From: Schizochytrium sp. TIO01
Taxonomy: Eukaryota > Protista > Bigyra: Labyrinthulomycetes
NCBI GenBank assembly: GCA_004764695.1
Contig: SMSO01000034.1
Span: 868,001 to 932,000 of the forward strand
Length of the DNA: 64,000 bases
Direction: 5' to 3'
Under the pieces are notes generated by a model, which worked only from the letters and a program-made list of their open reading frames with translations, was not told where the DNA came from and did no database searches. A program made the translations under genes and the position numbers. Below are positions 1 to 64,000 of this stretch, piece by piece (the stretch's first letter is position 1; each line of letters opens with the position of its first letter).

Positions 1-144
1 AGTCAGTCAGTCAGTCAGCAGCGAGAGGGCAGAGGCGCCAGCAGGCGAGGGAAAATCCTGGCGGCGCGAGGGGAAAATCCTGCGGCGCCGGTTCTTGCTC
101 GCTTGGCTCCTTGCTTGCTTGCCTTCTTTTGCTAGCTCGTGGAG

Positions 145-182
<38 letters not shown>

Positions 183-1897
183 GTGAAGGACTGGCTGGCC
201 CGCTTCACTCGTGTCGCGTGAGGGCTGTTGGCGAACCTGAGGAGCGACGGACACGAGGATTTGCCATCGCATATACGGCGCTGATCGCCGCTGCGCTGCT
301 TTGCGTGGCGTGAAAAGATGTGGATTGATTGTGTGTAATTCTGGCGGTGGGATCCCTTCGATTGCGTGGCGGATCTTGTAGCTAGCTAACTATCTATCCA
401 CAGCTCATTTATTTCCTGCCGGCTCTGGCGACTTCTCCTTCGTGAAAACCGAGGCCTGAGCGAGCTCTGTCGTGAGCAGGCCAGTGAAGCGCTGGCTGGC
501 TGGCTGGCTGGCTGGCGGCTGCCGTGGTTCTCAGGCAGCTAACGCACACACTCATGAAGAAGAAGAAAAAGAAGAAGAAGAAGAATGGAATGCACTGCGA
601 ATTCCTGAGCCTTACTTAAGCTGATGTGGAGAAACGAAACTCTTGTTTTGCCTTGTCGTTCCTGTCGTTCTTTTCGTGTTCGCTCCTAAACCGTCACAAA
701 TGTATGTTTGTATCTATCTATCTATCTATCTATCCTTCATCACTCAGCCTCATGAAAAAAATCCAAACGAAACATTTCCGCTGTTCCATTCTGAATTCCT
801 CCTTCCTGTCTATTTATCTATTTATTTGTGTTGTTTAGTCGAAAGTAATTATCGTCGTTGTTATTTGTTATAAACAGTATATCTATCCCCTTTCGGGCAA
901 ACGAGAGGAGATGGAAAAGAATGAACAACTCGATTATGAACAGACGGATGAACGGGAATGGATACATCATCAACGATCACGCACGCAGACAGAAGGTGAA
1001 GCACGCCTCATGGTAAGCAGCGGCGAATGGGGAATTCCTGAGTTCCATTTCCGGTGTTCTTTCTAATATGTGGTAAATATTGATTGTTCATCAAAAAACA
1101 CCATTTTCGAGGTCACGATTCCTCATCTGCTGTTATTTGTTTGTTTCGCTTTGTTTGTTTGTTTCGCTTTGTTTGTTTGTTTCGCTTTGTTTGTTTGTTT
1201 CGCTTTGTTTGTTTGTTTCGCTTTGTTTGTTTCGCTTTGTTTGTTTCGCTTTGTTTCGCTTTGTTTGTTTGTTTGTTTGTTTGTTTGTTTGTTTGTTTGT
1301 TTGTTTGTTTGTTTGTTTGTTTCAAGTTGTTTGGTCGATTCCTTCATTCACTATCTTCATTCCCCAGCGACGATAATCAGCGTCCTTCCATGACGTTCCA
1401 TCCATCCAATAAGACCCCATCCACCCATCCGTCCTCAGCCAAACAGCGACGGAGTCCTCAACAAAGCGGCAGAACAGACGCAGACTTGCTCGCAAGCGAG
1501 GCTTCGCAGGCTCCAAGGAGAGGAGGAACAGGCACTGACTGATTGGCGAACAAGAGGCGCGAATGTTGAAGTTGAAGATCAGGCTCGAGAAACATGCTTC
1601 GATGCATAGAAACGCAGGTTCATGTGTTTGCTTAAACTTCTTTGTTGCTTATTTGTTTGACTGTATGACTGTTTGTTTGACTGTTTGTTGACTGTTTGTT
1701 GACTGTATGTTTGACTGTTTGTTTGACTGTTTGTTTGACTTATGGATTGATAGATTGATTGATAGATTGATAGACGAAGTGAACGAGAAGAACTCGAGAA
1801 CAGAACTGATCGTTCATTCATTCATTCATTCATGCAACCACCTCCTTCGTATTCAGGGAAACCAGCCCATTGAAAGGGGCGTTCTTTCCTCATGAAA

Positions 1898-1928
<31 letters not shown>

Positions 1929-3023
1929 TCAGAAAGAACAAATAGAAAAGAAAAGAAAAGAAGAAGAGAAAAAAGACTGCTCTAGTGCTGTTTATGCGGG
2001 GCGAAAAAGAGAAGAACAGGAGACGGGAAATAATGAGTTTCTCTCGCTGGTACCTCCCTCATTCCACGCTCTTCACAGCAATGGTGCTGATGCCTCGAGT
2101 GTACTATGATATGATGTCGTGACCTAACTGCCTCGCAGGCAGAGGCTAACGGCGACTAGGCCGGGGTAGAGTTCACCGTATCTACCACCGCTGCCAGTTG
2201 GGGCAAAGAGGATGATGATTCTACGCATTCCATTGAGAACAGATGTAAGCATGTATGTATTTATGTATGAGCTTTGCCTCAAAGCAAAGCAGAACAGTAA
2301 ATTATTCATTTTAAAAAGAAAGAAATGGTCGTTTTCTTTCATTGGATGACAACACAATAAGATAATAACTGTGCTTTTCGTTCTAAACACTCGTCTCTCC
2401 AGAGCTAGCGAGCAGAACAATGGAAGAATTTGCAGCTCCTTCGCGTTCTCCAGATCACCACCGCTCTCGCGCATGGACGCCGGCACTCACGGGCCCTTTC
2501 ATCAGATTGCCAGGCCATCTATCTATCGCTCATGGCGGTGTCGGATCTGTGCAAATTTCCCTTCTCCTTCTCCTTCTCCTTCTTCTTCTTCTTCTTCTTC
2601 TTCAGAGGCAGCGGCGGTTATCATCATATGATTGATTGCAAATAAAGAAAGAACGTTGATTGTCTGTTTGTGTTTATCTGTTTATTTATTTGTTTGTTTG
2701 ATAATTTATTTGTTTGTTTGATTGATTGATTGATTGTTTATTGATTGTTTGTTTGATTGTTTGTTTGATTGTTTGTTTGATTGTTTGTTTGATTGTTTGT
2801 TTGATTGTTTGATTGTTTCCACTGCTTTGCTCCTGCCGCACGAAGGCGCTGCCTGCGTACGTCGAGAGCGCCTGGCAGCACGGCGGCGACGGGAGGCGCT
2901 GCCTCGCGGCTTCTCCAGGCGAGCTGTCGCTGCGCTCTCGAGCCCCTCTCGCTTTCTTTCTGCGGATCCATCTGAAAGGAACGAGGAGAACGAAGGGAGA
3001 GGGAAAAAGAAAGGCCGAAAAGG

Positions 3024-3066
<43 letters not shown>

Positions 3067-3433
3067 AAAAAGAACGGAAGCGAAAAGAAGGCAGAGATTG
3101 AGAGACTGACGGAGTGAAAGAGAGAAAGAGATGGAAAGATGAGGCCTAATCGCCACCGATCACTTGTTGTTGGCTTTTGGAGGCGGTTTGAGGCCAAACT
3201 AAGCGCGAGAAGAGGCCCATCGTCGCGGTCAATAGTACGTTCTCTGTCGCTCGGCGGCGTGTTTCTTTCGATTGGTTGTTTCTTTTCCGCCTCTGCTTTC
3301 TTCGATCATTTGACGGATCGCGCGTTCTTTTTCACTTATTCTGGTTATTTGTCTATGTTAATTTGTTTGTTTGTTTGTTTGATAGTTTATTTATTCATTT
3401 ATTTATTCATTTATTTGTTTGTTTGTTTGCTTG

Positions 3434-3475
<42 letters not shown>

Positions 3476-4170
3476 AATTTATTTGTTTGTTTGTTTGCTG
3501 GGCGTTCTCTTGTCGCCTTCTGGCGTTCTAACTTCCGCCTCCAGACAGAGCTTTGGGAGCTGCTCAAACTCATCCATGGAGTGTCATTTATTTCATCCAT
3601 TGTTTAGCATTCACTGGAGCAAACCATCGATCAATTGAACCAATAGAAACCATCAAGAGAAATAAAACAAACAAACAAACAAACAAACAATTACATAAAT
3701 AAATAAACAAACAAATAAAACAAACAGACAAATAAGAGCAGAAAAGAACAGAAAAGAGAAGGGAAAAAGAACGAACTAAATTGAAGAGGAAGAAAGGAAA
3801 GAAAGAAACTCTTCTGGTCTGGTCTCTCCTTCGTCACCAAGATCCGCAATCAATGAATGAATGAATGAATCAATCAATCAATGAATCAATCCATCCATTA
3901 AAAGCAAGCCCAGCTCAGACCCTTGCAAGGCCCAGGCAGACCACCCTGAGTGAAGACGCCTGGCCTGTATTCATTCCCTCCACCCTTCCTCATCGAGCAA
4001 TCGATTCCTCACCTCCCGTTCTTTGGCAAAAATCCCCTGCGTTCTCTTTGCGCGCTCACCCGTTCCAAAGACAGGCAGAATCCCCAGGCAGCGCAGCTAT
4101 CACTTACGCTAGCAGTGGACAGAGCAAGGAAGGAGAAGAACGCCGCTTGAACACCTACCTACCTACATTC

Positions 4171-4201
<31 letters not shown>

Positions 4202-4932
4202 CATTCATTCATTCGCTCATACGTACGCCCCATTTCGATCTATCCATACCTTCATATCTGCAACTGAAGAGGCGCAAGAAGGAAAAGAAAAGAAAAGAAA
4301 GAGAGAAAGAAAGAGAGAGAGAGAAAGCAAAAAGAACAGATAACAGCGACGTTAGTGAGTGAGTAGGTAAGTGTAGAGTAGTGTTGGTTATAAAGAAAGA
4401 GAGAAAGAGAGAAAGAGAGAAAGAGAGAGAGAAAGCAGCAGCAGCAACAAACAACCTTCTTCCTCCGCTCGGAGCGGCAGCGGGGTGTCTCGCTGCGCTG
4501 CGCCCTGCAGAGGCAGGCAGGCCGGCCGGAGAGGGCCGCCGTGAGGAACGCGCACCCTCCCTCCGCCCCGACCAGCCAAGACCCCGCGGAGGGCCGCGGC
4601 GGGCCGCGATCGGCCTCGAGGCAGGGAGGGAAAAAACCACCGGAGCCAGGTTACTTACTTACTTAATAGCAGCTGCTGCCTGCTTGCTTCTCTGTTTCTT
4701 CGCCGTCGATCCCTCCCTCCCTCCAGAGCTCGCTTCGCAGGCAGCCTAGGTATCAGGCCGCGCGCTTGCTCGCAGCCGCTCGCGTATCGCCGCCCTCCGA
4801 CCGGACGGCGCGGTCGCTTGCAGGGCAGCAGATAGGCAGGCACATAGATCGATAGATAGACAGGTAAAAGCAGAGGCTGCCGACTGATTGAGTGAGTGAT
4901 TCACTGAGTCTCTTTGTTTGTTTGTTTCTTTC

Positions 4933-4963
<31 letters not shown>

Positions 4964-5300
4964 GGTTTTGTCTCTTTGTTTCTCTTTGTTTGAGTGATTG
5001 ATTCTTTCTTTCTTTCGTTCGCTCATACTGACATACAGTCATTCAACGCGCTCGCTCATTCATTCATTGATTCACTTACGGTTTGGGCGTGGTTCGTGCT
5101 CCTGATTGGGCGCGAGAAGAGCGCCGACCTGACGTGGTGAAGGGGCCGGAGGACGAGGAGCCGGCTGGGAAAATATTTCATTGATTGTTGAGGTGGTCAA
5201 GTAGTTAATTAATTGTATCTGGTCTGCTCGGCAGACAGTAAGCTGCAGCACCAGCAGCACCAGCAGCACCAGCAACAACAATATCAGCAGTGACACAAGG
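1..5300. repeat. Microsatellite mosaic: (AGTC)n, (GCT)n, (GGCT)n, (AAG)n, (TATC)n, (TTTG)n, (GATT)n, (AG)n, (TTC)n, (AAAG)n, interleaved with short GC-rich islands
   Basis: Simple repeats are directly visible, e.g. (GCT)n ~147-181, (TATC)n ~711-734, (TTTG)n ~1261-1322, (AG)n ~3028-3063, (GATT)n ~3437-3474 and ~4172-4200. ORFs here are repeat translations. Confidence 0.95.
1136..1322. repeat. Compound minisatellite: TTGTTTGTTTGTTTCGCT units shortening into pure (TTTG)n
   Basis: 18-nt unit repeated ~4-5 times, then 14- and 10-nt variants, then (TTTG)n. Confidence 0.9.
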
Positions 5301-6028
5301 ACAGCAGGCAAGGCGTGGTCGAGCAAGGAAGGAACTCCTTCTTGTCATCACCTGCAAGCAGTTGGCGTTGGCGTGACTGTTCTTTTCACGGCACTGCGAC
5401 CATCAGCAAGGAGCAAGCTAGTTGACTAGCTAGCTCCCACTGGCGACTTAGATTGGTGCCCGTGACGAAAGAACAGTCCCCATCCATAGCAACAAAAGCT
5501 ATATCATCGAGTTGGAGTAGAACTCAAGGTTGCCTCTGGTACCGCTCATCTCTTTCACATTCTCACCTTGGGGGCGTGCTGACTGACTGGTCCTTCATTG
5601 TTTTGGTGGCAGGATTTATTTTAGCCTCGAATCTGGGACGCAGAGTAGACCCAATTTGTTCTGTTTGCGATCAATCAGCAAGAGAAAGCTTAGTAGTGTT
5701 TAACCTCGTTCATTTAAACTGCCACTTGGCCCTCTCTGCACGTACCTGTCTGCTGCTGCTTCTTCAATACTCACCTTGCAAGCAGAAAGAATAGAGCACT
5801 GACAACAACAAAAAATCATCCCAGAAATTGAGACTGTCTACGTGGAGTAGATAGCACTCAGTCTGGAACCCTAGACGTACAAAGCTTTTTGATTCTCTTC
5901 TTCTCCAATTTCATTGTGCACTGGATAGTTTTGCTCCCTCATAGTGCTTCTACTTATTCACAGCAGAGACAAGAAGGCTATTTGTTCTATTATCCAATCA
6001 TAAAAATAGTCACAACGAAGGGAAAAAA

Positions 6029-9000
6029 ATGGTGCGTACCTATCTTCGTCTAAACTCTTTCACTATCGGTGATTATACGAGAACAAAAACTTCAAGGGAA
6101 TCTTTAGGTGGATCATGGATGACATGTGCAGAATCTGAACAACACTTTAAAGTCCTCAGTGGCAAAGAACTCGTGGTATTTGAATGGTAAGTAGTATTTC
6201 GGCGGCACCGCCTCCCCCTGCCTCTCTCTCACACACACACACTTGTTCTGAGAGAGATTCTTTCAATTATAAATCGTGAGCATATGACTAACAAATTCGC
6301 AATGGCACTGCGATTGGATGGATACTTGTGTGATCTGCTTGAATGTTTTGGGGTTACTACATAATACTTATGGAATACACATTTTCAAATTATACTCGTG
6401 TTTACAACAACAACAACAACAATCACAGGAGCACATTAGAAGACGCTCGACGCGGGCGTTATCGAAGAGGGAAAGTAGATATACCGTTTGACTCTATCCT
6501 GAGAATTAATCTTCTTGCAGATGGAGACGCAAGTTCAATACTACTCATGGAGGTGAAAAAACCACCGGTCCTTTCTCAAGGTGATCAGTTTTGGGACAAT
6601 GATAGAAGAAAACGCGCTGGGTGTGCATGGGCTAAAGGGATGGATGACCTTCATTTAGCAGACGCAGCAAACAAGTTTCGCTTTCATGTAGCCTCCATTG
6701 GCAATGCCCCCGCCAAGGTTGAAAAGGAATTGCAGCCCTTGCTGAGCAACCGCAACCGTGTCAACCTTTCCCCCGAATTTGACCTCTCCCAGATCCCGCC
6801 CATTTCTGAGCAGTATTTTCCTGGGCTCCCGAGAGAGTCACTCGAGCAGAGCGCGAAGAAACGGCGCATGCAGCAGCAACAAAACAATGCACTTTTGAAC
6901 CCTTTGCGACCCTTTGTGACAAGCATGCCTCAAGAAACTGATATGCACCATGAAAACGGATCCAACTTAATACCACGGGGAAGCCTTCGTGATGCCGCTA
7001 ATTCCTATCTCAATCTAGGACCTGTGCCACCTACTCCTCTATCTCAGAGAGGGCTAATGGGCCACGATCCCCTAGATGGAAGCCAACCCCATTCACACCT
7101 TTCTCCACAGCATCACTCCCAGCACCACCATCCTTCATCGCATCATGGCATTGGCCACCCAGGCCGCGATGGCATGTCGCCGTCTAACACTCCAGGTATG
7201 GGACCCGGCAACTCCTCAACGCCCGGAATGTATATGCGCTTCATACGCAATTTCGCATCACCAGAAAGGCCCACGGATCGCTATAATGAGTCGGGTGGCT
7301 CCAACCACAGGTTGGATGATATGGACAAGTTCTCTCATTATCGAAAACATCGCTCTCCGCATCATTCTGAACATGATCACCCCCATATGATCCCTGATAA
7401 GGATCCTGGTTCGTCGTTTTTTGATACTGCTGAGGATTATATGCACCCTGATGATCACCACCACCACATGATGGTTCATCGCCAGTCTGAAATTGAATAT
7501 CCCCGGGACTTTTCATCACACAGGAACAGCCTTCAATCACAGTCTCAACATCATAACATGCACAGCCCACCTCCACCGCCACCGCCACTTTCTTCCCATC
7601 AACCTGGCATGGGTTCCTCGAATTACCTTGATATGAATAACGAAAATGCTCAGGGCAGTGGGAATGCAACTGTGGATGATGCTGATGTACTCTTGTCAAT
7701 GGAAGGCTTAACGCCAAATGATGCAATGCAGGCACTCGAGTATCTAAGTGTTGTGGAACTGAAAAACCAGCTCAGGCTTCGCTCTCTACCCAAATCAGGT
7801 CGAAAGTTTGAACTGATTCGCCGTTTGCTTGATTTCGAGTTTCAGCTTCCCATGCAGCCGGGGCGTATGCGCGAGACAGCTATGCACCCGAACGACCACC
7901 CCATGCTTGCGTCCCAAACAGGTATGGGTCGGCCAGACCCTGCGTCCTCATACATGGGCATGCCGCCTCCTTCTGCAGTAGCAAGGGGCGCTATGCATGA
8001 GAACACACATTCCTCCGAGGGCATTCCATCACATGTAGATTCTACGTCAGGAGCCCCTCGGTCGCAGTCTCGCGGGGGCGCGGGACTTGGCGACACTTCC
8101 TTGAGGGGGTATCCAATGGACGATATGTTTGCCCCTGGAATAGTTCATGGTAATGCCTCAGACGCAGCAGGCGGCGGCACTGGCCTTGACAGCCGTGACA
8201 TCGCCCTGCGCGAGCGCGACCCGTTGTCGAAACCATCCCCTAGCCGAAATCTCACGCGAATGGAAGCTACTGTCACTACAATGCCTCGCATGGAAGCTGC
8301 GCCTTCGACCGGGCGTCACACGCAAACCTTCACCTTTTCTATGCCTCCTTCACTCTATGCAGTTCAGCAACAACAGCAGCCTGGTGCAGCGGGCGTCGTT
8401 GGAGTGGCGCCTTCAGGCCATCAAAATCAATCTTCGCCAGGACTGGATGTCCAGCCTGCAAAACGTGTTAAATCAAGCGAATCCGATGATGGAACAGGCG
8501 CAAGTGGAAACCTTGGAATTGGAACTAACAATGAGGAAATGGGGGCACTGAATAGCCTGCATCGTGGCTCATCATCATCTTCTTCAGCCTCGGCTCATCG
8601 CAATAATGTTGCTACTTCGCCTATTGGCTCTGGCGGACCTCAAACGCTTGACAAGAATATGACTGATAATGGAAACACAGTGGATTCACCCGGTAATGGT
8701 ATAGATAATAAGCAACCTGACGAGGAAGTGACGCTGACACTACGGCCTCAACTTCGGCGTGTTGAGATGCATGGTTTTCAAAATCTTTCACACATGCCAG
8801 ATGTTGTTGAGTCATTTACTGAGTATTTTGATGTTTTGCATCGCTCCACAGACTGGGTTAATGAGGCTATTTGTGAGCACTGTGTTTTGCTCGTGAACAA
8901 AGTGAAGCTTGTTTTTCGCCTCCATGCACACAATCACCTATTTGACTACCCAGGGAACTCAGGAGAACGCTGCTTTGTTTGCGATCAACATGCTGAGGTG

Positions 9001-9228
9001 TATGACCTTAGTGAACGAAATAGCTTCTTTAAGTGGCTTTCAGAGACCTTTCAGTTCAAACCTCGACTCGCTGCGCTCTCCTCGCACACTTGGGATTCAA
9101 AAGTGGAATCGAACGAAGAGAATCGGATGCGCCTGTGTCCGAATGGCCATGTGACTTTTATGTTTGTAGAGAAGAGAGATCCACAAGGTCTTTCGCCAGA
9201 TAGCGAGACAAACTGCAAAACCCAGTGA
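6029..9228 (+). CDS. SAP-domain protein, ~985 aa; exons 6029-6186 and 6429-9228
   Basis: The ATG at 6029 opens MVRTYLRLNSFTIGDY...LVVFE-W. A GTAAGT donor at 6187 and a CACAG acceptor ending at 6428 join in phase 2 (TG|G) to the 961-aa ORF frame (STLEDARR). The SAP motif LEYLSVVELKNQLRLRSLPKSGRKFELIRRL lies at ~7735-7836. His/Pro/Gln-rich disordered linkers; C-terminal CEHC...CFVC...CPNGH. Confidence 0.85.
6187..6428 (+). other. Spliceosomal GT-AG intron (242 nt)
   Basis: GTAAGT...AATCACAG; splicing restores a continuous reading frame; contains (CT)/(CA) and (CAA)n repeats. Confidence 0.8.
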
Positions 9229-10204
9229 CTGGATACACAGTCTTAATAAAAAAACTTAATGCATCCTGCCTCCTGTTTTGCTTTCATATGCTTCAAAGCG
9301 ACTACCATTTAAGGAAAAATTTAAAAAACAAAAGTTCAAGTAAAAAGCAATTTTCATTCTTTATTTTGGTTTGCCTGATTTCTATTTATTTGCAAAAGTA
9401 CATCTTCTCTCTCATTCTCAATTTTCATCCACAATTTTTGCTTCGAGGAAAGTTGCACGGATACAATAACAAAACAAATCTTTTCATCACCGATCTGGCG
9501 GTAATCTATACTATCTAATATGGAATCTTCAATGTTTTTTGCTTCCTTCCTGCTGATCATCTGAAATTCTCTATGCTTCATGTGCAAGCTGTATTGATGA
9601 TTGAGGTGTGGATTTGTATAGCTCATCCTTTCCATTTTCTGAAAGCTAATGCTTCAAGTTTACTTCGATGTAACTGAAGAAGTTTTGAGAAAAACAGTCT
9701 GTACATTTGGTAAGACTATCCATATTTTTACAGTGAAGACAACTAGAATCAATCTAATTTGTGATAGAATGATCTATACATACATGGTCGGTCGGAGGGC
9801 GCATTTTATGTTTTTTCACGAAAGCTCCTGCAAAATCGTACATGCTAAACAATCTGGAGATGCACATTACTCAGTACTTACTTCTAAAGTTTGCCATTTT
9901 GGGGGAATGGGGTGGGTGGGGAGTGGGTTGAGTGTAAGGAGCGTTAGAGCTAATTTGAAAAGGTCGCTTTTAAATTCATCTCAAACATAACGTGCTGCAA
10001 TAGACCATCAATAAAACCTAAACTGATATTCAGGAGATTAAACATCTAAATATGTCTTGACACATCACATTTTCTGAGAGTCTTATAATAATAGATCTCC
10101 TAAAACTCTGACAATTACTAGCTTCACTTCCGATTGACGATCCCAGTAGAAAAAGAAGTACGAAGTCATAGATGATGAAATGATTTTGAGGAAGATGAAC
10201 TTCG

Positions 10205-10224
10205 TTTTTTTTTTTTTTTTTTTT

Positions 10225-10277
<53 letters not shown>

Positions 10278-10280
10278 GGT
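10205..10280. repeat. Concatenated poly(T)-(TTG)n-(GTG)n tract
   Basis: Directly visible. Confidence 0.9.
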
Positions 10281-10447
10281 TCGGCAGCTCCTATTGTTGT
10301 TGCTTTTGTATCTTGAATCGAGATACATAAATGCTGGAATGCTCTAGGAATTAAAGGTTAAGTTGATCTTAAGAATTTGGCCTATTTTAGTTTGAAAGAC
10401 CGTATCTGAAGTAAATCAGTCAGATTGATATTTTAAAACATCATACC

Positions 10448-10645
10448 AAGCTTACGAGGAATAACAATCATAAAATCATGTAGCATAAAAGCAATTGAGT
10501 GAATTTAAGAATACAAAGCTTACAAGGAGTAACAATTGTACATTCATGTGAACAGAAAAGAAATTGAGGGAATCTAAAAAAAACCGTATTTAAAAGCTTA
10601 CGAGGAGTAACAATTGTACATTCATGTGAACAGAAAAGAAATTGA
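10448..10645. repeat. Three-copy tandem repeat, period 68-78 nt, core AAGCTTAC(G/A)AGGAGTAACAATTGTACATTCATGTGAACAGAAAAGAAATTGA
   Basis: Copies start at 10448 (degenerate), 10516 and 10594. The last two match over 52 nt with one mismatch. Confidence 0.85.
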
Positions 10646-10738
10646 TAGAATCCAAGACGGCACAAGCACTTTGTCAACACGCAAATGATGGACATCTCTT
10701 AAACGCCACTGTGAACCAAAACTCCGAAATATTGTTTT

Positions 10739-12263
10739 TTAGTTGCCACCGCTGCCATCATAGTACTTGCTGGTGATTCCAGATGGGCCAGGGCCATCGC
10801 CATAGGAGCAATTGTAAATAGAGTTGAAGAAATTGTCATTCTCGCAAACAATTTCCTTGGCAATTTTGTATTTATAGGGCGCAATTGCCCGGCATCGACC
10901 TCGACACCAATGGCAATCACCTTTACCAACAGAGTAGTCACCGTACTGAAAAGCATTGATACAAATAGGTCTACGGTTGCGGTTCGTTCCACTAACAGGG
11001 AGTTCGTTGACCTGTTTGCAAGCATCCATAAGCATGGAATCTGGGCATGTTTCGAACTGTTTGCAGCCAAGATCTGCCCAAGGCCAATCCTCTGTTGGGC
11101 AAAGCTGGCTAGTTTCATATTTAGTGCCATCCTCCATCTTCTTAGGGCGGCAACCCATAAAGTTGTCGCCCTGGGAGTCGCACCAGGTGCACTTGCTTTT
11201 AAACTTGCTGGACTTGCACATCTTTTCAATAAGTGCCTTACGCTTTGCAGTCTTTTTACTGAGGTAGCGGTACATTTCATTCACACGAGAACATTCGACC
11301 CACTGTTTACGGTCCGGGCATTGCAATGTCTTCGTGGGACGATTAGTGGGACTTGGAGTAGGATTCTTTGTTGGCTCAGGTGTGGTTGGCGCTGCAGTCG
11401 GAATTGGAGTCGTGGGGCGGTTTGTAGGCTCAGGCGTCGGGGCCTTGGTAGGAATAGGAGTAGTGGGCGCTTGCGTTGGTGCTGGTGTAGGTTCTGGCGT
11501 GGGGGCGGCAGCAACCAAGATGATGGTTGCATTATCGGAACGGTCATAATTGTTGTCGTGCGCACCAGAAAAGCAATTTCTACTGTCTCGCTTTGCGTTT
11601 GACCAAATAGCCCACGTGATCGTTACTGGAGTTTCAGGTTCCATCGAAAACTCATACAAATCGGCGTTATCATTGCCAGTAGCACAGTTCTGAAAAGCAT
11701 CTTTGTAAATCCTCAAACCCAAATCAATATTAATCCAACGTAATGACTGTTGATGCCGAAGACTTGTTACGGTTAAGCGATCGGCGAAGCTGCAATCTCC
11801 ATACCCATTGGTAAAAATATCTGAGTAGGCACTAGCACTGCTCCATGAAAGCGCAGCGCATTCCTCATTCGATGAACAAGACTCCTTGGTCAAGGACTGG
11901 ATCTCAGCTTCGACGCCGGAACTGGCCACTCACTATAGCGATATGAACATTTCGTGCCGATTTCATGTAAAGCAAGTCTGATCCACTTGAGCCTGTACTC
12001 ACAATTTGCTGGGGGACTAGTCCTAGAGAAACACCCACGAGTTGGTCACCTTTTGCCGCGTTCCGCATACTTGTAATGGAGAAAATAAAGTCCACGTAAG
12101 GATCAGCATCGTCAACATAGGTCCAGCTATACTCGAGATTGCAGTAGGTCGAGGTATGGGTGACCACGTTACCGCCGAGAGTTACATAACCAGACTGTGC
12201 ATTTGCCGGTGTTAGAATTATCGCAACAACAGGAATTAGAGCAAACAAGGCTTGAGAAAACAT
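10739..12263 (-). CDS. Secreted Pro/Thr-repeat (mucin-like stalk) Cys-rich protein, split over two frames (12263-11904 and 11929-10739)
   Basis: Signal-peptide-like N-terminus MFSQALFALIPVVAIILTPANA-Q. PTPEPTPAPTQAPT... repeats. C-terminal duplicated CPD...C..VNE...C...CxWC...CR module. The frames overlap at 11904-11929, so joining them needs a 1-nt indel or a micro-intron. Confidence 0.7.
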
Positions 12264-13008
12264 TATATTGCCCGTTTCCTTCTAAGTCAGAATCTGGAGC
12301 TTCTTTGCTTGTCTGCGTCACCTCCGTTCGACTCGTCACACGTTCGAGAGGTCGAAGAATTGGCTTCCTTTTGTGTAAGGCAAGTCTATAGACTTAACTA
12401 GCCACACCCCGTCAAAGATCAAGCTCCGCACCTGCTCCGCGGTGGCGTGCTTGATTTGAATTTGCTTTGGTTGATAATATGAAGTTATGTACAACATTGA
12501 TCAAAACAGTTTACCTTACAGAACATATTGACCCATCCACGTCTCTTACATTCAAATATTTGTAAAACAAATGAAACTGGCAAAATATTATAGTGCCGTT
12601 ACAATTTGAGGTGAACCATTTTTCTTTCATTATTTTAAAAATTTAGTTTTAAAAGAAAAAAGTGTTTTCATAGAGTAAAAACAAAAAATGGAAAACACTA
12701 ATTTTGCGATTTTGTGATGATTATTACAAAGAAACAAACAAAGGCAAAAGCCTTGAGTTGAATTCAACCTACATAGAATCAGTATCAGTAATTATTATAT
12801 CATACAAAACCTGCTCTTAGAATTTGACTTTAGCTATTCACAAAACTCTAAAATCAGGGAAGTAGAATAAAAGAATAAATATAAACGTCTAGCTTATAAT
12901 ATAAAAGTTAATGTGTTGTTTTAATGATTTAAAAAATAAATAAAACTTAAATAACTGTCATCATATTGGCAAAAGTTAAATGGTAAAACAAGTACTAGAA
13001 CATGTTTG

Positions 13009-13232
13009 CCCCTCCCCCCGCCCCCCCTCCCCCTCGAGCTCCGACATAAAAAGAAATTGGGATTTCTTGGAGCTAGAAAGGCATTGCAAGTGCTTTTGAA
13101 AGTAGTTCCATCTGCCCCCCCCCCCCCCCCCCCCCCCTTTTTTTTTTTTAAACTTCAACATAATAATGTTATAGTAACTGAGCAATTCTTATTCCTATTC
13201 TGGTCTTCATGTTGACACCCCCCTCCCCCCCC
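13009..13232. repeat. Cluster of C-runs, including C23 (13115-13137) followed by T12; G-rich on the minus strand
   Basis: Directly visible homopolymer runs. Confidence 0.85.
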
Positions 13233-16200
13233 TTCCATTTTCAAAATGTTTAAATAAAAAAAGTTTTGGGCAGCTAAACCGAGTAACGTGCTCAGGACAT
13301 GCTAGCTTTACTGAGAAAGGTCTATCATTTATATCGTGTTTAAGGATAAAGCATTTCTGATTGGACTGGGTGTCATTTTGCAATGGTGAAATTTACCTGC
13401 TGCAAATCTCGATGTTTATTTTTTCCCGTCAGTTTTATTCTCAAATGAACTTGCAAACTTAGGTAATTATCACTTTGTAGTTCAAAAGAGAAAGAAAAAA
13501 TTGATAAAGAATAGCTTCGAAGTGTAACGTTTCGTACCAACGAGCAGCTTAAACCAAACACATGTTACATATATGGAGAGACAGGGCTCCACGTATGCCG
13601 TGCGTAAATGCTTAAAGCGTATCAAAGTGCGTAAAATGTAGGCTCTTAAACTTAAGATCAGATGCATCTTTGCTCCGCAATGATAATCAGTCATCTTAGT
13701 CTGATTCTCCAGCCCCAAAACTAGGAAGTTACAAAGGTACCGTCTCTTCTTTGTGAAAGGGTCTACTCATTTGGAGTTGGGCTAAATATAAACCACGCAT
13801 TATTTAATACCACCAATTCGCCAGTTTCCATGCTTGCTAATATATCAGTAATAATTAGAAAATCGCTTTCCTCAAATAACCAATCTATTTTTATTTTCTT
13901 TATTTTTATTTTTTAAACCCATTTTCAGCAGATCAATGGCAATCGACTGTGTTTCATAGTCTTTCGAAACCTTTGTCGAACTTTATAGAAGCTCCATGAT
14001 ATTGTATAATATAATTATAATTAATTTAAAGTAAATACAATTTTTTAAAATACATAAACAAATACTAGTTCAAAAAGAAAACGAAAACAAAAAAACACTT
14101 CATTCGGGATCGTGATTGTGATTCGACTGATAGGTGTGCATCTAATGCACATAGTAGATACTGGTGCGGGGGGGGCTTATTACAAATTTAGCCATTAGTA
14201 GAAGAATACTTAAAGCTACCAGCCCATTCATCAAAGGAGAAGCTTAGGAATTAAAGGAGGACCCAAGTAAGAGCGCGGCTGATTTCGTTCCCCCTTTTCG
14301 AAGGTATAGTGTTGACGCCATTCTTGATAATGGCTACTCAATTTTGAGTTGTGCATACCTATAAAAATATATTTGCTCAGACTCTTAGTACCTACCTCAA
14401 TATCTCTGCTCAAATTTGAAGCTCGCAATCTATGTTGCCCTTGCAAACAGTTATCCCAATAGATTATTCATATACGTTCAGTCTAAACATGCTCCACTTT
14501 GTACAGTTGCATATTGAATTCCGTTTCTTTATTTCGCATTACTCCAAGCTCTAGATATTATGCACAGCATAGTTATTGCAACGGAAAAGTAAAATAAAAA
14601 CTTAGACTTGAATCCTTGGGATAGTACATCTTCTTTCTTTTTTTAATTCTAAATATAAATATATATAATTTATTTATTTTAATAATAAAAAATAAAAAAA
14701 GTAAATAGGTACTCTATCTTCCCTAGTGCTGCGATTTAAGTTAATGTAAGGTGCATTATACACTTGGTGAAGCACTGGCAAAGAACATCTTGGAAAATTT
14801 TGTTGTTGAGCTAGATGGAGTTTCTTCCGCTTACTTTAAGATGAATTGCATTGATATGCGGAAAGGACATACTTTAAATGCCCATTCACACCTATTCTTC
14901 TCTTATTATCAGCGGCGGGGAGTTTTTTTTTTTTTTTCACGGACGCTTGAAGATTGATACTTTAGTGTATAACTCCTTACCAAATTAGCATAGTTGATGG
15001 TCTCGGAGTCAAAGAAATGAGCGACTGCTTTAACTTGCGTGTCTGCTTGTATTTAAGGTACCTATGATTAAAATTGAATAAAAGACTTACGTATCAACTT
15101 TCTCTCGAAATTAGTAATCACTCTCGCAAGTCTACCTTGCTTCCGTAGTCATAAGTAAACAGGAGGACACGAACGGGGGCTAGTTGTCTTGATGTTGCGC
15201 CAGAATAGTCGGTCGTAGACTACGAACACTCGAATATCCTCTGCCTTCTCAATAGATCTTGAATCATAGTTTTTCTCCAGGAATATTTTCGTCGCAGGAC
15301 GTTGGAAGGGAGACGATCATGCATGCCTGATTTTGTCGTCATTTCCGTTCAATATGTTAAGATGCAGTTTTATCGTTAAAAGGGAAAAGGAGGTTCATTT
15401 TGGCTAGGGACACGCGTCGCGAGAAGTTTATGTATCGTTAGGAATAATTACCAATATATCCTGCTTTGGAATCTTAGGTTCCCGATGTGGTTTAAGAAGA
15501 AGGACTTTGCTACTAGAAACGCGCAGCTTTGAATTTTACCGCAACTTGTGACTCCGAACTATGTAGAAAAGATGCTCATCTCAGAATCGTATACGCCATT
15601 TCGAAAACTTGCATAAACATAACCCTCGCACTAGTACTTTTCTAAAATTATATTAAGCTGAGATCGATATCTTAGGTACCAAAGTTGAGATCTTTCCTTC
15701 TGTAAAACGGACAGGTATTAAACAAACATGAGTAATATCCCTTTTAAATGAATATCTCGGGAAGAGTAATATGATACGACTCTGTAACATGTACTTCTTC
15801 CGTCAAGTCGAATTCCAAATAGAGATGTCCGTTTGTTCATCTAAGCTCACTTGTGATAACAGCTTCGACACAAATTTGTGCATGAACTGATATTTCCTTA
15901 TATGAGCTCACAGACAACTCACAAAAAAGCAGCTAGGCGCAAATTTTATCGATTGACCAAGCCTTTGCGATACAACTTTGCTTGAGAGAAGACGATTTGA
16001 TCAATAGAATATCCCAACTTTACGTAATAGGCGATGCTGGTTCCCTATGGCTTGTTCGTTGACATCAAGGAGTGTACTACGTACGTAGCGGACCTTGATG
16101 ATTCTAAACAAGCTTTAGAATATAACACATAGATCCATTAAGGTTCACACAGAAGTCTGTATTAGATTGCTATTCTCAAAGCTCATACCTGATAAAGTTT

Positions 16201-18140
16201 CGCGTGAAATGTGAGAGCAACGCATTTAGAGTTATCGAGCTTCCTTGAGATTTATCTTTAAAATGTTCATACTCTCCTGTTTTAGCTGTGACTCTGTCGC
16301 TTGGCGAGTTTGCAACAAGGCTTGGGAGTTTGGTTTTGCATCGAAGAGTCCCAAATGTATCAATACCTTGGCGGGTTACTGCCCAGAGCGAAGGTCACTG
16401 CAAAGCTTGCAAAACCAAGATATTGGTTTGCGGAAGATTTGATATAACAGTATGATCATGTCCAACGACAAAAGTCTTAAATCACTCGTTGTTAATAATA
16501 CAGGAAGTGAAATTTAGAGACACACGGGTTCGCGAGCAGAAACGCAACTCAAATTGTCCTGTCATAATTTCAGGATAAGAAAGGAGGAGGATCATTACCT
16601 TATCTTTGGTCTACTTAGCACAATTGGATATGCATAAGCACAGAGATCAAGCCTCGCAACAGTTGAAAATACTCTTCCTTTGAGGAGTCCGATGATGTAG
16701 GAGCACCAGATGCTTGACCTTTGGGCCAGACGTGACTTAGGCTATGCATAGTGGGATTAAGGTAGATGCATTTCTACCGCACAAGGTATGCGTCGAGGGG
16801 CTTTCCAATAAAAAGATCTGGGATCACTAAAAGATGTATCAAGAGGGCATATACACGCTCTTGCGCACACCAAATTAAAGAAGTTTCGACAACGCACTTT
16901 GGAGCTAACAGGGAAGGACAAAGGACATCCACGTTTGCTATAGCACTTGGTTCGACAGGTTGATGGGCTAGAAATATTGTGTACTACTATGTGATATTTG
17001 CACAGCGACGCTTAGTGGAGTTTGCTTATGCATTACCAAAGCATACCACAAAATTTGATTAGTAGAGCAAAGCTTCTTGAATTGGAAAGGCTCCATAAGG
17101 GCGAAACACTTCAAGACTTCAACGAAGCTAAACAGTTGAATCTGATGGTTGAGCATCCAACAAGCTTGAACATCTATCAAAATTGCTTGCCAAAACTAAT
17201 TCAACAGAGCAGGAAATGCGTTTAGGCTTGAGCTTGTTTTCGCTACAGCTACACAAAATTGATAGACCAGTTCCGTCCATGCGATGCGACGCAGTTCTTT
17301 GTGATACTGTTAAGTAGATAATTCAGTATTCGTTCAATCTGTAACGTCAACTGGGTGGGCCGTATTTAAAAGATGTACCAAGATAACTCGAAACCCAGAA
17401 CCGCCATCAACGGCAAGGGTACTGTTTAACGTGGCTGACTTTGTTTCTGATTTAAAGCCCCTCTCTCGCTCTTCTGAATTGCCTCGATGACGAACTCGTG
17501 AGTATCGACTTATGCTGTTTAATCACTGCATGTTGATTTAAAGTAAGTATTTTAAATAATACTAGTGAATCTAACAAAGGGAGTGAAAAGAAAGAAAATA
17601 GAAGATCGACGAAGGTTAAAGAAAACATATTATTCAAATTTGTGTATCTGGTGTGCTTAAGTAACCACTCGTTGTATACACTTTGATTGACAGATACCGC
17701 AAACGAGGCCTTCAAAAAAAGCATCAGATCGAGGTTTTATGGATAGATTTTATGCAAAGGTGCCAAAGAAAGTAAGGATCTTTACGAAAGAGGGGTGCTT
17801 TCAATAACATAATACACTAGTAGTAGGATCCAATTTGTATCGAAAAGTAGAGCTCGTTAGGCACGGAAATTAAATGCATGAATGTAGTCAGTAAATTTGC
17901 ACTCATTAAAGGACTGAACACTATACCATGGTACTAAACATTTGCACATGTATGAACTCCTGGCTCCTGCATCATTTTGTTTTTAATTATGCCATATACA
18001 TTGGACTGAATAAACAATCGACAAGCTAATCCAATTCTCTAGGCATGAGTTGTATATTCATAATTCCTCCAAACATGGCTTCATTCTGGCCAACCTTTGA
18101 AAATTTAACTCAAGACCGTTTTTGGTTCTGATGTGGCCTA

Positions 18141-19769
18141 CTAAGCTTTCCATTTGAATGTATTCGAAAAGTAGCCTTCACTGCCATTTTTCTTGTCGCC
18201 TGTTGCGAGCCTTTTGTCAGTAATTGCAGAAGGGATGTTGAGTTCCAAGATCGTTGTGTCGTCTTGAGCGAGTGTTTTGGTGTTTATCTTCTCTTTATCG
18301 TTAGAATCAGACAAAGCTGCAACAGGATTGTCGCGGAGGCGGTCCATGATTTCTTGGCGAGCTTTGGCCTCTGCGCTGCGATTATCATGTTTATAATGTG
18401 CAAAATCGATTTTCTTGTGTTTTTGGACTTTCTCCGTAAGTCGCATCTGCCCGCTACCACCTTTACCCAGGCGGCCAAACGTATTCCCCATGGCGGAATC
18501 GCCATATTCATCAGCTTCGGCCTCGCCAAAATTGACTCGGTTCATCTCACGACGCGTATCAGTCATGCCCAGACGTTCCTTAACAGCACGAGCACGTCGG
18601 CCTCCACGGCGTTTCTTTGAGATAGTTTGCGGAACAGGGAGTGCACGTTTGGTCTTCCCTGGAGGCGGCGCGTGCCACTTTTCAAGCTTACCACGGATTT
18701 CCTCATACCAAGATTTGCCCGCAGCACCGCTCTGGTCGCTTTTGGTATGGTCGAGTCGCGCTGCAAGAGCGACGCGTCCAGAAACCACACGCATGGCTTT
18801 TTTACGATGCTCCGCGAGGCATTCTTGCACAAGTGGGCATCCGTACAGCACGCCAAAATGTCGCATCGCAGCCACCCTTGAAAATCCGTTGAGAGCCGAG
18901 GCACCCTTACCAAGTACCATTACGTTACATGAAGGTATTTGAACCATTTTCTCTAGACCCCCTGCCACGCCCAGTACCTGAGCTGTGATCTCGCTACCGA
19001 GCAGAGCAGTCATATTAGGCGCAATCACAGCCATGCGACTCGCTACAAACGGAAGCAAAACATTTTTACGCACATCCTCCAGATTCTCGATAGCGTCACA
19101 GCCCTTCATTACCCCAAGGAGCTCGTGCTCTCCTAGAGCTTCTGTTTTCAGTCTTGAACCTGTCATGGAAACAGCCATAGACTGCGTGGCGGTCAGCACA
19201 CTTGAGAGGTCCAAGCTGGTCATGTCTGATTCATTACCGATAAGCTTAACGACGCGAGCATACGCTCTTGGATCTGGTACGTGCGACTGGAGCTCAGGGA
19301 ATCGTTTGCCGTAGACTTCGGTGAGCACTCCGTGAATTCGAGCAACTTCGTCTTCGATTGCATAGGAGATGTTGTTAGCTTCGACGACCATTTGGTATGC
19401 TTTGAGAGCAGCAGGGCCAGAGTCAAGGTCAGCGGCATCCATGGACGCAAGTTTACGTACACTTGAGACTTTGGCATTGAAATCTTTACTATCAACGAGT
19501 TGCTGCAAACTAGCGAGCTTAGAGGCCAAGCCGTCTTCGGCCTTTACGCCCGAGCCGTCTTCGGCCTTTACGTCCAACGTCTTGCCATCATCGTTGCTGT
19601 TGTTGCTATTGTTGCTGCTGACGTCTTTGTTACCACTTTTGCTGCTGTAGTTTTTAGCTTCATCAGATGTTGTGCCTTCTTTGTCCTGGCCAGAATCGTT
19701 TTCTTCTTCTTCGCTCAGGTCATCGAAGTCGTCCATGAGAGCATCGCGAGCGCTCATGGAGGCACTCAT
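18141..19769 (-). CDS. PRP31: U4/U6 snRNP protein Prp31
   Basis: NOSIC/Nop motifs YGKRFPEL, IAPNMTALLG, AGGL..IPSCNVMVLG, GRVALAARLD, plus the Prp31 C-terminal KKRRGGRR...ERLGMTDTRREMNRVNFG. Confidence 0.95.
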   Translation of the reverse strand: MSASMSARDALMDDFDDLSEEEENDSGQDKEGTTSDEAKNYSSKSGNKDVSSNNSNNSNDDGKTLDVKAEDGSGVKAEDGLASKLASLQQLVDSKDFNAKVSSVRKLASMDAADLDSGPAALKAYQMVVEANNISYAIEDEVARIHGVLTEVYGKRFPELQSHVPDPRAYARVVKLIGNESDMTSLDLSSVLTATQSMAVSMTGSRLKTEALGEHELLGVMKGCDAIENLEDVRKNVLLPFVASRMAVIAPNMTALLGSEITAQVLGVAGGLEKMVQIPSCNVMVLGKGASALNGFSRVAAMRHFGVLYGCPLVQECLAEHRKKAMRVVSGRVALAARLDHTKSDQSGAAGKSWYEEIRGKLEKWHAPPPGKTKRALPVPQTISKKRRGGRRARAVKERLGMTDTRREMNRVNFGEAEADEYGDSAMGNTFGRLGKGGSGQMRLTEKVQKHKKIDFAHYKHDNRSAEAKARQEIMDRLRDNPVAALSDSNDKEKINTKTLAQDDTTILELNIPSAITDKRLATGDKKNGSEGYFSNTFKWKA

Positions 19770-20469
19770 TGACAGATCTATAGAGTGAGCTAACTCAAGT
19801 AGAGTAGGGTATCCCTCCTAAAGTAGAGGCCAGGAACTATGCGATTTTACGATTGGCGTTTCAACTCCAAGTGAACGCGCCCTGTATGGCACAGAGGGTA
19901 GGTACCTAGTATTGTCTCTGCCATGAAAGAAACTAGTAATTCCTTAATTATGTAGTTAATAGATCATTTTTGTATGTATTCTTTGCATTCCTTGATCTTG
20001 CACGAGACAGGCCTACCATGGCAATGAATACTTTGACCGTCTTCCGCTATCCTTGATGTGAAAGTTCGAACGAGTTATTGTTCACGTAGTGAGGAAAAGC
20101 GAGAACCTGCTCACTCTCTATCCTGCTCCAAACACAATGGTTCCTACTCATACGTAGACATACTTTATCGCGGTATCCATTAATCGCTCCAGTCTGAACA
20201 ACACTAAGAACTTTCAGAACAATAGTGGAACGTCTAGAACGAAGGATTATAGAGAACGGTTTCTCGCTTTGTTTGTCTTCAAGAACCAGGTTACTTGAGG
20301 TGCAATCCCTAATCCCATCTTACTACAAGCTTTCCAGCTGCAAACCTCACCACTCGAGAGCCTGCTGCGTCCTCATTTGCTTTGTGTATAGTTCACCCTC
20401 TCCACTGGCGCTCTGCTTTTCTTTAGAGCAGCTAGCACTTGGTGCTTATAGATTCTCCTTGTCAACATC

Positions 20470-21900
20470 ATGTCCACAACGTCGGCCGAGGTGCCTAGCC
20501 TCCCGTTACGACGGCACGGCGCAGCAGATGCTGCTGTTCAGGCTGCCGCAGCGGAGGGATTCTTTCGTAATCTGATCCTGCTAGGCTTCGCACGGTCCGC
20601 GGAGGCTCGAGATGCGGGAGTCTCGGCGAGCCTTCGATCCGGTGCTGCGATGTTTGACTCTGCCAAGGCCAACGAGGCCGGTCTACTTGCAGCAGCTGCC
20701 TTCCTGTTACCAAGGGCATCGTCTTCGGGACCTTCCAAGGCCTCGTCGACTTCATCCAAGTCTGGAGCGGTGTCGTCAGGAGGCAGCATGGGCCACTTTG
20801 GTCTTATGGATGGTGGAACAATGCGGCGAGAACTCAAGGCACGCGTGAGGGAAGGCGTGCGCGAACTAGAAAGAACTAAGGCTGTGCCACTGGGTGCTTG
20901 CAGGCCATCTGCAGTGAACCATGCTCGTGGGAGAGCTGCCCAGACACTCGTGTGGACCCTTTCTGTCGCAGCGATGGACAACGCTATTCGAAAACGTGCT
21001 CTACAAAGCAAACAGAAACGACTACAGGGACGTGAGAAACGGGATCTGCATAGAGATCGGAAAGGAGGGAGTGTGGCGCAGGAAGACCATGCGAAAATCG
21101 ATGGAAGCCATGAAGTAAAGACTTCTATTCATGACTCCCAAGTTAGTTTTAAAAAAAATATCCAAGGTCGTGATGCTGAAGAAGTTGTTAATGAGTCCGA
21201 AGAAGACCTCGAAGAAGACCTCGAAGAACATCTTGAGGAGGAAGAAGAAGAGCTGCCGAGGCTGGAAAGCGACCGAGTTCTGCTATCAGCGAAGAGTGCC
21301 CATGAGCTGGTTGAGGAGTTTGGAGCTCTTGCAGCAGAGGAAGAAGCAAAGTTTGAACGAGTGTGTGCAGAGAAGGAGGCACATGTGCGGCAGATGGAGT
21401 CTTATGGAAAAGCTTTAGAGACGGAAGAAGCAGAGCTTACGCAAAAACTTACAAAATTGCGAAAAGAAGTCGAGGGACTCGAAGAGGAATTGAAGATAGA
21501 TCGAGAGAACGTTGCGGAGATGGAGGAGGAAGCGAGGAAGAATAGACAAGAGATTCTAGATATTGCAGAGAAAAACTGCGATACTGACCTGTTGAGAGAG
21601 CAGCTTGATATCCTTGCGGGGCAGCCAGAGGCGGAGGCAGGTGTAACCTTGCCGCAAGGCTTTGACGACCTACAACAGGTATTTGTGCAAGCACTCAAGC
21701 CGTTATTACAGGATTTGCAGTTTGCTTGCGAAGAAGTCGCTAGCAAAATCCCATCGGAGCTACCCGACCTTCGAAGAAGGCTCAAGGAACAGAAGATCAA
21801 TTTAAAACATGCAGAGATGAATCGTTCCATGGAAGAAGCCATTCTTAAGCGTGCGATGGTCGATAATGCTCGCTCAATTCTTGCGCAGGCCTTGCATTAA
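20470..21900 (+). CDS. Coiled-coil protein with a HAUS6/AUG6 (augmin subunit 6)-like N-terminal domain
   Basis: FFRNLILLGF...MFD..NE....AAFLL...RRELKARVREGVRELERTKAVP...GRAAQTLVWTLSVAAM follows the HAUS6_N pattern as recalled from animal and plant sequences. A long Glu-rich coiled coil follows. Confidence 0.65.
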   Translation: MSTTSAEVPSLPLRRHGAADAAVQAAAAEGFFRNLILLGFARSAEARDAGVSASLRSGAAMFDSAKANEAGLLAAAAFLLPRASSSGPSKASSTSSKSGAVSSGGSMGHFGLMDGGTMRRELKARVREGVRELERTKAVPLGACRPSAVNHARGRAAQTLVWTLSVAAMDNAIRKRALQSKQKRLQGREKRDLHRDRKGGSVAQEDHAKIDGSHEVKTSIHDSQVSFKKNIQGRDAEEVVNESEEDLEEDLEEHLEEEEEELPRLESDRVLLSAKSAHELVEEFGALAAEEEAKFERVCAEKEAHVRQMESYGKALETEEAELTQKLTKLRKEVEGLEEELKIDRENVAEMEEEARKNRQEILDIAEKNCDTDLLREQLDILAGQPEAEAGVTLPQGFDDLQQVFVQALKPLLQDLQFACEEVASKIPSELPDLRRRLKEQKINLKHAEMNRSMEEAILKRAMVDNARSILAQALH

Positions 21901-22396
21901 TCTTGATCCAGAAGCTATCATCTCGTTGTACTTGAGCATTTGTCTCATCTGGCTAACAATATTGTGTTTAGTTTTCAATTTTGTGAAATGGGAGAGGCAC
22001 AAAGAGCCTGCTAACACTGGAGATTTCCAGCCTTACTCCAGAGTCACCCCACGCCAAAAATTCCAAGTCGTGTTAAGTAATGACTGCCCTTCATTCATCT
22101 TTTGTACCATCTTGACCAATAGAAGCACAATTTAGTCGTAAAATGTGTGTAAGATTTCACATTTTTGACCTTCAAGAATAATAAAACAAGCAGAAGGATA
22201 CATCGTTTTCTAGTCAGTAAGAATAATTTCTGTTTTAAAGAACTAGCCAATTGGTAGCTCATCATCTACCAATTTTTTATCTTCCATAACGAACGACTCG
22301 TCAAATTTATAACAGATAATCTGACAGAAATAGCATCCAGAACTTTCGCATCAAAGTACACAATTCACGGCATGAAGGTAATTTGTAAGAATTCTC

Positions 22397-24046
22397 CTAC
22401 AGGATTTTATTCTCATTTGTGCATGCACGAACACTTCGCCTTCGTTTGGAGGCGGGAATTGCTACCGCATCATCTCTGCTTCCTTGAAACGACTTTTGCA
22501 ATTTACTCAATCGATTTGATGTACCATCGCGTACTTCCTCCACATCGATATCGTGTTGTTTTCCCTTTTTTGGTTTTGAAATTTTCTTAGAAGCGAGCTT
22601 TTGCAGTTCTTGTTTGGCATTTGAGGACGCTGCATGCCGCTGTGATCTTCTCTCTAATTCCTCCTTAATCTTTATGTTTGACCTGCTCTTTCCATGGCCC
22701 TTTTTTGTCCGAACTTTCGCATTTTCAACTTTCGCTACTGATGCGATGCCTCTCTTTTCTGTCTCTACCTTCTTTGCCTTTCCACCATATAGTTTAGCCT
22801 CACAAGAAGGCTCTGCCTCTCGCCTCTTGCAACTCCGTGAGGGCTTCTGTTTTTCTTCCTTAACGACCGTGGTTGACATAGCATTAGATTTTGACGAGGC
22901 TTCTTGTTTACGCTCTAACTTTTCTTGACGGATCTGAGCTTTTCTCTTCTTTTCCTCCTGAGCAAACCCCTTCACCTCAAGTTGAACATCTTCAGGCAGT
23001 AACAAAAGAAACTGAGGTAGCTCAGCAGCAAATAGTACACTATGTGCCCACCCCGCATACGGTCCGTATCGAGCCCGAAAAAGACAACCTACACGGTCAT
23101 ATATGACAGGTGTCAATGACTTTGCCTGTAGTAAGTCCCGATCAAAATCACGACATGCTATTTGCCATACATGGGTGTCTACAGGAATTACACTCCGTCG
23201 ATCCAGGCCGAAGAGAGCCACGCAATCTGCAACTTTGGGTCCAACACCATCAAGATCTACCAGTGCTTCACGAACCACCTTCAAACTATCTTCACTTTGA
23301 TCCATAGCACGAAGCTTAGACAGCCATGCTGTTGCCCCTCCTTTTTGCTTGTTCAGCTTGTTTACAGAATTCACAATATACTTGGCGCGATACCCAAAAC
23401 CCATGTCACGAAGCTGCTGCTCTGTGGCTTTAGCTAGCGCCAAAGGCGTCGGGAAAGCGTATAAATTGAGGGGGGGATTCAAAGCAGCTTTGCTCTTCGT
23501 ATACCGCGAAGGTCCCAACACAGCAGCTTTTGTGCCAAATTCCGTGCGAAGCCGGTCAAGCATCAAAGTAATGCGCGCGATGTTATTGTTACTTGAGCAA
23601 ATAAATGATATTAGGCACTCAAAAGGATCTTGTCTCAGAATACGCATACCCGGAAGACACTTGCCCACAGCATCGATACGAGAGCATTTCTGAGCCCATT
23701 CCTTATGCAGCCTGCTCATATCCACATTTAATTGAAAATATTCTGCAAGAAGGCGCTCTGCATGTTCTGGCTCTGCATCCTCCGTCAACACTCTAAATTG
23801 GACCTGATCATTGATCTCACGTAGATGAATTGGAACTCCCTCCACAACACCAATATAACCACCATCAAGATCATCCACGGCCTTAAAGTTAGTGTTGTCA
23901 ATGTCAACGTCTGCACGTTCCTCCGAAGTTTGTGCAGCAAGTCTCGCCAGTGGCTTCCAGTTGAAGCACTGGCCATTCTCCAGTGTGAACCTTAAAACGA
24001 GCTCGCTTGAAGATGTCAACCGGCGCCAGCTGCCACTTGGACCCAT
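22397..24046 (-). CDS. OGG1: 8-oxoguanine DNA glycosylase/AP lyase
   Basis: TLENGQCFNW, GMRILRQDPFECLISFICSSNNNIARI, GFGYRAKY, HhH GVGPKVADC (catalytic Lys) and PVDTHVWQIA (catalytic Asp). First ATG is at 24046; the track start at 24052 is GTG. Confidence 0.95.
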   Translation of the reverse strand: MGPSGSWRRLTSSSELVLRFTLENGQCFNWKPLARLAAQTSEERADVDIDNTNFKAVDDLDGGYIGVVEGVPIHLREINDQVQFRVLTEDAEPEHAERLLAEYFQLNVDMSRLHKEWAQKCSRIDAVGKCLPGMRILRQDPFECLISFICSSNNNIARITLMLDRLRTEFGTKAAVLGPSRYTKSKAALNPPLNLYAFPTPLALAKATEQQLRDMGFGYRAKYIVNSVNKLNKQKGGATAWLSKLRAMDQSEDSLKVVREALVDLDGVGPKVADCVALFGLDRRSVIPVDTHVWQIACRDFDRDLLQAKSLTPVIYDRVGCLFRARYGPYAGWAHSVLFAAELPQFLLLLPEDVQLEVKGFAQEEKKRKAQIRQEKLERKQEASSKSNAMSTTVVKEEKQKPSRSCKRREAEPSCEAKLYGGKAKKVETEKRGIASVAKVENAKVRTKKGHGKSRSNIKIKEELERRSQRHAASSNAKQELQKLASKKISKPKKGKQHDIDVEEVRDGTSNRLSKLQKSFQGSRDDAVAIPASKRRRSVRACTNENKIL

Positions 24047-24543
24047 ACTCACGCCACCAGAGATCTCTGGGTGGCGCTCTCCGAGGCAATCGACTTAATC
24101 TTGAAGCGATTTGAGGCTCCCTCCGACACCGGCCAGGTTCTTCTATCTCCTCCAATTCATCCCAGGTTCCCAAACAGTTCTGTTTTGGTTCCTTATTTTG
24201 TTCCGGTGAACTTTATGTTTTTTAAAGTGCTGCCCCTGGTCTTTATAAAAATTGAAATCGAGCACTTGCAGGCATACTATGGAAATCACATGATGCTTCG
24301 CTAAAGCAAAAACTTTGCAAGAAATCCTGAGCGGGAAGGCCGGGAAACGTTGAAGACTGGAAAGAGAAGCTGAAGAAGAGGATTCTAATATTAACAAACC
24401 TTCAAATCAAAAAAAGGTATTGTTGCTTACTTTGAAACTCACGTTAAAGAATTTATATATTTGAGTAGTACAAGACTATATTCCGCAAAAACTCAATCAC
24501 CTCGAGGATTAGTATCAGTATTTACTTCCCTGGTCCGATACAA

Positions 24544-26523
24544 ATGCGAGCTGGAAATGAATCGTCAAGTTTCGGTCAACTGCCGCTCATGCCAAATCAA
24601 CTGACGAGTTCTGCTAAGTCTATAAACATGCTCACGGTGTCACGCTCCCGAAGCGATGGAGGTATGAGTAATGACACAGGGCCCCTGGACACTCGATCAA
24701 TACAACCTATCCAAGAAGTATCCCTCCCTTTCAAAAGGAGACGTGCTCCAACTCCTTCAACAAGCAATAGTGGTGGTAGCGAAACATCTCGTGGAAACAA
24801 TACAGCTCGACGGCCAACCAGCTCATCATCTTCATCAACGACAAATGAAGATATAAAATCACAAAAAAGTCGATCAGATCTTGCTAACGGCAATGCTTGC
24901 GAACATCCACAAGAAGACGAGATTGATGTTGTAAACGCAGCACATCTTCAGGACTATCATCCACGAGGAATGGAACCAGCAGCCACCTATCTACGCCCTT
25001 TGGAACTAAAACGATTTGCCTCTCTCTTAGGTTCGGACGACTGGGAAGATGTTCACGATCGTGTTGTTAGCCTTGGTCGCTTTAACTCGAGTAAAATTAG
25101 AGAGAAGTACGCTCATAAAAAGGAAGAGCTTGACCAAGTAGGAATATTCCTTCCTGAAGCTAACAAACTCCGTATCGAGGCTCAAATCCAAGTCGAGCTT
25201 AGGCGTACATTACAATATGAAGCATTAGAAAGGGCAATTCTTTATGAAATGCTAGAGCGGGAAAAGTTAGAGAGTGCTTCAGCCGGGGAAAAGAATGCTG
25301 CTGAATTACAAGCTAGCTTTCAAGCGGTGCGACGGACCCCTCCTAAAATTAGTCGTGCAACATCCCCAACATTAAGAAATTTGGCAAAAAACAACGAATC
25401 ATCGCGCCCTGCTAGTCGCGAAGATTCCAAGCCCGAAGCATCCGCCGAGGAGCAAAACGAAACTGAAGTTAACCATGGAATGCCAATATGTAATCCACTA
25501 TTGAGTTTTGAGGAATACAGAAACCAGATTACTGCACAACGCACACAAGAAAATGGAGGTTCACTAGATCCAGGACCCAGTCCTCACGTCCAATCGCGTG
25601 CTTTAGGAGGGCACACAAATGATAAAATTCGCCTTCGCAACCCTAGGAGCGTGGTTCCTGTAGGCGACGTCTTGCGCAATAAAAGAAAGCCACGAATTGG
25701 ACCAATTGAGAAAGGTACCTCTCAGCATAAACCTAATTCTGTGCAGCAAGAACAGCGAGAGAGATTGATTGAACATCTTCAAGAAATTGAAAATAGGGAA
25801 CGTGAAGAAGCAGGTCTTCCTCCCGTGGATGAATATTTTGGCCTAGATATAAACGATGACGAGGACATAAAGGGGCCAGAAGCCAGAGCACGTAGACAAA
25901 AATCTCGCGAGCAAGCTAAAAAGAAACGTCTTTCTGAAATTAGCTCGCAAATGGAAAACATCGCAACTGATTCGACAATTTTGTATCAGCTTCAAGCATT
26001 GTTTGATCTTCTCGAGATACCCCCAGCTAGGAGACTTGACCTCATGATCAAGTACTCAGACCCTGCTCGAGCGATGGACTTTATCGATGTGTTGAACGAC
26101 TGGGAACGTGTTGCCAAAATTGTAACTCTGCACGAGAAGGTTGTTAAGGTGGTAATCCTTGCCGATGCTCGAAAGGTGGAAGCAAGTTCTGCATTTACAG
26201 AAGACGAGACCGAAGAACTTGAAAGCTTGGACTGCTATGTAAGTATGGCTCAGATGTTTGGTGCAAGTTGTGGAACATGGGCGCGAGCAATTCTTGAGAA
26301 GTTAAGCCCCGTATGTGAAGAGAATGTCAGAGAGCTGACTGAGCGCTGGCACGATAATATGATATACCGCGGTCATGATTATTTAAAAATTCGGTTCCCT
26401 TCCGCTGCTGCGAAGGCTATTGCAGAAGCCGAGCAAGGCGAGGCTTCAAAGCAACTTCGAGAGATAAGGCATGGAGGGAGCAACCAAGTCGTTCGTTTGA
26501 ATCCTGTTTTACTAAAGGATTAA
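24544..26523 (+). CDS. Coiled-coil protein with a CCDC87-like C-terminal region
   Basis: 659-aa ORF. LQALFDLLEIPPARRLDLMIKYS...WERVAK...MIYRGHDYL resembles the recalled CCDC87 C-terminus (LWSMLEVP..DMTIKYS...AWERA...IFKGRPYL). Confidence 0.6.
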   Translation: MRAGNESSSFGQLPLMPNQLTSSAKSINMLTVSRSRSDGGMSNDTGPLDTRSIQPIQEVSLPFKRRRAPTPSTSNSGGSETSRGNNTARRPTSSSSSSTTNEDIKSQKSRSDLANGNACEHPQEDEIDVVNAAHLQDYHPRGMEPAATYLRPLELKRFASLLGSDDWEDVHDRVVSLGRFNSSKIREKYAHKKEELDQVGIFLPEANKLRIEAQIQVELRRTLQYEALERAILYEMLEREKLESASAGEKNAAELQASFQAVRRTPPKISRATSPTLRNLAKNNESSRPASREDSKPEASAEEQNETEVNHGMPICNPLLSFEEYRNQITAQRTQENGGSLDPGPSPHVQSRALGGHTNDKIRLRNPRSVVPVGDVLRNKRKPRIGPIEKGTSQHKPNSVQQEQRERLIEHLQEIENREREEAGLPPVDEYFGLDINDDEDIKGPEARARRQKSREQAKKKRLSEISSQMENIATDSTILYQLQALFDLLEIPPARRLDLMIKYSDPARAMDFIDVLNDWERVAKIVTLHEKVVKVVILADARKVEASSAFTEDETEELESLDCYVSMAQMFGASCGTWARAILEKLSPVCEENVRELTERWHDNMIYRGHDYLKIRFPSAAAKAIAEAEQGEASKQLREIRHGGSNQVVRLNPVLLKD

Positions 26524-27148
26524 CCAAAAAATCATCCTTATAGTAGCGACATATCTTTGCTATGTCTAATAAAATAATATGTAAAGTATGCAGACAATGA
26601 AATGAGCAGAAGCTTGAAAACGCTGAATAGTGGTACTTTCGTTGACCGATATCATGTCGATTCTACAATGGCTTAAAAAGAACAAGAACTCTTTGCATGA
26701 ACGTATCGTACATGAGTACAGCGAAGGGCATGGTTATTTTCAGTTTGTTTGCGAAGAGAATCAAGAAGTATATGGCATTTTATTTTATTTTTTAAAATCA
26801 TATACATATATCAAACTCCTTTTGAAATGTTATGTTTTCTTTACTGATCCCGTCTTGAATTTGCCTTTATATTTTCTTAAATTCTTGTAGTACAATAAAT
26901 TGACCTATCAGATACAAAACCTTTCATGAAGAAAACTGAGGTCTATATTACAAACCTCTCTCTTGAATACATCAATTGAGTTCAAGACGATGTTTGTTTG
27001 AGATTTCTTTATATTATTCTACATTTACATGGTCTCACATTATATAGCACATTACAAGGCCTGTGTTGATTAAAGTTTCATTCTGTAATAGAAATATAAT
27101 AGAGCCATCAGCATATCGTCTAGACTAAACAAAGGCTCGAGTAGCTGC

Positions 27149-30100
27149 TTATTTAGAAATTTCGTCTGTTGATGGGCTTGAAATTTGCCTCACGAAACTT
27201 TCAGCACGGAAATTACTTCGGAGGTCACGAGAGGATGCCTCTTTTCCGCGATTCTGGTCTAGCGATATTGACCCTGATAACCGAAAAGATCCTAAATTGC
27301 TGCGTTGGCTTCGCATCGAACCCATGCGTCCTGATCGTTGTGAACCACGGAAATCATTTTGAATGTCTGTTACCATTGTTGCCCAATCACGATTCTCCTT
27401 TCTTCTCTGTAAAATCGTTTGGCGCTCTCTATCCTGACGGAGAGCCTCGTCTTCAAGAAAACGCTTCACAGCCAAGCGAACAAATTTACGCGCATCAGGA
27501 ACCACATTGTCAGCCGTTTCTCGCTGGAGCTTTGCCATTCGTCTCTGTCGAAGTTCTTCTGGTGAAAGATCAGCATCAGAACCTCCATTAATATCTTGGC
27601 GACTCGCGGTTGATTTAAGGTTTTGAATGATACTAGAACGCCGGCGTGAAGACGGAACTTTCCGCACAGACGCGTTTTGTGTATGCTGTCGTCTTTCCAT
27701 TCGCTCTTTAGCGCGGAGAGCGCCCCTAAGGAACGACTCTTTGGCTCGGCTGAGTGTAATCTGCTGAGAGCAAACGGCTGCCATATCCGGATTAAATGAA
27801 TTCCTAGCGCTCAGAACTTTGGGATGGTGAAGAACTGGGTCCAAAGAAGTCAGTTGCATTGCAAGTACTTGTAATATGGCTGATTGTACGATTTGTTTGA
27901 CATCTACGTCAGTAAATGCTTCAAGAGATTCCAAAATATCAAGCTTCCCAGGAGCTCCCTCCAAGCCCCATGGGAGAGGACGTAAACTTGGCAAGCGATT
28001 GCAAGCTTGAAGAACCCCAACTACCTTGTCGGTGCGAATGTCCATAATAGGAATACAAAGCTCTGACCAAATTGTATAGGCACAACCTCCCTCGGATGGT
28101 TCCGAACGTGGGGTGAAGCCTTTCGAACGATCATTGTGGTGAAAAGCACTGGAGCTCAGGCATACTATCTGGCGGAGGCATACTGCAACATTATCAGGTC
28201 CATGTATTGGTATTATGAACCGCGTTTTGTGAGTTGAAATAGTGTCACCAGCATGAAGATTACCATCAAGCTGAACAACAGGGATGATCAGACCCGGGGC
28301 AGTTTCTGTAGGATTGCTATATGCATGAATTGTCAAACGGTCGCAATGTAGAATTTCTCGTAGTGATCGCGCGCCATAAAGCAGCATGTTTTCGGCTTCA
28401 GTCTGAGATTGAGGTTTCCTGCTATAGTAAGAAAGGGTTTGTTGAATTTGATCTTCCCATGCGCATTTTGATTGTGCCTCATCCAGAAGCCAGACGTTGT
28501 GCCATAACAATGAAGCTTGAGCCATCAAAGACTCTGTAATACGAACCTCCTCTTCGGAAAATGAATGTGTGCCAACATTCAATGAGCGTAAGGTTTCGGA
28601 CCAGTATGGCAGATCTATTTCCTCCTGAGGAGTTTGAAATCGGGAAATTTGAGTAATAGCACCTGCATGGGCATTCCAATATCGCCTCTGCCTAACGATC
28701 ATATCTGCATCAACCTCCGCCTGTCTGACCTTTGTTGAAACGCATGGTCTAAACTGTGTGAATTGGTGCTCTAAACCACATAAAAGTGTGTCGACAGGTG
28801 GCTCACCCGCCGAAAAGCTACAGTCATCCACAGAATCTGTCTCATCTGAAGCAGAACGACTGGAATCACTCGACTCGGACAAAGAGTCGCCAATGTCAGA
28901 AAGAACACTTTTGATCTCATCTTCGGAATCATCTAAGAGTGCATGTCCGATATTTGCGTAAGAAGATATTCGAAGTTTTTGAAGTTCACTTGCTAGTGTG
29001 TCATGCGCTTGATGTTGACCAGGGAAAACGTAATTATGTATCTGCAAAGCGTCGCGTTCAGCAGGAAAAAGACCTTCCCAGTTCGATTCAATTGCTCCAA
29101 GTGGATCATTGTCAAAGTCTTTATCAACACGAAGCCTACGAGCATCATGGGCCTCAACAGCTTGTAGGGTAAGTGAAGTACCTAAGCGCCGTTGCAAGTA
29201 AAGAGCATCTCGATTGACAAGCAAACTTGTGTCGAGTCCCGAACTATACAGGTTGTGGAAGAATAATGGATTAATGGTGTTGTCAAAAGAGAATACTGAA
29301 GCAACCGTAGCGTTGAGAGAAGCCTGGCAAAGTACGAGAAGATAACGCATAGCTGCCTGGGCCCCGTGTTGAACCTTTCCATCAGACGGCTCGTTTTCTA
29401 AATCTGTCAGCAGTCGGTTGGCCCTAGATCGAATTGAATCACAAGGATCGCATAATTGAGCTATCCAACGATATGCATGTTGCTGAGTAATGGCATTGCG
29501 CAACATCTCCGATGCAACCTTTGCAAAATGGATTGTATGAACAACCCATCGTTTGGCTGCAATAGTTTCTCGAGCATGCAAGTTCGTCTCTTTACGTTCC
29601 TCCATGTCATGTACAAGAGGTGATGTGGTCTCAATCAAACCAAGGAAGTGACCCTCTGGCTTTGTCACCAAAGGCACGATCATTTTGACAGCATTCTCTA
29701 GTACCATGGGCTCAAAAAATTGGAAGTCAAGGTCTCTACTTTCTAGTTTGAGTTCTCCATTATCTCCTTCGGTCAATGTCACCAACTTGGGGTCGTCTAA
29801 TTGGTGTGGGAGCTCCACACTGGGATCTTTCAAAAGCTTGGAACAGTCCTCTCGAAGCCATATACGAGGACGGGTTTCGCTGGCAAGAAACTCCTCCGAA
29901 AGTTCACGAAGATATTCGTGAAGATCTTCGCGATCTTGGGAAAAGTATCCGGAGAGCATATCCGTTAGGGCTTGTTGAGCACCTCTTTCGTCTCGGTGTG
30001 TATCTATGCTTGATTGCAGTTTAATTGAAGCGGCCAACCTGAGTCGTCCGTTTGTGAAAAAACGATAAGCGGATTCAAGAGTTGCGGAAACACCCTGGGC

Positions 30101-31879
30101 CACTGTATTCAGCGTCTTGATTTCTTGGTGTTCCAAGGAGCGATCACTTAAGACACAGAAAACAGCGATTGCCTCATCTTTGTTTGAGTACCGACATATA
30201 GGAACAGATGTCTGATGTAACGTTTTGCATTCTTGAATCTCAGGGTTTAAATCTTCCATTGTAAATTCTAGTAAAGGAGATAATGCCATCTCTGGACCAG
30301 CGAAGACTGGACCACAGTTTCCACGCATGCACTTAAGAAGAGAGCATTGGTTACGTTTTCCAACGAGTAGCTTTGCACGAACTTGGGCGCAGGAGAGAAG
30401 AACATCAGTTTCCGAATCTGTCCGATCGTCCATAACTACGCGGACGGCCCCATCTGGAGAGTATATTGAGCCCTTTGAAGGGATATTTTCCAAAAGAATG
30501 AATGCTTCACTACGCTTAGCATCACGGAAGAGGACTACAGTGTCGAGAGCATTGGGTATGCGTTCGCACAAAACTCTTCGAAGCATACGCGAGACTCTCC
30601 ATAAATCTGCGTTTGCTCCAATATTTTTTCGAGCTCGACAATTAGCACCGTCAGCAATTAGTTGATCATAGCTGTTGGTATCCATTTCGGTTTGTGTTTC
30701 ACGGTCGGCACGTAGACATTGAAGCAACATACTCAAGTGTGCAGCAACGCTCCTATGCGACATTTCAAGAAAGGTCAGATCAATATCATCCTTACTTGCA
30801 GATTGTGCTATGGGGCTGCAAATGTAGGCAAGAACATTCCCATGGCGATCTCTGACAGGGATACAGACCATGTATTCAACTTTCGGTGTCTTGGCTTGGA
30901 TAACCTCGAAGCCTGCTATTGAACTGACACGCTCAAGCAGAGGTTTTGTCATAATTTTTCTAAAGGACATGCTTCCGGGTCCATATACTTGCTGATTAAG
31001 AGCAAACGACATTTTCTCATGAACTCGAAGGATTGTTGCCTTTCCAAAATTGCAGGGGTATTGTTCATACTGACCGAGGGTATGAAATATGTAGCAGTCA
31101 TCCAAAGCTGGATTTGCAACTCGCAAAGCTTTTCGAATTATCTGTAAAGTCAAATGCAATGGATTATGGGGTGAAAGTGCTTTAAAAGTAGTTCGCATCT
31201 CTTTTAGGCTCTGTGCAGTCCTGTGGAGACGCTTGACAGCTTCAAGTTTTTGTATTCGGTCCAGAGATCTAATTGTATCCATAGTCAAATTTGCTGGTCG
31301 GCCTAACCTTTGGCGATGTATACGCGATGCTAGTATATTTTGCGTTTTCTGAGAATATGCTTTTTTCTCAAAACTCTGTTGCATGATTCGAGGTGGAGGT
31401 ATTGGCTTACTGTGGAGTCCTGGATCATCCACTTGAATCTGAGAGATTTCAAACTTGTGCTTGGAAGCGCATTCAGATCGTGAAAAAACTCCTTCATGGC
31501 CTTGATTGTGATTTACAGCCCACTTGGAGCGAAGTGGTATGCTTGTTGCATGATCGAAGTGGCTGCGCAGGCTTTTCTTTGGCGGTGCCCATGGTCTAAC
31601 TTCCCGCTCTCGAGATTTCCTGTCTGGAATTTCGCTTGAAAGGCGATGTTGGTGGGGATATTGCAAATGTTGCTCTAAACTTTGGTCCTGTACAATCTTA
31701 CTGCCGAATCCATCAGCCGTGGTGGCTATTCTTCGAGTATACAAAGACCCAAGCGTTGCAGAAACTTCATCCGCATTCGTTTGAGTTTGAGAACTGGCCA
31801 CTGTCTTTTCTTGCGACACAGTTGCAGATGGAAAGGTCTGTCGTCCGGGTCGCAGCATGCCAATTTCCTCACGTGACAC
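27149..31879 (-). CDS. Large protein with several GAF-like segments, no recognisable catalytic domain
   Basis: 1576-codon ORF; first in-frame ATG at 31858. GAF-type strands: YMVCIPVRDRHGNVLAYI, SVPICRY..AIAVFCV, MIVPLVTKPEGHFLGLI, and YTIWSELCIPIMDIRTDKVVGVLQACNR. Confidence 0.7.
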   Translation of the reverse strand: MSREEIGMLRPGRQTFPSATVSQEKTVASSQTQTNADEVSATLGSLYTRRIATTADGFGSKIVQDQSLEQHLQYPHQHRLSSEIPDRKSREREVRPWAPPKKSLRSHFDHATSIPLRSKWAVNHNQGHEGVFSRSECASKHKFEISQIQVDDPGLHSKPIPPPRIMQQSFEKKAYSQKTQNILASRIHRQRLGRPANLTMDTIRSLDRIQKLEAVKRLHRTAQSLKEMRTTFKALSPHNPLHLTLQIIRKALRVANPALDDCYIFHTLGQYEQYPCNFGKATILRVHEKMSFALNQQVYGPGSMSFRKIMTKPLLERVSSIAGFEVIQAKTPKVEYMVCIPVRDRHGNVLAYICSPIAQSASKDDIDLTFLEMSHRSVAAHLSMLLQCLRADRETQTEMDTNSYDQLIADGANCRARKNIGANADLWRVSRMLRRVLCERIPNALDTVVLFRDAKRSEAFILLENIPSKGSIYSPDGAVRVVMDDRTDSETDVLLSCAQVRAKLLVGKRNQCSLLKCMRGNCGPVFAGPEMALSPLLEFTMEDLNPEIQECKTLHQTSVPICRYSNKDEAIAVFCVLSDRSLEHQEIKTLNTVAQGVSATLESAYRFFTNGRLRLAASIKLQSSIDTHRDERGAQQALTDMLSGYFSQDREDLHEYLRELSEEFLASETRPRIWLREDCSKLLKDPSVELPHQLDDPKLVTLTEGDNGELKLESRDLDFQFFEPMVLENAVKMIVPLVTKPEGHFLGLIETTSPLVHDMEERKETNLHARETIAAKRWVVHTIHFAKVASEMLRNAITQQHAYRWIAQLCDPCDSIRSRANRLLTDLENEPSDGKVQHGAQAAMRYLLVLCQASLNATVASVFSFDNTINPLFFHNLYSSGLDTSLLVNRDALYLQRRLGTSLTLQAVEAHDARRLRVDKDFDNDPLGAIESNWEGLFPAERDALQIHNYVFPGQHQAHDTLASELQKLRISSYANIGHALLDDSEDEIKSVLSDIGDSLSESSDSSRSASDETDSVDDCSFSAGEPPVDTLLCGLEHQFTQFRPCVSTKVRQAEVDADMIVRQRRYWNAHAGAITQISRFQTPQEEIDLPYWSETLRSLNVGTHSFSEEEVRITESLMAQASLLWHNVWLLDEAQSKCAWEDQIQQTLSYYSRKPQSQTEAENMLLYGARSLREILHCDRLTIHAYSNPTETAPGLIIPVVQLDGNLHAGDTISTHKTRFIIPIHGPDNVAVCLRQIVCLSSSAFHHNDRSKGFTPRSEPSEGGCAYTIWSELCIPIMDIRTDKVVGVLQACNRLPSLRPLPWGLEGAPGKLDILESLEAFTDVDVKQIVQSAILQVLAMQLTSLDPVLHHPKVLSARNSFNPDMAAVCSQQITLSRAKESFLRGALRAKERMERRQHTQNASVRKVPSSRRRSSIIQNLKSTASRQDINGGSDADLSPEELRQRRMAKLQRETADNVVPDARKFVRLAVKRFLEDEALRQDRERQTILQRRKENRDWATMVTDIQNDFRGSQRSGRMGSMRSQRSNLGSFRLSGSISLDQNRGKEASSRDLRSNFRAESFVRQISSPSTDEISK

Positions 31880-32356
31880 CGGTAACAGGTTGAATGAACA
31901 CTGTCCTTCTCTAGCCGAGTTGTGGTTGCCACCTCAATGTGAGATCATTGCCTGCACTAAATCGATGACCTCCTGTAAGTCTGCTGAATCAGATAGAAGC
32001 CACACAATGTCTGGGACGTGAACACCACTTCTTAGGCTCAAGCTAACCCCACTGAATATTTAAAGCCAAGCTGCTTCTTGGTGCCCTTCTTTGCGATACT
32101 TTGATCTTAAACATGGGCACGTGGGTGTTCGTTCTCATGCTTTTGTGTGTCCAAAACGTGGCCTCTTTGGTTCTTATTCACTTACTATCTCTCAACGGAC
32201 TGATACCAGTTTCTGGTATATTTAGAATGTAATTTATAGACCTGGAGACTAGTACTACTAGTGCCAATGTAATGATCTCTCTCGCTACAATCCTTAAGAT
32301 GAAAGCCGCCGCACTGTCCTAGTACTCATTAAATAGATTGTTAGCTACTTTACCCA

Positions 32357-33031
32357 CAAAAACAAACAAAAACAAAAACAAAATCAAAAACAAAAACAAA
32401 ATCAAAAACAAAAACAAAAACAAAACAAAAACCAACTTGAACACCTCACATAGAAAATCTTGTAGGCTTCAGCATATTGAACGCTAACATCATAGAGATA
32501 AAGAAGGCCAGGAGCCTTGAGAATCAAATCAAACGAAAAGCTATTACATTGAAGCACCGTTGCGCTTGGCAAGTCTTCTTGGTGCACTGTAGCGACCCGC
32601 TCCACAGCAACAATGCCTACCTATGCAGGGGGACCTTCTACCATCATCGTGATCGCAGGCCTCTGGCTCCTGTATTAGGTTACTCGCAACAGAGTTTGCC
32701 ACCTTCTTCTCCTGCTACCTGGTTCTTGGCACCGGGTTTTACATTTCATACGAGAACGATTCAACCAATGAGGGAGTGAATGAACGAGTGAATGAAGGAA
32801 TGAATGAATGAGTGAATGAAGAAATGAATGAACTAGCGCCTGATTGAGATACGTCCAAAGAACTGCCTGAATTTGGGCAGCACAGATTGATGGAAATGTC
32901 CGAGTCATTGGGCCAGTTACACCCAGAGGTCCGTCCACCAGGTCCCCGCGAACGCGCCTGTGCGGCAAGTTCTACGCCGAATTTGACGTTGAACCCGAGA
33001 AACAAACACGTGAGTTGAAGAATTGATGGAT

Positions 33032-33063
<32 letters not shown>
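32357..33063. repeat. SSR tracts (CAAAAA)n, (GAAT)n-like and (GATT)n
   Basis: Visible at ~32357-32432, ~32777-32832 and ~33033-33063. Confidence 0.85.
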
Positions 33064-36000
33064 CATAGAAGAAGATCTTGGAATGAGACCTACCCACCGA
33101 TGTGGTGTAGTCTTCAAGGATTACTCTCGGGAGCACATAGGTAGCACTTAATGCGGCGAAGATGGTCGTGTATGCCGCAGGGATGAGGGAGGAACAACGT
33201 CGCATTGAAAGCTGTTTCCAAAGCTTCCCTATATCTCAAATTCGCTTTGAGTGTGTTTCGTGAATGGTGGATTAGAGGTCTTATAAAAAAATGGAAAGAA
33301 AGAAGGGATACGGAAAGGAATGCTTTAAATAAATGAATGAGTTAAATTAGAAGCTCCACTGAAGAACTGTGACGTGGCTGTACGATTCGCCCTCCTTTCT
33401 TCAAGGATTGGGAGCGTCTGTCTCAATGAGTTGCTTAGTGGCCTTTTGCATGTCATGTTTGCATTGCTGTGTTACCGGTCGTAAAATTAGATTTCTAGCA
33501 GGAAACACAAGACAATGAGAACTGCTCTCGAGTCGACCTCTGATGCTTTAGCTCAAGTTTGACATTGTAGCTGACTGCTTTATATTAAGCACTAATCAGC
33601 ATACCGTTAATCAGTTTTGACCATTATGCGTGAACAACGCAGTATCGTCCGTTACGAAGAAACTTTTCGATAATGCATTCCCTGGCACGAATGGCCATCT
33701 CGTCTCGATTCTCGGTTCCTATGAAATGTAGGTACGTTAAGAGGCAGAGTCTCAGAATCGCGAGGTAAACTTTCGAGGTTGGAGTTCAACGCGTGGACGA
33801 AGTTTGTAGGCTCCATTCAGTTTGTAGGCTTCGAACTCGGCTTCGAACTCGAGCCCAATTTCGGCAAGGCTGTGGAATTTGTTTTGGAGTTGTAGTTTGC
33901 CACGTGAAAGCCCTTTGAGGCTTCACAATGAAGAACATATCTGCCGTGATTGTATCATTCTTATTGTACAAGCCTGATGCTTGTGTGCACAGGCTAGGTG
34001 TATTAAATCCCAAACGTGCTCGCTGGCCTCGAGGTTCGTTTCATGGCAGCTCTTTCATGGAAATGCCAAATGACTTCTCTGTGCCCTCGAAGCCGTCTGA
34101 GCACTTGAGAGAGAGATTGTATATCTTTGGTATTCCAAGTCATGTATTCTCTTTATATGAAAGGACAACGGTGGGCGAACGGGTGAATGACCCGAAAAGA
34201 ACGACTTGAGATTGCATTTCACCATAACTAACTTCTAAAACAACTGAAACAAACAGAGGAGCGGATGAATTGCCTCCGAAACTGAATATTATCTCCAACC
34301 ATCCTGTTCTGTTCGCATGAATGACTAATGTCTTGAGACTACATCCATCTTCGCGTGGGAGGAGGACGCCCAACTTCACCCCCCCAGCCAACCTCAGCGA
34401 ATTACCAACCTGGCTTCATCAAATTGCTCTCAATGGTCCCTCCGCGACGATGCTTTTCTTTGCCTTGACCTGCGTGGTTGCTGCTGCCGAGCCACGCATT
34501 GTGGTTGCAGCTCCACTCGCCGATCCATCATTACCATAATCATCATTATTATCATCATCGCGGGTGTGTGTGCATCACCTTGCTGAATTGCATTACATTG
34601 CGTGGCATTACATTGCTGCACTCAGAGCAGAGCAGAGGCTACTCCAGTTAATTCTATAACCGTGTGAAGAGGCTTGCTCACCTCTTTTGGTGGGTATGGG
34701 TATATTTGTTTGTTCTACTACTCAAGCTGTATTTGCAAAAGGCAAACTAGTATGACGAGCAGGAAACCCGCTCAGGCTGCTTCAATGCTTGCTTCAATGC
34801 TCGCTTGCTTGCTTGCTTGCTTGCTTACTTCTTCGCTTGATTTTGCTCCGTAACTAGAAGTTGCAATTGTTAGTTGTGAATGTAATTGCAAATATAAATT
34901 GTAAATGTATATTGTGAGTACAATCGCTCTTGTTGGTCATTGTTTCGAACCATCATGAATTGTGGTCGAAAAGTCAATCGTTCAGCCTTTTCTTCCTCTT
35001 ACTTAAGGTTCTCTTTCGTTTCGTTTCCCTCATTCATCATCAATTCACTGGGTACCAATCTGCAAAGTCTTTTTTTTTTTTTTTTTCAACTTTGGGTTCA
35101 TTCTTCAATCGCTATCAGCTTAGTAGCACCTACCTATGATCTAGTTACCGATTGTTGTGTTCAAAGTTAAAAGTTAATTTTATAAACCAAAATAAAAGAC
35201 TAACAATTATTTTCCTTCTTTTCAACATCGTAAGAACAATAATGATAGAAGAAAACGACTAAAACATTACTTTTAAGACACTGTTCCTGTTCCTCTTCGG
35301 ACTATTGGGAATCATTGCTGAGTGTTAGCAGCCTCTACCAATAATCCGTAATGAGTACGAACTGCTGTTTTACTTGGTCTCTGAGCCCGCTAGAGTAAAA
35401 ATAACTCCGGCAGAGAAGAGAAGAAAAGAGCTCGACCTTGACGGAGAGCAATTCTTAAGGGCAGAAGGCACCACTGGTTCAGACGAGGTCCTACTTCACA
35501 GTCGCGCTTTGGCACTCGCTTCGCTCAGCTTCTCTTTTTGTTTCCGTAGGCTGTTCTTTTGCTCTCTTCAGCGCTTTATTTTTATTTCTTTTCCTCTACA
35601 GGTATCTTCTATGTAGTAGGTAGGTAACCTATTTATTGGTAGGTAGTATGTTCCTTCAGTGACCTTCGATTACTGCCTGCCCTCAGTCTGCTACCACAGA
35701 CTATGGTGTCCACAGCATAACTTGTATCTACCCCGCGCCAGCCAGAGGAGCACGCATTCCTTTTCCGCAGCTCAGACTGACAGGCAGAAAGTAACTAACT
35801 AACAGTGGAACACAAACTCCACAAGTAGAGTATTGCAATTTATACAATGGAGAAAATAGGCAGCAAGTAGAGTATAGAGTCGGGAAGTCCGTGTATATTT
35901 ATTTGTATGTATCAGTACCTAGGTAGCACTCAGAGAGACAGACGGGCAGGCAGGCAGGCAGTAGCAACATACCAGGTATTTCTCTGCCCGCCTCGGGTCG

Positions 36001-36538
36001 CTAGCTAGCTAGCTGGCTCGGCGAAGCCAGTTTCGAGCCCCGGCGGCCCCAATCGCCTGTTTCCTCCGTCCTTGCACCTCAAGGATTCTGCTTCGACTGC
36101 CTGTGAATCTATCGCTTGGTTTATCCATCTGTCAAGCCATCCATCGGCAAGCTGCTTTCCCTTCTATCTTGCCGGCGCCAATATCTCGCCTCAATTTGCA
36201 CCCCGTGCCACGTGTGTGATAGGCTGCGGTAGTGTGGTTTCTGCTACGTATCTTCCCCTCAAGTACGTTTGCTCTTGTTTTCTCACTCACTTAACAGCGG
36301 TTGTAGTCGCGGCACTCACCCAGTTTCGACCAAATTTTGTCTGTGCGTGTAAGTTTATTCATTCCCCTGCGCCAACTTCGTGTTCGCAGCTCGTACTCAA
36401 CGTCCTGTGAGTTTGTTTAGCAAAGAAGAAGAGCGTCGCGAGGCTGAGATTCCCGACATCGCGAACCTGGCGTTCAGCATTTTCATCGACGTTTTTTTCT
36501 TAAAACCCATTTGATATCAAAACTGCTGCACAAGAACG

Positions 36539-37831
36539 ATGTTTCGCAAGAATTCTGATGATCGTGCCAGATGCATTGCCGAGAGCAGTGCCAATAAAAG
36601 TGTGAGAGCCTATTCCGGGGGGAATGTCGCAGAGCGAAGTGCTCAGGAGTATGTATCCGGCGTGACTGGTAGCGTGCAACGCGATGACAGTGAACGTGCA
36701 CATGATCTTGGATCTTCCGTAGAGTTTTATCATCGTAGTCATCGTGAGGGATCCCGGAAAAGGGCTCGGCGATGGCCGTGGACTTCTGTGCAGCAAAATG
36801 AGCACTTTGCTTCAGCCATGGCGGGCGCAGGATCTGGAATCTTGGGTGCACTGGCGGTAGCGCCTTTTGATGTTGTCAAAGCACGCATGCAGGTCCAAGG
36901 AGCTCGGAGACAACATTTGGTAGCACTTGCTGAATCTGCACAAGGTGAGAAAAGCAGAAACGCACGGGCAGAGCTCCAAGGTTCTGTACGGCACTACACG
37001 GGAACGCTGAATGCATTTAAGCAGATCTTCAAGCAAGAGGGTGTACCGGGACTCTTTCGAGGACTTCCGTCGACAATCATGGGCTATGTCCCGTCGTGGT
37101 CAATATATTTTTCCACATATGGTTACCTTAAAGACCGGTTTTTGACTTTATATGGGGAGGAACACGCCATGCTCAATACCATCTCCAGCGCGGTCGTAGC
37201 CGGGGCCACTACGAATTTATGTACAAACCCGTTTTGGGTCGTGCGTACTCGTCTGCAGGTGCAAGAACATGTGAATTGCAAACCTGAATATAATGGAACG
37301 TTCCATGCCTTTGGCAAAATCTATCGCACTGAGGGGTTGCAGGCCTTTTATAAGGGCCTGAGCGCCTCCATGCTTGGCCTCTCACATGTTGCTGTGCAGT
37401 TTCCGCTCTACGAGTATCTAAAGGTGAAGTTTGGCTCCTCATCCTATGTTCTCGAGAGATCCAACAGCAATTGGTCCCACGTTGCGGTCCTTATCGCTGC
37501 CTCCACGCTTTCAAAGCTCGTTGCAACTACAGTTACATATCCACATGATATTGCGCGTGCTCGTCTCCATGTCGAAGTTGCCATGGGTGTTGAGCCTACC
37601 CAGGCTTCTCGTCGCGGACTCATGCGTGTTCACGTCTTTCGGGTTATTAGAAACATCATAGAGAAAGAGGGATTTTTGGGTCTCTACCAGGGCTTGGGGA
37701 CCCAGATCCTGCGCACGACTCCGGCGTGTGCAATCACATTTCTCTCGTATGAACTGCTGTTCAACTACTTGCAAAATGGATTCCTGGACTGGGATGATCT
37801 TCTCGACGATGGTTCTGATAACTCAGAATAA
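36539..37831 (+). CDS. Mitochondrial carrier (SLC25), NAD+ transporter NDT1/2-like or folate/FAD-carrier subfamily
   Basis: Three carrier repeats: PFDVVKARMQ, NPFWVVRTRLQ (the Trp variant of this subfamily) and YPHDIARARL. Also FYKGLSASMLGLSHVAVQFPLYE. Confidence 0.9.
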   Translation: MFRKNSDDRARCIAESSANKSVRAYSGGNVAERSAQEYVSGVTGSVQRDDSERAHDLGSSVEFYHRSHREGSRKRARRWPWTSVQQNEHFASAMAGAGSGILGALAVAPFDVVKARMQVQGARRQHLVALAESAQGEKSRNARAELQGSVRHYTGTLNAFKQIFKQEGVPGLFRGLPSTIMGYVPSWSIYFSTYGYLKDRFLTLYGEEHAMLNTISSAVVAGATTNLCTNPFWVVRTRLQVQEHVNCKPEYNGTFHAFGKIYRTEGLQAFYKGLSASMLGLSHVAVQFPLYEYLKVKFGSSSYVLERSNSNWSHVAVLIAASTLSKLVATTVTYPHDIARARLHVEVAMGVEPTQASRRGLMRVHVFRVIRNIIEKEGFLGLYQGLGTQILRTTPACAITFLSYELLFNYLQNGFLDWDDLLDDGSDNSE

Positions 37832-38629
37832 TATTTTATTCATAATGAGAACCTCGTCTATGATGGCCACCGGAACTAGACCGTTCTGTGAGAGATGCCA
37901 GCGCCTGTCTTGTGTCTTTACAGCTGTGGCTTTCACTTTCCAAGCTACCCTGTTATTGGCGCTCTCTCTTCTATTGTTGCTTTCCTTTTAGTGTATTTTC
38001 GGTCAATCTTTCAACCTTACTTGTCTTTCTCAGTTGCGTCTTCTCTCCTAATGCCGATGTGCCATAGTCTTTCACGAAGGTAATTGAAGAAGAAACGCAA
38101 AGAAAAAAATAGACAACTACGGAAGAAACGCCAACAAAAATCTTTTTAAAGCGCGTATTACGTAAGCATGTTAAGCTGCTAACAAGGAAGTCTGCCCTAA
38201 GTAACCTGCTTTAACTCTTACCAAGCAGAAGGTATTAACTCTCGCTTCCCAACCACGACTCCCCTCTTCCTTTGGGTGTAGAAGTTGAAAGGGGCATGGA
38301 AAAGGGCTCATGCATATGTGGGTATGTGTAGTATAGGTAGACAGGCTGAATTGACTTGCCATTTTTGAGGACTCCATGTCCTTTGTATGTCCTTTCTTCG
38401 TACATAAATTCATCTGTCGCTATCACAACTTATCATTTTTAACCTTTTGGTCCTTGTATATTTGTAATAAGTAACAAGCAACTACTCGAAACAGAAAAAA
38501 CAAAAACAAAAAAAAACCTATGTCATACTTTTAAGATCTCCAGTCTTGTGTATATATCTTGAAATCGTTAGAGCCTGTGGTGCTGCGGCCCTTTCATAAA
38601 TTTACTTCACAAACTCGCAGAATCTGCCT

Positions 38630-40360
38630 CTAAAAGTGTGCACTCAATTTACCCAATTCTTCTTTTGCAGTATTTTCATCTACTTGTTTGTGGAAAATAT
38701 TTGAACTAAGTTCCTCGTATGTGCCGCACACACCAATGTCATCTTGCTCCCCCAAATTAGTAGTAGCATCAACAAAGAGTTTCTCATCTGTACTGAGACT
38801 CCCGTCGCTAAGATAGCTCTCTTCATCTTCGCTGTTCGTAAAAGTATCGAAGTCAAGGTCGCTTTCACTACCTGAACATGCCTCTTTCATGTCGCAATCT
38901 TCATCGCGACTTGTATAGGCATCTCTTGATTTATTTTGAAAACCTTGTCCTTCATTAACTTGAGTATATGGTACATTTTTCATTATCCAGAATGAATTTG
39001 GCATCAGAATTGAAATTGAGTAGCCAACACTAATTGCAAGGCTTGCAAAGAGGGAGAAGAGAATAGGAAAGAATGTCAAAAAAGCGATCGTAAATCTTGC
39101 CCATGATGAACTCCAGCCGAAATATACAAGCGTGACTTTGTTTATTTTAATGGCCATTTTGCGTGCTTTTGCAACATCTGAAGTTTGGCTTCGCCGTCTA
39201 GGAATTGATTCAAGTCCACAGAATATATACGGAATTACGAACAACCCCAGTGCAAGGAAAACCCAGTATTCTGGAATTGAACCATCGTGAGCCATGAGCA
39301 AGAGAAACACAGCAGAAACAAATGCGTCTGACTTCCATTCGATATATTCTGGCTGAAGTACACTTGATGAAAATACCTGTTGTACTACCCAATTAATTCC
39401 TTCAGAGCTGTTTCTTAACAGTGGTAGATTCCCGTACCATCGAGTTTGTAGTAGTAATGCGACGCCAGCCATACTACAGCGGAAGATGAGTGGTACTGTA
39501 TCAAATTCCCACGCTACTAAAAAGAGTAAGTTAACAAGCTTAGCATAAGCCTTATGAGCTTCAAAAGCGGATTTAATTTGCCCTTTAAGAAGTAACAGCA
39601 CTGCCAAACTTTCCACATTGTCTTCAAGTAAAAGAACTAGAGCGTGCTTCCTTGATAAGCTCAATAGTGTTTGTGAGGCTGGTGATCGTGGCTCTTCTTC
39701 TTTTTTACCAGTTGCAAACTTCGAACTCCATGAATTGCTATCCAGGGATGCTGGAGTTGGCATTGAGCAGAATGAAGATGATTCATGATGCTGTGAACAA
39801 TCTCTGTCATGTTTCCATCGCTCTGCGCATGTCGCGTTCATTACTCTATAGACTGCGGCTTGCCACTCTATGTAAGTTTTACTGGGTATTTGCACCGTCC
39901 ATGAGCAAAGCCTCGGATCTGTGCGAGCAAGTTGGTACATTGCTTCGCGACTAAACTGGCGTACCGAACTCGCACTAAGTGCTAGCATGTTTTCTTTCTC
40001 TCGTTCACTTGAAGATGCCCAAAAATCAAGCATACGTGTGTTTCCGTCCACTAAGCTGACCATTCCTCCCTGTGCAAACTCCGATTCTGGGAATGGCTGA
40101 AAGCCCACACGCTCCTGAACCCATGCGGATAGCGCGTCGTTTTTCCAGCTTGGTTTCTTCTTTGCGAGAGTTGAGTCATTCCTAGATGACGATCCATTTG
40201 AAGACGATGATGAATCAGAGCTCGAACCCAGACTTGATGTGGAGAACGGAGACGAGGATTCTTTCATAAATGTAAAAGATGACGAAGGCACTGTTGTAGT
40301 TGGTGATGCGTAGGATCTCTTGAGTCGGCGAGTCTTCATTCTCGGTGACAAAACAGCCAT
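38630..40360 (-). CDS. Hypothetical multi-pass membrane protein (576 aa)
   Basis: Long ORF with a Ser-rich N-terminus, several hydrophobic stretches (e.g. YWVFLALGLFVIPYIFCGL; FTIAFLTFFPILFSLFASLAISVG) and an acidic C-terminal tail. Confidence 0.7.
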   Translation of the reverse strand: MAVLSPRMKTRRLKRSYASPTTTVPSSSFTFMKESSSPFSTSSLGSSSDSSSSSNGSSSRNDSTLAKKKPSWKNDALSAWVQERVGFQPFPESEFAQGGMVSLVDGNTRMLDFWASSSEREKENMLALSASSVRQFSREAMYQLARTDPRLCSWTVQIPSKTYIEWQAAVYRVMNATCAERWKHDRDCSQHHESSSFCSMPTPASLDSNSWSSKFATGKKEEEPRSPASQTLLSLSRKHALVLLLEDNVESLAVLLLLKGQIKSAFEAHKAYAKLVNLLFLVAWEFDTVPLIFRCSMAGVALLLQTRWYGNLPLLRNSSEGINWVVQQVFSSSVLQPEYIEWKSDAFVSAVFLLLMAHDGSIPEYWVFLALGLFVIPYIFCGLESIPRRRSQTSDVAKARKMAIKINKVTLVYFGWSSSWARFTIAFLTFFPILFSLFASLAISVGYSISILMPNSFWIMKNVPYTQVNEGQGFQNKSRDAYTSRDEDCDMKEACSGSESDLDFDTFTNSEDEESYLSDGSLSTDEKLFVDATTNLGEQDDIGVCGTYEELSSNIFHKQVDENTAKEELGKLSAHF

Positions 40361-42129
40361 CCTTGCCGCGCGAGGAGAATGTAGTCCTCGCTCACGCGGC
40401 TGACCTTCTAAACTTCGCGGGGGCAGTTTCTCAGGCCTGGCACTTATTTTTCAACTGTGTATGGCCTCTATTCTCCAAAGTTCGCACGGTGGCTGCCACA
40501 GCAGACTTAAGATTCAACAAAGCTCTGATCTGCTTAACCCTGGCTACTGTCTGGTTTTCTGAAACACATAAAAAAGGTCTTAAACCGTCGCGAGGTATTA
40601 CTATAATCTCAGGAAAGTCGTCCCCTATTATTACCTTTCTTTGCGTCTGTTGCTCCTCCATGCAACAACAAAGGTCGAGGGAGTTCCTCCTCGGATGTGA
40701 TCCTCGCACTCGTCTTTGCCGCGCTTTCTGCCGTCAGCTTGATCTTCCCTCGCAACTTAATCCGTTTGCGTCGCAATTTTTCGGCTTCTGCGAAGACCTC
40801 AAGACCGTGGTGAAACTTGTAGCTTCGTCTTTCACCGGCAAGAATCGAGTCCGATGAGCCTGCTATGCAAGCTTCTTCCCCACAATACACCCAGGAGCTC
40901 TTTCCACAGGCACGCTACGCAATATATACGCACAGCCCGTTTGAATTCCACCGGGGCTCACTCTCGTGACGCTCGGATCGAATCTGCTTTCGTTCAAGAT
41001 AAATGATTGATTGCCGATCGAGGAATTACTCCTCTTTCACAGATTTTCACTCAATGCCACCCTCCTATCACCCCTCTAATAAGTGCTACTGATCCTACTT
41101 CTACCAGTTGCCTAAAACTACCTAACACTTGTCGGTACTATTAATGAGTAATGAAAACTATAGGAGTGACTCGCTTTCGGGTCCCATGTGTTCAGGGGCA
41201 CAGGGTTCTATATGCAGATATGGGTAAACTCATAGGAGTCGTGCGGGTCTTTCAAAGTGCTTGGTCTCTTTTTTTGGTCGATTTGGGTACATATAAGAAA
41301 AGACCATAGTAGTACAAGTTGTTTCTGGTAGGTAGCTCAATCTCGGGGCCATGACGCATGAAAGCAGAGCCTGGAAACGAGAGATAATCAAGAGACACAA
41401 AAGAATGCATGCAGATGAACCTGCTTCGCGAAATATCTTCGTGGCATTGTGGTTCGTAAAAACTTGGGTTTTCCCCTCTGAACATACTACAGTAATTAGT
41501 TTCTATTTTATAAAAGTGGTATTTTGTGGCAACGAACTCGTGGATCTCTGTGCAGTGAACAGTAAAAATGGCCAGCATGTTGATAAAAGTAGGCTGGCCC
41601 AAGAATATGGCGGATTCCTAAATGAAACTCTCTTAAGAAGTACAGTGCGTGTGTTATGAATGAAGTTGTGGTGATATAGAATCTGGGAGGGACGGTTTTA
41701 TTCCTATCTGAACGATCCCTGCGTTATTTAGCAAACTCGAGCACATGAGTCGTACATAGCCGGGGCTATCAACTTAGTTTGCAAGTGGTTCAACTGAAGA
41801 GTAAAATACTAAAATATGGAAAAATGTGAAATATAAACTGAGTACTTAATTGTGGAGAGTGAAATAATGTGTATAAAATGAGTGGTGATCGTCGTCTTGT
41901 CAGTGGAGGTCTTTTGTATCAAAAGTGAAAACAAGTCAAATTCGTGCTTTTTTGTGCTAGACACGTCTTCTTCTTCTTCACCACTAAAATAATAGGAATA
42001 ACTACGAACGTGCGTGCTACAGAGGATTGTCGAAGTGACAAAGTTGTTTTAAGAAAAAAGAAAGAAACATAGGAAGTGACTATTTCGTCTGGCTCCTCTT
42101 GGAGAAGCGCAATGCCTCAAGCAAATACT

Positions 42130-43770
42130 CTACAAATAAACATTCTGGGGAGCAGCCTGTTCCATAAAAGAAATCGGAGAAGATTCAAAAGTTCTATCCA
42201 TGGACTCAGGGCTTGCTGACCATGGTGAAGATGGTCCAAACTGATTGTGCCCAAAAGATTCCAAAGTTGGGCCATTTAACACTGGCGGCAGGTATGGAGC
42301 GCTCTCATGGGATTGTTTTTGGTGTTTGATTGGTACCTGCGTACTGCAGACATTGGGTTGGTGCTGTTGTTCCTTTTGCTGTAAGAAGCTTAGGATATGC
42401 GGGGAGGACGACGTAATATTTGAGGGCTCAAAGTTGTCGAATGAAGCCGAGGACGGGATGCTACCCTTTTCGAAGTCGATGCTCTCGCGAAAGCGGTATG
42501 CAAGCTCTTCTTCATCATTGCGGGAAAATGCATCTTCATCACCTTCCTCGTGAGGCCAAATGAAGTCACTAGAGTTCGAGTGCATACGGCCAAACCCAGG
42601 TGCACGAGGTTGAAAGAAGGTACCTTGTTGCTCTTGCAGAGGCTGTCCACTCACATCAAGAAAATCTGACGGAAGCTTAAGTGAGTCGTCGGCAAAGTCA
42701 ATGCAAAATCCACAAGGTGTCGCGTTTTGCATAAGGGGGTTAGATGAACACGTGCAGTTCATGAATTCCAGAGAACTCTGACTCAAGCTCGACAATGATG
42801 AGTGGCGACGTGAGTGATACTCCATGTACGGGCCATTGGTATAGTACTGAGAGTCAATGGAACCAGAGCGCATGAACATGCCACCTTCCCCGCCTTGTCG
42901 CTGAAGTTGGTGTTGATGTTGTTGCTGCTGCTGGTGGTACTGCTGCTGCCTAATCATGGTTGGGGGATAAGCAGATGCAGACATCGATGAAGAAGAGACC
43001 GACGAAGCAAAAGAGCCATAGGAAGGCATCGACGAGGAAGAGGCTACTGAGCAAGCTGAGGACAGTGAATGCGCAAAAGACCCAAAACAGTTTTCATCTC
43101 CAAAACCTCGGTTATGAAGAGAGTGAGAGGTAACGTCGTCAATTTCAAGTGAGAGCGGCTCTCCTACATGGGTTACCATATGAGATTTCATAGGAATGGG
43201 AGCAGCAATGGTAGTTCGGCTTTCACGGTCTGCCCAACATACCCCTTCAGGAAGTGCACGCTGTGGTTGTTGTTGTGGCTTTTGCTGCTGTCGCGAATTA
43301 TGGTAATGAACATCTTTAGAAGAACTTGTAGTTGTATCTTCATGTTCCAGGGTGAACTCCGGAGGGCATTCGGCTTCAGGACCTACATGAACCGAGCTGG
43401 TGTTACTTGAAGTAGAGTCCTTGCGGCGACGGGTTTCAGAGTTTGAAGAGGAAGATGATGAAGCAGGATTGATAGGTGCTGCGACGGGCTTGCCTTTGAG
43501 GCGACCCTCGAGCTGGCGACGACGAATATCATTCCACTTTTCGAGCTCACCAACACCATGCGCGAACTGGCATTTTTCGCTGTACGGGCATTTGCCTTCA
43601 CGAACCCAATTACGGCACATCTTGGCCTTGTACCTCGGATTGTGGATAGGGCCTGTAGTCTTCTTGCGACATCTTTGGTCATCTTTTAAGTCAACGCTGC
43701 TGCCACAACAACTGTCACCGCTGCAGCAGCTGCTGACGCTGCTGGTGCTGTTTTCGCGATCACCTGCCAT
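42130..43770 (-). CDS. TIS11/ZFP36-like CCCH zinc-finger RNA-binding protein (single finger)
   Basis: RYKAKMCRNWVREGKCPYSEKCQFAHGVGEL is a YKTxxC-type lead-in plus C-x8-C-x5-C-x3-H. The remainder is Ser/Gln-rich low complexity. Confidence 0.85.
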   Translation of the reverse strand: MAGDRENSTSSVSSCCSGDSCCGSSVDLKDDQRCRKKTTGPIHNPRYKAKMCRNWVREGKCPYSEKCQFAHGVGELEKWNDIRRRQLEGRLKGKPVAAPINPASSSSSSNSETRRRKDSTSSNTSSVHVGPEAECPPEFTLEHEDTTTSSSKDVHYHNSRQQQKPQQQPQRALPEGVCWADRESRTTIAAPIPMKSHMVTHVGEPLSLEIDDVTSHSLHNRGFGDENCFGSFAHSLSSACSVASSSSMPSYGSFASSVSSSSMSASAYPPTMIRQQQYHQQQQQHQHQLQRQGGEGGMFMRSGSIDSQYYTNGPYMEYHSRRHSSLSSLSQSSLEFMNCTCSSNPLMQNATPCGFCIDFADDSLKLPSDFLDVSGQPLQEQQGTFFQPRAPGFGRMHSNSSDFIWPHEEGDEDAFSRNDEEELAYRFRESIDFEKGSIPSSASFDNFEPSNITSSSPHILSFLQQKEQQHQPNVCSTQVPIKHQKQSHESAPYLPPVLNGPTLESFGHNQFGPSSPWSASPESMDRTFESSPISFMEQAAPQNVYL

Positions 43771-44399
43771 GATCTTGAGGTGTATTAAACTACAAGGCTA
43801 CTATCAGGAAGGATGTATATGCTCTTCTTCTTGAGAATTGCCGAGCTATTGCAAATCTGGAGACAGTTTTGCAGATGAACTCTATGATATTTTTATTTTT
43901 TTTCTTCAGGCTGACCGACCTGACCTGCTACCTTTACAGCCCAATATTTTGGTATTTGCGTATCTGTGTTTGCACCTTGGGAGGTTTACCAAAGTAAAGG
44001 CCAAGTGCAGGCAGAGTTCGAGCCTTTTGTCACCTTGAGGGATTCTTGGGAGAGAAGGGGGGCGGGGGGTTGGGTTGTCACAATACCTTTGGTTGTATGC
44101 GGACTTCTAGCCCAAAGTTGTGCCAACACTTGCTTGCAATCGCAAGGATGGCCGAATCAGTGCGTGCAAGAAAGAACGGATGTCCGCCTCGACGACTCTG
44201 GCTGCTGGGAGCTTGGCCTCTTTTAAAGAAAATGCAAGTCAAGCCAATCTGTGTCGGTAGTTCCCGTGCTGTCTTCTTTCGAGGCCCAAGGACTCGTCGC
44301 TGGCGAGCTCGAGTTGTAGGCAGGTAGGTGGGCAGTCTTATCGTGAGCTCAACAAAAGTCAGAGAAAGAGAGATAGAACAATTGCTGCAAATGAAAAAA

Positions 44400-44877
44400 A
44401 TGAAAAAGAAGCAAAAACAAACAAAGAAACAAAGAAACAAAGAAACAAAGAAAGCCTTCTGTCAAAACGCTTCTGTGAACAATGCTGTCGCTGAGCTTGT
44501 TGCTTCGCAAGCTCCTTAACCTCCTCTCTCTCCGCGTTTGTGTTCGCCTCCAAGGTCACCAAGCTCCTTCTTGGTCTGCCCTCTTCTGATCAGCTCGCTT
44601 CGTTGCTGGTTTGCTTGCGGTTGCCAGGACCGAAGGAATCCAGATACTCAATGAAAAAAAAAACTTTTACTCTCGAGGCGAAAGCAGTTCTTCCTCCTCC
44701 TTTCCCGTAGTAAAGTAGAGCCTATAAAGCCCTTTCCTTCTCTTCTTTTTCTTCTTTAACGTAACAAAGCAAATGCAAAAACAAAAACAGAAACAGAAAC
44801 AAAAACAAAAAGAAGAAGAAGAAGAAGAAGAAGAAGAAGAGAGCGAGCTCTTTTACTATGTATGTATGGACCGCCTC

Positions 44878-44910
<33 letters not shown>

Positions 44911-45870
44911 TCGCTGGCCACCTGCGAGGGTTTGTTTCTTTGTCTGCGGTCGGGCGAGCGGAGATCGGGTTCTGCTTCTGCCTCTGCCGCTCGCCTCCCT
45001 CTTCAAGCCCAAGCAATGCGGCGCTCCCCTAATAACGCCAACCAATGCGACACAAATCAAAGAATCAATCGATGCCAAGAACTGCAAAGCTGTGTCTGTA
45101 TTATGTATTGGTTCCCTCCCTTCATTTTTAATTTAATTAAAGAAAGTACGTATGTACGTATCTTTATTTATTTATTTCTTTATTTATTTAAAATAAAAAT
45201 AATAAATAAATAAATAAAACTTGCAATTGCGAAGGAAAACACTTTTCTACTATGTGTTTACTAACTACTGCCGCGCGAGGTTCTGGCGGAGGAAGCGCTA
45301 AAGGGCCATAAGATCTCCAGATCTCCGGATCTTTTGCATCTCGCTGTCACTTTCTCACGCTGGTTGATCCTCCTTAAGAAACAGACAAACAACAATCAAA
45401 CAACAACAATCAAACAGCAAAAGAACACTAAAACGCCTTCTTCTATGCTACAACAAATAAACAAACAAACAAACAATCAATCAATCAAAACAAAACAAAA
45501 CAAAACAAGCGCCAAAAGCCAACTGGAAAACGCCCTTATTCTTTCTTTCCTCCACGTTCGACTCCTCGTCCAAACGGGATCTCGAGGTTCTCTCTCGCAG
45601 AGCTAGCTCATGCATGCATGATCTGATCGAGTTCCTGCTCGCGATTCCTTCCTCAGTTCGCTCCTTTGAGAACCTCGAAGATCGAAGATCGAAGTCGAAG
45701 TCGAAGATCGAAGTCGAAGATCGAAGTCGAAGATCGAAGTCGAAGATCGAGAAACGAGAGAAGAAGATTGATACAAAGCAGAAGAGAAGAAAAGAGAAGA
45801 GAAGAGAAGAAAAGAAAAGCGTAAAAGACTCTCTCATTGCACTTATTGCACTTATTGCACTTATTGCACA
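44400..45870. repeat. SSR-rich region upstream of the CCCH gene: (AAAC)n, (GAA)n, (CTG)n, (TCGAAG[A])12, (TTATTGCAC)n
   Basis: Directly visible. Confidence 0.9.
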
Positions 45871-48564
45871 GTCTGCGCCCTCGTAAGCCTTGGCTCCAGG
45901 GGCTTACGCGTGCGCAGACCGTTCTCCGTCGAATCTCTAAGCCCTGCGCGGGATACGAGGCTGCTGCGAAACGCCCCTTCGCAGCGAGGGCCCTTCGCTT
46001 CGCCTCGCGGCGGCGGTGCTCTGCGAATACTCGCATCACGAGCTGGCGGCGGTCTTGACGACCCACGGGACCGAAGCGTCAACGGTGGAATCTCCAGCGC
46101 CTCAAATTCCGGGCAGCGACTCCTACCGTGCCCCGCCTCGGGACCGGCCGCCAGGGACAGCTGCGGGCAAAGAGGGGGGCTCTGTGGAACTCCCTAGGAG
46201 GGTGTACGCCAGAAAGAATCTAGAGGTCTCCTTTGTGTACACCCCCTCGCAGAGTGTCCCCGGCAGTTTTGGGGCGAGGGGGTCTCGTAATGGGGGGCAT
46301 TGTGGGAGAGGTGCAGAGGAATCTCGCCGCATCTTTGGCGCCGATGACTGAAGAAAGGAAGAAAGAGTGATTTTGTTCACCAAAATAAAAATTGTATCAT
46401 TTTCTATTTTTTAAAAATAATATGATATATATATATAATTCAATTCACATTTTTTCTCACAAAGAAATATAATAGTAAGAGCAAAGAAAAAAGGAACGAA
46501 ATGCAATTGTTATCGTGAACGAAAGCAATGGATTGACTGACTGATCGGTCGCTCCATCACTCCACCACTCCATCACTAAAGAACATGCACCCAAAGCTTG
46601 CTTTGGGCGGAGAGGAGCATCTCGAAGGGCCGGGGGTCCAGGCGCAGTACTGACCACCAGACTCGACATGACGAGGTTAGATTGCTCCTTCGAGCGAGGA
46701 AAGCGAGCGCTCTTGAGGTGGCGAACTTGTAAGAAGGCTGAAGATCCACAGGTTCCTACGGCCTGCGCGAACTCCACGACGACGACGACTCACACATTCC
46801 ATTCACGACGAGCAGAACTTGGTTTCACGGCAGCCAGAAGGTAGGCGGAGTGTCGCCTGCCTGCGTGCTTGCTTGCTTGCTTGCTCGAACTCCGTCGAGG
46901 ATATTTATTTGCAGGTCGATCAGCTTGCCAGGGGGATGTATGGATGGATGGGTGTCCAGGCAGGGCACACGCCGGGGCTCGTGCTCGACTGGAGGCAGAC
47001 CGTCCACCTGCCGAGAAAGTTCGCCCTGCCCGCCGAGAGCTTAAAGTTCTAAGCAAGCAGGGCGCCGATCGCAAGAGCGGTTTCGTCGCGAAGATCTTGC
47101 CTGCCTGCTTGCAGGGCTCGCGCGGGTTCTTGGCTGGCTCGCTGAGATGAACTCCTTGCGGCCGCTGAGCTTGCCGCTGAGCTTGCCCTCGATCGAGCGC
47201 GCCTGAAGTCAGGGAGGCGCTTCAGACTAAGAGCCCCAGGTGCTAGCGAGCGTGGGCCTGCGCAGCGCATCTCTGGTGTCCGCTCGCGAGGGCACCGCAT
47301 CTGCGGTTCCGCACTCCTCAGAGGACCTCGGGATCCTTGAGCAGAGACCTTGAGCCTTCCGCCTGCTTTCAAAGGCGTACGGTAGCCGGAGCATCGCGAT
47401 GGGCTCTAAGCCCTGGCGCCAATTCGGCGCAGCGCAGAGAACCAGCCTCGCGGTCGCCCACGTGCCGCTGGCGCTGGCGGGCAACTGGCCTCCTGCGGCC
47501 CCTGCGACTCCTGTGGCTCCCGCGACGTCTGTCTCTTTGGCCAGCTCCAGGAGGTCCTCCTCGACGACCTTGGCCGCCCAAGCCCAGAACCGGCGAGGCT
47601 GCGAGGCGATCGATGCCTTCTGCTCGGCAAGCGCGGACCTCGGCGCTGCTCGTACCCTGTGCAAAGCTTCCCTAACATCTTCGCACGCCCGCTCGCGGAT
47701 GCGGGGTTGCCAAGCGGGCCAGCGAGCTAGCTTCCTGAGCTGTAAGACGCTCGCCACCGCGGAAGAGCTCTGCTCTGCTCTGAAATGCCGCTGTTGCTGG
47801 TCGTCGGTCGCACGGCCGAACCTTTGACTGCCATTGAGAACTGCGATGGGGGTCTTCTCTGGCCAGCTTGGGCTTGCGGCGGTGGAGCCCGACGCCCTGG
47901 CGTCTTGCCTTGGCGTCTTGCTGTTCCCGCGTGAGGCTCCAAAAGCAGCCGCGACGCCTGTGCGAGAGACAGACCTCTATACGGCGAAGACGAATCAGTT
48001 CTTCGCTTGGCCAAGTACACACCCACGAGCGCACCCAATGCGGTTCTTGCAGGAAATGAGGAGCAAAAGGATTCGCGCTGCAGTCCGAGGTCTCGAGAGG
48101 CGGGCGGGTACATTAGATTAGAAGCGAGCAAGTTCTGCTCTTTCGCGTGGTCATATGTGTGTATGTAGTATATGTTTGCTCGACTTTGTCAGTCTGATTG
48201 AGCTTTGCGTGGGAAGATAGCTTCGGGTTGACTAGGCTCCCTGACCTCAATTTGACACGGTCGAAGATTCCTTCTTCGTAGCAAAGAGACAGTCGTTTTG
48301 AAGAGCTAAAATTATTTTTTTTAAATTATTTTTTTTAATTAAAAGTTTTTGAAGTTTTGCTTGAAGGTAGTAGTAATTTATTTTTTTTACTTCTAAAAAT
48401 TAAAATTGTCTTGAAAGTAAAACAAGAAGATCAAAATTGTGGGACTGTGTTTCCCATGTTTTCTCAGTTCTTCGAGTGGAAAGTAGGTAGCTATGTTATT
48501 ATGTGGAAATGAAAAGAAAATATGTTTGTTCAAGTTGGGCCAACATCATGCATGCATGGATCAT

Positions 48565-51500
48565 TCATGACCAAATGTCACGCTTGTAGCGACCACGCTT
48601 AGTCATTTCGTCAAGCTTTGCCTGCGCATCAACCTGGCCGAGACGACCATACTTAACAAGACACTCCACAAGTGCCTGATTTACATCCTTCGCCATAGAC
48701 ATGCCATCGCCACAGACATAGATGAAACCATCTAGCTCCATAATATGACGCGCCACGCGCTCGCCGTCCTCCTTGAGCAAGTGCTGCACATACACCTTTT
48801 CGGTACCTTGGCGGGAGAAGGCACAGCGTAAGTTGCCCAACACATCGCCTGCACGTGCTTCGCGTTCGAGATAATCCTTGAACAAGAAATCCTTGTTTTC
48901 ATACCTGCAACCAAAGTACAGGTCGAGTGGAGTTACTTCGGACTTGAGTTCTTGCTCAGGCTCAAATGCCAGGCTTGAGGCGATATCTGCCGCTCGAAGG
49001 CGGCGGCCTCCCCGCCAATAGCCCTCGTATAGCTCTCCTTGAATCGATTCCTGGGCTGTCTTGAGAAACTTGCGATGTTCAATAAAGCCAACGAAAGGCG
49101 CCACGCCAGTGCCAGGTCCAATCAAAATCAGAGGAATCTCTACATCGCCAGGCAAGTGGAAAGCAGTTGAGTTGCGAAAGAACACCTGAACTCGTGGGGC
49201 AGGTGGCCGAGTAGACTGAACGCGGCCCATCTTCCGCAGAACAGCATCCAAAGCGGCAGGGCGGGCACCCGGAAGACCTGCACCACTTGATGAGGCACCT
49301 TGCATAACCTTTTCTGCGAGACTCTCCATCCATGATGTACAAAGGCCACGAACAATACGTGTTTCGCCCTGCCGTCCTGCCAGCTCTGTCTCTACGACAG
49401 TCATGGCAATCGTTACATGCCGGTATCCACCAGGACCTAGAGGCGAGTTTGCGACAGAGTAAAAGCGCGGTGCGAGCTTGGGCAAACTGTGCAGTAAGTT
49501 TTCCAACGGGGGATGGCACGAGGGAAAGAGATCCAAAATCTCGAGTAGAGTTAACTGCTGTGCCTCAACGAGCTTCGTGAAAACACCACGCCCTTTAAGA
49601 GAGCTCAGGTAGCATAAACGTGCCTTTTCAAGAGGATCCGAACAATACTCAGACAGCATTCGAAAGAGCGCCTTACGCGGGGTCGAGGTCATGTCTACAC
49701 CCCAGGTGAAAATCTTCTCAAGGCTTGTGACTGGGTCAAGGTTTGAGAACATTGGGCGCTCCTGGCTCTGTGTAGCACCTGCAGATCCAGCTGGTCCGCG
49801 GGCACGGGTCGTAACCTCGACTTGTGTAGCACCATCTAGATTCAAGCGCTTAAGAACTTTTTGCACGAGTACCTCAGGGTTTGGGCAAACCACTCCCAAG
49901 GCGTCACCAGGGCTCCACTGTGCCGGAAACTCGGGGAATTTGAGCTCTAAGTCGATCTGAAGTACGCGCTTTACATCTTCACCTTGAGACATATATTTCG
50001 CTTTTGCAAGTTCAGCATCAATCGGGTGAGAAGCTGAAGAACCTGCGACACTCGATGGTGACTCAATGGAGGAAGACCGAAAACGATTTAACCGCCCGCT
50101 GTTTGGTGCATTTTGGCTATTGGCGAGTGCGGTTGCTGCTTCAGCTGCTGAGACCTCACGTACACGAGCAAGGCAAGCCTCTAAGTTGCCAGTTCTGCCG
50201 GTATTCTTTTCAATCTCTTCAACTGTAGAGAGTTCACAAACATCCGCAAAGCCCAGAGGAGAGCCAGCCTCGCGCCACCCATACTTCCCTTGACCAGGAT
50301 GAATTGGGTTTGGAGAACTCGGAGCGGCCGCTGCTGCTGTTGCTGTTGGAATTGGCGCGCGTTGAGCAGCAGCAGCAATTTTGATGGGTAGGCCGGGAGG
50401 TTGTTGAACACCAGCAGGCCGAGCTGTCGATTTCGTTCCTGTTTGCACATCTTGGCTATTATTCTCCATCTTAGAAGCACGAGATGCTCCTCCTGTTACA
50501 CCAATTGACTCAGGAAGACCCACAGGTTGCTTGATGGATGATTGCGGAAGCGCAGATTTCACTTCAGGCTTAGATTCCCTTGTAAGGGCAATAGGTGGCT
50601 TGTTAGATGCGACTGGGCTTGGTTGAGACGCCTTCTTCTCTGCCTGTGCACGTTTGTAAATTTTACCAAGCCAAGGCTCAACAAACTGATCAAGACCTAC
50701 AGCTTCATCAGCACGCGTCATTGGAATCCATTGCGTGGCACCGAGTTGAGAAAGTCGTCGCTCCAGAGAGACTCCAGCGGCACAAAATTGGTCGTAGTTG
50801 GTGTCACCAAGAGCTAGTACAGCATATCGCAAATGCTGCAAAAGGTTTTCCGGATGTGACCTTCGGCGAATGAAGCGCATCATGGCTTCAGCGTTACGGG
50901 GAGGTTCGCCGTTTCCTGTTGTTGAAATGACAAAAATAACCTCTTTAGCTTCAAGGAAGCCAATCTTTTTATAGTCATCCATGCGGGCAATTCTAGCAGG
51001 GACCTTGAGTTCTCCAAGTTTCTCAAAGACTTGTGTAGCGATTGCTTCTGCATTTCCAGTTTCAGACCCATACAAGACCATGACTTCACTGTCAAACGGC
51101 TCAAAGCTGTCGCCCTCGGATGATTGGCTGCTTGAAGCATTGTCTATAGTAGATGAATTCTTTTGAGAGTCAGTACTCTCGATATTGCTCTCAGGAATAG
51201 TAGCAGCTTTTGTAGCTGTTGCTACTGCTGCTGCTGCTGCTGCTGCAGGTTCTACTTGAACAGAAGAAGCAGCTGCAGGTAGCGTCAAATTGATGTCAGG
51301 CACCTCGGTTGGCGCTGTCTTTAACGAGGTGGTAGAAGAAGCCACCTCTGTTTTGTTTGATGATGTCCTAGAAGAAGCATTCACAAGAGAGTCCCAAAGA
51401 GACTTTTTCCAAGGTTCTACAACCTGGTCAAGGCCTACAGCTTCATCCGCGCATGCCACAGGGAGTATACGTTGAGCTCCTAGCTCCTCCAGGCGTTTAT

Positions 51501-52527
51501 CAATGCGCTTGCCAGCATGGCAAAATTGATCATAGTTTGTGTCGCCCAATGCTAGTACGAGATACTGCATCTTCTCCAAAAGTGTTGCCGGCTGGGTCCG
51601 CCGACGTAAAAATCGCCAACAGGTATCCGCGTTGCGCGGGGGTTCCCCATTACCCGTGGTGGAAATAACAAATATAGCGAGAGTTTGCTCTGGAAGTTTG
51701 TAATCTTTAAAGGCATTCATCTCGGCAAGCTGGGAACTAAACCCATGCTCCCCAGCACTTTCGTGCAATTGTGTGGCGATAGCCTCTGCATTGCCAGTTT
51801 CTGATCCATACATGATCAAGAGCTCCCTAGGTCCACTTTGCGTTTTTTCGGCACTATCCTCACCCCGCGGTGTGGAAGTTGATTCTTGTTTAGTGCTAGT
51901 TTGGTTGCCTGAATTTGTAACGGCATCTTGCTGTTTGGGAACCTTACCTGAAGGTTCGCCGCTAGTATTACTAAATCCTGCAGGGGCAGTCTCCGCAGAG
52001 GGCTTGTTAATTCTTGATTCTGTGTCTTTCACCTCCTGCGATTCTACGTTGCTGGCAAGATGCTTGCGCAAGACATCCCAAATACCAATACGCCATGGCT
52101 CCACTGTTTTTTCCAAATCAGTACCCTCATCCGCGCAAGCCACTGGGAGGAGCCTTTGTGCACCGAGTTGATTCAAGCGCTCGTCTACACGTTTGCCTAC
52201 AAGGCAAAATTGGTCGTAGTTAGTATCACCGCATGCAAGGACAGCATATGCTGTGTTTGCCAATAAGGTGTTGGGGTGAGTTCTGCGCCGGATGTAACGC
52301 ATGAAGCGGTCTGCATTGCGCGGAGGTTCACCATTCCCAGTCGTGGATGTCACTATCAGCACGAGGCTTGCGCTTTCGAAGCCAACCTTTTTGTAGTCAT
52401 CCAGAGGCGCAAGAACTCCTTTAAATCCTTCTTCATTGCTGGCCTCGTACAGACCTTCTGCAATAGATTGGCAATTGCCTGTCTCAGAGCCATAAAGAAT
52501 CAGTACGCTTGGTTTAGCTGATGACAT
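48565..52527 (-). CDS. MTRR: Methionine synthase reductase-like diflavin reductase with three tandem flavodoxin domains (~1320 aa)
   Basis: Three copies of [YGSETGN / STTGNGEPPRNA / GDTNYDQFC / ADE...VEPW]. FAD domain: PGDALGVVCPN, IFTWGVDMTSTPRKALFR, FPSCHPPL..LPKLAPRFYS. NADPH domain: IGPGTGVAPF, YFGCR, YVCGDG, C-terminal RYKRDIWS. ATG at 52527; the track start is TTG. Confidence 0.85.
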   Translation of the reverse strand: MSSAKPSVLILYGSETGNCQSIAEGLYEASNEEGFKGVLAPLDDYKKVGFESASLVLIVTSTTGNGEPPRNADRFMRYIRRRTHPNTLLANTAYAVLACGDTNYDQFCLVGKRVDERLNQLGAQRLLPVACADEGTDLEKTVEPWRIGIWDVLRKHLASNVESQEVKDTESRINKPSAETAPAGFSNTSGEPSGKVPKQQDAVTNSGNQTSTKQESTSTPRGEDSAEKTQSGPRELLIMYGSETGNAEAIATQLHESAGEHGFSSQLAEMNAFKDYKLPEQTLAIFVISTTGNGEPPRNADTCWRFLRRRTQPATLLEKMQYLVLALGDTNYDQFCHAGKRIDKRLEELGAQRILPVACADEAVGLDQVVEPWKKSLWDSLVNASSRTSSNKTEVASSTTSLKTAPTEVPDINLTLPAAASSVQVEPAAAAAAAVATATKAATIPESNIESTDSQKNSSTIDNASSSQSSEGDSFEPFDSEVMVLYGSETGNAEAIATQVFEKLGELKVPARIARMDDYKKIGFLEAKEVIFVISTTGNGEPPRNAEAMMRFIRRRSHPENLLQHLRYAVLALGDTNYDQFCAAGVSLERRLSQLGATQWIPMTRADEAVGLDQFVEPWLGKIYKRAQAEKKASQPSPVASNKPPIALTRESKPEVKSALPQSSIKQPVGLPESIGVTGGASRASKMENNSQDVQTGTKSTARPAGVQQPPGLPIKIAAAAQRAPIPTATAAAAAPSSPNPIHPGQGKYGWREAGSPLGFADVCELSTVEEIEKNTGRTGNLEACLARVREVSAAEAATALANSQNAPNSGRLNRFRSSSIESPSSVAGSSASHPIDAELAKAKYMSQGEDVKRVLQIDLELKFPEFPAQWSPGDALGVVCPNPEVLVQKVLKRLNLDGATQVEVTTRARGPAGSAGATQSQERPMFSNLDPVTSLEKIFTWGVDMTSTPRKALFRMLSEYCSDPLEKARLCYLSSLKGRGVFTKLVEAQQLTLLEILDLFPSCHPPLENLLHSLPKLAPRFYSVANSPLGPGGYRHVTIAMTVVETELAGRQGETRIVRGLCTSWMESLAEKVMQGASSSGAGLPGARPAALDAVLRKMGRVQSTRPPAPRVQVFFRNSTAFHLPGDVEIPLILIGPGTGVAPFVGFIEHRKFLKTAQESIQGELYEGYWRGGRRLRAADIASSLAFEPEQELKSEVTPLDLYFGCRYENKDFLFKDYLEREARAGDVLGNLRCAFSRQGTEKVYVQHLLKEDGERVARHIMELDGFIYVCGDGMSMAKDVNQALVECLVKYGRLGQVDAQAKLDEMTKRGRYKRDIWS

Positions 52528-54027
52528 TTTACTTTCCTCGCGGAAGTAGTACTGCAATCTCGCGAAACTTTTTCGATAATGAAATGAAGTTCAGTATTTT
52601 CTAGACAACTTGATACGTCTTTGATACTGACCCTACTCTTATGACTCTGGCTGGTGCAATTTCTTTCTTGCTTTTGCAGTGAACACCTGGCGACTGGTTT
52701 GCACGAGCGTGCAATCAAACCAAACACTACTAAATCTTCAGGACTCCAGGAACCTGGTTTCCTATAGGCACGAGGACGTTAGCGATGGCTCGGGACCAAT
52801 GGCTTCAAGCCTTTTCTGGCCTCTGGTCCCTGTGCTCGCCGCAGCTTGGGTTTCAAGTGGCGAAAGAATCTCCAATTTGTTCGAGCTTTGCAGGTCCTCT
52901 CGTTCTGGTCTCGGCGCTTTTCTTCATTAAGCGAGGCGTGTCCATAACTTATAAATTACCCCTAGTTTGAGCCTCGTATTTTCATTTTGGGGGGCATTGT
53001 ATAACGACGCCTTCAGATTAATACAAACAAAATACTTTGGGTAGAACAATGCCAGAAGCCAATATGATACATTCGCGTAGTTGGAAGGTCACTTTAAATT
53101 GACAAAGTCCAAAGACCCTCTTTCGGAAAGATAGTACTACTCTTGATCACCATCAACATTGATTGCTCATGTATTCTGACATATAGGCTAAACATTAATG
53201 AAGCTAGTGTGAACTCCTATAGTTATGTGGTTGAATAGTTTGGCTTTACATTTCATCTGTTCAACATATTTCCATATTATTTTTGCTTTAGTTGCTTTAG
53301 TTGAGTCAAAAGTGATGGATGTTATGCCTTTAGTTTTGACAAGTTTTTCATTCTAAAGCATTGCTTTGGGGCTTGGGGTAATCTCGCATTGGTGAAGGAC
53401 GCAATATTGTCTCTATCGATGAGTATTTATCTATACATTCACTTTCGAAGCACATGTAGTATAAAATTTACTTGGAGTAAAGTCCCAAGCTGGCTTGCAT
53501 TCTCGACCAAATCTTAGTTCTATAGAACTCTGTGCTTAGAGAAGCCAATTTTTCTGACCTTTCAAATTTTGGTATGAGCATCACAATCCGCTTTGCGAGC
53601 TTTAAAAAAGTAAGTGAAACAAGTAGTAGAACAAAAATTCGGAACGCCTCTGGAACATCCTCTTTCTCTTAAGCTTCTGTAACCAGAGCCTCTCCTATAC
53701 TATGGGCCAAAACACCTTTACTATAGGTAGTAACACTCACAAGTGAACTATATAATGCTATAACCAATAGTATCAGTATCTTATTGACTTAAAACTCATA
53801 GAAACAATTTGGATAAGCTTTGACAGATTGATCGAAATAGATCCTTCCTTGACATAACCCAAACCAGCTCAAGAGCCGCTTTTCTCTTTGCTGCCGTCAC
53901 CTTCATCAACGTCGCTACTGGTCTCCCTGCGCTATTTGCTGCTGGTCCTGGCCTCCCTCACCTTGCACGCGCACCTCCTCTTTCGTCCTGGGGGCCGTTC
54001 GTTTATTCTCTCGCGCCGTCGTCCGCC

Positions 54028-54945
54028 ATGTCACAGCCCATCCGCGCCGTCATCACCGGGAACCGTTTGGTGAACGAACACACGGAGTACCGCGTGGAGC
54101 TTTGCGCCGGCGCTGCCAAGCTTTCCTCTGTGTCACGTCGTTTCCGCGAATTCGTGGAGCTCCACGCGCAGCTCTCTAAGTTCCGTCATGCCTTCGCTAT
54201 TCCTGACGTGCCTCCCAAGAAATTTTTCGGCCGCACCAACCCGGATTTCGTTCTCCGTCGCCAGCGCGAACTTCAGGCCTTCTTGGACAAGCTTGTCAAC
54301 AGCATCGTTGCCAACCCTCCAGCAGAGGCCGCATGGCGTTTGCTATGCCTCTTCCTCGCGCTCGACCCAAAGCAGTACGTGCCTGAGTCCATCCTGAACC
54401 TCGCAGACCAGTCTGCAGGCACGCGCCGCGAGGATGATTCTGCAGCTGGCGCAAACAATGGCGCTGGCAATGCCTCCAGCAATGGCGCAGGCGCGCCTGG
54501 AAACCCTGGATCCCGCGGTGCGAACGCAGGTTCTGCGAATAACGGGGCTGGTGGAGCTGGTGCTGGAGGCGACGATGGAGAAGATGCGGACGCGGCAAGT
54601 TTGGAGGCCGAGGAAATGAGGCGTATGGACAGGATTGTGGACGCTTTTGCAAGGCAGACAATTAATGTGAGCAGAAACACGGAGGAGAGACTGCAACACG
54701 CGCCAGCGACCCTGGTTGACAGGATTCCGGTCAAGGCGCTCCAGGAGACTCTGCAAAAGTATGTGCTGGACGCCCCTCTTAAGATGTCGAGGAGAGGTGA
54801 GGACGAAGTTGCGGAAGACGGAGAAAGTACGAATGCAGGTGAGGAAGGAGTGGCGAATGAGGCTGAAGAGAGTGAGCAGACTGAGATTGCCCCGATTCAG
54901 GGTGCAGAGGAAGTTGTTGTGCACCTCGAAATGACCACCGAGTGA
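54028..54945 (+). CDS. PX (phox homology) domain protein, sorting-nexin-like
   Basis: HTEYRV...VSRRFREFVELHAQL...PDVPPKKFFGRTNPDFVLRRQRELQAFL; followed by a Gly/Asn linker and an acidic tail. Confidence 0.85.
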   Translation: MSQPIRAVITGNRLVNEHTEYRVELCAGAAKLSSVSRRFREFVELHAQLSKFRHAFAIPDVPPKKFFGRTNPDFVLRRQRELQAFLDKLVNSIVANPPAEAAWRLLCLFLALDPKQYVPESILNLADQSAGTRREDDSAAGANNGAGNASSNGAGAPGNPGSRGANAGSANNGAGGAGAGGDDGEDADAASLEAEEMRRMDRIVDAFARQTINVSRNTEERLQHAPATLVDRIPVKALQETLQKYVLDAPLKMSRRGEDEVAEDGESTNAGEEGVANEAEESEQTEIAPIQGAEEVVVHLEMTTE

Positions 54946-56055
54946 GCTTGCTTGTAGATGCAGCGGTTAGCCAAGATCTTCCACTAAGCATTCGAATAAA
55001 TGACTTGCATCTAGCCTTCGCAATGCTCGATGGATTGAACAGGGGCATAAGAGGCTAAATGAAGTTGAAAGCTCATAGATGAAGCCCCTCTATACACCTT
55101 TTTTCCCGCAAATTCTCTAGAACACTTGACCTCCGAGGGGGAGGAGTAGGAGTGAGGCATGCATTTTGCGGGAAAGATCTCGACGACACCTTGAAGTGGC
55201 CAACCGTGGTGAGCCAAACAAATTAATTAAAGATTCCCGACCCTCGACACTATACAGATACATGTCGACAACACCATGAATGAAAACATAGTTCAAAATC
55301 CCCTCAAAAGTAAAAACGAAGTAACGAAAATGCTCTTTAAGTTGTTATTTTTCTAAGCCAAGCTTGCATAACTTCTTCAATGTATACTTGTTTCATTTCT
55401 TCCTAATTTTCAGATATCATTTGCAATATCAGAAAAACTAAAGATAAGAGTTGAAGACTGTGATTTCGCAGCTCGTACGTGTTTTCGAGGCTGAAGAAAT
55501 CAAAGGAAGGAAGTTTCTCTAGAGTGGCCTTATAATTAATTGGTGATGGTACTACATAAGACCCAGGGCCTTCTCATATATACATTTAAAAGAAGGTCAT
55601 CTTATAAGGAGTAATTATACGATTTTGGTAGTCGTCCTATCAACTTGAGCTCTAGCGTACATGGACATGTCGATACTGAGAAAAAAAAAAAGGAATTAAG
55701 TTCTAAGTTCATATGAATTACATTTTTTTTTTTAGATTCGGAAACAAATGATACGAGGGGCACATTGGGCTCCTCCACTGAACTGAGTGAAAGTCGATAG
55801 CCAAAATTGGGTGCTGCCAAACATAGAATAATTTCTACCAGTCAGCATTGTTCTCTGCAAAAGGGAAAGGAAGTTTGAGCACTTTCTGGTCCACATTGCA
55901 GGGTATGGGGGTGCAAGTTTTTGCTGTTACTTTCCTGTGATGATTGATCTCTCAAGCAAGACATAAGAAGTAGCTTGTTTTAGCATTACTGAATGAACAG
56001 ATGATTTGTTTGTGATTTACATTTGAAGGCCACAAGAGTGGGAATGAGACAATAT

Positions 56056-56460
56056 CTATTCCTCATTCTGCTTCTGTAGGGCCTCCGGGCCATCCTCAGT
56101 GAGAACCTGGCACGTACCATCTTCAAGACTGTGATCGGCATTGCCGGTAGCAGCATTGAAAGCCTTGCGCTCGGCATCTCCGCCCCAGCGATGCAACTCG
56201 GGCGGCTTTTTATCCTCGAGATAATTCTCGATTGGGCCGACAAACTCCAGCTGCTCCTTGATCTCTTCTTTCACCTGAGAAGGGTTAGTGATCACCTTTT
56301 TCACCTTTTCCACAATGTAGGCAGTCTCTTCGTCAAGTTGCGGCGTCGTGGCGAGGCCACGAGAGCGCACATTACGCGCCAAGTCCCGAAGGCTGCTTGG
56401 GCGCTGGCGCAAAAAGGCCTGTTGCATTTCGTGACGAAGAACCCGTCTAAGGCTGTTCAT
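56056..56460 (-). CDS. Small hypothetical protein (~134 aa) with a mitochondrial presequence-like N-terminus
   Basis: From the ATG at 56460: MNSLRRVLRHEMQQAFLRQRPSSLRDLARNVRSRGLATT (Arg-rich, RGL|ATT cleavage-like), then a natural-looking acidic/helical body. Confidence 0.5.
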   Translation of the reverse strand: MNSLRRVLRHEMQQAFLRQRPSSLRDLARNVRSRGLATTPQLDEETAYIVEKVKKVITNPSQVKEEIKEQLEFVGPIENYLEDKKPPELHRWGGDAERKAFNAATGNADHSLEDGTCQVLTEDGPEALQKQNEE

Positions 56461-58100
56461 TCGATGGGTAGAATCTAGTTTTGTTCGCTTGCTTTGCTCT
56501 CTTTCCAATCTGATCGTGTTTGGGATTTGCCATCCCATGTCCTCTCCAAATGCGAGCCCTTGCTCTGCTGTCTACAAGTAACTACCCTAGAACCAAGGTC
56601 CCTCCCTCTCTCCCTACCTATCTACCTAAATACTACTAGTACTTCCGCAACGCTTCTCAAGACCTACGAGTTGACATGACTTGGCCGAAGCGCAAGCTGT
56701 TTCCAGGAAGGCCACGAAGAACCGCCAAGAAAACCCCAAGCAACTTTCTTTCTAGCCCAGCTAGCAAGCCACCACCGACGGTATATAAACATCACACCAG
56801 CAGACAGGAGCTCGAAAGTGCACCCAATGCTTTGCTGCAGCACAAGGGTCACTCGCTACCAAGTAGCTAGCTATACCTACTGGAGCGAACCTGGATTAGA
56901 TTGAAGCCAAAGCTTTCGCGAGCCCAAGCAAGAGTAAGCGGGCCTGAAGCACCTTGCTTTCGTCTGCTCCGGGGCCAGCCTTGGCATCAAAGCTGGCAGC
57001 AGCAGCAGCAGGAGCAGCAGCTAGCAGCCCGGCAGCCAGCGCTCGCTACCTAAGCGCCGCGCCTCTTTGCGTGCGAGCCTGGCTGGACCCGTGCGTGAGG
57101 CGTTGAAGAAGATGCGGATAGCAAGTGCAGGCGTTTCGACCTCGAGAGATAAATCCTCAACAGCTAGCTCGCGGCCACGGGTCCGTGTCCCACCGCGAGG
57201 CTGGCCGCCATCCCCTCGCCGCGTGGTCGTCGTGGAGGGCGCCGAGCCTGGTGCTGGCTAGACGAGGCCGATGAGACGCTCACCCCAAACGCCTGCGCTT
57301 CCCGCCAGAGACACTTCTTTCACTTCCTCCTCGCGTGATCCAGCTTTGCGTGCCCCAGAGGGCTTTGATCCTCCCCACGCCTCCCGAGAACCACGTGCTT
57401 GATTCGACCGCAGCTACACGGTCTTCAGGATTGCCACGCCCTCGTCCTTTCCATGGTCTCCCAGCGTTTGCTCTTCTCAGGTTCTGTTCTTTATGCACCG
57501 CAGCTTTGTTGAGGTACATGACGACTCAGCGGCACCTGTGACCCCTACAGCTCCAGGTTCTGTGGGTGTGCACCGCCCCGCTAGGAGTCGCTGTAGCAGG
57601 TCGTAAGAAGAGTCTTTCGAGTTCTCTCATGGTTTCTTTCTTTTGCTTTCGTTCGTAGTAGTAGATAGAGCGCTCTTATGACTTTCTTTAGTTTAAAGGT
57701 TTTTTTTTTGTCTTTTTTTTTTTTAAATTTGGTTTTTTAATTAGAGAGAATAATTCATTGTATGAAATGAAAGCGTATAAAATTTATAAAATACTCGGTA
57801 ACATAAAAATAGACAACTAATGCTTTGGGACTCAACGAACAAATAAAGAGCTTGAAGAAGAGGTCCACCATCGTCGTTGTCGTCGCCGTCGTCATTGTGG
57901 CGGTAGACGTGGATACCGTGGCGGCAACCAGTGGTGGCGGGGCAGCTGGGAGCGCCCCTTCCGAATCACGCGAGCTGATTGCGAAGCCTGGCGCTGCGGA
58001 ATCGGAGGGTCTTGGAGTGCTGCTGCACGGGCAGGTTCTGAAACCCTCTGCAAAGGAAGGCAAATTGATTCCTTAAGATCCAGGAACGGGGCCGTCGCCT

Positions 58101-59852
58101 ATGAAGGACTTCGTGCTGATTGAGGAACTCGCGAGAGGATCAAAGGGCAGTGTGTGGACAGCGCGTCGAAAACATTCTGCAAAGCACACAAACCATGGCC
58201 GGGAAGAGATCGAGGGATACCCGAGAGTGGGTTTCTCGGGGCGTTTCGCGGCGAATAGATCTCGAATTTATTGCAGTGAAGCTACTACTGAAGCAGACCT
58301 CAAGGCGGAGAGATTTACGAAATGTACGAACAGAGGTGACGGTCAGCAGACGGAAGAAGAGGACAGCCTCGTCGTGCTGAAGGAGCGTCGAGTGGCAGAG
58401 CTGGGGAGAGGAAAGTCCGTGATGAACGAAGTTGAACTTCTCCGGAAAGTTGACCACCCCCACGTGGTTAAGCTGCTTAGCAGCTTCACAGAGAAGGGGA
58501 TTCTATGGATGGAGTTGGAATACGCTCCACATGGAGATCTCGGTCAGGAAATCGCACGACGAGCCAAGCAGGGGCTCGAAAGAGCAGCGTTCACACATAC
58601 CCAGCTATGTGGAATGTCGATACAAATCATGAGTGCGCTGGCCTGCTTACATACGAACCGAGTAGTGCATCGCGATATCAAGAGCATGAATATCTTCATT
58701 TACTCTGCTTCGTCTAGTACGCCAGTAGAAGTGCCAGTGCGAGGCATCATTGCGCAGGAACCTCATTCTCGCGAATACGTTTTGAAAATTGGAGATCTCG
58801 GGGTTGGTCGGTCATGCTCGCAGAACACGTACGAGTTAAAAACCTTTTATGGCACCCCTCTGTATGCTTCACCTGAAATATGTGACAATCGTCCATATGA
58901 CTATCGCACAGACCTTTGGTCTTGTGGCGTTCTTGTCTACGAAATGTGCGAGCTGAAACATCCCTTTAGCGGGTCCAGTTTGTTGGCTCTTGCGCAAGCC
59001 ATTGCATCTTGCAAGTATGATCCTCCAACGTACGGAGATGAGACACTCTGCGAAATCATTCAAGGTCTTATTCAGGCGGAAGCTAAAAAACGAACCCCTT
59101 TGAGCCAGGCTCTGGCATTGCTGCGCAGAGATCTCGAAGACTTGCAAAACCATGCCCTGGAGAAGCCTCCAAACTCGTGGAATACAGAGCAGGGTAGTGC
59201 AGAAAACTCTTCGAACAACAAGACACAGCCGGGTGATAGTGCAGATGATGATTGTGTTCTTTTTAAAGAGTCAGCCCAGCTTGCTTTGACTGAGATAGAT
59301 CAGGACAACTGTTTATCACCGAGAAGCTCCTCACCAAAACCTATTAGACAAGTGGATGCCGAGGCGACACCAGAGCGCCCACGTCTCTCCCAAGCTGGGC
59401 GCTGCCGCATTGAGGCTGAGCTCAAACGAAAGCGACTCAAACTTAAAAATTTGACATCCTGGATGGACGCACAGGTCGATGCACCTGACGGCGAGTTTGG
59501 ACATAGCAACATAGAATTAGATTCCTTGTATGATGAAATTGCTAGATTAGAAGGCATGCTGTTGGGAGCATCTCTAAGCCACGCATCTCGCACGCGAACT
59601 ATGATGCCAAAAAGTGCAAGCACAACAGCACTTCCACGACCCAAAGATCTTGCTCGTTTGCAGCCTACGCCTAAACCCTCGAATACCACGAATAGCCAGG
59701 GCAGCGCCATCGATAGTTCACCTTGTAGTCGGGAAGATGAGGAGGATCTAGAGCGCAGTCAAAGAAGACGCGAAGCACGGCTTGCTGCTCGCTTACGGGC
59801 GCATCAAGCTTTACGAGACAAGTCAAGCTCTGTTGCCGAACACCACAATTAG
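58101..59852 (+). CDS. NIMA-related (NEK) Ser/Thr kinase
   Basis: VVLKE, NEVELLRKVDHPHVVK, HRDIKSMNIF, KIGDLG, GTPLYASPEICDNRPYDYRTDLWSCG..YEMCELKHPF; C-terminal coiled segments. Confidence 0.9.
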   Translation: MKDFVLIEELARGSKGSVWTARRKHSAKHTNHGREEIEGYPRVGFSGRFAANRSRIYCSEATTEADLKAERFTKCTNRGDGQQTEEEDSLVVLKERRVAELGRGKSVMNEVELLRKVDHPHVVKLLSSFTEKGILWMELEYAPHGDLGQEIARRAKQGLERAAFTHTQLCGMSIQIMSALACLHTNRVVHRDIKSMNIFIYSASSSTPVEVPVRGIIAQEPHSREYVLKIGDLGVGRSCSQNTYELKTFYGTPLYASPEICDNRPYDYRTDLWSCGVLVYEMCELKHPFSGSSLLALAQAIASCKYDPPTYGDETLCEIIQGLIQAEAKKRTPLSQALALLRRDLEDLQNHALEKPPNSWNTEQGSAENSSNNKTQPGDSADDDCVLFKESAQLALTEIDQDNCLSPRSSSPKPIRQVDAEATPERPRLSQAGRCRIEAELKRKRLKLKNLTSWMDAQVDAPDGEFGHSNIELDSLYDEIARLEGMLLGASLSHASRTRTMMPKSASTTALPRPKDLARLQPTPKPSNTTNSQGSAIDSSPCSREDEEDLERSQRRREARLAARLRAHQALRDKSSSVAEHHN

Positions 59853-60265
59853 TAAAATAGATGTATAGCTTATTTGGTGCCTGTGATCGAGCAATCAAGA
59901 GAACAGATGATAAAGGCCGACTGCTTCTACTGCTCCTAGCGTTTCGCTCATCATGTGTATTTTATTGGGTGTTTTATGGTTGCAGAGCAATTGCTATTTG
60001 AGATGTTTATGTTGAATCAAAGCTACACAGTATTCAATTATTTTGGTCGATCACATGGAAAAGTAGAACAATTAGTTCATTTCTCCCCTTTTTATTGATT
60101 GAAAACCCTGATAAACTATTGAAAAATAAGGAAAATTCTTGTCATTGATAAAGAGCAGTAACTAGATAATTTGCATTGCATGGGGTACCAAGAGCGACAT
60201 ACGAGTGGACGCGCAGTAATGAAAGTTGGGAAATAAATTCACTCATTTGCCTTTTACAAGATAAA

Positions 60266-61678
60266 CTACTTCTTTTTGCCCTTCTTTCCACCCTTCTTGC
60301 CCTTCTTAGTATCCTTCTTCATTGCACCACGACGCATTACATAAGCCCGGTAGCGTCTCTGGATTTTGATGGCTGCTGCATTCTCTTCCTCTTCTTCTCG
60401 CTTCCGAAGTTCTGCAAGTTCTTTTTGCCTACGAATTTCCTCCTCACGAGCCTCTTCCTCTGCAACTTGCTGATCCCACCGACCCTGCAACTCGTTAAGG
60501 CGAACAAGTGCCGTTTCGCGAGTTTCTGTTAAGTCACGAAGTTGGGCGTCAAGCTCCTCCATGTCGTTTGTGTATCGGTCGCGCCACTCATTGGTTTGTT
60601 CAATAAGGCTTTCTTGTTTTTGTGTGAGGAAGTCGACTGTATCGCGGTGAACTGCATTTTCCATATCGCAAATCCGCTTGAGGTTCTCAATATTGGCCAA
60701 AAGGTCGTGTTCCTCCTTTTCATAGATTCTAGCGGTGCTAGCAAGCTTCGCTTGTGCCTCGCGCCGAGCATATTGAGTTTTGAAGGTAAGCTTGGAGCGA
60801 ATTTCTTGAAGTTCTTCTTTGAGCTGAGTAATCGTCTCGGCTCGTTCGGATTCTTCTTTCTCGTGCTCCGTGCGTTCATGCTCCAATTCTTCTTCAAGTT
60901 CGCGGACCGCATTGGTCGTGGACTTTTCACGTTCAATAGTTTCTTTTAGGCGCTCTTGTTCTCTTCTTGTATCTTCAACATGGGCTGCCAGGGCTGTGAA
61001 AGTACGCTTCTCGCGGATCTCATTTACAGTTCGCGCAATGAGATCCTCAAGAGAGTTTCGCTCGTGTTGAATCTTGAGCAGATTTCCTGTCACATTGGGA
61101 TTGTCCTTGAGATTGCGACAAAGGTTTTTGGTTGATTCGCGCAGTGCGCGGCTTACTTCTTGGATTTCTTGTTGATTCTGTTTATACTTGGATCGATTGG
61201 CTAAACCCTGTGCTCATAATAACGTGTTCAGAATGATGTAGATTCAAGGTGATTTTCAAACAAATGAAATGTCAGTTTCAACAAGTATAAATGTTGGGTG
61301 GCCAAGAGGACTTACTTTTAGCATGCCACGCTTGGAAATGAGTTCTTCATAGCGAGTTTCAAGTTTGCGTTGCTCCTCAATCACTCGGGAGATTTCGTCA
61401 CCAACAAACTCAGAAAGCTCGTCGCGATGCGCAAGAACATCAGGTGTAATGCTGTGTAGGGTTTTAATAAGTAGTCACAACGAACGTTAAAGAGCAAGTA
61501 TGAATCGTTAGCTTTCATTCTCGTGATCAGAATATGGCATGTTTTTTTGAGCGTGCGAAGCATTCTTCCGCCGGTCTACGTACCTTGCCAGAAAGGAAAG
61601 TTTCTCAAGTGTATCCTCGAGAACAGCAACCACGCGCTGGCTACTAACCAACGACAGCTGCTCTGCTGAGTTTGACAT
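60266..61678 (-). CDS. DRC9: Dynein regulatory complex subunit 9 / IQCG (~390 aa); exons 61678-61584, 61451-61316, 61207-60266
   Basis: Introns GTACGT...ACACAG (61583-61452) and GTAAGT...GCACAG (61315-61208) give a continuous frame: MSNSAEQLSL...LAS ITPDVL...GMLK GLANRSKY...LCRNLKDNPNV. Long coiled coil, IQ motif AAIKIQRRYRAYVMRR and KKGKKGGKKGKKK tail. Confidence 0.88.
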
Positions 61679-62717
61679 GGCTTGGAGACCTTCAACCGCG
61701 TCGCTTGTCCAGTTTCCCTCGTGCCCTCGTTCTTCGATTGATGCATTTACTTACCAAGTCATTTCTTCATTCAGGTGTCCGTTGCATGATGTGCGTACTA
61801 TGGGTCATATTTGACCCAGGGTACAAGTGTTGATGTATCAGGGCAACATAACTTGTAGATTTTCACTTATCATCTTGAAGCTGAAATATATACGTAAATT
61901 AAAAGTCGCGAGAATAATAAAAAGGCCGGAGTAGGAATTATTTAAAAGAAGAATACTCTGGTTTCGAACAACATTTCGCCAAATTCGCAATTAGAGACAG
62001 AGGTTTTAGCAAACCTATTTACATATAATGCTAGGGTGTTTTAATTCAATTTAAAAATAATTAAAAAAACAGGGGAAAATCAGCATGGCGACTAACTTCC
62101 ATGCAGTAATGCTATCACGATAGCCCACTGATCTGTTGGTTTTTGTTTTTGTTTTTTCTTAGTTTGTTTGACTATTTCAATTATCAGATGCAGAGAGACT
62201 TTCTACATTTTTCAGAACGAAGAAATTGTCGAATGTAAATATCTGCTAAAATACATTACTAAGCAAATAAATTTACGAGAATGTCACAAGCTCTAAGAAA
62301 AGGGAAATATGCACTTTGACGGGATTAAGAAAGTCTGAAACTAAAAGCTTCTTGCCACGATTAGAGCAACAACTAGACACGTATGGTGAAAAAATTGCTG
62401 AAGACAAACAAGATAAAGAAACCATCACATCAGTGCTGACCAGCTTGGTTTTCAGAAGAATATAAATGCCCTTCGACCACTTGCAAAATATGGAGTATGT
62501 GCAAAAAGCAAATCAAATAATTTAAAAGAGAGTTCGGTCGTAGAAAATAAAACAAATAGGGCATACAAAAACATAACTATCGAGATGTTGCATCCATAGG
62601 TACTTCTGTCGATCTTGCAACGCAAAATTTAAATGAGTCCCCGCTGTCTAAAATGCCGACGCTTTTAGTGCTAATATGAGCTTGACTGGTCGTTGGGAAG
62701 AGGTAAAACTTCAGCAA

Positions 62718-63938
62718 TCACTGTTGTGCGAGCTCCAAGTGAACTTGAGAAGAAGTAGTAGCAGATGACTCATTCACAAGATATTCGAGGTCTTTGAATA
62801 CTTCCTTTTGGCAGCGCACTGCTTCATGAAGAAAGTGAAATGTGACAAATCCGTGCACCGAATTCCCGTGGATAGTTTTCACAGGAATGTTGGCTTCCTC
62901 CAGACGCCTGACGAAAATCTCACAGCCCTTGCGAAGAGCATCGTCACTGGCTACAACAACAGTGCAACGAGGTAGGCCATGCTCGCCAGCTACCAGAGGA
63001 GAAATACGGCGATCTAGCAAGGCTTGCTTGCGGCTTTCAAGATCTGCTGGGACATAGGCAGATACGAAGAATTGAAGAATGGGTGGGATAAGAAAATAGT
63101 CTGTCTTTGGACGCTCCTCAAACGGTTCACCAGGAGTAAAGAGAAGTGCTGGGTACATGAGAGCAAGGTGACGAGCACGGAGATTTGATAGTTCGCTTGG
63201 CTGAAAGTCCGCGTCAATTCCGTCGCGGAGAAGTGAAGCAATCACCAAAGCGAAGGTGCCACCAGCACTGTCTCCACTGAGGATAAGTTTGTTAACCGGG
63301 TCGCAGTCTCGACCCAACACAGAGCGCCCTTCATCACTCATTATCCACCGCAGACCTGCGTATGCATCACGGACACCTGAGGGAAACGGATGTTCTGGTG
63401 CAAGGCGATAGTCGATGGAGACCACCACTATGCCTTGCTGTGCAAATCGTACGCATAGCTCGTCGAAGTTTTTTGTAGAGTGGTGGCTAATGCAGAAACC
63501 TCCACCATGAAAAAAAAGCATCACTGGTCGCAGAGCAAACTGGCCAAGTGAACCTGTATGCAAATACACACGAGCTTTCATTTCCCCCCCATCAGCATTA
63601 GGAATTTTGTAATCTGATGAGTAAACACCTTTTCTGGCAAACTGTTTACGAATAGGCCACGATGAGTTCAAAGCCTCCACAGTTTCCCACTTCCACCTCT
63701 TGAAAGGTGTTTTGCCTTGATTATCAACATATAGTCCCGACCACCACATACAGCACGCCGAAGTTTGCTCTAGAAGCCGCAGTGAGAATGGGTGTTCTGA
63801 TTGAAAGTCACAAAAAGTAGACTTACAACACCAACACGGTGGGGTCTCTACGGGGTCTAGTTTGGCCATGGCCTCCAGGTCTGCAGACATAAGAAGCTCC
63901 TCCTCTAAATGGCCTCCGGGGTCCGCATCACGATCCAT
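62718..63938 (-). CDS. Alpha/beta hydrolase, hormone-sensitive-lipase-like (HSL) esterase
   Basis: FFHGGGF oxyanion motif, DYRLAPEHPFP, nucleophile GDSAGG, and DALR...VHGF for the triad Asp/His. Confidence 0.92.
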   Translation of the reverse strand: MDRDADPGGHLEEELLMSADLEAMAKLDPVETPPCWCCKSTFCDFQSEHPFSLRLLEQTSACCMWWSGLYVDNQGKTPFKRWKWETVEALNSSWPIRKQFARKGVYSSDYKIPNADGGEMKARVYLHTGSLGQFALRPVMLFFHGGGFCISHHSTKNFDELCVRFAQQGIVVVSIDYRLAPEHPFPSGVRDAYAGLRWIMSDEGRSVLGRDCDPVNKLILSGDSAGGTFALVIASLLRDGIDADFQPSELSNLRARHLALMYPALLFTPGEPFEERPKTDYFLIPPILQFFVSAYVPADLESRKQALLDRRISPLVAGEHGLPRCTVVVASDDALRKGCEIFVRRLEEANIPVKTIHGNSVHGFVTFHFLHEAVRCQKEVFKDLEYLVNESSATTSSQVHLELAQQ

Positions 63939-64000
63939 GTTTGTGCCAGCGGGCGGAGCGCCAGAGTTTCCAGTACTCGTTTCGAGGTCCTTTCCAAGTT

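What the first reader, a model, noticed from the sequence alone, without database searches (positions are those of the whole stretch)
48565..52527. MTRR-like reductase with three intact tandem flavodoxin domains on one FAD/NADPH module
Seen: three ~145-aa flavodoxin domains (approx. 52510-52060, 51825-51380, 51090-50650) separated by long Ser/Thr/Ala/Pro disordered linkers, then one FAD- and NADPH-binding module. All three keep identical FMN-binding motifs (YGSETGN, STTGNGEPPRNA, GDTNYDQFC, VEPW), yet differ at surface residues and at synonymous codon positions. This argues for an old triplication under purifying selection, not an assembly artefact. Established: diflavin reductases (CPR, MTRR, NDOR1, NOS reductase, CysJ) normally carry one FMN domain, and the TTGxG loop, IFTW and DIWS motifs point to MTRR, which reactivates cobalamin-dependent methionine synthase. 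Inference: a multi-shuttle electron-distribution protein. The tethered FMN domains could buffer electrons, act as a relay, or serve different partners (METH, cobalamin processing, cytochrome b5/desaturases).
Basis: partly seen in the sequence, partly recalled or inferred. Interest (0 to 1): 0.85.

Follow-up and report, generated by a model that had tools for sequence, protein, structure and literature searches.

The report
Methionine synthase reductase with three flavodoxins
A marine protist (a thraustochytrid) makes one long enzyme in which three separate FMN-carrying "shuttle" domains hang on flexible tethers from a single NADPH/FAD engine of the type that re-activates vitamin-B12 methionine synthase. 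The gene is real and expressed, but such 2- to 6-shuttle versions turn out to be common and unstudied in protists.

Summary
Window 48565-52527 (-) is one intron-less 1320-aa ORF with 3x Flavodoxin_1, one FAD_binding_1 and one NAD_binding_1.

- **Age of the triplication:** the three FMN domains are only 49-53% identical with saturated dS. Each pairs with its positional counterpart in Hondaea, so the triplication is old and not an artefact.
- **Expression:** transcript-like contigs from four studies cover the whole gene unspliced.
- **Identity:** the FAD/NADPH module is MTRR by sequence (human MTRR 241 bits vs CPR 171), by fold (2qtl top hit) and by tree (one clade with named MTRRs, excluding CPR and the genome's NDOR1-like paralogue).
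- **Not unique:** MTRR-clade proteins with 2-6 flavodoxin domains occur in diatoms, labyrinthulomycetes, Aphanomyces, Paulinella, Euglena, diplonemids, a trypanosomatid, Cyanophora and a haptophyte. They mostly arose independently. One paper mentions the Volvox three-domain form as uncharacterised.
- **Partner gene:** the presumed partner METH in this genome carries three near-identical Hcy+folate modules on one B12 domain. The scan already reported this elsewhere in this genome (s1-828309).
- **Mechanism (inferred):** parallel tethered FMN shuttles that raise METH re-activation capacity.

Verdict: a real, expressed variant of a known enzyme kind. No biochemistry exists for it.

The parts
48565..52527 (-). 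Complete intron-less CDS, 1320 aa plus stop: (Fld)x3 - hinge - FAD - NADPH
   Evidence: 98% identical to a complete 1318-aa MMETSP transcript ORF, P0001
48355..52866 (-). Approximate transcript extent (3' UTR about 205 nt, 5' UTR about 340 nt), unspliced
   Evidence: contigs of 4508, 4399 and 4502 nt from three studies lie at 48359-52866, 48402-52803 and 48355-52862. No joints were found. Neighbouring genes sit on separate contigs at other depths. That the runs are RNA is the tool's guess.
52048..52515 (-). Flavodoxin/FMN domain F1 (residues 5-160)
   Evidence: pairs with Hondaea F1 (SH-aLRT 99, 78% identity)
51832..52047 (-). Disordered linker L1 (residues 161-232), rich in Ser/Thr/Pro/Glu
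   Evidence: pLDDT below 30; poorly conserved against Hondaea
51364..51831 (-). Flavodoxin/FMN domain F2 (residues 233-388)
   Evidence: best solved match is the NDOR1 FMN domain 4h2d at E 4.8e-30, with all FMN loops aligned; pairs with Hondaea F2 (SH-aLRT 97)
51094..51363 (-). Disordered linker L2 (residues 389-478), including an Ala run that splits one assembly at 51209-51257
50626..51093 (-). Flavodoxin/FMN domain F3 (residues 479-634)
   Evidence: pairs with Hondaea F3 (SH-aLRT 99)
50290..50625 (-). Disordered hinge L3 (residues 635-746)
   Evidence: low conservation against Hondaea; carries 9 of the 17 non-synonymous strain differences listed
50104..50289 (-). Conserved, structured N-terminal extension of the FAD module (residues about 747-808; GW[RK]...CLA.V element)
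   Evidence: conserved in labyrinthulomycete MTRRs whether they have 1, 2 or 3 Fld domains; pLDDT 73-96 in the model
49330..50034 (-). FAD-binding plus connecting domain (Pfam FAD_binding_1, residues 832-1066), including IFTW and the RFYS FAD motif
48679..49125 (-). NADPH-binding domain (NAD_binding_1, residues 1135-1283) with GPGTGVAPF and a lineage-specific insert of about 45 aa after it
48568..48579 (-). C-terminal DIWS (the FAD-stacking Trp of diflavin reductases)
   Evidence: aligned to the identical C-terminus of human MTRR, 2qtl

Best explanation
This is the organism's only methionine synthase reductase (MTRR).

Shown: one expressed polypeptide carries three intact, anciently diverged FMN (flavodoxin) domains, separated by 72-112-residue disordered tethers, in front of one MTRR-type FAD/NADPH module.

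Inferred from the established MTRR mechanism: NADPH reduces FAD. FAD reduces an FMN domain docked on the FNR-like module. That FMN domain swings out and gives one electron to cob(II)alamin on the Cob/Act half of B12-dependent methionine synthase (METH), allowing SAM-dependent re-methylation.

Inferred for the triple form: the three FMN domains work in parallel. Each docks in turn on the single FAD module and then searches for METH. One reductase therefore stores more reducing equivalents and presents a several-fold higher local concentration of reduced shuttles to the rare, transient re-activation state of METH. Tandem carrier-protein domains raise flux in thraustochytrid PUFA synthases in a comparable way. 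The need may be raised here because the partner METH has three substrate modules per cobalamin, so it would have more turnovers and oxidative inactivations per B12 site.
For: Architecture and intact FMN loops in triplicate.

MTRR identity: human MTRR 2qtl scores 240.8 bits against 171 for the best CPR on the FAD module, and 2qtl is the top fold match (E 2e-41, TMt 0.88). The closest named relatives are all 'methionine synthase reductase' from oomycetes, Mucoromycota and animals. In the FAD-module tree the gene falls inside one clade (SH-aLRT 97) with named MTRRs and outside CPR, SiR-FP, P450-CPR and the genome's own CPR-like and NDOR1-like paralogues. It is the only MTRR-like gene, and the only multi-flavodoxin gene, in the 64-Mb genome.

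Partner present: METH is in the genome.

All three domains are under selection. F1, F2 and F3 are each 70-78% identical to the positional orthologue in Hondaea, while the linkers are barely alignable. 36 columns, including all FMN loops, are invariant across 9 domains from 3 genera. Strain differences are 10 synonymous to 5 non-synonymous in folded domains, against 6 to 12 in linkers.

Expression as one unit.

A general selective benefit tied to MTRR: FMN-domain amplification arose independently in many lineages, and every multi-flavodoxin protein placed in the FAD-module tree falls in the MTRR clade.

Carrier-domain dosage precedent: PUFA output rises with ACP number (PMC5067506).
Against: There is no biochemical evidence of any kind. 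METH has only one Cob/Act site, so there is no stoichiometric reason for three shuttles. The complex prediction of F1 with the FAD module gave no verdict. 22 alignment columns are conserved within a position but differ between F1, F2 and F3, and the copies have not been homogenised. This hints at position-specific roles rather than simple dosage. Hondaea and Mucochytrium have 3 Fld domains but 2 METH modules, so any numerical matching is loose. An earlier scan note reports a MetE-fusion gene in this genome, so METH/MTRR may not be strictly essential.
Confidence: 0.55

Rival explanations
1. The shuttles are sub-functionalised. The three FMN domains have diverged to serve different acceptors: one re-activates METH, and others reduce cobalamin during loading or processing (an MMADHC/MMACHC-type route) or reduce other acceptors.
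For: The triplication is old and each position keeps its own conserved identity. 22 columns are fixed within a position but differ between positions; for example F3 has T/VRADE and Q/RW where F1 and F2 have ACADE. F1, F2 and F3 each pair with the Hondaea orthologue. An MMADHC homologue exists in the genome. Human MTRR is reported to bind MTR through several surfaces and to have chaperone or loading roles (PMC13376404).
Against: In other lineages the repeated domains are nearly identical (P0121 with six copies, P0122, Paulinella F1/F2), which fits dosage rather than specialisation. No second acceptor has been identified. MMACHC was not detected, though that search is inconclusive. The genome has separate CPR-like and NDOR1-like reductases for other acceptors.
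Confidence: 0.25
2. The domains form a serial relay. Only the proximal F3 docks on the FAD module, and electrons hop F3 -> F2 -> F1 to extend reach.
For: The linear arrangement. F3 is the most divergent of the three (longest stem) and differs near the FMN-adjacent ADE loop.
Against: I know of no precedent for FMN-to-FMN transfer between flavodoxin domains in diflavin reductases. The tethers of 72-112 disordered residues are long enough for every domain to reach the FAD site. Relay gives no obvious gain when domains have near-equal potentials. Six-copy arrays of identical domains are hard to explain as a relay.
Confidence: 0.08
3. Only one FMN domain is catalytically relevant. The others are spacers, solubility or regulatory modules, or FMN stores.
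For: METH has a single Cob/Act site. Single-domain MTRRs suffice in animals, fungi, Peronosporales and some labyrinthulomycete sequences.
Against: The FMN phosphate loop, the isoalloxazine loops and the stacking Tyr are essentially invariant in all 9 domains from three genera. The one exception is a YASATGN phosphate loop in Mucochytrium F2. Folded domains show fewer non-synonymous strain differences than linkers.
Confidence: 0.07
4. It is not MTRR but a general cytosolic diflavin reductase (CPR- or NDOR1/Tah18-like) with extra FMN domains.
For: The closest solved FMN domain is NDOR1 (4h2d), although no MTRR FMN-domain chain appeared among the PDB hits. The NCBI record for Hondaea names it 'NADPH--cytochrome P450 reductase'. 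The ESM Atlas feature search ranks NDOR1, MTRR and CPR clusters equally.
Against: The FAD-module sequence, fold and tree all place it with MTRR. The genome has separate CPR-like (C30) and NDOR1-like (C24) genes that fall outside the clade. There is no membrane anchor.
Confidence: 0.05

Closest known systems
Human methionine synthase reductase (MTRR; FNR-like module 2qtl/2qtz)
   Same: Same domain order (FMN - long flexible hinge - connecting/FAD - NADPH). The FAD module is its best sequence and fold match. IFTW, R-x-Y-S, GPGTG-x-APF and the C-terminal DIWS are shared. It is soluble, with no membrane anchor, and METH is present as partner.
   Different: Three FMN domains instead of one. Much longer disordered tethers. 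A lineage-specific structured element ahead of the FAD module and an insert of about 45 aa in the NADPH domain.
Multi-flavodoxin MTRR-clade proteins of other protists (Hondaea and Mucochytrium 3; diatoms 2; Aplanochytrium 2; Aphanomyces 2; Paulinella 3; Euglena 2; diplonemids 2-4; Leptomonas seymouri KPI88999.1 5; unnamed P0121 6; Volvox Vocar.0018s0107 3)
   Same: (Fld)n followed by one FAD/NADPH module. Those placed in the FAD-module tree fall in the MTRR clade, and all are uncharacterised.
   Different: The copies mostly arose independently. In several (P0121, P0122, Paulinella) the repeats are nearly identical. In this gene they are 49-53% identical and positionally orthologous only with Hondaea (and F1 with Mucochytrium).
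NDOR1 / Tah18 (FMN domain 4h2d)
   Same: It is the closest solved FMN domain (E 4.8e-30), sharing the S/ATTG-x-G-(D/E)-PP loop with Thr where CPR has Tyr.
   Different: The FAD module is not NDOR1-like: the genome's own NDOR1-like gene (C24, 609 aa) falls outside the clade. NDOR1 has one FMN domain and feeds the cytosolic Fe-S assembly pathway (established knowledge).
NADPH-cytochrome P450 reductase (CPR) and other diflavin reductases (NOS reductase, CysJ, BM3)
   Same: Same superfamily, electron path NADPH -> FAD -> FMN -> acceptor, and a swinging FMN domain.
   Different: They have one FMN domain and a short hinge; CPR has a membrane anchor. Scores are lower on the FAD module (171 bits or less, against 241).
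E. coli flavodoxin + flavodoxin reductase re-activating MetH
   Same: Same chemistry: an FMN carrier donates one electron to cob(II)alamin on MetH.
   Different: The bacterial carrier is a free, diffusible protein present in many copies per reductase. Here several carriers are tethered to the reductase.
Tandem ACP domains of thraustochytrid and bacterial PUFA synthases (analogy only)
   Same: Repeated small carrier domains on flexible linkers serve shared catalytic domains. Output scales with carrier number (PMC5067506). They occur in the same organismal group.
   Different: Unrelated fold and chemistry (acyl carrier rather than electron carrier).

Membership tests
Diflavin reductase superfamily | Flavodoxin-type FMN domain followed by FAD_binding_1 and NAD_binding_1 on one chain | tested here: met
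   Pfam: Flavodoxin_1 x3, FAD_binding_1, NAD_binding_1, all above cut-off
Diflavin reductase superfamily | Intact FMN-binding loops (phosphate loop, two isoalloxazine loops with stacking Tyr) and FAD/NADPH motifs (R-x-Y-S, GxGxxP, C-terminal Trp) | tested here: met
   Loops align to NDOR1 and CPR FMN-domain structures and are identical in all three copies. RFYS, GPGTGVAPF and DIWS align to human MTRR.
Methionine synthase reductase (MTRR) | FAD/NADPH module orthologous to MTRR rather than CPR, NDOR1, NOS or CysJ | tested here: met
   2qtl scores 240.8 bits against 171 or less for others. 2qtl is the top fold hit. Named MTRRs are the closest relatives. The clade has SH-aLRT 97 and excludes CPR, SiR-FP, P450-CPR and the genome's own paralogues. 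Caveat: no verified NDOR1 FAD module was available as a reference, only the genome's NDOR1-like gene.
Methionine synthase reductase (MTRR) | Long flexible hinge between the FMN domain and the FNR-like module; soluble, without an N-terminal membrane anchor | tested here: met
   The hinge at residues 635-746 is little conserved; the model begins at residue 735 and its first 12 residues have pLDDT below 50. The protein starts 11 residues before the first FMN loop.
Methionine synthase reductase (MTRR) | Co-occurrence with cobalamin-dependent methionine synthase in the genome | tested here: met
   METH is at G000:C31:7528196-7536793. Canonical METE was not detected.
Methionine synthase reductase (MTRR) | NADPH-dependent reductive re-activation of METH-bound cob(II)alamin | not testable with these tools
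   Needs an enzyme assay
Methionine synthase reductase (MTRR) | A single FMN domain (as in every characterised member) | tested here: not met
   Three domains. This is the variant feature. It is shared with many uncharacterised clade members.
NADPH-cytochrome P450 reductase (CPR) | N-terminal membrane anchor; Tyr in the ATYGEG FMN loop; FAD module in the CPR clade | tested here: not met
   No anchor. Thr replaces the Tyr. The gene lies outside the CPR clade, and the genome has its own CPR-like gene with ATYGEGDP.
NDOR1 / Tah18 | FAD module orthologous to NDOR1; about 600 aa; one FMN domain | tested here: not met
   The genome's 609-aa NDOR1-like gene (C24) is a distinct lineage outside the MTRR clade. 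Only the FMN domains resemble NDOR1.

The most novel reading that the evidence does not exclude
MTRR and METH may have co-evolved as a 'B12-economising' pair in B12-using protists. On this reading METH multiplies its Hcy+folate substrate modules (2-4 per single cobalamin domain, kept near-identical by concerted evolution) to get more turnovers out of each scarce B12 molecule. MTRR multiplies its tethered FMN shuttles (2-6 per FAD module) to keep that harder-working cobalamin reduced. Multi-domain forms co-occur in the five pairs I could make: this genome 3:3, Volvox 3:3, Nitzschia 2:2, Hondaea 3:2 and Mucochytrium 3:2. In animals both are single (established knowledge). If this holds, the domain number in one gene would predict the other across eukaryotes.
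Probability: 0.3. Interest if true: 0.85.

Novelty: new variant of a known kind. Interest (0 to 1): 0.6.

Why it matters
All mechanistic work on diflavin reductases (CPR, NOS, MTRR, CysJ) assumes one FMN domain that alternates between a closed, electron-accepting state and an open, electron-donating state. Natural enzymes with 2-6 FMN domains per FAD module would test that model directly. Relevant questions include competition for one docking site, electron storage, and rate limitation by domain motion.

These enzymes are apparently unstudied, although they are present in ecologically and industrially important organisms: thraustochytrid DHA producers, diatoms, green algae and trypanosomatids. 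Amplification has recurred independently, and every multi-flavodoxin protein placed in the FAD-module tree is an MTRR. METH also shows module amplification. Together these point to an unrecognised layer of adaptation in eukaryotic B12-dependent methionine synthesis, relevant to B12 limitation in the ocean and to B12 supply in thraustochytrid fermentation.

Tried and rejected
- **Assembly or annotation artefact: rejected.** The copies are 49-53% identical with saturated dS. The same architecture appears in an independent MMETSP transcript and in Hondaea and Mucochytrium. Single contigs from several studies span the gene.
- **Alternative transcripts that skip domains: no evidence.** No joints were seen. 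However, these were assembled contigs whose RNA nature is only the tool's guess, so rare isoforms cannot be excluded.
- **Complex prediction (F1 against the FAD/NADPH module): no verdict** (score 0.00, controls not run). This counts neither for nor against binding.
I could not pair unnamed METH and MTRR proteins by sample.
- **Taxid lookup unusable.** Taxid 87120, read from a truncated MMETSP header, resolved to an unrelated fungus. I did not use it. From memory, MMETSP0960 is Aurantiochytrium limacinum; this is unverified.
- **ESM Atlas feature search was uninformative.** It returned only generic NDOR1, MTRR and CPR clusters of about 600-700 aa.
- **Literature searches** for tandem or multiple flavodoxin or FMN domains, MTRR in thraustochytrids or trypanosomatids, and duplicated METH modules found only the passing Volvox mention. 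A 1600-genome survey of B12 genes does not mention domain multiplicity.
- **Strict B12 auxotrophy: softened.** PF01717 gave no hit, but earlier scan note s1-824451 reports a MetE-fusion gene in this genome, and the family is published for labyrinthulids.
- **The MMACHC search was inconclusive.** Nothing rang in the controls either.
- **Gene neighbourhood gives no functional clue.** The flanking genes encode a CCCH zinc-finger protein, a PX-domain protein and a protein kinase.
- **Domain-number counts among hits are not prevalence estimates.** A three-domain query favours multi-domain hits, and the length windows of the searches exclude some forms.

Full report
**Observation.** The window holds one open reading frame on the minus strand, 48565..52557. 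Its first ATG is at 52527, giving a 1320-residue protein with no internal stop. Pfam finds three Flavodoxin_1 stretches (E 7e-101 for the family), one FAD_binding_1 (residues 832-1066) and one NAD_binding_1 (1135-1283).

The three domains (residues 5-160, 233-388, 479-634) are 49-53% identical in protein and 51-57% in DNA. More than half of the identical residues use different codons, and dS is saturated. An AlphaFold2 model of residues 1-640 shows three separate alpha/beta domains (block pLDDT mostly 70-91). The linkers 161-232 and 388-473 have pLDDT below 30.

**Expression.** A protein 98% identical (P0001, 1318 aa, three domains) is a complete ORF on a 4353-nt MMETSP transcript. Contigs of public runs from four studies were laid on 47600-53500. 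In three runs a single contig of 4399-4508 nt begins at about 48355-48402 and ends at about 52803-52866. In the fourth run it is split only at an Ala-codon repeat (51209-51257). The flanking genes lie on separate contigs with different depths, and no joints were reported. This pattern is what transcriptome assemblies give, although the tool only guesses that the runs are RNA. It indicates an unspliced message of about 4.5 kb covering all three FMN domains and the FAD/NADPH module.

**Identity.**
- With the FAD/NADPH part alone as query, the best solved relative is the FNR-like module of human MTRR (2qtl, 240.8 bits). The best CPR scores 171 bits, and NOS, BM3 and CysJ score less. IFTW, the R-x-Y-S FAD motif, GPGTG-x-APF and the terminal DIWS align with human MTRR.
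- A model of residues 735-1320 (pLDDT 84.8, pTM 0.82) finds 2qtl and 2qtz as the top fold matches (E 2e-41, TM 0.88 on the target).
- In the 5.8-billion-protein search the nearest named relatives of this module are all 'methionine synthase reductase' (oomycetes, Mucoromycota, fish, insects). CPR and sulfite-reductase names appear only near E 1e-31.
- In a maximum-likelihood tree of FAD modules the gene lies in one clade (SH-aLRT 97) with the named MTRRs. Outside that clade are CPR, P450-CPR fusions, SiR flavoproteins and the four other diflavin paralogues of the same genome, including a CPR-like gene (C30) and an NDOR1-like gene (C24).
- The FMN domains are closest to the solved NDOR1 FMN domain. 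They share its S/ATTG-x-G-(D/E)-PP loop, the phosphate loop and the stacking Tyr. No MTRR FMN-domain chain appeared among the PDB hits for comparison.
- It is the only MTRR-like gene, and the only gene with more than one Flavodoxin_1 domain, in the 64-Mb genome.

**Age and selection.** In a tree of 66 flavodoxin domains, F1, F2 and F3 each pair with F1, F2 and F3 of Hondaea fermentalgiana (SH-aLRT 99, 97, 99; 78, 74 and 70% identity), and F1 also groups with Mucochytrium F1. The triplication therefore predates the split from Hondaea.
- Across nine domains from three genera, 36 columns are invariant, including all FMN-binding loops. A further 22 columns are fixed within a position but differ between positions.
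- Against Hondaea, the folded domains are well conserved and the linkers barely align.
- Among the strain differences listed by the read tool, folded domains carry 10 synonymous and 5 conservative non-synonymous changes. Linkers carry 6 and 12.

All three domains are thus under purifying selection.

**Not unique.** I counted flavodoxin domains with an HMM built from the three copies. Among the 252 proteins returned by two searches there were 145 with one domain, 87 with two, 7 with three, 1 with four, 6 with five and 1 with six, besides two with no full-length domain and three multi-domain fragments that lack the FAD module. These are not prevalence figures, because a three-domain query favours multi-domain hits.

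Named examples include:
- Hondaea and Mucochytrium (3);
- Aplanochytrium (2);
- the diatoms Thalassiosira and Nitzschia (2);
- Aphanomyces (2);
- Paulinella (3);
- Euglena (2);
- the diplonemids Flectonema and Artemidia (2) and Lacrimia (4);
- Leptomonas seymouri KPI88999.1 (5; annotated 'methionine synthase reductase ... precursor-like');
- Cyanophora (2);
- Diacronema (2).

Those I placed in the FAD-module tree all sit inside the MTRR clade. The domain tree shows that most arrays arose independently within lineages, with near-identical copies in P0121, P0122 and Paulinella.

The literature is almost silent. One paper on Volvox alternative splicing notes a gene with three flavodoxin domains plus an FAD domain. 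[quoted passage not shown] A 1600-genome survey of B12 genes does not mention domain number (PMC11439496). Other searches found nothing.

**The partner.** The genome encodes METH as one 2865-residue ORF (G000:C31:7528196-7536793). It has three Hcy (S-methyl_trans) plus folate (Pterin_bind) modules, then one cap, one B12-binding domain and one activation domain.
- The three modules have a 753-residue period and are 95.6-98.3% identical in DNA.
- METH proteins with 2, 3 or 4 such modules are widespread: diatoms, Hondaea, Mucochytrium and Aureococcus have 2; chlorophytes, Chrysophaeum and Polarella have 3; Haematococcus and Bryopsis have 4.
- In 14 species the modules cluster by species at 85-100% identity, i.e. 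concerted evolution.
- The scan had already reported this METH elsewhere in this genome (s1-828309). My result agrees with it independently.
- Canonical METE was not detected. I therefore do not claim strict B12 dependence.
- An MMADHC homologue is present.

**Mechanism.** What is shown is the architecture, its conservation, its expression and its family. The electron path NADPH -> FAD -> FMN -> cob(II)alamin on the Cob/Act half of METH is taken from established MTRR biochemistry and from recent work on the human complex (PMC13376404).

For the triple form I favour parallel tethered shuttles (confidence about 0.55). Each FMN domain sits on a 72-112-residue disordered tether, long enough to reach the single FAD docking site. 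Recurrent independent amplification, often of identical copies, points to a dosage benefit. The tandem ACP domains of PUFA synthases, where output scales with carrier number, give a precedent for such a benefit (PMC5067506).

The old divergence and the position-specific conservation in this lineage keep sub-functionalisation alive as the main rival (0.25). Serial relay (0.08), vestigial extra domains (0.07) and a non-MTRR reductase (0.05) are less likely. A complex prediction of F1 with the FAD module returned no verdict and is not evidence either way.

**Most novel reading.** MTRR shuttle number and METH module number may be linked. In the five pairs I could form, both are multiple: this genome 3:3, Volvox 3:3 (the paper plus P0428), Nitzschia 2:2, Hondaea 3:2 and Mucochytrium 3:2. 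Both are single in animals (established knowledge). No oomycete METH of 1577 aa or more appeared among the top hits, while their single-domain MTRRs are abundant; this is weak evidence from absence. A plausible link is that more substrate modules per cobalamin mean more turnovers, and so more oxidative inactivation per B12 site, which raises re-activation demand. The sample is small and the numbers do not match exactly, so I give this 0.3.

**Limits.** There is no biochemistry. The RNA nature of the runs is a guess. The trees are quick searches with SH-aLRT support only.

**Verdict.** This is a real, expressed, anciently triplicated multi-FMN MTRR. It is a variant of a known enzyme kind, shared with many protists but essentially uncharacterised.

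Noticed in passing
G000:C31:7528196-7536793 (+) = L010:197-8794, outside the window: METH is one 2865-aa ORF with three Hcy+folate modules (period 753 aa, 95.6-98.3% nt identity), followed by one cap, one B12-binding domain and one activation domain. The scan already reported it as s1-828309.
   Followed up: yes
Proteins P0362-P0481: METH with 2-4 Hcy+folate modules is widespread (diatoms, thraustochytrids, pelagophytes, chlorophytes, dinoflagellates). Within each of 14 species the modules are 85-100% identical and cluster by species, i.e. concerted evolution of an intragenic repeat of about 2.2 kb.
   Followed up: partly
window 50104-50289 (-), residues about 747-808: A conserved, confidently folded element (GW[RK]..P...F..V......L......RP.N..CLA.V) sits between the disordered hinge and the FAD barrel. 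It is shared by labyrinthulomycete MTRRs whatever their flavodoxin number. It could be an extra docking or partner-binding surface.
   Followed up: partly
window about 48930-49080 (-), residues about 1150-1200: A lineage-specific insert of about 45 residues lies in the NADPH domain after GPGTGVAPF. It is absent from human MTRR and conserved in Hondaea. It is partly low-confidence in the model.
   Followed up: no
P0136 (Leptomonas seymouri KPI88999.1, 1984 aa); P0127, P0041, P0130 and P0138 (unnamed, about 1600-1700 aa): Five-flavodoxin proteins. Leptomonas (P0136) is the trypanosomatid. P0127 and P0041 fall in the MTRR clade next to the diplonemid Lacrimia and Euglena in the FAD-module tree; P0136, P0130 and P0138 were not in that tree. 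Their inner domains are highly divergent (long branches).
   Followed up: partly
P0121 (JGI, 1839 aa): Six almost identical flavodoxin domains in a row (branch lengths 0.03 or less), with only a fragment of the FAD module on the contig. This is the largest array seen.
   Followed up: no
P0228 (Cyanophora paradoxa model, 4122 aa); P0040, P0057 and P0078 (PDZ-containing or long N-terminal extensions): Some multi-flavodoxin reductases are predicted as parts of much larger proteins or carry PDZ domains. These may be gene-model fusions or real fusions.
   Followed up: no
Labyrinthulomycete clade (P0004, P0005, P0006 with one Fld; P0123/Aplanochytrium with two; P0484, 1048 aa, in the P0005 cluster): Flavodoxin number is labile inside the clade. 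One-domain forms interleave with three-domain forms, and their single domains group weakly with different positions (F2, F3). This suggests losses or incomplete gene models.
   Followed up: partly
G000:C3:771714-790199: Four weak Flavodoxin_1 matches lie in short open frames (204-343 aa) within about 19 kb. This may be a small tandem family of flavodoxin-like proteins.
   Followed up: no
window 47000-48000: A block of 65% G+C lies just downstream of the gene's 3' end, with many overlapping short ORFs on both strands and no long ORF. It is covered by a separate contig at a different depth.
   Followed up: no
window 42133-43770 (-), 54028-54942 (+), 58101-59849 (+): The neighbouring genes encode a CCCH zinc-finger protein, a PX-domain protein and a protein kinase. 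None has a functional link to B12 or one-carbon metabolism. The gene starting near 53185 is on a contig with higher depth.
   Followed up: partly
G000:C30:8787913-8788428 (-): An MMADHC (CblD) homologue is present (68.8 bits). MMACHC was not detected, but that search rang nowhere in the controls.
   Followed up: no
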